Origin: Bugula neritina
Taxonomy: Eukaryota; Animalia; Bryozoa
Assembly (NCBI GenBank): GCA_964035545.1
Contig: OZ037767.1
Span: 1,499,680 to 1,563,679, forward strand
DNA length: 64,000 nucleotides
Direction of reading: 5' to 3'
This document shows positions 1-64,000 of the stretch, one piece after another. Both the position numbers and the translations under genes were made by a program. Position 1 is the first letter of the stretch. Every line of letters starts with the position of its first letter. A model generated the notes under the pieces. That model worked only from the letters and a program-made list of their open reading frames with translations, was not told the origin of the DNA and ran no database searches.

Positions 1-765
1 CTTGATGCTGTTCCTTGCAGACTCAGCAGTGTTATGATTAAATGATTACCAGTTACAACAATATGGGTTACATTAGAGGCAAACTTGTCTGATGTATTAC
101 TATTGTTCACCAGTAGCCCGACTTTTAAAATATTTTCTTTAGTGATTAAAGAGTTGATTTAACTCATAAATTGCTGTCACCAACAGATAATGGCTAGACA
201 GTAGCTTGAGTAGACTTGTATCTAGTTTTTGAACACTGTGTATGGTTATTAAATTATCCAGTCTGCACAAAGCATGCAGTTACCATTCACAAAGAGTGGT
301 TACATAAATACTAGGAGGAATAACTAGTAGTAAATGCAATGGGTCAGTTCAAGTGAGCTAAAAAGCTACAAATGATAAATGTTGGTTAAGATGGAAATAA
401 AGATAACTAGGATTTTAAGGGAACGTTCTAGAACTAATCTCATAATATGGTAAACACTAAGTAATACAAACCACGGCCACGGACCAAACTATTCAAGTCA
501 ATATATAATAATGGTTTCTAAAACTTGGTATATTTTAACCAAAATTCAATAGACCTTAAAAAACTTTCAAACTGGTAAAAAAGCATACCATTGGCAGTGT
601 ACACTCCAGTTTAAAAGGTAACTACAGAAAAAAACTTTCTACCAACACTCATTCCCAGTCACACAAACCATCACCTTTAACTCACAATTCAAACAGAAGA
701 ATTAAGCCCAGCATAATGAATCAGTAGCAAAGTCAAGGTTGCAATATATGTAGACCTCTACTTAC

Positions 766-819
766 CGTACGGAGAAAAGAGAAATCATCGTGTTCATCTG
801 TTGAAGACCGGCTCTCCAT
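766..819 (-). CDS. Probable first coding exon (MESRSSTDEHDDFSFLRT) of an unidentified gene that continues off the left edge of the window
   Basis: Minus-strand acceptor CACCAG at 835-840, ATG at 819, 18 open codons, strong donor GTAAGT at 765-760. Product not recognised; downstream exons not resolved. Confidence 0.45.
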
Positions 820-3800
820 AGCACAAGCTTATACCTGGTGAATTACCAACAGATATACTACTACATGGTGATAGTTAGAAACTAGTATATCTACTAAACA
901 TAGCAGTCAATGCTAAAGTCAGCAATCAATCAATATTTGCTGACCTAGCATCAAACCATCACAAGGTCTATGTAACGTGTACTATGACAATGCTAATAAT
1001 AACAACTAGCAGATGTCTACTACACAGATAAACCATTCACTCTGCTGTCTGCACAAATTCACCTGAGACAAGTCGCTGCCACCAGTAACGCTGCCACCAG
1101 TAATGCTGTCAGTAGTAGAGCTAAATAAATCCACAAAACAGCTCTTGGACTCTCAGATGTACAATGAATCCATTATTTGTTATTTCTACTCTCCATGAAG
1201 GATTTTTTCTTTTTTTACAGAAGCAAGCAATTATGAGTTTATGCACTGAAATTCTCCACTAATGCCTCGTGTGTTGAAAACAGATGCTATTGATACGGAG
1301 TACACTAAGCCGACTGGAGCAGTGTAATGCATGCCAATATAAATATCAGACCAACTGCATAAATGTTATAATGGAATTCCAAGGGATGCAATCGGCTTAC
1401 TATCAAACACATTGTACATAATCAATTCCCGATTTAAATAGGGCATGAAGAGCTGGGGAGTAATTACACATGAGAACAAATTTAACCCACGATATATCTG
1501 TGTGTAGATATCGTATGGCGACGTGTATGAATAATTATAAATATTTCTCCATCTGTTCTTACCGATATTACTAACAATAAATAAATAAAAATTACAAGAA
1601 TAAATCCTATGCTAGTTTATATGTTATTATTAGAAGTTGCATATTTCAGCAACTCCTAATTTAAGTAATAAAAATACCTTCACTAAAATTATAGCAATGC
1701 AGCACTTTTTTTCTTAGCTGGTATAACCCTGTCTTTATTCACATTAAAATAAATTTTAATATGCAAAAACAACTTGTTTACTAGTATACTAAAACAACTG
1801 CAGTATTCACAGTGGCAAAGAGTTACAGTGGATTAGTCTTAGAGGTTTGTGCAAAATAGTTCTTGCAGACTAAGTTTGGGTTTTTTGCAAATTACAATGT
1901 GTAGAATTTTGAATGAATTTTTAAACTAAAAATAGAGATCTAAACTAAAAACATATAATATGTAGCCTATATAAACACCTTGCTCTGCCTTTTATCATTA
2001 GCAGTTCTATTATATAATTATATATATTACATAATATTATGTCTTACCATTTTATAACATATAATACTAAATTCATAAAGTGATAAAAAAATATCTCTTA
2101 ATTGATAAAAATTACTTGAGTTTCTACAAATTAAAACACTGTTTCCTCAATAACTTACCTCTCTTGCATACTGAAACTTGAACATTAGAAAAGTAAATCA
2201 TAATATAAATAAAATAATAAGCTTACATAAAACCTATGCTATCTTTTTCATCACCATATTTTAGTAAACATATGCATAAATTGGCAGTATCTATGTCTGC
2301 TACAGATTTCTTGAATACGTGTTGGAAAACATGCATTATAAATTACAAGACAGGACAACTCTTATAGTGAAATCCGAAAGTAAGAGTTCCAGATGGGAGC
2401 AAGTATTAGATCATGAATATAAATTTTAAGAAGCAAAAGCATTTAAGCTTCAAATATTAAGTGATGAAATGTTTTATACACAAACTACAAATCATTAACA
2501 CTAAAGAGATTCATGAAATGCAATATTTCTCCATGGGTAATATCAAGTAACATCAAAACCATAAAGTAAAGCAACAAACAATATTTGCATGCTTTGCTCA
2601 GTGGAAAACAATATTTGAAGTAGATGTAAGCATAAGTATCATGGCACTTTCTAATGTGTAGCTCATGAATCTTGGAGTTGTCTACTTTATTCAGGTCAAT
2701 GTTGCAGAAGTAGTTGTCCGCTCATTCTGATCATGTAAAAAGAATTAGCAAATTAATTTCTAATTATTTTAGACATTTAATATTCACCAAAAAAACACAT
2801 GTCCTGACTGTTATGTCTTAGTTGCCATTATCTTTGGTCACTGATTTGACTTTAAACCAGTAATAGCAGTTATAAAGACGTCTGTAAAAACCATAATATG
2901 TCGTCAGATGTAGAGGATTCACATCTCACCCATTTCATACATGATAATAATCATAATTTTCCAATTTATCAAAGATTCATTTGCTGGACAGATGCAAACA
3001 CAACTTACAATTTATGATTGTCTTCAAACTTCTTTTAATAAACATACTTTGCAGACAAACTATTTGTTTGGCAAATATATTCATCCATTGCAAGTACATG
3101 GTGCTGAGTACTGAGCCAAGACTAAAATTTGTTGACATTTAACAGCATGAGAAAGACCAAGGTTTCCAACAGCCTCAGAAAACTCCAAGGTGTGCATAAT
3201 GGGGAAACAACTCTGATACATTGGCCAATTGCCTCTACCTCTCGTATTAATATTACTATTTGTATTACTATTAGCATTTATTTATTGCAATTTATATAGA
3301 TGCTAAATTCATATTATAATGACATTAATTAATTTTAGTTGTAATTTTATATAACTAAGCCTAATAGTAATACAATTAATATTATAAGAACTAAAAAAGT
3401 AAAAAAGAACATTTGTGACCATTATGATTATGATTATGATTAAATTTATTATTTAATCAATGAAATTGAATGACAATCAAGATGAATAGCAATACCAAAT
3501 ATCAATACAGTGAATATGAATACTGAATAGTGAATATCAAATTCAATATGATGATCAGATTAATAATATTAATACTCATTTTTATTTGTTCCTACCAGCT
3601 TTTTTCACTTTGAGTTTCACTCAGTTTTGTAAATTTAGCTTGGCTACAACATTGAACTTGAAGGCTATGGTCCGCTTAATTAACGTATAGTTATATTCAG
3701 ATTATTATCCCAAACATTTTCATAACTGCGTCCACTGAATTGAAACATTGGTTATAGTTCAATGACTGCGTCTACTGCAGCGTGGTCTATTAACTTTAAC

Positions 3801-4254
3801 CCTTTCGTCTGCTGGTTACTTTGGTGTCATATTCGTCGATGCCATGTGCATCCATTAATATCACGCCCCTTTTTCATTTTGGGTTATAGCCTTAGATTAC
3901 AGAATAAACCCATTATTGAGATATAAATTCCGTCTAATATTGTTTCATGCACATAATAATATTATTTTGTTGAGTCAAGTTGAGAATTATCTTCTTAAAT
4001 CTGCGGTGACGCAACGATGTTATTGAGCTCTCCATCAGGAACCTAAATAATTATGATGAATCATTAGGGTTGATGATCAGACACCAAATACAAAGTAGCT
4101 TGTGACTAGTAACAAGGATATTTAGTAATATAATAAATTATTATTTATAACGATAATCACTTATCATACTGACAACTATCACTGTAAGTCACAGAACATA
4201 CACTTTGACATTATCATTGTGATTATGGTTATTATAATGTTTTGTTACCTATTT

Positions 4255-4810
4255 ACTGATTTAGTTTTACTAGTATTACTATTAGTATTAGTATTAGTAT
4301 TACTATTACTATTAGTATTACTATTACTAATAGTAATACTAATAGTAATAGTAATACTAATACTAATAGTATTAGTATTAGTATTGCTATTAGTATTAGT
4401 ATTGCTATTAGTATTAGTATTAGTATTGCTATTAGTATTAGTATTAGTATTAGTATTATAGACTATTACTATTAGATTTAGTATTAGACTTAGTATTACT
4501 ATTACTATTAGTATTAGTATTACTTAGTATTAGTATTACTATTACATTTACTATTGCTGTATTAGTATTGCTATTAGTATTAGTATTACTATTACTATTA
4601 GTATTAGTGTATAAGTATTACTATTACTATTAGTATTAGTATTACTATTAGTATTAGTATTAGTGTATTACCATTAGTATTAATATTATTAATAATACTT
4701 ATACTATACTTATAGTTGTAGCAACTAAAAAGTAAAACTACACTGAACACTTATAGTTATACATATAGTATTACTATTAGTATTAGTATTACTATTACAG
4801 TATTAGTTAT
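4255..4810. repeat. (AGTATT/ACTATT)n low-complexity hexamer array
   Basis: Visible directly; explains the poly-L/V ORF 4219-4461. Confidence 0.9.
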
Positions 4811-5754
4811 ATTTATACTATTCAATATTCAATGCAAATTGAAATTGCTAATTAATATTATTCAAATTTATATCTTTATTTTACTTATAATTTAAATTAT
4901 ATTATGATTATCTGATTATTAGTGTGAGTATAAGTATAAGTTAAAGTATTAGTTTCACTTACACTCACAGTGTTACCGGACAATCACAATGTCAATAATA
5001 ATTTGATTTTGAATTACTCAATAAGAATCAGTCTCTGAAAATAGATTATATTTATTAAATAGTCTTGGTGGCAGAACACCTAGCTAAGCTATATCTATAA
5101 TATTAATAGTAATGAATAATAATGAATAAATAGTATCAATACTTTCATTCCCATGCCATGAATCTCCTTGTGATGAATAGTATTTTTATAAGCTAAAAAA
5201 GCTTGCTCATAGTCATACTGATATACTGATTCAAATTCTATTCTTATGTACGATTATTATCATGACTAAACGATTGACTTATAATTATATTCTTTACTAT
5301 TACCTATTAGTATTTCATTATTTATTTTTTTACTACGACTTGCCATAGCTATAATACTCACTAGTTGCTATTAGTTTGTAACTTTTACCTTAACTTTGTT
5401 ATTAACTGCAACATCACTACAAAAAAAAAATTCAATTTGATTTAAAATAACAATTTCTTGTCGCTACCAACAAAATTTGCAATTATTTTCATTAGATATT
5501 TTTATTTCCTGTTTCGATCATTTTGTGTAGTAGCCATTTCCTGTGACAGCCATTTCATTCGCGTCTTTTAGGTAATAATGGTAGAAAGGTAATTCCTTTG
5601 TACGTCTACTAACCTTTATTGATGTACTTACGATGATCTAGTACTGAACATCAGTGTATCAACTTGTTATAAAGTCCCAGGGGGTTCCTTATTAAAATAT
5701 CAAACTGTATTTCACTGAACTTAATTTTCAGATTATTGTCAAGTAAAAAGGAAG

Positions 5755-8700
5755 ATGGTGGACGACCTTCCAATTACTGGTTTGTGTATTGTGGAGCAAA
5801 CATGTCCGCCTGGTTACGTCATGGTAGGTCTTGTCGTCTTGCACGAGCCATTCTCTCTGTTAAATGCCTTGAAGTTTAAACACATTTGGTTAGAGTTGCG
5901 CTTCTTTAATTCGTTTTACTTGAAGAAATGGGTTTTTGTACGTAAAGTTATTGTTTAGCAAATTACCCAAATTCACAAGTCTCACCTCATGTGTTTGCAC
6001 TTTAATATTGTGTATTATCTCGTTTCAGATAGACAAATGTGAGGACAACTCTAGAGCCGAAGCTGACTTGTGGAAAGACCAGTTTTTTGCGAAGAAAGTC
6101 AAGAGATTTCTTTGTATTACTAGAGTTTTCCCATTAGCCCAGGTAAAGTTGCATTTATTCGGTGCGTAGATATAAATTACTGATGCTACTACTGTATGCA
6201 GGTATAAATTACTGATGCTACTACTGTGTGCAGGTACAAATCACTGCTACTACTACTGTGCGCAGGTATAAATTACTGCTGCTACTACTGTGCGCAGGTA
6301 TAAATTACTGATGCTACTTCTGTACGCAGGTACAAATTACTGCTGCTACTACTGTGTACAGGTGTAAACCCCATATTTAGGTTTCTATTAGCTGCTGTCA
6401 TAGGTTTGTAAGTTATGTTCTCAGTAAAGTTGTATAGTTGATTCTATGATGTACCTTATTTCTATTCAACTGACTTCTGAATGTAAGTGCTCTGATCTAC
6501 TAGCAGAGCTCTGAGGCTAAGTTTTGAATGAACCCACTCTTTGCTAAGCTAAATATTTTACGATTGGGGAAGTGTAAGACAGCTGCGTTGTTTCTGATCG
6601 AATCACTTACTAGTAACAGTCTATCCTGTATAATAAGCAGTAGGCAATGAAATCAACGTGTGGAGCGTTTGTAAGAGCATAGAAAACTACTGAAAGTCAT
6701 TTCCTCATCTGTCTCCCAAGCATTCGTGTGCATGTCTACTCTTTTACACACAGTTTGTGAAAGCTTTGAACATAAATGTGGATGTCAAGTTAACCTTTGT
6801 TTTGCAGGGCACACTGAACAATGTCTTAGTAGATGTTTGTTTACACGATGAAAAGGAGCTTCCACCCGCAGGTTAGACTCTGTTCTAGAATATGCTATGT
6901 TATGATATGTTGTATTTATGTCTGCTGATACGAGGCTCAACTATCTAGTCATTATCTCCTTTCACATGGGGATAAAACTTATTAGCATTTCTTATCACCA
7001 CCGTATATATTGGTGTTATTATATTTGCACTGACAGTAACTTAAAATGGCATTTTCAGAATAAGTAATTATGTTGTATATTCAATTACTGATATATTGGA
7101 TTTAGGCAAAATCATAAACATTTTTAGATTAAGCACTTGTGATTATATAAATATACTGAGATATCACAGTCAGATGAAAATATAAACATATAAGCAGCAA
7201 GCATGCTGTATCACTCATTACCCGCTGTTTTCAGTCAGTTAGTTTATATATCAGATAGAATGTTGTATCACTCAATGCAGGGTTCAGCACGATATCCACC
7301 TGTCAAGACACACAGGAAATGGCTCTGAAAAAGAGGCTCATGAGTGTGAAGCTTATTCCCAGAGACCAGACCTCCAATGCTATCAACGATCTCCAGTTTC
7401 TTAGTAAAGCTAGAAAAGCACCTCCTGGGTACACACTTGTCGGGTAGGCAGGATTTGTCCTCCCTTTCTGTATTTAGATATCGTAGTCTGATTTGTCTCC
7501 TCTTTCTTTTTTTACTACAGACTGTTTAGATGTTATTTTAGTGTAATGAGTTTTATAGAACCTGAGTTTCTTTTAATTATAATGGTTTTGTTGTTGTAGA
7601 GAGATCAATGGACTGTTGTTATGTTATCGGTTTGGGCCAGTACCCAATAGCACCCCACCTCCAGTTCCACCAAGGTACTCTTCTATCTACTAGATACTAG
7701 GCCAGACTTAATGCTAATTTTGTTACAGATAGATTTCGTAGGCACCGGCCATTATTGATGCCCAGGCTTATGAACGAAAAGTTAACTGTTCGTTTTAACT
7801 GAGTAGTGTGATGGTGTTTGTGAGAATTCATCAAATATGGAATTCTAGAGCTTTTTAAATAGTTTACCATTTTTTATTTTTAAAAACATGATTTAAATTA
7901 TAAGGTAATGGCAAGCTTACCTTTCATTTAAAAGTAGTAGTGGAGAAATTTAGATAGCTTAAATTCTTTAATTTTATGATTAAATTTTGGTTTTGGATGC
8001 GAGTTGAACTTCTCGCGACAATATAACTTTTTATGCTACATTTCTAATATAGAACACAGGCTTTTCGCAATTTCTCCATTATTGCACCTGCCTCTTTTAC
8101 TGAAAGAATAGATTTTGTAGCTGAAAAAGTTGCTGGCTCATTAATGGATGAATAATTTATTTCAGACTGTGTGAGTCACTGTGACTGAGTGAGTTATTGA
8201 TACTGAGTGAGTTATTGATACTGAGTGAGTCGCTGTGACTGAGTGAGTTACTGAGTGAGTTACTGATACTGTGTGAGTCACTGTTACTGAGTGAGTTACT
8301 GATACTGAGTGAGTTACTGATACTGAGTGAGTTATTGATCCTGTGTGAGTCACTGTTACTGAGTGAGTTACTGATACTGAGTGAGTTACTGATACTGAGT
8401 GAGTTACTGATACTGAGTGAGTTATTGATCCTGTGTGAATAGAGTAGCCTAATTGCTGATAATTTTGTATCATTAAAGTCAAGAACATTCTAGATCATTT
8501 TTCTCCTGTTGCAGTTACTCCATAGCCACCAAAAATACGGTTTACACAAGTATTGGCCACGGGTAAAGTTGGTATAGGTTTGCCGTGCTCTCACAGCGAA
8601 CACTAATCGTAATTTATGTTATTAGTCCTGTGTGACAGGGTACTTTTGTGTTTGTTCACTTTGTTATGAGTCTGTGTGACAGTCATACATCTGCCTACAT

Positions 8701-10927
8701 TAACCTTGTCAACTGTGATAATACAACAATCATAATACAAAGTCAGTCACAATAGAAATATTTTAGTTACATGCTGCGTGAGTTGAACCGTTGCTAGTTT
8801 ACTTGGTAGTGTGGAGTAGTGATAACCCACTGTGCTACGAGGCTAGCCTCAGGAAGAGAGAGCTAGGTTATGAGATTAGCAGGAGCGCAGTAAGAGGGGG
8901 GTGGACCCCTTTACTACGCCACTTATAGTTCATGATAAAATATGTGCTTTTAGCTGTGTTTACATTCTATAAGCTCATATTCACTGCTACAGCTCAGAAT
9001 AAAATTATTCTAACAGACGAGGGAGGGTGGGGCCTCCCTATGTAGTACAAATTAGTGCTATAAGGATTCCAGTATTTTCACATTTATATAAATCACAGAG
9101 CACTAATCACTTCAGAATGTTTATAAACCACCAAAAGTCATGCTATCACACATAAAGCTGTCCTTCCTCACATTTAATCACAGACCTCGCTTATTTTGAG
9201 AAGATAAATCCTTCTCTAATTTTCTCTTTATCCGCTTCAGTAGCATCAAAAGCTGAAGTTTTTGGCTTTGCAAATAATCCACATATATTTGGTCAGATAT
9301 TTTCACATTTTGATGTTTAATCATAATAATATACATTAATTGCTCTACCTGGAGTTGTCTACTCTCCTCTTACAAAGCTTGTTGGATGTTGCAGACCTCA
9401 GCCAGTGGTGCAGCAGACACAGTTCAAACCTTACCATATACCTGTACAGTCAGCCTCTCTACAAAGTCACTCTGATTCACCTGGTGTTGGTGTCGGTAAA
9501 CAACAGAATGTTCGAGTGCATCGTAAGTGTATATTATGTACATATGTAAGTATATATGTACATACGTAAGTATATATTATGTACATATGTAAGTATATAT
9601 GTACATATGTAAGTATATATGTACATATGTAAGTGTATATGTACATATGTAAGTGTATATGTACATATGTAAGTATATTTGTACATATGTAAGTGTATAT
9701 GTACATATGTAAGTGTATATGTACATATGTAAGTGTATATGTACATATGTAAGTGTATATGTACATATGTAAGTGTGTATTATGTACATATGTAAGTATA
9801 TATGTACATACGTAAGTATATTATATGTACATACGTAAGTATATATGTACATATGTAAGTATATATGTACATATGTAAGTGTATATGTACATATGTAAGT
9901 GTATATGTACATATGTAAGTATATATGTACATATGTAAGTGTATATGTACATATGTAAGTGTATATGTACATATGTAAGTGTATATGTACATATGTAAGT
10001 GTATATGTACATATGTAAGTATATATGTACATATGTACATACTTGTATATGTACACCATGTGCATATAATGCACTGTACATACTAAGTGTAATAGAGCTA
10101 TGAGGAATCCATTCAGTGAAATACATATTATATAACATATAGTTGTTAGAAACTTTTAAAGACAATCAATACCTTGTATTTCAGCTCTCTCTGGTGTGCC
10201 GTTTGAAGTGAACCCAAAGCTCATACCTGTTCCAACCACTCAGGTAGGTTATATGCTCTCTGTATCTACTCTCTATACGCTCTCTCTATATATACTCTCT
10301 GTATATACTCTCTCTATATACTCTCTATATACTCTCTCTATAAGCTCTCTCTCTATATACTCTCTCTCTATATACTCTCTCTCTATATACTCTCTATACG
10401 CTCTCTATACGCTCTCTCTCTATATACTCTCTATATATACTCTCTCTATATATACTCTCTCTCTATATACTCTCTCTATTATATACTCTCTATATATTCT
10501 CTTTATATATGCTCTTCATTATATTATATTGTATAATTGTATATTATATTATATTAGACTGTATATTATGTTAGATTATATAATTGTACAGTATATTACA
10601 TGAGACCGCATAATTCTTATTGTTTAAAAACCTTGAACTATTTCATAATTCTATACAGGACGAGGTAGCTAGTCTTAGATTCAGATCTAGAGAGAACATA
10701 GAACACGAGGTTGGTATATTTACCCTACAATACTGCTGATATTATAATACAACTGTGAGCTAATGGAGCATGAATGTTACTTGTTTGTGAAGTTATCTCC
10801 CCCGTTGTTGTTCATTCGAACAGTTGCTTCCAGCTGACATCCACTTTTGTATATGTTTTAGTTTGATTATCCATTCTTTGTGGAAAGGCAGGCTCAGCAT
10901 ACCCACCACAACTACAATGGAATGTGA
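5755..10927 (+). CDS. MVB12: Multivesicular body subunit 12 (MVB12A/B-like, MABP + C-terminal UMA domain, ESCRT-I). Exons 5755-5823, 6029-6142, 6808-6871, 7281-7443, 7600-7674, [8515-8562 optional], 9395-9522, 10185-10243, 10659-10709, 10862-10927; 262 aa (278 with the optional exon)
   Basis: PITGLCIV..CPPGY, ADLWKD..F.KKV.RFLC, KAPPGYTLVGEINGLLLCYR (MABP) and PLSGVPFEVNPK ... IEHEFDYPFFVER (UMA) motifs. All introns GT-AG with consistent phases. AATAAA at 11161. Confidence 0.9.
6170..6367 (+). repeat. 32-bp minisatellite x6 in MVB12 intron (unit GTATAAATTACTGATGCTACTACTGTGTGCAG)
   Basis: Units start at 6170, 6202, 6234, 6266, 6298, 6330. Confidence 0.95.
8163..8437. repeat. 18-bp minisatellite (GAGTGAGTTACTGATACT variants) in MVB12 intron
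   Basis: Visible; produces the (THSVSV)n pseudo-ORF. Confidence 0.95.
9523..10055 (+). repeat. 20-bp minisatellite (GTAAGTRTATATGTACATAT) x~25 starting exactly at an MVB12 splice donor
   Basis: Visible; unit contains GTAAGT and the 12-bp palindrome ATATGTACATAT. Confidence 0.95.
10255..10515. repeat. Compound (TC)n/(TA)n low-complexity repeat
   Basis: Visible in MVB12 intron. Confidence 0.9.
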
Positions 10928-11269
10928 AGCAGTGCTCAGGCTACACAGTACTCATGTAAACATTGTTTAACTACATGTATATCCACATAACCTAAGAATT
11001 ATTTATGTTCATGATTTTACCCTGCTATATATTGTTTTTTCCTGAGCACACGTGCATTTTAATGTGCTTGTAGTATGTATGTGATATTTATACATTTTTG
11101 TCCCGTGGACAGCAGTTTTATTTTGTGTTTTTGATAATTTACTAGCATATTCATGTTCATAATAAACACGAAGAAATAATTTTCAGTGCTAATAAAAATA
11201 TAAAATTAAAAAAATCTCAACTCAAATCAATATATTATTTATGTTATATAATATCTACATGTAAACATC

Positions 11270-11340
11270 TATGCATACATACATACATATATACATACAT
11301 ACATGCATACATACATACATACATACATACATACATACAT
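11270..11340. repeat. (CATA)n microsatellite
   Basis: Visible. Confidence 0.95.
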
Positions 11341-11679
11341 TTTTAGTGGTTACTTCTCCTGATTGTTCTAGTAGTATGTGTGCAGTTTACATCAAAGTAA
11401 CAAAGTGGAATGCCCTAACACATTGTTGTAAAATCTTTATTTACACTGTTTGTATCGTAGCAACTGATGTTACAACACTTTAACTCTAATCAACAGAAGA
11501 GAAATTAGATAACATAAAAAGAAGTGCTGATCATTTTCTGAGAAACTTTATAGATTTTCATTCAATGACCATGTTTATACTGGTCAGTGACACTGCTCAG
11601 AAGTAATTAAACATCTCTGCTATAACTTGAAGATGAAATGTTGAAGTTGTTTGCATTCCACCTTCTGAACGCACTGAGC

Positions 11680-14221
<2,542 letters not shown>

Positions 14222-14452
14222 TTTCTCATTTTTATTCTATTAATAGTCAATATCGTAAGTTGTTTTAGTTTGCCACTAGCATGTTGCTTATCTTTTCTAT
14301 GAAGCTGGTTAAAAACTGGGCTTCTCTCCCCATTTTCGAAGACTTTTGTAGTTGTATTCTCATGATTGTAACGCTTCAATTTTTAAATGAACCATAAATC
14401 TGTGTAATGTTTTAATATGTCAATATTTTGTTTATATTGTATTTATTTGAGC

Positions 14453-14765
14453 ATATTTATTCAGTATATTTATTGATGTATTCAGTGTATTTATTGATGC
14501 ATTCAGTGTATTTATTGATGTATTCAGTGTATTTATTAATGTAGGCAGTGTATTTATTAATGTAGGCAGTGTATTTATTAATGTAGGCAGTGTATTTATT
14601 GATGTATTCAGTGTATTTATTAATGTAGGCAGTGTATTTATTAATGTAGGCAGTGTATTTATTAATGTAGGCAGTGTATTTATTGATGCATTCAGTGTAC
14701 TTATTGATGCATTCAGTGTACTTATTGATGCATTCAGTGTATTTATTGATGTAGTCAGTGTACTA
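14453..14765. repeat. 21-bp minisatellite (CAGTGTATTTATTGATGTATT variants) x~14
   Basis: Visible; explains the INTLPTL/INTLNAS pseudo-ORF. Confidence 0.95.
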
Positions 14766-15789
14766 ATATAATTTCTGTTGTTTTCACTGACAGCTGCTGT
14801 TTTGTCGCAATAAATAGAAAATGTCCAGAGTAAAAGATGTTGATGAGTAGGGAAAGTTTTATGAATAAATTGCTCACAGATATAATTTGAAGTTGCCTCT
14901 TCATTTGTACTTTCTCTAAAGTTTAAAATACTGTAAAACACAATGACGACTGATGAAAAAACTCTTCAATCGCACAGATATTTGCTTTATAAAAATGAAA
15001 GAACAATTTTATACTAACTTATGGTAACAGCTGCTCAATTCCTGGAAGTTTAAAAACACATCTTGAAATTTGGCACTTGTTGCTGTCATGCTTCTATATA
15101 TGAGAAAATGTCAAATGTATAAAAATATACCAACGATTAACTGCCAGTTTGATACACTTTGACTTGCATTAACCTCTTTGGTATAAGCTCTTGGAGGTAA
15201 GACCCATAATCCTCTGTTCTGTAAGGAGGGGAGACAAATCTTGAAACAGTCTCTGCATACAGATTAAGCTATAATGTGTGCGCTTATAGAATATCTTACT
15301 TTGTTTATAACCGGGAAATACACATATATTTTCCATAAACTGTTGTTATAGCAACTGTGAGCTTTAAAGTAGAAAATTCACATTAATACATTCTTTAATT
15401 ATTAATTTTGTAGTAGAAATTTCTCATGATAAATTCTATTGGTGTAGAAAATATCTTTAGCTTGGGAAGTTTGAGACTTTAATCTTCCTCCGTTGCAAGT
15501 TGGAAACATTAAAATGATTTATAGTCACAGATTAGCTATAATGTTGAAACATAATATAGCTTTCAGATATGTCCTAATCCCTTCAACACCGCACTGTAAA
15601 TACTGTAAATACTGTAAGGTATTGCTAATAATAGACTATAGTACTATAAAGTTTAGAAATAAAAGCTGTAGCAGGATCTTAGTTATAAGGAAATACCTTG
15701 ATTACAAAAAATACAATAACAAATAAAAATAAATTTAGATTTAGATACAGCATTGGTGTAATAGTATTTAATTATATAGTAACTGTACA

Positions 15790-18000
<2,211 letters not shown>

Positions 18001-19934
18001 AAGCATTTTACTCTGATTGGCTGAGCAGATGAGAAATTAGTTATTTAATTAACGTTCAAATTAGACTGTGAATATAGTGTGGTAATAATGAAAACACTGA
18101 AGTTTGCAAAAATGTAATGCCATCTTCATAGATGTGTTTTTGTTACAGCTGGTTTCAATAGTCATTGTTTTATTTTAAACAAAACTAAAAATGAGTTGTG
18201 CCAAAAAATTGGCGAGTTTTTTGTTTGGGTGCTTTTTGCAAGACATTATAGTATATTCAAAATTTGCGGCTAAAGTATTAGAAATAACCAATAATCATAT
18301 TTTTTCTTTTATACTATTATTTAGAAATCATTCAGTTGTTTAAAGATATATTTTAATGAATGAATAAAAACTATTTTTCCTCTTTAACTTTATGGATTCT
18401 AAACAATTAAAGCAGCAGAAGGCATCAGAAAAGCTATAATAACTTCCCCAAACAGCTGAAGTATATCTATAAATACAATGAGATCAGATTAAACAAACTA
18501 GCACGTGCACCAACACTTATCTTTAATCAATATGAAAAATTGAGTAATAAATCAACAATAGTCTACGAAGATAGCAAAGAGATTAAAGGAAACACTTATA
18601 ACTTTAATTTTCAGTGGTATGAAAATAAATTATTTAAATCTTTAAATCTAATCTAATCCTAAATTATAGCATTTTTCCCCATATGAAAAGCAAATAATCA
18701 ACTTAGGTAGTTTTAGAACTTGAGGCTGACTTTTCAAATAGATTGAGTGGGAAATAATTTTGAACAAGTGAAATACGGTGTGATGAGTTAAGAACTTTGG
18801 CTATATGTAGCCGAGAGCTCTTCTGATTATAGCTTTCCTAATTTCATCAATGATAAATTATATCTGGAAAAAATTTCTGCTTTGCTTTTTAATCTCTTGA
18901 TTTATATTTTTTGTAAACTTCTGCGGTATTAGAAACCCGGGATATAATTGGATGTCAAATGAAAAATATATTTTACGAGACATCAGATTTATGGGTGCTA
19001 ATCCGACATCATCGCGTGCCAAACTATTTTTTTGTCCCGTATACATTCATAAATAATTTTAATAGCTTCCACATTTACTAAAGGAAATTATATTAGTTTT
19101 TGTAAGGGAGTAACAAATATAGGCCTATTGATAATATAAGCAGCTTTTTAACCTGTTGTTTAAGAACAGACCTTGAAGGCTGCTTGCAGTGATTAGAGCA
19201 AGGTGGAGAGTAACTTTAGAGTTTGCCCAACATAATGGATGCGCGAAATAAAAGTATCCAAATGAACGACTTGACTTGCGTGTTAATTGGACAGCTTTAA
19301 ACTTTAAAATATTTTATTATATGTTTAGCTTTATGCTGAGTTTCTCTAAACGCAACTAAAAGTACAAACTTTAGAAATTTTGAAATTCAAAGTTTAAAGT
19401 AAGTGAGTAATTTACTGGTTTGTTATGTAATCAATGTGTAGTGAAATTAGGGCTAGTTTGCTAAGCTATTTTAGCTACACTAAGAAAAGCTTTCTACAGC
19501 ACAGCCAGTGCTAACTCTGGCACTTGACAATAGTTGGTGCTAGTGAACTGGTGTAATTTTAAGAGAGCAAAATAAGTAAGTTATTTACATTAATTATATT
19601 GTTTCCTTTTTTGTTTCTTGTTTATTGTTTATTTATGTTTATTCTGATCATGTAAGTTTGAATTGCAATAATTGTAGTCTTGACGATGTCAATAGAAGTT
19701 AAATAAAACGTAATAAAGAACATCAGTGAAGAGTTAATGCTCAATTTAAGCCTAGTTCCCTACACAATGTATATTGAGCAGTTTTACAAAAACCTTGTTT
19801 ATTTTCTTTTTTGCAACCTTAAATGCTTCAAAAACAAGTTGGAATTCAAGTTTTGGCTTTAGGAGGCAAAAATCTACTGAAACAGTTTTTATATACTTTG
19901 AAACTACGCAAATTTTTCTTTGACTTTGGTGCTG

Positions 19935-19980
19935 TAAAACTTTGGCCTCCATTGGGATTCGAACCCAAAACCTCTACTGC
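19935..19980 (-). mobile_element. tRNA-derived SINE fragment (family B), B-box region
   Basis: Reverse strand reads GGGTTCGAATCCCAATGGAGGCCAAAGTTTT, matching the copy at 29418-29496. Confidence 0.55.
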
Positions 19981-20220
19981 TGTGTGGATCATTTTTCAAA
20001 CATTTAGTACATAGCGGCTGAGAGATATAAAAATATACTTTACATCCTTTTCATTATTAATCTAATTTATTATTTACCTCAATTTATAATTTGCATTTAT
20101 TGTCCTATAATAATACTGATGCAACTGTGCGAAATTTATGTTATTGCATATACAATATTAAAGATATACATAACAAAGATGCTGAAGATTGCAAATTCAT
20201 TCTGTCATTAGGAATCTCGA

Positions 20221-20315
20221 AGCCCTTGTAGTGTAGTAAGTAGTTGGTTACCTAGCGTGCCTGCTTGCAAGGGAAGGGGGTCTGCGGCTCGAAACCCGGT
20301 GAGGGCAATTATTTT
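20221..20315 (+). mobile_element. tRNA-derived SINE head (family B), degenerate
   Basis: GCCCTTG...TGAGGGC acceptor-like stem, A-box-like TAGTGTAGT..TGGTT, B-box-like GGCTCGAAACCC; similar to 29425-29495. Confidence 0.55.
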
Positions 20316-20589
20316 ACACAGTCAAAAAGTAATTACATAATTTAGTTCCTTTAATTAAGTTAATTTATTTTCAATATGTTGTTTATGTAATCAAAATGTC
20401 TATCTGAATTTTATCAGAATAATTACTCACTATCGCTAAATTCTTGTCTTAGCCTCAGCAGGTGCTGTAAGTGCACTTATTACATAGGTCCTTGGGCTAA
20501 TGTATAGCTCGGGCTCTAACTTATTCATAGACTGATTTTGCATATATGCTTGTAATACAAGCCTTGACTATATTTAACTTTGCATTAGA

Positions 20590-20786
20590 AACTCACTCAA
20601 ATTTATAGTTGCTGTCCTGGGGAAAATTTCTGAAAGAAAAGGTTTTTTTAAAGCGATTGTAATTAAGGATTTATTCATATATGTAAAACTGGATGTTCTC
20701 CTTAACATCTCAGATGGTCTTTGGGCTCGACCCTTGACCTCGTGTTTACTAGGCCAGTGCTCTAACCTCTACAGCACAGCTGACCC
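20590..20786 (-). mobile_element. tRNA-derived SINE (family A), degenerate copy
   Basis: Aligns by eye over ~190 bp with 26113-26320 (ACTGGATG.TCT.C.TAACATC, TGACCTCGTGTTTAC, GAAA.GGTTTTT). Confidence 0.7.
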
Positions 20787-21231
20787 CTCAATCAGCATCA
20801 AACTTATGCAATATGTTTACTAGATTTCAGTAGATATAAGATTCATTCAAGATTCAGTCACAGAACTCCTTCTACTTAGTGCAAGTATTTATGTTCTCTA
20901 ACTGATTATACATGATTCATATTTCAATAAATGTTTATTAATATTCTGTTGCTTGTTGAATTATATAGTTATGTGCTAAGTTTACAATTTAATAAAGACC
21001 TGCCTTACTGTATTTGCAGAAGCAAAACACAAAAAGGGTTTCCATCTGTCAACAGTAATTTATTATTGCCTCTGCAGATATAGCCATTGAAAAAAAACAA
21101 AATGGTATTTGAGTTTTCATATTGAAGTAGGGATAGTATGAAATACAAGTAAAGACATAAAGACATTCCACGGTTTGAAAAGGACATGTATACAAGCTCT
21201 CGACAAATTTATGACTTTTACTAGTTTCTGC

Positions 21232-22790
21232 TTACTTTCCTGGCGTTAGGGTTGCTGGCAACAAGCCAATTGGGCTTACAATCTGAAAAGGTGAACAGCA
21301 GCAGTCACTGGGGAATCGGACCCAGCGAAATGCTATGGAGGTTGCTCGGAACACCAGAAGTCTTACGTAGGCCCATTTCTGCACACAGCGCCCCTTCCAG
21401 AACACAACTTTCTGTCGTGGACACCTGCCCCTTCTTCTAGACCTTTGATGTAGTGGCTGTGGTGTAGAAACCTGCATATAGTTCACATCACAACGTCAAT
21501 TTCTTGCAAGTCAAAAAGGCATAATTTGTACATAGAGAAACTAGTTTACAAGCTCACCTGTCCTTGGCAGCCCTTAGTAAGACAAGTACGAGTCAAGTAA
21601 CCTTGCAAAAAGTAAACAGGTTGAAATACGCCCCATAATTGTCCTCGTATCCATACACTGTTTGGCTTCTCAAACAAGGAGCTCACTGGACACCATCCAA
21701 TGCTGTGATGTGAAATAACACAGAAATATAAACATATAAATATAAATATATTATTTTGGTTCATATATAGTTATAGAATATTATACAATGCATTTAGACT
21801 GTCATTTACTTTATCAATTTGTCCAGTAGAGTATATACTATGTATTTATAATGGTTGAACTTTGAACTTTGCACTTACAAGGAAGTAGCTGTAGCCTCAG
21901 GAGTTACAATACTTGAAATTCCTCGGCCTTCTGCAGATTCGGAAGCCTGAAAATATTGTGCAATGTTGGTAGAGCACAGTCTAAATGGTCCATGTAATTA
22001 TATCATTAGAAGTCTGCAAACTAACCATCATAATATTTATAAAAGAATTTGCTAGAAGTAGTATGTAGTAGTTCATCTTTTTCACATATAATTATAACTT
22101 AAACTATTAATGTTTTTATATCAGGTAGACTTGTTATACCATTTCTTCAAATAAAATGGTCTTAACATTTTCTGTAGAGCAAAATTATTAGTATGATTTG
22201 TTAGCAGTGCAAAACATGTATAGTATTATTACTGTAGCCCAACTTATGATCATGATTATGCATGATTATGGTATAAACTACCGAAAGAAGAGCTCTCATG
22301 CTTTCTAGTTGCTTTGAGACTTCGCTAGTCTGAGGCACCAGGACAGTGCAGGCACCAGTAGATGTGGCTGGGTCACCCGGTGAACCATCACTCCTTGGTT
22401 CTAAGGTACAAGTAGAGCTCTCGTCTGGAGGGGGTGGAAGGGGTGCAGGTGTGATGGGTTGTACGATCACTTGGCAATAGGAGACTGCCACTAATGACAC
22501 TATCACTACTAGCTAAAAGCACACATGTGAAGATAACTTAAGAACTTATCATAATTCATTGTTAACAGTCTATGTACATATTAAATATCCTATAGATCTC
22601 AAAACAGTTGAATTTATTTCCTATTCAATATCATAGGAAGTTCTATTCAACTACATACTAGTCAATAAAGTACAAATTTCTTCGAGGCTAACAGAATTAT
22701 TCCTGCACCAACTTACGTTAGAGTAAAGCAGTAGATATTGTAACAGTAAATATAATCTGTACTCACAGGAAAGATGGCAGCCCTTGCCAT
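21232..22790 (-). CDS. Secreted Spaetzle/neurotrophin-like cystine-knot precursor, paralog 1. Exons 22790-22767, 22512-22282, 21946-21879, 21702-21558, 21471-21232; 235 aa
   Basis: Signal peptide MARAAIFPLVVIVSLVAVSYC; prodomain ending near AEGR; C-terminal domain WCP..W...W.V.Q....Q......C....C ... C.QK...VRLLV......W..FPSDCCC fits the Spaetzle-type cystine-knot pattern. Exon phases match paralog 2. Confidence 0.8.
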
Positions 22791-22843
22791 TCTGTGGTGT
22801 TTCCTGTTGACGAAATACTGGTTTAGAGAATTGCTTTTCTGAC

Positions 22844-22850
22844 TTTTATA
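22844..22850 (-). promoter_or_regulatory. TATA box (TATAAAA) of cystine-knot paralog 1
   Basis: Canonical TATAAAAG ~55-60 nt upstream of the ATG, conserved at the same position in paralog 2. Confidence 0.7.
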
Positions 22851-23717
22851 AGACTTTCAGGGTTACTTCTACCAATGAGATCTAAATTGTAAGATTAGAA
22901 ACCTGCACCAGAGCGTACCTATTAGGTAATCAATTAATTTTTTTGTCAGTATTTCCACTCTACATGATGCCAGATCTCCAGGGTCTACATGATGCTGTGT
23001 TATATTTATTTTCTGACAAATTTCACTTCCATATCTCCCTTTTTTGCTCAATTTATGCTCCATAATGCCTAATAATACAGGTATTACTCTCTGCTAAAAT
23101 ATTTTGCATTATTAAAAATTTTAAAGCGCTGTTTTGTTTACATGCACACTTCCAACAATATGTGCTACAAAAAACTAACAACAAAGACATTTGAAAATGT
23201 ATCTTTGAGCTGTCATTTAACAAACATAGCAAACATAGGCGACATTTTTCATTCAGTACCCAATTTATTTACTTTCTGATGTACATAGTAAGTAGTATGT
23301 TACATAGCCTCAAAGGATATCGAGATATCTAAAGCCTCACATGTCCATGTATGCTTGCCACTGTTGGTATATATATTTTTTTCGCTACCCAAACAGGACA
23401 AAGCAGAGATAGGTGAGGATAGGTGAGAAAAAAATATTTTGCAGCTACATGCAAGTTCAAGTTGCTGCTTCTAATTGTCAGGTCAAGCTTCTCAAGTGCT
23501 ACCTGTCACATCACGGTCAAAAAGTATGCGTGTCTGCAGTAATTTTTTCCACTCAAATCTAAACCATCCCATAAGTTTGGTCTATAAGTGTCTTTTATTA
23601 AATGTAATGAAGAAATATTTATTAATGTGGTTTCAGTGAGAGACTTGGTACAGTCTGGTACAAGAATTTCTAATCCCATGCCCCAAATCTGATTGGTAGA
23701 AGTAACCATGAATGTCA

Positions 23718-23724
23718 TATAAAA
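23718..23724 (+). promoter_or_regulatory. TATA box (TATAAAA) of cystine-knot paralog 2
   Basis: TATAAAAGTCAGAAAA is identical to the reverse complement in paralog 1. Confidence 0.7.
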
Positions 23725-23784
23725 GTCAGAAAACCAATTCTCTAAACCAGTATTTCATCTACAATCAACAGGAAACACCAAAAA

Positions 23785-25606
23785 ATGGCAAGGGCTGCCA
23801 TCTTTCCTGTGAGTACAGATTATATTTACTGTTACAATATCTACTGTTTAACTCTAATGTTGTTTAAGTTGGTGCAGGAATAATTCTGTTAGCCTCAAGC
23901 AAATTCATACTTTATTAACTAGTATGTAGTTAAATAGAACTTCTTATGTTGAGATCTATAGAATATTTAATATAAACATAGACTGTTGACAATGAATTCT
24001 TGTAAGCTCTTAAGTTACCCTGACATGTGTGATTTTAGTTAGTAGTGATAGTGTCATTAGTGGCAGTGTCACATTGCCAAGACGACAGCTCCACCTGTAC
24101 CTTAGAACCAAGGAGTGATGGTTCACCGGGTGACCCTGCCTCATCTACTGGCCCCTGCACTGCTCAGGTTGCACAGACTAGCGATGTCGCTGCCCAAATA
24201 GAAAGCATGAGAACTGTCCTGACGGTAAGAAATACAAGGTCAAGGTTACTGTTGTGTTAAGATCTTTAGGGACATGCATGAAGTGATCCAGAGCTGTAGT
24301 ATTCAACTTATAAATTATGATAGTTTTACAAGCTGATAGCCACTAATTTTTATTTTCGTGTTATATAGCTGATATATATATATCATTATAATGCACACAC
24401 TTCTTAAAATAATAACTTTTGTCAAGTAGATTTGTATATTTTCTTTTTTTACAAAAGTATATTTAATAGATCTGCAAATATAATGTGATGAAAACTATTA
24501 TATAAGTTTATGGAAACAAACAATTATAATATAGTAAGAAAATACCTCTTCGTCCACATATATTTTGAATATAACTTCAATATGCTCAATTACACTTCAT
24601 ATTTACCAATCATATTTACATATGTTTACATCCTTTGTAACACATTTTATTACGAGTTGATTCCAACCGTTCATAGAGCTGTGTAACATACACGTCAGGT
24701 TTACTTTTGAATAAATCGTGTCAGGGAGTATCAGTTTTTCCCTATGCCACACCTCTTTGGTAAGTTTAGTTTTAAATCAAGCCAAGTTTAAGAGGACATA
24801 ACTTCTCATAAGGCTTTTTTTGAAGGGATCTGATACTGCAGAGGGTAGAGAACCATCGAGTGTCGACACGTCTGCTAGGAGCAGACCAATCAGCTTACTT
24901 CCTGTATCACCACTGTGAGTACATAACTCCAACTATTACATCCACTGTGAGTACATAACTCCAACTATTACATCTACTGTGAGTACATAACTCCAACTAT
25001 TACATCCACACATGTTCACACTCACACACATTCACTCACACACACTCACACACATATAATAAATGAAGCAAGTTTTAACATTTGTTAGGCTTGGCTATAA
25101 CACTGCAAGCCTCTTATAAACTATGGAGTGACATTTGTGTACTCACAATATATTTTATTTCCACCAGTGTTTCCTGGTGTCCCACAACGCCTGCTTTCAA
25201 CCAACCATCAACTGTTTGGATAGCTGGACAACTGTGGGGGGTAGTGCAGACGTCCTTTTTCAGACAAGGCCACAATGAGAGGATCTGTAGGACCACGGAA
25301 TGCAGGGGACGTGTATGTATTATTAAGATATACTAATTGAACTCATTTCAAATCAGCAGATATGTGAAACAATGTCTAATATTTATGTTTATATGGTAGG
25401 CTGCTCAACCGAGACGAGGGAGAAGATGTACGAGACCGAGGCCAGTATTCTGGAGAGGAGCTTGCATACAGAAGTATGTGTGGGTGAGACTGCTGGTGTA
25501 TAGAGGCACCATGCTAAGATGGCGCTACGTTCGCTTCAGAAGTGACTGCTGCTGCACTCCATACCGAATCAACTCATTGCCAATTGCTGGGCCAATCCTT
25601 GGATAG
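23785..25606 (+). CDS. Secreted Spaetzle/neurotrophin-like cystine-knot precursor, paralog 2. Exons 23785-23808, 24039-24224, 24826-24914, 25168-25312, 25400-25606; 216 aa
   Basis: Same leader (MARAAIFPLVVIVSLVAVSHC) and AEGR; WCPTTPAFNQPSTVWIAGQLWGVVQ...ICRTTECRG ... CIQKYVWVRLLVYRGTMLRWRYVRFRSDCCC. Exon 4 is 145 nt in both paralogs. AATAAA at 25768. Confidence 0.8.
24910..25008 (+). repeat. 32-bp tandem repeat x3 (CCACTGTGAGTACATAACTCCAACTATTACAT) that duplicates the exon 3 donor of paralog 2
   Basis: Visible; first copy contains the real CT|GTGAGT junction at 24914/24915. Confidence 0.9.
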
Positions 25607-26112
25607 AATACAATTCCTAGGCCAATCTTAGAAGAGAATATAATGTACTCTGATATATTATATAATTTTGGCATTTGTATTACAATGTTTTCTATTACGG
25701 TTTGATATTATGGTGATATGATAAATATAAATGTATAAAGTCTAAAACACAACTTGATTTTTTTGAAAATAAATAGGAAAAGCACCTGCCACTACTACCT
25801 GCCACTATTTGTCAACTTTGAGCAGAGAGTCTCAGTCTAGTAGCCAATAACCCATAATTTATTGTTAATACAAGTTTAGCTAATGAAATTTGTATTAGTT
25901 TTATAATGTGTGCGAAATGGAATCAGTGTCATATCTGGTGGTGGTGGTGGACTACTTCAGCAGGTACATTGTCGCTGAAAGGTTGCAGGATCATGTGATC
26001 ATACTATTACAAAATCTTTACTCACGATGCTATAATAAAACATAATATGCTACAAATCAGTAGCCTGTATATTATATGGTTCAAATTCTAGTGAAAAACT
26101 TTTCACATAAAA

Positions 26113-26320
26113 AATCTCACGCAAGCTTATAGCCGCCATCCCTGTGAAAAACCTCTGATAGAAAGGGTTTTTGTTAGAACCGGCTAAGGACTTGTTTAGA
26201 TGAGGCACAGGAGCAATTATGACTGGATGCTCTTCCTAACATCACCAATGACCTTTGTCGGGGTTCGAACCCATGACCTCGTGTTTACAAAGCAAATGCC
26301 CTGACCCCTCACATAAGCAC
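26113..26320 (-). mobile_element. tRNA-derived SINE (family A), best-preserved copy
   Basis: Minus strand has B-box GGGTTCGAACCCC followed by core GATGTTAGGAAGAGCATCCAGTCATAATTGCTCC; homologous to 20590-20786 and 28420-28527. Confidence 0.75.
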
Positions 26321-27465
26321 ATGGAAATATCCCATGCAGCAAATTTTCCAAATTTAAAACCAAATTTAATTTGTGGTCTAATTTGCAAGATTTATAAAAT
26401 GACCAAAATCCAAATTTCAGGATACTCGAAATTCATCATGTGTAACTGTTGGAATGCAATGTAACCCTTAGAGACATCAAATGAAACGTACACTAAACTG
26501 TAACTTTGACGACTATACTTAAATATTAATAAGAACGACTGTATAACTGATCAACATCTGGTGAGGTTTGAAGAAGTCTTGGTTTGATTTTCTAATTTTT
26601 TAAGCTGCTTATAAAAGTTATGAAAGAAGTTTTCTATCGCAAGATAAACTAGAAAAACATTAACCTATATAATTATAATTGAACTATATTTTGGTTACAT
26701 TGACTTGAGTTTAACACAACTATGCATGGCAAACTTGGGACCAAAAATATCATGAATGGTAAAAGCATTAGTATGAAACAACATGCAGTCAGTGTAGTTT
26801 AAAAATGCACAACATCAAAATACTCTTACAATAATATACTTAATCAGCACAGCAAGTAAAATACATAGTATTTAATTTTTACTGAAGAAAACAATCAACA
26901 TAGGCATTAAAGCATAATTTAAAATCAAAAGAAAATATACATCAACAGCATAACAACAAAAATACGAAATTAGAATATTTACATTTAGATAGTGAAATAG
27001 CCTATTTACATACTTGTAAAAATGTTACTACAGAGGGCACATTGGTCCACCCTTAAATCATAATAATCAAGCTAGAGAATGAAAACTAAAATGCACAAAA
27101 CCATATATAAGTGTTAACGAGATTCCAATCATCTACACAATTACTATAAAACTTCATTCTTTAAGTTATTAATATACAATATTATGATTGTATAAGCTAG
27201 CTATAGTTATGTATTGTATAATAAATATTTTTGGCACCCAAAATAAATTAAACTATTCCTATTAAATATCAATATTATGTAATTCATTATATTAGATGCA
27301 TATATTATTATTGTATAAATTTCAAAATATTTAAAATATAGATATCCCAGACAATACAATTGACAGGTGAACAGAGTTATTGCAACCCAAAGTAGACATA
27401 ATGTCACGAGATGATGTCGCATTGTAATGTCACGACGTAGTGTCACAGCATAATGTCACGCGGCC

Positions 27466-30400
27466 TTATATCACTACAGCTTGACGAATGTTATTGGCAG
27501 AAAAGTATCGTTGAGATTTGCCCAATTTCGGATTTGCCTTCTCTTGTTGACCCAATGCAGCAACAGATGGCGATTGTCGAAAAAGAGGAAGTGCACCAGC
27601 GGGCTCTGTTCGCACTGCAAATAAAAATTTTGCATTAGAGTTATCTACCCAATACTCCCGGTATATAAATTGATAACTCTTAAATATATCAGAAATACAA
27701 TCTCACAAATGAAGCCCTAGACAAGAGTCAAAGCGAGCAATTTAAAACTGCTTCCAGTCAATAAAATAATCAGTACAAATGTGACAATATTTTCAATAAA
27801 AATGAAACAATGGAAAAATTAAAATGAACAAATTGATATATAAACCCTACAAGTAACCTACCCACACTTTATTAAACCAACATTTATCAATGTGATGATG
27901 GAATCTTTCCCAAAGCAGTTCACTGGCAGATTTTTAGCAAGAAAACAATTGATGAAAGCTAAACAACTTTTGATCACATGTTATTTTAGTTCGTGTGAGC
28001 AAAGTTAGACAACTCTAACTAAACAGAAAAATTCCCATGGAAACTTCAATATTACAGCACATGAAGACATATACCTTTAGTGTTTGCGGCAGACGTACCA
28101 TCAGGTAGACACTGGGTCTGTGTGCACGCCGTGATCACATCGTTATAGTTGATGTCCCACGTGTACAGGGAGAGGGGCTGGACAGACTGCACCATCTCCG
28201 AGTGCAACCGTCTGTCTCCCATGACCTTTGACCTCAAGTATGAGTCACCGTGGTAGTATTTGTCCATCAGCTGAGCATTGTGTGTGAGGATGGATAGCCA
28301 AAAGTCTAAACACTGGTAGCTGTAACATGACAGTTATAAAACTTAGACTACAGGATTTGAAAAGAACGCAGCCGAGTTTGTGAGTCGAAAAAGTTTCAAC
28401 AAATTTACAAAAATATTAATCTGGTTAGAACGCCAGCTCAAGGTCATAAGTTCGAATTGTGATGATGTCAAGAAGGATAGCCAATCATAATTGCTCCCCT
28501 GTCACAGTCTAAATAGTCCTTAGCCTACTTTAAACTCTTACCATTACTGGTTCTAAATATAGACTAAATAAACTTGATTTGTTCATTATTCAAAAGGTTA
28601 TATGATTGCCTAAAAGTTGAGAGGAACAAAGTAGACCTACATTGTGCTTTCTTGGTATGACCAGGTCATTCAAGTAGTCAAAGTTATTTGTACTCAAAAT
28701 ATTTATAAGGGCAGAGCAAGCAGTTATTGATCAACAGCTATAAAAGCTTTTAGTCATATTTATAGAATACAATTAGCATGATAAATTTACAATAACTGTG
28801 TACTGAGTAAAGAGAAAGATGAAAGCAGCTGTTCTGGGTATACTATTCACTTTAGATCATCAATTAAATGGCCGACTTCCTGACCAATTAGCTAATATTG
28901 AGTTAACTGTTAGAGAATAGGAAAGCAGCAACTAAGGCACTGCACGGTAAACATAATAGTATTAAACTGCCCTTTAGCTATACAACTTGCCAATAGTTGA
29001 TTGCATTATTTCAACAAATGTAATATTTGAGAGGAATAAGTTTTTTTCAAGTCTCCAAAATCTTGTATCAAAAACATGTCATATAAACAAGCAGGAAGTA
29101 CCACAGTTGAATGAATCTATCCCGTGAAATGCACAACTGGAGCTAGTGATTTACCTTGTAAAGTCAGGCAAAAATTTGAAATAATTTGTGGTTTAATCTC
29201 AACTTACTTTAAGGTTCCGACGATAAAGAGACAAAGTTTTAGATTTGGGTCGTTGAGCCGGAACCCGGAAATCTCCTCAATGATCTGCGAGAATATGTTA
29301 GTCAACTTTCCTACAGAATATCATTAGAGGTCAATGTGAACCGTGAGATCCACAAAACACACTTTATACTGTTTAGAAGAGCAAAGCTGTATTACACAGT
29401 ACCATTAGTCACTATAAAACTTTTGTCCCCACTGGGATTGGAACCCGAGACCTCTGGTTTGCAAACAGGTGTGCTAACCATTACACCACAGGGACTATTG
29501 GGTAAACTCAACATTACAGTCACAATATTCCAATTGCATTACCTTTTACAGAGGACACAACTCTGCGACGGAAATATTAAGTACATTTTAGATTTTCTAA
29601 TAACCCCAACAACTATGTATCGTGTCACTTTTCATTATGTGAGATTGAAACGCCCTACATGTCTAGATTACATCACATCCTGTACAAACCTGCTGACAGT
29701 GCAGATTCCTCCACAATATCCCAGATGCTGACTCGGGTTCGTATTTTCCCAATGGCCACGCTGACTAGTTTATGAGACTTGAGGCCGGTACAGAGTACAC
29801 ACTCCAGTGCTGAGACGAACTTCCATATCAACAGCAGTAGATCCTGCTGATCACACGAGTTCTACAATTAGATATATTAGGTTCTATGATTAGAGCTACT
29901 AGGTTCTATAAAAAGAAATATTAAGTTGTGAAGCAAGTCCAAAATTATGCTTTTGTTTAAATATAAGGCTGAACATAAAGAGGAATATCTTTTGTTGAAT
30001 AACAATTATTACTATACAATAATATAGTTTAATATAATTATATACATAACACAATAAATTATATATCAACTTAGAGATATAATATTCAATAATGAAAACT
30101 AACTAATTGCTGGGCTGATGTGGACTGCTGATGTTTCACCAAACTGTCTGCCAACTCAATGCAGGTGACAACGTCTGCAATAAACCAGAATGAGATATTA
30201 TTCTACAGGTGAGATATCATTCTACAGGTGAGATATTATTCTACAGGTGAGATATTATTCTACAGATGATATATTACTCTACAGGTGAGATATTACTCTA
30301 CAGGTGAGATATTACTCTACAGGTGAGATATTACTCTACAGGTGAGATATTATTCTACAGGTGAGACTAGAATCAGATATTACTCTACAGGTGATATATT

Positions 30401-33400
30401 ATTCTAACATATCAACAGTTTTATAGACAACTGAATATTGGAGTTACACGAAGTCAATAGAGACGAACCTAGGAGCTGTTGATCTGATAAAGTTGAGTTG
30501 AGACTCCCTCTACTTCCTCCGTCTGCAACACACAATACATAGACATCTAATGTTATAGCATAGACATCTAATGTGACAGCATAGACATCTAATGCTACCT
30601 GCATCCATCTACTACATATTGCAATACAATAAATTCCAATTAAATTTGTACTAATGTATATGGTGAAACATGCAAGTTTTACAATCAAAGTCACTTGCTA
30701 ACAAAAGCAGATAGTCACAACCTCTAACTCAAGTCACTTACAGGAAATGTCTATTACCGCCCACCTAGACTACTACCACCCACTCAGGGGTCTACCACCC
30801 ACTCACAATACTATCACCCACTTAGACTATTACCACCCACTTAGACTACTACCACCCACCTTGCTTCTGACGTTTCTTGAGGAAATCTGCAATGTGCTGC
30901 CAGCTGTTTGGTTCTCGAGGTGTTACACCAGAAGAGCCGGTTGCTATACCAGACGACAGATCACACAGCCTCTCTTTCAATTCTTTGGTGCAGTGACACG
31001 GGATGTTGGAGGGAGATAACAGCTTTTCTAACATTGAAACTTCACAGATCTTGTGCTGGGCAGGTTTTGATCCCTGTAAGAAACAACAGAATACTCTGTT
31101 ACCAGATTAATAGTTGACTATATGCACTTTAATTAAAAAGAGGATTTACTTTTCTAACCATGAAAACTAACACTTGAATGTTTGATGATTTTGAATTTTT
31201 ACATGCAAAGCTATTATGTTGTGATAAACTTTTAGAGCCATTTGAATAGAATCAAACAAAGACAACATTTTTTAAATTTCATTTGTAGAAATCCAAAACT
31301 GTGATCAATTATTAATGAAATATCTAATACGTTTATATTCAACTTTGACCCCGTAGCAACAGATAGTCTAGAGGAAAAAGACATTAATGTTAATTTCTTC
31401 AGTTTTATCACTGGCGAGCTAAATAAGCTAAATCACTACGACACGGTAGCAATCATTCAACATATGTAGATGGTGTGAAGTGGCCCTTACTAGACCAAGT
31501 GTAATATAATTAGACCCATCTCTATCTCATCTGTGTGTATGTCCGCTGTTGCTCCCAACGCCTAATCATTATCGATTTTGTCAGAAAATCAATAAATATA
31601 ACGGAAAGTTGCTGCCACTTGGAAGTCTCTATTGTTTATTCATAGAATAATATTACAGCACTAAAAGTTTATCAACTGCAAAACAGTTATTGCCCGATTA
31701 TGCAAATACTGAATCACCATAAACTACCACACTGTATGAGTCATGCGGGCAGCTGACATCACATCTGCTCCTGTACAAGATTTATACAAAACAGTAACTT
31801 TTATAATGCTACCACAGTACGATATTAACAACAGTGCTATGAGTTGAACACATTTCATAGGAATATTTTGACCACTACCGTTTGAATTATTGAGTATTTT
31901 TCTAAATTTGTAAAATTTGCTGCCTTTTCACAACTATCGACCCCACCAGCCTTTATTTATAGCTATAATGATGTTCACGCATCTTTGAGTGTTGGTAACA
32001 AATTATTTTATAAAGCCAAATAGCTGTCTTTTGCCCAACCAATTACAACAGTCGTAGTAGAAAATAATGGAGTCTTGAAGTTAGTAAAAGCCTGAAGGTA
32101 GTTTCATGCAGGAGTTATATTCTCATAAAACTAAGTACTAGAAAGAGAAGGATGGTTCACCTAAACAGCTGGCTAGTAGATAGGCATGTAATTAGCTCTA
32201 ATTATACTGATAGTATATTATTGTATTTATACTAATAGTCATACTGTATGAATAGCTTAATGCTGCCAATTGTGCATTTCCCAACCTCTGCCAGCAGCTC
32301 TAACAAACAACTGCTGACTCCCAGGTCTTTAGCAGAGGCAGCATAACTTACATAACTGGTGGCATCTTAAACACACACTACATTTCATCTACTTCACTGG
32401 TTTCCATATTATTTTCGCTAAATTTATGGTGGAAATATTTACATAAAAATGCTTAACAATAATTTGGTGATAGTGAGCTGTCTAGCATTAATTTATTACA
32501 ATTGCGTTAAATTCAAAATCTCAGGTTAAAATGAATCCATTATGAAATACTTAGAGTATAGAACTATGGGAATCCTTGGCTAATGACATAGTAAGGCAGC
32601 AGCTGCCAAACCCTTACCTGAAACAGTATAACGTGGTGGTCAGTGCTGTGTTTTCTTTCACACCCACTACAAGTCAGACAGCTGTTAGTCCTGCTGCCTC
32701 CACCAGCCGCACAGAAAGACGGCTGATCAAAGATTTCTTTCCACCATTTGTATTCACACAATGACCTCTTAGTGGTCCGCAGGAACGACAGATCAGGCAG
32801 AGGGTGTAGCTTGCTTGAAGACATCTTTGTGACAGCAGTTTTCCTAACATGATCTGGACCAAGGAGGGCATCGTCTAGCAGGTTGTTGATGCTTTCTGCA
32901 AGCTCTAGAAAATAGAGTCGGTTTTGAGAAATATCTCAGCTTTGCTTACCACTAAACATATCATGTAAAAAAATTCATATTCTACATCAACTGCGACAGT
33001 AACTGTATGGCTAAGTGAATCAGCAAAATTTTGGGTTTTAGACAACTTCACAACACAAAAAGAATGATAAAACTCCAGAGAAAATAGATATTTTAAAAGT
33101 ATCCTAATTTTATTTCTAAACTCAACGTGTATTTAACCAGAATATTAAGTGCAATATTCAATTCGAGGAATAACTAACGGTTTGGATTTTCTCCAAAGTT
33201 TCCCAAAAATAATCTCAACTAAAATACTGCCAATACAAATAATTAAGTAACATTACATATCCTACAGGTCAAAGTTCTTGACTATTGCACTTTGAGACAG
33301 CCATTATGTAAGAGAATGTTATGATGGCAGCTAGAAGAGCCAGGGTTAGAGATAGTATAAGCAGTTAGTAGTTCTAGTATTTAGTATATGCTAACATGTT

Positions 33401-36400
33401 CTAGTATCTAATATATTAGACTTTACACAAGCTAGCTATTATATAATAGCTTCAGAAATCAACACAGCACCTTGTAGCTTTATTCTCATTTTAGCAGTAA
33501 AAAGAATAATTTAAGAGAGAAATATGTATTTGTTAATTGCAGAATTTTACATTTAAACAGCTTTTAATATTTTCACAACTCATTGGATTCACTCATTTTC
33601 TATGTTTTCATCTAAAGCGTCACTTAATGTTCTCACATTATAATAAAAGGTCAACACAGTTCAAAATTCAATAGTGAAGAGCAGAATCAACAATAGTATT
33701 AGAATATCTACAGCAGGTAACTTTGGGAATACTTATGACTGAGCGATTTGTATTTAGAGTCCAAGTTTCTAAGTTCAAATGCCTGAAGCAAAGGTTAGGA
33801 GTCTCTACTAGTAGTGGAGTGCCTGTGTAAAGTGACTAAGTATTGATTGAGAAGTCCACTAACCAGAAAACAACATTAGCTAATCAATACTACTTCTCTG
33901 ATGACAGTCTTAGCTACACTCTAATGCTGCCACTGCTGTCGCTAACAATATGACTTTCCTAACAGCAGTACTTTATAATGTAACTAAAGACTTCAGACTA
34001 ATTGCATTTTCTCATACGGTAATATATTTATATGTATCATTTGCGGCTTTTTTTTATTGAATTTTCAAATTTTCAAACTTTTAAATGTCTTATTGTTTTT
34101 ACTACACAATTGCATTGAACTTTTATTACAAATAAAACCAATTCTTTTTAAATTTCTATAATTTCAAGCAAAACCAAAATAATTAAAAAACAAAAGATTA
34201 CTAATAATTAAATACCAGTAACATTGGTTTGAGCTATCAATCAACAATGTAGCATTTGTTAAACGTTAAAGGCCTATTTTAAAGTATGTGAACTTTAGAT
34301 TATAATATAAAAGAATTGCCTATGGAATGTAGCTGTTTCCAATTAGTGCATTTATGCTGATAACTATATGGAAACATTACTAATTATTATTAGACTTATA
34401 GAATAATGTTATTAGGTACTGCTAAACCATAAGAAGTGTGTTGTTGACCACATGCTGCTGTTGAAAGAGTAATTAATTAACTAACTAGCAAATGTATTGC
34501 AGCCAACAGCAATATTTATCAATGCTCTGAAGTCAATGAATCATCTTTCAGCTATCATACAGAGAGAAGATACTCCATGTTGGCAGAGTTGTGGTTCATC
34601 TTTAAGTTGATGATTGATAGATGAGTTGTAGTTGGAACTCTTTACAAGCAAAAGTTATAAAAATTGGTTTTTAAAGGGTATCGCCCATACTTGATTGTAG
34701 ATTTCATCAAACTAATGACTAGCTGACAGCTGATTCTAATAAAGAACATTTCCAACTCCATAAGGTATTAGCAGACGACAGTTACTAAGAGAAACTTTGC
34801 AGTTGACTCATCTATACACACAACAATTCATACCCTGTGTCTTTTTGTTCTGTTCCGATATCGTTGGTTCAGAGAAGGCATCGGGAGTTGTGAGTTCGCC
34901 GTGACCAATCACTCCGAGAGTGGGAGAATGAGTTCTCTTGTACTGCTCCCAGAGAGTGAGAGAATATCGCTTCTGATCAACTCCAGAATCTTCTCTTTCA
35001 CTGATTTCAGCCTGTACACAATCATGGTAAATCATCTCTAGTTAGTCATGTTGGGATGTTTAGAGAGTTGGTTACTAGTAACTAGTAGACAAATCATTAG
35101 TGACTAGCAGATGACTCACTACTAACTACTAAAATGATAATTCATTAGTAACTAACATATGAATCATTAGTAACTAGCAGATGAGATGGTGACTCATTCA
35201 TTAAAGATAAAATAGTTGATTAACCAAATTATTTGAAAGCAACATTGGGATATTAGTTCTACTAAACAAGTCATGTGTGATGGAGTCTACGCAAGCCTCA
35301 AGACTGATAAAATTAACCACAAGCTGAAACAAAAATTTGAGATTCTACAAATTGATTCTTCCACATGGAACATAAGGCTTGTAGTTGCACACAGTTGGGA
35401 GTTAGTGAACTACTTTTTCCCACCTTCGTTTTTATATCAGGCACACTTTGAGTCTTTGTACAGTCTCTTTCTGGTGAAACTCGCTCCGTCTTGACCTGTC
35501 CCCAAGTTGTATAGTTGTGTTTCATCTGTAACCAAGTGGTGGAGTTACCAATCTCCTCCATTCTCTGGGAATGTGTGGCATTGTTCTCATTGACGACTGC
35601 AAGTTCATCGGAAAAGCTGACTTTTTTAGTCAGAGTATCTGTTCCCTGGTTACCAGATCTTAGTCTAGGTGGCTTTGGTATCTACCAACATAACTAGTCG
35701 TTACGCTAAAAGGTCACAACTTCAAGGTCACTACACAAGGGCTAAATAGCATCAAGTGTTATAGAACGAGTCTATGAATTGTACTTTGAAAAAGTTTCTA
35801 ACCGCTCTATAAAACTCTTCTTCGACAACCTAATTCTACATTCAATGAGGAATTAGATTAAGTAGTTTACTATCTGTATCTGTTTATAACAGTAGCTAAC
35901 ATTTCAACACTGACTAGTAAATCATCCACTTTGACTACATTCATCACATAATAGTGTCAGTTAGAGATGCATTGCATATCTGGCAAATCTAATTTATACA
36001 ATACTGCATTGTACTAGTATTGAAGTAGCTGGCATAGTAGTAATGATATTACACTTGGTTTAGAGCTCTATGGTAACCAGATTAGATCTGGTATAAGCTG
36101 CAACAGGAGGAAGGGTGGGTTATAATACTTCAGCCTATTGCTCACAGGGGTGGAGTGAAATAAGATTGAGGGAGAGGAGGGTAGAGACAATCTAGGAAGT
36201 AGGAGGAAATAAAAAGAAATTAGAAAAGGAATACAGAGTTTATGACAATAAAAAGATGGCATTTAGAAATTGAACAATGGGCGTGAGAAGGGAAAAAAGA
36301 AGTGGAGCAAGATCATGGGGGGGGGGGGTTAGAAACGCATGGACCAGTAATGCAATAAAACAGGGGTGTATTAAAGAAAAGATCAGATATTGAGCAAGGA

Positions 36401-39400
36401 GTGTAGAGCCAGTGAACCAGGGGGCTTACAACAGATTGAGTGGTTAATTAGAGAGCTAATTACAAAACAATACAATTGCCTAATCCTAAGGTGATTTATG
36501 AACTGATTAGAAGATGTATGACTTATCTTTATTACCATAATTATCAAATGATATGCTTGATGAAATGTTACACACTAATACTATGAGCCAGTAAAACTGT
36601 ACAGCCAAGTAAATCTGTACTAGTGAAATCACAACAATCCACAATACAGTGTATGTCAGGCAAATTTCTCTAACATTCCTTTATAAAGGAAATGAATGCT
36701 TTTAGTATAAACAAACTACCACTGCATCTCTAGCTGTAATATAAAGCTATACCATGGGAGGCAATTCCTATTGGTAGAAAGATCTTAATATCTTGATAAA
36801 TTATATTTATGTTTTTCAACGATTACCAAAGAATTTATAAACTGTGACATTATTGATATATAACTGTGATTGTATGAAATCTGCTTTTACTAACTTGATT
36901 CTTGTTGGAGGCAGCCTTTGACGTCCGGCATCGCTGACTTTCATCCTCTGACAAATCAGAATCTACAAGCAGATGACAACTCAGAACATAGAATACAGAG
37001 TATAGCACTTAGACTATAAAATATAGAGCAAAGGATATAGACTATGGGGCATAGAAGATAGAATACAGAGTATATACAATGAATAGATGTAGTAATGACA
37101 CTGAGTTAAACCTCTTTTTTCTGTTGCCAACACATTCATCGTACAGCTTTGCCAAAAATCCTCTCAGCATAAAACTATGGCACCACTACAGTTTAAAACA
37201 ACAATCACAAAAAGCTTTTCATTTCATGATATTAGCTCTGCTGTAACAGGTAGCTGTCTCACCTCCATGTGTGAAAGTTATGCGATAGTCTTTTTTCGTT
37301 GTAGCCGGGATATCTGAATAGTTTGGGACACTCTCGTCCAAGCCGGAGATCTCCTCACAGTTCCTCTCCACATCCGTGTAGTCTATATCACGGTTTAGAG
37401 AGAGGGAGCTGGGGAAAATGTTGTCGAAATCTGAGGAGAAGTTGGAGTGAGTGTCAGAAGAATTAGCTGACTGATTGAAGTTCATTGTCTTATTCGCAAT
37501 GTGAAGTAGAGAAGCGTACTCATTGCATATGGCTGCCTCCATGTCACTGTCATGTAATGCCATTCCTGGCGGAGATTTTTCCACATCGAATTCATCGTCA
37601 TAATACAAACTCATTTCGTCTTCATGGTGACTCATAAAGGCTGTACTTTTACCATTAGACACCAGATCTCTGTATTCCTCTTCATTCAACTTAGCGGTGC
37701 ATCTGTTCCTGTTAACAGTCGGGCTTCCTGTCGGATGCCCTGCATTCGCATGAGTCACACGATATGGAACCATTTCATCTTCTGAGTGTGTGTATGACTC
37801 ATCAGTATCTTCTACGTACGAAGAACTAAACGAATTGGCGAGTCGAAGCTTAGGCGCGAGAAAGCGTTTGGACGGCTCATCAGAGCTCATGTACAGAACT
37901 TCTCCACTGCCATACTCTCCATGATCTCTAAATACTATTTCACTCAAGTTTTTGCTATAATCCGTAGTAATCCTTGTCTTCATATCATCTACAGTCCGAG
38001 TAATGTTTGCAGACGACATTTCCTGGCCATCATCAAGTACTATCAGATCTTGCGGTAAATCGTGGCTGCTGGTATGTTGGGAGGGAGATTTCATACTCTC
38101 TACATAACTCCGGCAGACGACGCCTTCCATTGACTCCGCACAGTCCTGCAGTAACTTTAACAACTTTTCTCTGTGTTTCTGACGGCGTAACTGTTGGCTA
38201 GTCTGACGGTTTAGTGATTGTGTAAATGAATAAATTTCCTCTTTCTTAAGAGAGCTGAGTTTTATGATGTCATCTGATTGACAAGGCAGTGACATCATCA
38301 TATAGTTTTTCTTCCACTTCTGTCTACGATTTTGTGGAGGCGTGGTTTTAGATTTTCGCCTTGAACGGCTCATCTCTGTACTGACTGAATCCAAAGTTCC
38401 AGTTTGAATAGAATTATGGGACTTCATAACTTTAGCAGTCTACAAATTAGAAGACACTTTAACTCTATTTCTACAAACTTACACTACTGTCTATAAACTT
38501 ACTGTCTATAAACTTACTGTCTATAAACCTACTTTCTATAAACCTACTTTCTATATACTTACTTTCTATAAACTTACTGTCTACAAACTTAAAACGATAA
38601 CAAAGAGTAACTTTACAGGAGCTAAAAACTTACTCATACTCGCATGATGTGAAACTCACAACTGAATGTAACATTTACCTTATACAAGTACATAGTCTCT
38701 AATTATATAACACTTCACAGCATGCCTGTCTGCTCAAACCATCTAGCTACTGATTAGATACAAATATAGTTTCAATATGAAGGAGCGCATGCAAGATAAG
38801 ATGGCCGCCTGTCTGCTGCTCCTCGTATGCTAGCTTAGATAATGATATAAAACAGTTCTGTATGAAAATCAATAACATAATATATACGTATATAATATAT
38901 ATAGGATACTGGGTCACGTATATGTTGTATAGCACTATACTCTAAGCAACAAGCCAACGTCAATTATACACACACACACACTATAGATTTTCATTGAGGC
39001 GTTTGCTACATAGCAGAGAGAAGAAAATCAATCAATATGTATACCCTATGGGCAGAATAGAGTAACTGTTTACGGCAGCAGTGAATGCAACGGCAGCAAA
39101 TATAACTCAGAAGACTAGAAAAGCATCACGTGATAATTTGTTTCAACAGAAAATATATCATACAACACATTATCAAGGCAGCTAGAGAATCTAATAAAGA
39201 AATTAGAAAATATTGAGAACGTTGTGAAAAATTATTCCACCACATGGCATTTTCTAGCCGATTATAAGTAGCAGTCACATTTTGACGTTGACAATCTTAT
39301 TCCAAATTATAGAATGTTCAACAATAATCGTTGTAAATTTCAACAGGGCGCATCAATTTGACACCTAAAAACCCTGGGAGACTAAGGGAAGGGGGGGTGA

Positions 39401-40061
39401 GGCAGGGTCAATGCTCACTACGTAAAATTATAAAACATATAACAATAACTTTGACTAATATTTGCAACAAATATAATGACCTGCATTACCCATGAAAGTG
39501 GAGTAGCAAGAGATAAAAAGTAGAAAAATATTATTCAGTCTTTAATAACTATTGCCTTAGGTTTATTCTTACTTAATGTACTAATTTCATATTTATATAG
39601 ACAATGGTGCGGAATATCAATATCTGATACACAGTACAATACTGTGTATCAGAGTATTACGTAACTGCATAAGAACTAAACTAATTCAAATTGAATAACA
39701 AAGATGCTAGGACCAGCAGTAAGTGAGGAACAGTGGTTGAATTTCAAGTTGGAAAATTCAGAACAATAACTTGAAGTATAACTTTAACATCCTACACATG
39801 GATTACGTGATAATGTTATGAATAAATATAATAGTTATGCCCTATAGTATACTCATACTGTTATAGTACAAAAAGTTGTATTCATTATCATAATGATGGT
39901 AAAACTAAACACAAGCCTTTAAGTTCGTCTGCGTTGAGTTTATAATATTTGCAGTAGTCTATCAAAATCAATAGGAATTCTCAATATCATACCTGTACCT
40001 GACTTTGTTCATGTTGCTGCGGTGTAGGTTGGGGTTTTGGGCTGCTGTTGCCTTGCCCCAT
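27466..40061 (-). CDS. RUSC1/RUSC2-like RUN-domain protein, ~1014 aa, long disordered N-terminus, no SH3 found. Exons 40061-39993, 38439-37263, 36962-36895, 35681-35424, 35011-34834, 32904-32618, 31073-30860, 30522-30469, 30174-30104, 29861-29690, 29310-29208, 28319-28075, 27614-27466
   Basis: RUN blocks: ALECVLCTGLK...SIWDIVEES; KLCLFIVGTLNYQCLDFWLSIL...LMDKYY..DSYL...VQPLSLYTWDINY, resembling the RUSC RUN C-terminus (FILGLLN..LELWFS.L...LQPLS.L.F.LDL). All 12 introns are GT-AG and phases sum to 3045 nt. N-terminal exon linkage is less certain than the RUN part. Confidence 0.75.
28420..28527 (+). mobile_element. tRNA-derived SINE (family A), partial copy in an intron of the RUN gene
   Basis: TGGTTAGA..AAGGTCATAAGTTCGAAT..GATGTCAAGAAGGATAGCCAATCATAATTGCTCC..TCTAAATAGTCCTTAGCC matches the reverse complement of 26180-26280. 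Confidence 0.7.
29418..29496 (-). mobile_element. tRNA-like SINE head (family B) or pseudo-tRNA in an intron of the RUN gene
   Basis: GTCCCTGTGGTGTAATGGTTAGCACACCTGTTTGCAAACCAGAGGTCTCGGGTTCCAATCCCAGTGGGGAC. A- and B-boxes and the acceptor stem are present; anticodon and T stems are mismatched; related copies occur elsewhere in the window. Confidence 0.65.
30192..30405. repeat. 19-bp minisatellite (GAGATATTACTCTACAGGT) x~10
   Basis: Visible in a RUN-gene intron. Confidence 0.95.
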
Positions 40062-41159
40062 GCTGAGTCCACTCAATGCAGCTACCCACACGAACCACCA
40101 GTTAATAACGTCTATTTCCCCATAACTAGCTCTTCTTACTATGCTAGCTGTAATGACTGGGCTGTGAGTACTAAAAATAATGATCTAGTAGACAGTACAC
40201 GATTGTTTTCCCAGAATAGAGTATAATTATTGTAATATCCTGCCCATTCTGATTGACAAGCTACGTGTTACACTCGAGTAGTCACGGATTGTTACTCAGT
40301 CGTCCATAACCAGCGCCTGCTGATGAAAATGAGATGAAAAGAAATAATTTGATACTTACAAGTTACAAGGCCGTGTCTATCACGATATCTCTATTTTCAT
40401 TGTACTGGAATGTTTATTTTGTATCCAGCTAAAACAGCGACATGGAAGTTACAGTCCCCTGGTAATATAATTACATTGTTGCACTGAGGGGTTTGGGGTT
40501 AGTCGCAGTGTCGGCTTCTAAAGGAAGATAGCTGCTACAAATTGAATTAACAACAAAGAGTCTCTTTAGGGACTTTACCATATAAATAATGTTAAACCTT
40601 ATAAGTTATAGCCGTACATTTAAATGGATGAATATTTAGATAATTGATAATGGCATTTTTATTTGATGCATAAAATAATATTTACACCTGGTGACACGCC
40701 TACACCACTGTCTCACGTTCGTCGCAGCATTACCTACTTGGTGAGTACCTTTATAGAGGTTACTACAGTTGCGCTCTTTCACAGTTACAACCAGCAAGTC
40801 GGGGTAAAAACTGAAAAAGCAACAGTTCTATGCTGCCACAACTCTGTATTTATGCTGCCACTCCATGAACAGAATATTTACAAACTTACAGGTTTTCTAC
40901 TACAAGATGTATTGTAGTTATATATATTAAAACTATTATAAAATTCTGTATTAGCTGCAGAATAGCGAAATATTCATCATTAATGCATATTTTGATTACA
41001 GCAGCCTACACCTAGAATACCAAAAGTGCTTTTATAATATTACATTATATGTTTCTATATAAATTATACCATGACATCAATTTCTTTTAAATAATAAACT
41101 TGAAATTATGTGGGTGCAGAGAGCTTTTAATGTAAGTAAAACTTATTTCATATAATATA

Positions 41160-41210
41160 ATTTATTTCTATTTCAAGGATTATATTATAATCCTAGAAAT
41201 AGAAATAAAT
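41160..41210. repeat. Near-perfect 51-bp palindrome (25-bp arms, 1 mismatch, 1-nt centre)
   Basis: ATTTATTTCTATTTCAAGGATTATA-T-TATAATCCTAGAAATAGAAATAAAT. Confidence 0.9.
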
Positions 41211-42639
41211 CAGTTGTTGTCTATACAACCTGTGAGAATACAACTCCTATGTATAAAGTTGATTACTATGTACATAGTATACATATGTGTATCTATAAAG
41301 AATTGAACCTAAAAGCTTAACCACACTAAAATGTACTACAAAATTACACACGGCCATTCCAAAAAGAAATTTTTTAAGATGAAAAACACATTGAAACGGT
41401 ATTATTTTCTAGCTGGTGGATGCAATTATAATCTTCGTATTTATTTTGTCCAACATTTGTTCAGCTATATAATGTACTTACAAAGGTAGCTATAAGTACA
41501 CTATTTAATTGATAATTGTGCTTGTTGTTATGTAACAAATATATTCAAACGCATATCATATTTTTTCTTAAATCAATTGATTAGTCATTAGATGATTGAT
41601 TTTTGTAAAATATTTGTTTATAATTGTTTTTGTATGTGCATACGGCGTACAAGGTTTTTAATAAAATATGATATGATACAGATAAAAGCCCCAGTTTCTC
41701 AGTCTAGACAGTCTTTGAACCCATAGGAAACGTTGGTATATGGAAATAACTAAATTAATAGTAATCTACAAATTTGCAGAGATAAACTAAAAAAGAAATG
41801 AAGCATAATTATAGGTTATTCCAACATTTGCATGTATAATTCATGTTAATTGCAACATGCATTTATTTTAAACTAAAGATTTTGCATAAAATTAATAGCT
41901 GATCTTTAATAAGTTATAATATATTTTCATGTTTTACCATTTCAATACTTTTTTATGCACATTTAATTCATGTTAGAATGAATAACTGCGGGAATTATGG
42001 TTTAATAATAATAATGTGCACGAGACTGTGTATATAAGAAGTTATGTAGGAATTATCAAGAATTATGTTATGCCATGTTATTATAGTAATTAAAGTTATA
42101 GTCAATTTATTGGTTGAAAAATGCTACCAGCAATAAATAAATGAATAAATTTGTAAACATTAGCTAGTATATTTTATGATTTTCAAAATAAATGCACTGA
42201 GTGATCATATTTTGTCAGAAATTCAGTAAATTGAAAGGATAAACTTTTCTAATTTACATTTAACTTTATACTAATTGTTTGCACAAGCATATATACATGT
42301 ATTATTAGTTGTACATGTATTGCCAATTATAATGCATCAAATTGAACGAAATCTTTACAATTGCTAAATGCAGTGAAATATACATTGGGTAATTATTTAT
42401 TATTCAGGATGAATGGTCCTTTGCGGGAGTTGTCTTCGCTAACTTTTAAGATTGAATAATTAGTAGACTTGTGAAAACTTGGAATGCTTGAAAATTTTTT
42501 AAAAAATAATATAATGCTTTTTAATATTATTTCTTAGCTAAACCTAGCTAAAACAAAAAGCATAATAATTATACAAAACTCAGTATTCAGCGAATCAGGG
42601 TGTACAAAACCTGCACAATTGTAATTGCGCACCCCCACG

Positions 42640-42671
42640 CTTCCTTTTTCTATTCGCCGTTGTTCAGACTG
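42640..42671 (+). promoter_or_regulatory. TCT/5'-TOP initiator and non-coding exon 1 of RPS27A
   Basis: CTTCCTTTTTC pyrimidine tract typical of ribosomal-protein TSSs, then donor G|GTAAGA at 42672; acceptor TTGTTGCAG at 43174 lies just before the ATG. Confidence 0.75.
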
Positions 42672-43181
42672 GTAAGATAATATTTTTATTTTCTTTCCCA
42701 GCTTTTTTATTAGACTTTTATTGGCCTCCATTTGCTTTTCATTGGCGTAATTATATAATGTATAGATTACTTGAGGCACTGAAATTATATGTATACTCTT
42801 ATTTCGTATTTAAATGTGAGCCAACAGTACATTTTACGACTATCGTATTCGTATTGAATTTGAAATTGATCAATACTCGATTTGACTCTGAGTGTCCCTG
42901 TGAATGTCGGTGTAAATGTTGAGTTACTAAAGTTTACTAATGATCAAGTACACTGTACAGGACGCCTGTGCAGTGTATTAGTATGTGTTTGTTTTTGTTT
43001 TGAATCGTTACCGAGCAATTGAAATTGAAAACCGTGCTGTCCTTTTTTAAAATATAAATTAAAATTTAACTAATGATGTCGCTATTAAATTATACTTATA
43101 TGATACACATATAATTCCTTTATGATTTAATCATAATGTATGCCGTACGATTTTGTGTCATTTTTTTGTTGCAGCTGCACA

Positions 43182-44400
<1,219 letters not shown>

Positions 44401-44879
44401 ACTAGTCTAATGGAGAATCTCCATTAATAGCAAATATCTGGTCTTGTTTCTTGACTTGTATATATTCTGATTAGAAATTTGCACACATGATTACATTTGC
44501 AAACATGTAGTAGTTCATGCAGTGAGCTATACCTAAAATAATGTTGTTGAATATTATGCCTGTGTTGATTTTCAATTATTAATGATTAATTGGCATTCAA
44601 TAAGAAACTTGAAATCAGTTTACTTAATTTTGCCTACTAAATCTAGTGTGCAGGAACTACAATATTGAGGGAAGTTGGGTGTTCTATAAAAACCAGAAGC
44701 ATTTTGCAGTAGTTATTCGATTACTGCTTATAATTTATTTTGGACTTACAATATTTACAAAAACAATCCTCTATAATAGGAGAGGTGGTAGAAAAATATA
44801 GTTGAACAGTATATACAGCCAATTTATACATAGAAGTAGGGTTCTGTCCACTGTAGGGCCACCATGAGATGACCGGATG

Positions 44880-47715
44880 CTATGATTTCTTGAAGCCTTT
44901 CAATATTGGGTAGATGTTTTCGAAAGCTTCTTGGATTTCAGATCTGACTTTGGCACCTAAAGTCAGCCATAAATAAATAATTAGCCTTTGGTAAAAGATG
45001 TACACATTTAATCAATAAACTTCCACTAAAAATAACTTCGCTAATCATAGCTATATAGTATATTTGAACTTCAACTTTTGGATGTAACCTAAAATTCAAT
45101 TGGAATACCAGGTCTTTCCCACTGCTACCTAGTAAGACCCTCCCACTGCTACCTAGTAAGACCCTCCCACTGCTACCTAGTAAGACCCTCCCACTGCTAC
45201 CTAGTAAGATCCTCCCACTGCTACCTAGTAAGACCCTCCCACTACCAGCAAGCGTTAGTCCACAAATAATATACCTGTGAGAACAACCTTGCCCGATACA
45301 AATATCAGCAACACAATCTTGGGCTTCACCATTCTGTAGATCAGTCCAGGGAAGAGCTCTGGTTCGTAGCTATGAATTATAACATGACAGTTCATCTAAT
45401 ACTACTACTACTAGATGATATAGAAGAAGCTCATATGCACAGTAGAAACTCACTTTAGTAAACATGGCTGACTATAATATACACTACGACCTATATAACA
45501 AGCAGATTCAAAATATTTGAGACATTCTACTGTACATGTCGGAATAATAATCAGTTGAACCGCTGACCTCGCAAATTGTCCATGTGTGAGCACTAGGCCT
45601 TCTAGCCTGATGGGGAACTTTACGTCACAACTACCCACCATATTCTGTATCTTGAAATCTTTGAACTTGGCCTGCATTCAACACCAAATTCTGTATTATG
45701 CATAGGTAAGGCAACTCTATATACTATATAGGTGAGAAAACTTTATATTATGCATAGGTAAGGCAACTCTATATACTATATAGGTGAGAAAACTTTATAT
45801 TATGCATAGGTAAGGCAACTCTATATACTATATAGGTGAGAAAACTTTATATTATGCATAGGTAAGGCAACTCTATATACTACATAGGTGAGGCAACTCT
45901 ATATTATGCATAGGTGGGGCAACTCTATATTATGCATAGGTAAGACAACTTTATATTGTACATGGATGAGATGAAGTGTAAGTATAACATAAGATAAAAG
46001 ATACAAATGAGAACAGAGGTACTCTTACCTCAAACCCCAGCTTCTGTATAATCCGAGCATACTTCCTAGCGGCCAGCTTAGCTTGCTCTTCACTAAAATG
46101 AAAGACGACGTGAGAGCCTCAACTAACACAAGAACGACAAAAACAATGGTTGACAAATATTTTCCGATGGTACAAATTAACAAGTGTTTACCTTTTAGCC
46201 CCGGTGCACACCATCTTGCCTGAACTAAATATAAGGGCTGTGGTTCGAGGATCCCGAATTCTCATTATCACCGCAGCAAAACGCTTTGGGTTAAACTCTG
46301 CATTTCTGGCCCTGAGAGCGATATCTTTGAGATCTAGTTTACAGTCTAGGCTCACGGTGCACACAATGTTCCTAGCAAACACAAGAAAGTCATGAATAAT
46401 CCAGGAAGAAACAAGCAAACGGTGTCTCTAGCTTCTATACACAAAACTTTACCAGCCGTGAGAATTTCATGACTTACTGTAGCTGGGGCTGAATGCCAGA
46501 TGTATCTGGTCGGGGTGTTCCCGGAGTGGCAGGATTTCCAGGTGTAAAGGGCGTCACAGGCATTGTGTTGGGGTACATGGGGCTATGACCAACCGTCCCT
46601 GAGTGAGTTCAGATTGCATATTGAAATATATAAACCAAATATAAAATAAAATATACAAAAAGGAAAGCCTTGCCACGCTGATCAGGCAGGAATGAAAATT
46701 ATTCATGCTTCATGTTTAAAAATTAAGATGAAATCAACAGAAATCGTTCTGTTGAGCATTTTATTGGTTAGTTAACATTCTCAGCAACAATGTACAAGTT
46801 TTGAATCAACAGATTGGTAATTAGGTAATTAGAAATCTCTTTATCAATATATTTAATAATTTAATTTGCAATGTCTGTGGGAATTGGAAAATAATTGCCA
46901 TCTTTACAACACAGTTTTGTCAGCAACAATATTGATGAATCTTCATAATTTAGATAAGAAGGTAACATCCATGGCAAACACAACTTACCTACACTGCTGA
47001 TAGTGCTGACTGACGCAGGCATCACCATAGACCCTGGGGTCATACCTGACAGGTAACCAGGTGTCATACCAGAAGGAGTCATACCAGAAGGTGTCATACT
47101 TGAAGGTGTCATACCCGAAGGTGTCATTCCTGTAGGTGTCATACCAGCTGGCATATGTGAAGGTGTCAGTGAAGAAGGCATATGATTGGGCGTTAATCCT
47201 GATATGTGAGCCGGTGTCATACCAGAAGGTGTCATACCAGTGGGTGTCATACCGGTAGGTGTCATACCAGTAGGTGTCATGCCAGTAGGTGTCATACCAG
47301 AAGGTGTCATACCAGAAGGTGTCATACCTGACTGTAGAAACATTATCAGACTTACAAAATACTTATACTTACAATCTATGATATGCTAAGGAGTGCCTAT
47401 TGCCAGTGTGAAACTGTATTTTATATAAACAAATAGCTAGAATTAGCCACACTAGTAACTTATATCACAAATCTTCAAATACGGCCAAAACAATTTTTTA
47501 TAAAAAAAATTATCAAATTTAAAATGATAAAGAAACACTCTAGAAAACTTGAAACAAGAGAATGTACACCAGAAGCAGTGGTTAACCTACTGTGAGGTAT
47601 ATGACGCCAACCTACACTATTACAGAAATGAGATAAAGACACAGCTTATTATACAGTAAGAGAGACTTACCTGACTAGGGGTGTAACCACCAAAAGTAGA
47701 CTGCCTGTTGTCCAT
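44880..47715 (-). CDS. TBP: TATA-box-binding protein. Exons 47715-47671, 47331-46989, 46598-46478, 46371-46192, 46092-46029, 45671-45568, 45369-45275, 44956-44880; 342 aa
   Basis: Core [59 protein letters not shown]...[21 protein letters not shown]...[35 protein letters not shown]; this is TBP, not TRF2/TLF. Confidence 0.98.
45117..45246. repeat. 24-bp minisatellite x5 (CCCACTGCTACCTAGTAAGACCCT) in TBP intron
   Basis: Visible. Confidence 0.95.
45693..45960. repeat. ~52-bp minisatellite (dimer of ~26-bp units) in TBP intron
   Basis: TATTATGCATAGGTAAGGCAACTCTATATACTATATAGGTGAGAAAACTTTA, repeated. Confidence 0.95.
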
Positions 47716-48879
47716 TCTAATAAATCTTTATCAGCGACAATATAAATTCTAAAATATTTTTTAACATTTTAATATAAATTAAATGTTTCTTAATAATAAA
47801 AAACTTGCTTTTCACTAGCAGTCAATGTAAATATTATTTTCCTCCGATTAGGCTATGTGGCATTTCATAGTTTAGGAAGCTAATTCGCTATTTATTCCCT
47901 TAATTTATTGCTACTGCTTATCATATCTCTTGTCTCCAATATATAGATAAGTAAAACTAAAAACAGGTAATTTGCTGGTGAAATTGAAATCGATTTACAT
48001 TACGCTGTTATTAAATAATATTATTATGCAAGACCTAGTCATAATTCCAAAATAATTACAATAATAGTGATATAGAAAGAGTAAGTCTTACAAAACTTTT
48101 CAAATAAAAATTATAATTATAGTAATAGTATCCACAGCACCAATTCAAACTTAATATAAGTATTTTGTATCTCAACATTTCAAATATTTAATGATAATTT
48201 ATCATCATTATGATTCCAATACTCATAGCCATGCTGATACTCATATTCCCATTGATGCTTATACTGACTCTAATACTATAAGTTCTGTAAATTAAACTAA
48301 TAGCAAAACAAAATAACTCAAACTAAATTTCAATTTGAAACATACTGATAATGATAGAAACACTGAGAGTGAGTCTGACACTCATACTCACAGTCATAGT
48401 GATAGTCATACTGATGTGATAGATCATACTCATAGTCACTAAGAGTAAGTTATTGACTAGGCATCATAGTGATAGTTATACTGATACTAGTACTAGTAGT
48501 AGTAATAGCAGCAGTACTAGTACTAGTAGTTACTGTTAGTGTTACTATATTTATATTATCATTCTGAATTCTGATAGTGATAGTCAATGTCATACTCATA
48601 GTTCATAGTGGTACTGATACTCTGATAGTGATGAGTGATAGAGTATCATAATGATAATTATGATAATCATACTCATAGTGATACTGATAGTGATAGTCAT
48701 AGTGATACTGATAGTGATTCAGCGATTCACCAAACCTTACATTCACATTGTAAGTTCAAGTTGTAAGTTACAATTTTACTTATACTTATAGTTATAGTTA
48801 TACTTATAGTCATAATGAGTAAATTACAAAAATATAACGATACTCCTTAAGCTTAACCATTCAAATACTAAACACCTAC

Positions 48880-49094
48880 GTCAAATTAACGGCGTTAGAA
48901 ATTTTTATAATTACTTAAGCTTAATATTACTAATACTAAAATCAGTAAAATCACTAAAAAGAAAATAGCAACTTTTGAAAAACAAGTGAAATTGTCGGAA
49001 ATGCATGGCTTTAATCTAGAACAGTATTATTAACAATGCGAAAGGAACAGTACCCTCTCGTAAACACTTTGGGTTCCATTGCTACTAAACGCAG
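48880..49094. promoter_or_regulatory. Putative bidirectional promoter shared by TBP (-) and RAD51 (+)
   Basis: Both ATG exons are preceded by acceptors (47717-47719; 50021-50027). Candidate UTR-exon donors: GTAGGT at 48879 (-) and CAG|GTAAAC at 49095 (+). CpG-containing patch between them. Confidence 0.5.
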
Positions 49095-50042
49095 GTAAAC
49101 ATTGCACTCGCAACCATCAGAAAAGTGCCTACCTATCGTACCCGTTTTGAGCGGGTTGCTTGAAAACTGAATTCTAAAACTCAAACGCTGGAATTGGAAA
49201 AGTGAGCATAGTCAAAGTAATAATCATAATGATAATATTTGTTATATATAATTATTTATCTATCTCTTTTTCTGCTTTTTGATATTATATAATTTGTAGT
49301 TGTACCTATTTACCAACTGGTTTAATATTATGATTGCAGCTTTTATCAGTATTTTGTTTTTATAGTTAAAGTTAATGTTTTACTTTTACTTTTAGTTTTA
49401 GACTTTGAGTAGCAGAGTAGTAACACTAGTAGAGTAGTAGTACTACTGTACTGCTAGTAGTAGTAGTAGTAGCAGCAGCAGTAGTAGTAATGTTTGTTAT
49501 TTTGTAATTTGAGGAAAAAGTTAGGGTTTCCTGTTCAACTTTACAACATAAGTAAATATTAGGATTATATTTATTGAAATTCAAATTACAAATAGTCGTG
49601 TTATATTGATATTCATATTGAGTTTTGTAATAACATTATGATTATTAATTATGAAAAACTCAAACTATGAGTAATACTCTTAGTATTACTATAGGTAAGC
49701 CGTAAACGTAAATCACCAATTCCAAAACAAGTATTCATACAAAATGTAGATATTTAATTTCGTTCTTACTCTGAAACTTAGAAGTACTAGGTAATCTTAT
49801 AGTTAAAAGTATTTGACCTTTTTAAACATAAAAAATGAATGCTGTCGACTTTATTTACTCTTTTTTTAATTTTAGATTATTCACATTTAATTTTATTTTT
49901 AATAAAACAAAATATATTTCTTATAGACTTGGCGTCTTTAAAGTTCAGAAGTCTTAAATTTGGTTTAATGAGTAGTCATGTAGTTGTATGTTTATATTGC
50001 TCACCAGATTTCTACTTTTTTATTTAGATACCAATAAAAAGA

Positions 50043-53991
<3,949 letters not shown>

Positions 53992-54752
53992 GTCCGTTAC
54001 TACCATTTCTAGATGTTGGCCTAAATGTATTTAAATTATTTACTCAGATTTCATGAGGTGTCACCATATAATACTACTGATATGATTACATGTATAGCAA
54101 GTGACACTCTTTACAATGTGCCCTCACACCACTCTTGAGTCATGTGACACCTAGCTTGACACTTATCCTAAAGGTGCCATACTCTAATGCTGCCAATGAC
54201 ACTCTGTTACAAGCACTCTTATAGCATTCTGTCGGAGTGTCAAAAAGCAGCACCTGTTATATAAGGTGCCCCAAGGTGCTCCATTATACCTTCATAAGAT
54301 GCCACAGTACCTTTTGACTCTTATAAATTGTCTGATAATGTATAGTATTTACCTTCATTGTTTCTCTTTATTTTGTGCATCAGAAATTTATCTATTATTT
54401 TATCACTTGTATATAGATTTGTGTTGACGCCAGCTGTGGAAACATAGGAAGTTTTCTAGTGAATTGCTTTTCTACATAAAAATATTATTATTCAATATAC
54501 CATAGTATGCTATCACCAATTGTAAATATTTATTTCCACAAACTAGCATTTTCATTGGCAGTCAAAAAGATTAGAAACAAAACATCATTGAAAAATCAAC
54601 AGTAATTCTCTAGAAAAGTAGTAGTAGATACTATTGCAATGAGTTAGCAGAATTTCTACAAAACCATAGATAAAAGGTAAAAACTGGGACATGAAATTCA
54701 AATAAAGAAATGTGTTGGTGACAACAACACCTATTTGTGATCTGTATATACA

Positions 54753-55975
54753 TTATAAAGATAACTCATGCGCGACTAGCAGAGCCTTCACTCCGTAAGC
54801 CTTGCCACTATTGGCTAAAGGGCTACCAGCAAACCAATGGTTGTCACCGTAGTATAAAGTTTGTAGCTTTAGCAACTGTTTTATTGTAACTGGTAGGTAT
54901 TTCAGTTGGTTTCCTGTCAGCTTTAATGATTTTAGATTCCTCAAGTTTCCGGTGCTCATAGGCAACTCAGTAATTTGATTGGCTGATAAGTTGATGCTAC
55001 GTAAAGAAGAAATAGCGTAACTCTCAAACAGCGCAGCTGGTAGCCCTAGAATTTGGTTATGATTTAAGTCTACCTCTTGCAGGTTCTTGAGTTTACCTAG
55101 CTCTGATGGCACGTATATCAGATTATTGTGTGCTGCATTTAGTTCTTCTAGAGATACCAGCTCATCCAAAGAACTGGGAAGTCGATAGAGGCTGTTGTAA
55201 CTTACGTCTAGCACTCTCAGCTTCCTAGCTAAATATAATAACAGAAAAATTTAAAATACTTTGTAATACTTGATGTTTAAACAGTACTCACTCACAGTGT
55301 CTCATCAGTGTAGTCTGAGAGCATTAGAAAGTGTAAGACTAAACTATAAACTATAATAGTTGATGTGTACCTGCAACACAAAAACTGTCTGGTATTATAG
55401 TAATTCTGTTCTGGGATATGTCCAGTGTCTCCAAATGCAGAAGTAGATTGGAGATGATTTCAAATGGAAAATCATCTTTCAGGGAGCATCGGTGAAGATA
55501 TAAGTGCCTCAGTACAGCTGTGAGTTTTTGCACTGGTTTGGGTATCATGTGCAAGGCTATACCTTAAAACATAGACTATAAAATACGTAGGAGTATTTTT
55601 GCTATACTTGTGCTGCATGCACTTGAAAGTTTAAAGTTGTTAGCTAGCTCAGTGACTATGCTGTGTGTTCCAGCAGCTAAGAATATCACGCAATAAAAAT
55701 TAGCAATAATTAGTATTAGTTTTATAATTTCATGTATTCCACAGTCACCAAAATTTATTATAAAACAAAAGTATTTAAGCATACAACCCTCACACAATCT
55801 GCATAAGATATATATGAATATTTCATTACTGCGGGCATGCATGAAGTGAACATATCAAACCTGACAAATCTAAGCATTTTGTATGTTTAGTTTCCATGCA
55901 TCGTTGGTGTATAATTGTTTCTTTATTCAAACCATTTCCATTGCTGTTTTTCAACTGCCTTGTTTTTGCACTCAT
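54753..55975 (-). CDS. Leucine-rich-repeat protein (SHOC2/RSU1-type LRRs). Exons 55975-55861, 55562-55371, 55228-54753; 260 aa
   Basis: LxxLxLxxNxLxxLP repeats (LETLDISQNRITIIP, LRVLDVSYNSLYRLP, LEELNAAHNNLIYVP, LQEVDLNHNQILGLP, LKSLKLTGNQLKYLP); phases consistent. Orthology not assignable. Confidence 0.85.
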
Positions 55976-57482
55976 TCTATAAAATAATATTAAATTAAGT
56001 TATCAACGAAAAAATTATTACCAAAACTTTTTATGAAAACTAAATTTTATAGAACATCAAGTTTTTAAATTTTGTTCAATTAAATAATATAGGTTTAGCA
56101 TTCAACATTTGTTAATGTGCAGAATAGTTTAATTATTTATGGCTATGCAGTGTTTTAGCCTTTTTCTAAAGGCTGAACTGCTACAATGAAAAAATTGACT
56201 TAAATAGTATTTACCATCTCAATGAATATGAAATATATACCATAATAATTGCATTTATAAAGTCATAGCCGGCCATGGTGCATTTAATTTTATTATAGTT
56301 ATTGCTGACGATGGGCTTCTGAATAAATATCATTCAATGAATATTTTTCGAACTCTGCAAACTTCAAAATCTATTGTTGAAAAAGCTGTAATAACAATAA
56401 TACATTTAAGTAAAATCTTTACTAACAATATCTAAATCTGCATAAATTTTTAGTGCAATAATCACCTAAAATAAACCTTCAACAAAACAGGATATTCTGG
56501 CCTTCAATTTTCTTCCCATCCACTAAAGGTAACGTAACCATGAGCACTAGTAAACAAATGTGGCGTTAAAATTGCAAACTTGTTAAAGCAATATTAGTAG
56601 GTTTTTCGTTTGTGAATGAACTGAGCAATATAATTTTTGCTAAAAACAAAAGTTTCTTTTTAATTTAACTTTAATTTAATATTGTTCATTTTGTAAAAAT
56701 ACATATAAAAAGGCATTTTATATTTGCGAGACTATAGTCGCTCTCTACGATAAAAGGTTGTTTACATCTCAACCAAAATTCTTGAGTCTCCTCTTTCAAT
56801 GATAATTTAGTCGTACTACAAAATGTCGTAACCACTGAACTCTGAAGTAGTTTTAATTGAAACAGTGCAGAAACTGCGTAAGTATTTTTATTGTTAAATT
56901 TAGCTCATTATTAAATCATATGACTTACAACTGATCATTGGCATTGGGATTGTGAATACCGCTGTAGGAGTAAATGTGAAGTCAAAGGAAAGAGACCAAT
57001 TTCAAAGTGAAAGAGTAATCTAATCACATACTCATACTCATAGTGATAGAGTTAGTCGTTGGCTATGACTCATGAGTATCAGATTTAGTGTGATTAGTAT
57101 CACTATAAATTTTAATCATTAACTATACTTTTAGTATCGTTTAAACCTTAAACGCTCAATTTGATTTCAAGGTGAAGGTTTCGGTTGTGTTGTGATTTAA
57201 TTTATTGCACGCCAATTATGATAACTAGTCTGAAAAAACGGTTGTTTACTGAATTGCAAAATTTAATAAATTTAATTTATTTTCATTTTATGTTAAGTTA
57301 TGTCTGGTCGTGTAACTAATAACTTGTTTCATGATGGGAAGAGAGGATATAGCTAATCATGCTGGTGATGATAATTCCATAATCATAATGATAATAAACC
57401 TTGCTATATTTTACTACTGATTTATATATGATTGTAGCCAGTGCTTACTGCTACTACTACTAATTATACTAAATCACTACTG

Positions 57483-59076
57483 ATGGCAGAAGTTCACATA
57501 GTTGGACAAATACAGGGTGCTACAGGTTTTCCTGAACACAGTCTGTTTTGTAAATGGGGAATTCATGCTGGTAAGTCAGTGGTTTTGCAGCTTGTGATTT
57601 ATATCTCTATAAAGCAGTGCCAATAATTTTGGTTCAAAACCGACTTTTTTTGACTAATTAAACTTTGCTCTTTGTGTTTTTAGTGCTAAACATATTTGAT
57701 ATTTTATTCAAGTTTTTAGTTTCCTAATACTGTTGTTTTATTTTTGTTTCATGATAGTACTCTATTGTTAGGTGGAGCTTGGAGAATTATAAATGGTCAA
57801 AGAGAAGGGCAGACACAAGTAGACTTGCCTCAGAATGAGGCAGTTGCAGTATGGTCTCACCCTATCGACATTCACTATGCGACAAAAGGACTTCAAGGTA
57901 GATATTTTATCCAATCATCGACTATTTTCTAAATTTTCTTTTTTACTATAGATTTGGATCAAATTAATGTGAAGATATGAATTGTTAACATAAATTGTGT
58001 TCTTTTATATTTTCATATATTTACAACTAAAATAAAGCAACACTTTGCATTTTAAAAGTTTTTTCTCCATTCTTTTTCCGTATTTCGCAATGTCTTGACA
58101 GTTTTACTTGAAATATTAACTAACTTTTTTGTTAGGTTGGCCTAAAGTTCATGTACAAGTTTGGCACCAAGACTCATTCGGGCGTAACGAGTTGTATGGC
58201 TATGGGTTTGTACACATTCCCACTTCCCCCGGCATACACGATATCGAGTGTCCAACATGGAAACCAGCTGGTTCCTGGAGTGAGCAAGTGATGCAGTATT
58301 TTGTGGGCGGAGGACCTCAACTAAGGTGGGTGTCTTGTTAAGTGGGTGTGCTCTGTTAGATGGGTGTGTCTTGTTAAGTGGGTGTGCTCTGTTAGATGGG
58401 TGTGTCTTGTTAAGTGGGTGTGCTCTGTTTGATGGGTGTGTCTTGTTAAGTCGGTGTGCTCTGTTAGATGGGTGTGTCTTGTTAAAGAGGTGTGCCTTGT
58501 TAGATGGGCGTGCCTTATTAGCCGGTGTGCTTTGACAAGTGCTGCCAATTTTCTATTCAAAGCGCCATAAGATTTGGCTCACAACTTTAGAAATGGATTT
58601 CAATCAGTTTTCAACTGCACATTAGTATTTTACTTAATTCTAGCCTCTTTGGGGAAATCTCTTAATCAATTATAGCAATTTAGTTCACATACTTGCAAAC
58701 TTGAAGGTAACATTAACCTTTGAATATCTTCTTTACATGCTTTAGTTAAAAGCATTTGATGGGGTAATTGGGTTAGAGGTTTGCTGTTCTGTGTGCATCA
58801 AATTAATATTTATTATATAATATATTGTCGCAGACGTATTACCATATGACATATTGTTGAATTAATGTGTTCTACTACCACAAAAAATTACCTCAGAAGT
58901 AAGCCGGCACCATTATTATTTTATAACAATTTCTATTCATATCCTTCTGCAGGAACCCAGACCTGGTTTATTCCGGGGCAGACCGGTACAGTTTAAAAAC
59001 GATGGCAATGGGAAAAGTACATTTACAGCTTAGTATCATCACTAGAAACTTTGACAGATACGGGGTGGAATGTTGA
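57483..59076 (+). CDS. B9D2: B9 domain-containing protein 2 (ciliary transition zone, MKS module). Exons 57483-57570, 57772-57897, 58136-58325, 58953-59076; 175 aa
   Basis: [34 protein letters not shown]...EGQTQVD...[19 protein letters not shown]...[23 protein letters not shown]...GGGPQL...[10 protein letters not shown]. Confidence 0.98.
58326..58535. repeat. 36-bp minisatellite (dimer of 18-bp units) starting at the B9D2 exon 3 donor
   Basis: GGGTGTGTCTTGTTAAGTGGGTGTGCTCTGTTAGAT, repeated. Confidence 0.95.
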
Positions 59077-59513
59077 ACGTGTCTCACACTGAAAGAATTA
59101 GTAGAACTTAGTCAATTCGTAGCCGTCCAGTTTAAAAATACTCTCAAAACAGGAATTCACCTCAGGACTGTTATTTCTAAGGAGAAACATTCACGGGACA
59201 GATAACTCCTTCTCTATTAAGCTGCATATTAAAAAAGTAACACAACCCATTATAAGATTTTCTAAAGACTTCCAGAATTATGCAGTCAAAAAACAAGTCT
59301 GTAGATAGATTTTCTAGATATATTAGCAAAATATTTTATAATGATTTTTGCAAAGATTTGGTTACTTTTAACAAACTGTTGAAATGCATTCTGTTTTATT
59401 CCGTAACACATACATTCAAACAGAGTTTCTTATATCATTACCTATATTACACTAATAAAATTTGTTATAAACGCTGTGTCATCTACTATACAAATATGTA
59501 CAAACATTTTAGC

Positions 59514-62402
<2,889 letters not shown>

Positions 62403-63029
62403 ATTTTCTTATCTAAAAATGCAGGCATGACAAACAATTGTAATTGTCAAATTTTAAATTTATTCAAAACCTTCAATAAGCTAGTCTTAGTTTAATTTTA
62501 TCTGCTCTGGCAGTTGAAAAACTGTTTCATTTTTCTAAATGAACTTTAGTTTTAGTAGACCTTAAAAATCAAAAAATGAGGTCTATATAAAGAGGGGAAC
62601 AGAAAAGCTGAAACAAATGTATAATACTTTATTACATCCAAACTACTTACGCTGCTGAGATTGGATAAACATAACCACTATCATAGCTTAGAGTTAGTGT
62701 TACAACCACACTTTTACATTATTATTAATATTATAACTATCATTATGACAATTATAATGATAATCATAATAATTAAAATTATAATGCAAATATAAAATAT
62801 CAGATTCAGTATCAATATACATAAGAATGATGCTGCTACATTTTGTACTTGGCAACTTCACCTTACAATACATACCTAAGAGTAAATTTATTGCAGTAGA
62901 CAATCACAATGAGTTCATTGAATCTGAATTACAATTACAATGAGCTATCAATAACAATTTGAATTAAATTATCAACATTATCATTATGGTCGTTAACTAA
63001 AACTAAAAGTTAAATTCTTAAAAGGCACC

Positions 63030-63160
63030 CACACTCACACTGTATTAGTATGACTGTTAGTGTTACTGTTAGTGTTACTCACAGTCACTGAGTGACTGTA
63101 AGTTACACTTACAGTTAGTGTTACTGTTAGTGTTACTGTAACACTAACTGTGTAAGTGCA
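63030..63160. repeat. Degenerate period-6 A[CG]T-NNN array upstream of NDUFAF7
   Basis: ACT GTT AGT GTT ACT GTT AGT GTT ACT CAC AGT CAC ... ACT GTA AGT TAC ACT TAC AGT. Confidence 0.8.
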
Positions 63161-64000
63161 AGCTCCTTCCAGAGCATTATAAAATCCCGGTAGTTGTAAA
63201 ATTTACATACCCTTTGGATTTTGTAGCATTAAGTTTAACGATCATTGCAGTTAAGTAACAAAGCAACCTTCAATATAATTGTAAGTGTTACTCACTTTCA
63301 TATATTTATAATGTATCTCAATCAGTCCATGAAAAAACCCCTCAACAGGATGCCATTTTAATGGATAAAAAGTCGAAAATGGAATCAGCTAATTTGTGGT
63401 AAAACTAATACCAACTTTGATTAGCTAAAGTTGAAAAATTGTAATCGCGATTCCTTTATTTTTTCAGTTATACCAGTTCCGGTATTGCACATTATTTTAC
63501 TAATGCAAACCATCATTTCTCATTCAATTTTAATTTTATGCTAAAATTAATGTGGCAAACTACAAAATAATTAAACTTATAATTTGATTACGTTGGCTTT
63601 GTATTTACAATATATTTGTTACATTAAATATCATCGAGATTTGTTTCATATGGATGGTTATGAATAATTAATTATAATAATTTTGATAAAATTTAAAATT
63701 AAAGTAATAATTATAAATATTATTTAATTGTATGTTATAATTATTGTTATTTAATAATTATTTATTATTGTAATTATTATTATTGAATTTGGTTATTATA
63801 ATTATAGTTATAGAAGACAACCATAATATTTAAAGTGTGCAGTTGCCCATCATAATAATGGTCATAGTGATAGTGATGTAAACTCAGTAAAGGGTGTTAC
63901 TGTTAGTGTTTGAATGTCTGAAAAGATTAAGACGAGTCACACAATCACAATGGTGGACAATGACAAAATAGACAAAACAAATTCAAGTAAACTTAATGAA

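Follow-up and report, generated by a model that had tools for sequence, protein, structure and literature searches.

A head-to-head pair of neurotrophin/Spaetzle-like candidate genes in Bugula neritina, with closely matched 5' ends and diverged knot domains

Gene structure

The window we have analyzed is a stretch of 64,000 nt from the genome of the bryozoan Bugula neritina, and all positions given here are positions in this window. Direct reading of the sequence reveals two genes, each with five exons, which are placed head to head with 995 bp between their ATGs. Gene A (minus strand, 22790 to 21232) codes for 235 amino acids and gene B (plus strand, 23785 to 25606) for 216. The eight introns of both genes are all GT-AG, and their phases are 0,0,2,0 in A as well as in B. 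The first-pass annotation had proposed two divergent five-exon genes with this spacing and identical phases, and our reading agrees with it.

The exons of both genes correspond one to one. Exon 1 of A (22767-22790) contains the ATG and seven more codons, the start of a signal peptide, followed by a GTGAGT donor. It is identical to exon 1 of B (23785-23808). Exon 2 (22282-22512 in A, 77 codons; 24039-24224 in B) completes the signal peptide and continues into an acidic pro-region, which is Pro-rich in A; both exons are 84% identical at the nucleotide level. The donor of exon 2 in A, GTAGTT, is weak. Exon 3 (21879-21946 in A, 68 nt; 24826-24914 in B, 89 nt) ends in phase 2 and contains an AEGR motif. 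Exon 4 (21558-21702 in A; 25168-25312 in B) has 145 nt in both genes and codes for the N-terminal half of a knot domain, with WCP and C-x4-C. Exon 5 (21232-21471 in A; 25400-25606 in B) codes for a basic loop, which contains RSRR in A, RGRR in B and the fourth cysteine (Cys4) in both, then for a neurotrophin-like C-terminal half which ends in SDCCC, and the stop codon.

A protein deposited for Bugula neritina, KAF6038258.1 (P0001, described as "hypothetical"), agrees with the splice model of B at about 91% identity and shows all four of its splice junctions. A tandem repeat (24910-25009, plus strand, a 32 nt unit present 3.1 times, 97% matches in Tandem Repeats Finder) triplicates the donor of exon 3 in B; only the first of the three donors retains the frame and agrees with P0001.

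Both proteins have the same layout. Their first eight residues are identical and are followed by a hydrophobic, signal-like stretch, then by an acidic region with a net charge of -6. The C-terminal domain, the putative mature part, has about 120 residues, is rich in Arg and Trp and has a net charge of +17. It contains eight cysteines in each protein, in a series of motifs found in both: WCP; C-x4-C; a cysteine in the basic loop; C-(I/V)-QK...VRLLV; SDCCC. A signal peptide, a pro-region and an eight-cysteine domain with such motifs had already been described in the first-pass annotation. On the other hand, it had assumed that a prodomain is removed by cleavage before the knot, and this does not agree with what we find. 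No R-x-[KR]-R is present upstream of the first cysteine in exons 2-3 of either gene, and the sole furin-type site, RSRR in A and RGRR in B, lies within the knot. With no such site ahead of the knot, the usual maturation of neurotrophins is not applicable to these proteins.

Conservation in a second assembly

The older assembly of Bugula neritina to which P0001 belongs contains the orthologous locus (L015), which is collinear with the one described here. Nucleotide identity is 84-86%, dS is about 0.21, and both genes are also placed head to head, with their ATGs 974 bp apart. All eight cysteines are retained in each gene, only two of the 77 amino acids coded by exon 2 of A are different, and the (E/D)GR motif in exon 3 is conserved in A, B and both orthologs. 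By the Nei-Gojobori method, A has a dN/dS of 0.16 (Fisher p 1.5e-10) and B one of 0.24 (Fisher p 1.6e-6): Both genes are maintained by selection.

A word search of the protein collections with P0001 returned only P0001 itself, so no A-type protein and no transcript-derived copy of either gene is found there. A word search with exon 5 of A, which covers proteins of 43-138 amino acids, gave no match.

A few features might suggest that one or both genes are decaying duplicates without function, or mispredictions. A lacks annotation in the older assembly, and two of its donors are weak, namely GTAGTT at exon 2 and, in the older assembly, GC instead of GT at exon 1. Nevertheless, we consider this explanation very improbable. 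None of the ten exons is interrupted in either genome, every other splice site is kept, all cysteines are conserved, and on the selection tests, with p < 2e-6 for both genes, we reject the pseudogene reading. The gene pair is real and not a product of chance, since P0001 reproduces the four junctions of B and both genes are intact and under purifying selection in the second assembly.

Family assignment and predicted fold

The first-pass annotation had recognized a cystine knot of the Spaetzle/neurotrophin type. In order to evaluate this assignment, we have used the Pfam models for NGF (PF00243) and Spaetzle (PF16077), both with a cut-off of 27 bits. The genes in the window were searched exon by exon, and P0001 stood in for B. 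Exon 5 alone matches the NGF model with 24 bits in A (E 4.4e-5) and 25 bits in B (E 2.1e-5), and the Spaetzle model with 16-21.5 bits (E 3.6e-4 in A). Exon 4 alone has no Pfam match and no detectable similarity to neurotrophins; its PDB matches to invertase (E 0.6) are at chance level. When the domain is excised from the ortholog of B (residues 100-216 of P0001), both models reach the cut-off: Spaetzle with 28.0 bits, aligned over model positions 3-95 of 96, and NGF with 27.0 bits, exactly at the cut-off. The whole protein stays below it, with 24.2 bits for NGF and 23.8 bits for Spaetzle.

Other comparisons point to neurotrophins. A profile of exon 5 peptides matches only neurotrophins in the PDB, with a gap-free match of 42 residues to residues 74-115 of NT-3. 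All PDB sequence matches, with this profile or with the ortholog of B, are neurotrophins; neither Spaetzle nor coagulogen is found among them. Comparison by hhalign with the two canonical NGF-domain ORFs of the same genome (L006 and L007) gives E 1.9e-4. The spacing of the six knot cysteines is also neurotrophin-like, with a terminal C-x-C, 27 residues before it and 11 residues between the equivalents of Cys68 and Cys80, where the N-terminal cysteines are assigned by position only.

We have also examined an AlphaFold2 model of the ortholog of B. It was built on an alignment of 14 rows, all fragments, and has medium confidence (pLDDT 71, with 81-93 in the core blocks). In Foldseek, neurotrophins occupy ranks 1 to 34, and the Spaetzle structures (E 0.17-0.26) come below all of them. 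With VIA-align, crystal structures of neurotrophins reach Z 7.3-8.5 with 92-97 residues aligned, NGF and NT-3 being the best. Coagulogen is the best structural match outside the neurotrophins (Z 6.5, rmsd 2.1 Å over 84 residues), followed by IL-17 and Spaetzle, both with Z about 6 (6.2 for Spaetzle); matches to the beta chains of glycoprotein hormones are weak. The model thus predicts an NGF-type fold for the domain, in which the basic loop with the furin-type site is disordered. Taken together, the Pfam results, the PDB matches and the predicted fold support A and B as neurotrophin/Spaetzle-like cystine-knot proteins, as had been proposed, but the assignment is borderline.

Such a basic domain could also have another role. 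A and B might be cationic effectors built on an NGF scaffold, with an antimicrobial function or a coagulogen-like function in clotting that internal cleavage would trigger, and not signalling ligands. The charge of +17, the abundance of Arg and Trp, the position of the only furin-type site in a loop within the knot that is disordered in the model, and the structural match to coagulogen all agree with this suggestion. Nevertheless, we regard it as unlikely: At the sequence level, the similarity is to neurotrophins and not to coagulogen, and selection on the domain is purifying, not diversifying.

Related genes in the genome

The same genome contains a single-copy paralogue (L003) and a mirror pair of near-identical paralogues (L004/L005). 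They share with A and B the five-exon plan, the phases around exon 4, seven cysteine columns and the SDCCC end. These seven cysteine columns, as well as CCC itself, are invariant in the family. A and B have an inserted basic loop, carrying Cys4 and a furin-type site, which is absent from the paralogues; these have two extra cysteines that A and B lack. The mature domains of A and B form an old, diverged pair, while L004 and L005 are near-identical copies.

The two canonical NGF-domain genes (L006 and L007) are clearly different. They are single ORFs which score 82-86 bits and have RSRR or RRRR before the domain; L006 also has a C-x4-C motif. An exon-wise scan of the genome found no canonical Spaetzle. 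At least nine loci with TIR domains are present. Two additional contigs (L016 and L017) come from a different species; they have no DNA match to this genome, and their Pellino exon is 71% identical at the protein level.

Inverted repeat and history of the duplication

The 5' parts of A and B lie in the arms of an inverted repeat. The left arm (22279-22881) contains the promoter, exon 1, intron 1 and exon 2 of A, and the right arm (23687-24227) contains the same elements of B. Its segments, I1 to I5, are 83-95% complementary. Putative core promoters can be read from the sequence in segment I5 of both arms. For A (22843-22876, minus strand), a TATAAAAG box is found at 22850-22843 and a CCAAT box at 22872-22876. 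For B (23692-23725, plus strand), an inverted CCAAT is found at 23692-23696 and TATAAAAG at 23718-23725, 67 nt 5' of the ATG. Over 84 nt, both promoters show an identity of about 88%. The first-pass annotation had noted near-identical TATA promoters and a divergence of about 50% between the proteins. The second figure also holds: Protein identity is 48% in exon 4 and 49% in exon 5.

The similarity between A and B is very unevenly distributed. Over about 600 nt, from the promoter through exon 2, the genes are 84-100% identical, including an intron 1 with 90% identity, whereas introns 2 to 4 are at the level of shuffled sequences. At synonymous sites, dS is 0.36 in exon 2, as compared with pS 0.82 in exons 4-5. 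Such saturation in exons 4-5 indicates that the duplication is ancient, and it rules out a recent duplication of the whole genes. The 5' 600 nt were probably homogenized by gene conversion between the arms of the inverted repeat. The fact that the homogenized region extends over all of these 600 nt, intron 1 included, argues for gene conversion rather than selection for co-regulation.

This pattern bears on the suggestion that A and B are obligate subunits of a heterodimeric ligand, co-expressed from matched promoters and joined by the extra cysteine of CCC. Besides the near-identical promoters and leaders, the suggestion is favoured by the conservation of the pair and its orientation in the second genome, at a dS of about 0.2, and by the presence of neurotrophin heterodimers, BDNF/NT-3 (1BND) and BDNF/NT-4 (1B8M), among the structure matches. 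With seven invariant cysteines in the family, an odd number, one would remain unpaired and could form an interchain bond. This is compatible with the free cysteine which had been proposed for CCC, but A and B have eight cysteines each, and all of them could pair within the chain. Other observations are also unfavourable. The identity of the promoters runs on through intron 1, so conversion suffices without selection. The family includes a single-copy gene and a near-identical pair, L004/L005, which cannot be distinct subunits. Finally, identity between A and B in the strands of the model (57%) is little above that in the loops (47%). Obligate heterodimers seem to us rather improbable.

Discussion

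We consider it probable that A and B arose by an old inverted duplication and code for secreted ligands, members of a small, lineage-restricted branch of the neurotrophin/Spaetzle family which is marked by an invariant SDCCC, and that their 5' ends have been converted. In each precursor, a signal peptide and an acidic pro-region would be followed by a domain of about 120 residues with an NGF fold and a strongly basic character (+17). The products would be secreted, form dimers like those of NGF and work as extracellular ligands. Proteolysis may control them, at the (E/D)GR of exon 3, at the furin-type site in the disordered loop within the knot, or at both. The 3' halves, which code for the mature domains, would have diverged long ago, and the 5' 600 nt would have been homogenized later, with gene conversion between the inner palindrome arms as the most likely cause. 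Through such homogenization, promoter and leader would now be common to both genes, which makes co-expression likely and mixed dimers possible.

A more elaborate version may be suggested, in which A and B are made together from their homogenized promoters and form a mixed two-chain ligand. Each subunit would keep its prodomain, be cut at the furin-type site inside the knot and be held together by the knot disulfides, and the middle cysteine of CCC would link the subunits. In NGF, the residue between the last two knot cysteines may lie in the dimer interface; a literature search on this point found nothing, and we do not rely on it. We believe that this version has a low probability, lower than that of obligate heterodimers in general. 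If true, internal activation by a furin-type protease would be a new activation route for a cytokine of the neurotrophin/Spaetzle type, and such a ligand might serve Toll-like receptors in this bryozoan.

Neurotrophins and Spaetzle have been studied in detail as the two branches of an old family of secreted ligands with a cystine knot. To our knowledge, its diversification in lophotrochozoans is poorly known, and a literature search on the diversification of the family found nothing for bryozoans. The locus described here represents a conserved branch under selection which both Pfam models can barely detect. Several of its traits are unusual: CCC is invariant, the furin-type site lies within the knot and not before it, and the positive charge is extreme. 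The locus is also a clear case of partial gene conversion in a palindromic pair, with matched regulatory and leader regions and mature domains far apart. If the receptors and the cleavage were solved, it could become clear whether ligands of this kind act on Toll-like or on Trk/p75-like receptors in Bugula, a colonial animal whose bacterial symbiont is well known. At present, the value of these results lies in annotation and testable ideas rather than in a new mechanism.

Comparison with known systems

Bursicon alpha/beta and GPA2/GPB5 resemble A and B as two paralogous cystine-knot subunits, possibly co-expressed. Nevertheless, they belong to different knot families, and in A and B a heterodimer is hypothetical. 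Coagulogen, the clotting protein of horseshoe crabs, shares the fold class. A and B may, like coagulogen, be cut inside a disulfide-linked domain without removal of a prodomain. Coagulogen has no match at the sequence level and is not a dimeric ligand.

The neurotrophins (NGF, BDNF, NT-3 and NT-4) have the cystine-knot fold that is predicted for A and B and are made as secreted precursors, as A and B would be. The C-terminal half aligns with NT-3 without gaps; 27 residues separate the equivalents of Cys80 and Cys108, and the C-x-C of neurotrophins is matched by the first and third cysteines of CCC. The differences are also considerable. In A and B the N-terminal half cannot be recognized by sequence, the knot is split by an intron, the furin site is found in an inserted basic loop and not before the knot, there are extra cysteines (in CCC and Cys4 of the loop), and the charge is far higher.

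Spaetzle is similar in other features: the near full-length alignment of its Pfam model to the ortholog of B, a domain split by introns, cysteines beyond the six of the knot, and the lack of a furin site before it. A and B differ from it in their end, CCC instead of CC-x-C, in having eight cysteines instead of seven, and in a structural match which is weaker than that to neurotrophins. Spaetzle is activated by a serine protease which cuts upstream of the knot, and the (E/D)GR of A and B, a single-Arg site likewise upstream of the knot, could suit a protease of this kind. Like the Drosophila neurotrophins, Spaetzle is a ligand of Toll receptors.

Structure of the two genes

The surroundings of the pair are eukaryotic DNA with short exons, and reading both strands gives two divergent five-exon genes. 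Gene A, on the minus strand, has exons at 22790-22767, 22512-22282, 21946-21879, 21702-21558 and 21471-21232 (235 codons). Gene B, on the plus strand, has exons at 23785-23808, 24039-24224, 24826-24914, 25168-25312 and 25400-25606 (216 codons). All introns are GT-AG, with phases 0,0,2,0 in each gene, exon 4 has 145 nt in both and the ATGs lie at a distance of 995 bp. The translated last two exons contain eight Cys in each gene and terminate in SDCCC. Judged by eye, the N-termini resemble signal peptides: a basic start, 15 hydrophobic residues and then small residues. The first-pass annotation had described this divergent pair, with its shared phases, ATG spacing and Cys pattern, and direct reading of the sequence agrees with it in every detail.

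At the start of exon 5, gene A has two AG acceptors in the same frame, separated by 15 nt (21457-21471), so two isoforms that differ by five residues are possible. In gene B, a 32-nt unit is repeated 3.1 times at 24910-25009 and takes in the exon 3 donor. This gives three identical GTGAGT donors at 32 nt spacing; only the first preserves the frame and agrees with the deposited ortholog.

Orthologous locus and selection

A peptide profile of exon 5, built from the five family members of this genome (alignment A1), was compared with 1.84 billion cluster representatives. Only two proteins are matched, P0001 and the P0002 cluster. P0001 is KAF6038258.1 ("hypothetical protein EB796_003419"), from Bugula neritina assembly GCA_010799875.2. 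It has 216 residues, reproduces all four splice junctions of our gene B model and differs from it in 19 of 215 compared codons.

The contig encoding P0001 (L015) is collinear with 20000-27500 of the window, with 84-86% nucleotide identity. Simple allelic variation would not give so much divergence; we take B. neritina to be a species complex, and the window probably represents a further member of it or a close relative. In L015 the orthologs of A and B also stand head to head, and 974 bp separate their ATGs. Every exon is open, and a single splice site deviates: the gene A ortholog has GC instead of GT as its exon 1 donor (L015:3992-4038). This ortholog is not annotated in the older assembly.

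Selection was estimated from Nei-Gojobori counts per exon, summed, between the window and L015, with a one-sided Fisher test. Gene A has dS 0.222, dN 0.036 and dN/dS 0.16 (p 1.5e-10); gene B has dS 0.207, dN 0.050 and dN/dS 0.24 (p 1.6e-6). All eight Cys of the knot domain are unchanged in both genes. These values rule out decaying copies, so on comparative grounds A and B are functional protein-coding genes.

Both loci also differ in other respects. The repeat at 24910-25009 gives a single BLAST match in L015, consistent with fewer copies there. The segment 25889-26012 has no counterpart in L015; it adjoins a short ORF (25906-26045), a candidate retroelement integrase core by its VVVVDYFSRY motif. 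In L015, 13-nt repeats form a long array (7002-7538) that matches 24 nt of the window (25784-25807, two GCCACTA motif copies); judging from the two sequences, the older assembly has a much larger version of this microsatellite-like array.

Family assignment and fold

The window genes were searched exon by exon, and P0001 was the sole full-length protein used. Exon 5 matches Pfam NGF with E values of 4.4e-5 (A) and 2.1e-5 (B), or 24-25 bits, and Pfam Spaetzle more weakly; exons 2 and 4 give no Pfam match. The cut-off is 27 bits for both models. The excised C-terminal domain P0001:100-216 reaches 28.0 bits with Spaetzle, over almost the whole model, and 27.0 bits with NGF; with the whole protein both drop to 24 bits, below the cut-off.

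Among PDB sequences, the profile of exon 5 finds 18 chains, and every one is a vertebrate neurotrophin. The best is NT-3 (E 7e-5), in a 42-residue alignment without gaps where the first and third Cys of the CCC triplet align with the C-x-C of neurotrophins; a search with only the P0001 domain agrees with this. A profile-profile comparison of the family with the two canonical NGF-domain genes of this genome (L006 and L007) gives E 1.9e-4 and a probability of 47%.

An AlphaFold2 model of P0001:95-216, from a 14-row alignment of family fragments only and without templates, is all-beta, with a mean pLDDT of 71 (81-93 in the core blocks) and a disordered basic loop at model residues 55-69. Foldseek places neurotrophins in ranks 1-34 (E from 2.8e-4), coagulogen in rank 35 and Spaetzle in ranks 39-40. 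VIA-align gives crystal structures of neurotrophins Z values of 7.3-8.5; coagulogen reaches 6.5, Spaetzle 6.2 and IL-17 about 6.

The Spaetzle/neurotrophin-like family and fold class proposed at first pass are thus upheld by the borderline Pfam matches of the P0001 domain, the PDB neurotrophin matches and the predicted fold. We read A and B as real members of this superfamily, which appear nearer to neurotrophins in their C-terminal half and modelled fold. They are too diverged for a clean placement in either Pfam family.

Distribution of the family

This genome encodes five members of the CCC family, namely A, B, L003 and two near-identical genes in mirror orientation, L004 and L005. Their alignment has seven invariant Cys columns, among them the complete CCC triplet. 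The basic loop of A and B contributes an eighth Cys that no other member shares; the remaining members have two Cys of their own.

The canonical neurotrophin genes are L006 (G000:C6:12814165-12814461, ORF of 218 aa) and L007 (G000:C3:29237127-29237435, ORF of 199 aa). L006 carries seven Cys, some of them in a C-x4-C-x-C motif, and is the only locus above the Spaetzle cut-off in the exon-wise genome scan, which finds no separate canonical Spaetzle.

The P0002 cluster is made up of 70-aa ORFs that resemble exon 5; they come from contigs of an ENA assembly (ERZ4903326) and of an SRA run (SRR27482135). These contigs (L016, gene at 2936-3720, and L017) have a WCP-type exon 4 upstream of the 70-aa ORF, which ends in GCCC. 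At the DNA level they match nothing in this genome, and a Pellino exon near by shares 71% protein identity with its counterpart in this genome, so the family exists in at least one other species. Pellino exons lie 3-5 kb from the CCC-family gene in these contigs; in this genome, A and B also share their contig with Pellino, at a distance of about 0.5 Mb.

History of the pair

A and B form a palindrome with inner arms at 22279-22881 and 23687-24227. Their identity is 85% over the 200 nt upstream of the ATG, 100% in exon 1, 90% in intron 1 and 84% in exon 2. Introns 2-4 are no better than shuffled sequence, exons 3-5 are 64-68% identical in nucleotides and exons 4-5 about 48% in protein. At synonymous sites, exons 4-5 have reached saturation (pS 0.82), but exon 2 has a dS of only 0.36. 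When the arms of both genes in both genomes are compared, every pair is 85-90% identical; 19 informative sites group the sequences by gene, 4 by genome and 5 are crossed, joining a gene with the paralogue of the other genome.

The simplest account is an ancient inverted duplication whose 5' 600 nt became homogenised later, shortly before the two Bugula lineages separated; gene conversion between the arms is the most likely cause. The near-identical TATA promoters noted at first pass are present: TATAAAAG and a CCAAT box make up the core promoter of either gene, and their leaders agree too. Conversion of the arms would explain this match without selection for co-regulation.

This bears on the suggestion that A and B are co-expressed subunits of a heterodimeric ligand, which we consider unlikely. 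The pair is conserved with matched promoters, its family-invariant Cys are odd in number and vertebrate neurotrophins are able to dimerise with one another, as in 1BND and 1B8M, two of the structures matched. However, the promoter match is already explained by conversion, the Cys count is even in A and in B, and other members of the family get by as a single gene or as two almost identical copies. In the strands of the model A and B are 57% identical, only modestly above the 47% found elsewhere.

Maturation and comparison with known systems

The products of A and B would be secreted, dimeric NGF-fold ligands. Their pro-region is acidic (net charge -6); the knot domain has a net charge of +17 in each and is rich in Trp, Phe and Arg. 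The first-pass reading, with its prodomain and protease activation, is wrong on a cleavage site ahead of the knot: no R-x-[KR]-R is found before the first Cys. The sole furin-type motif (RSRR in A and P0001, RGRR in B) is inside the knot, in a loop insertion that follows the third Cys and precedes the fourth, and that coincides with the disordered stretch of the model. This basic loop is absent from other family members and looks, from the exon sequences, like a 5' extension of exon 5. Exon 3 is poorly conserved apart from a short (E/D)GR motif, which A and B share with their two orthologs. Activity may be set by proteolysis at (E/D)GR, at the loop site or at both. The genome contains at least nine TIR-domain loci.

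Within a known superfamily, the pair stands out for its internal furin-type site, its invariant CCC, its extreme charge and a probable history of partial conversion. In contrast, the canonical neurotrophins of the same genome, L006 and L007, are encoded by a single ORF each, reach 82-86 bits with Pfam NGF and have RSRR or RRRR just before the domain, where A and B lack such a site.
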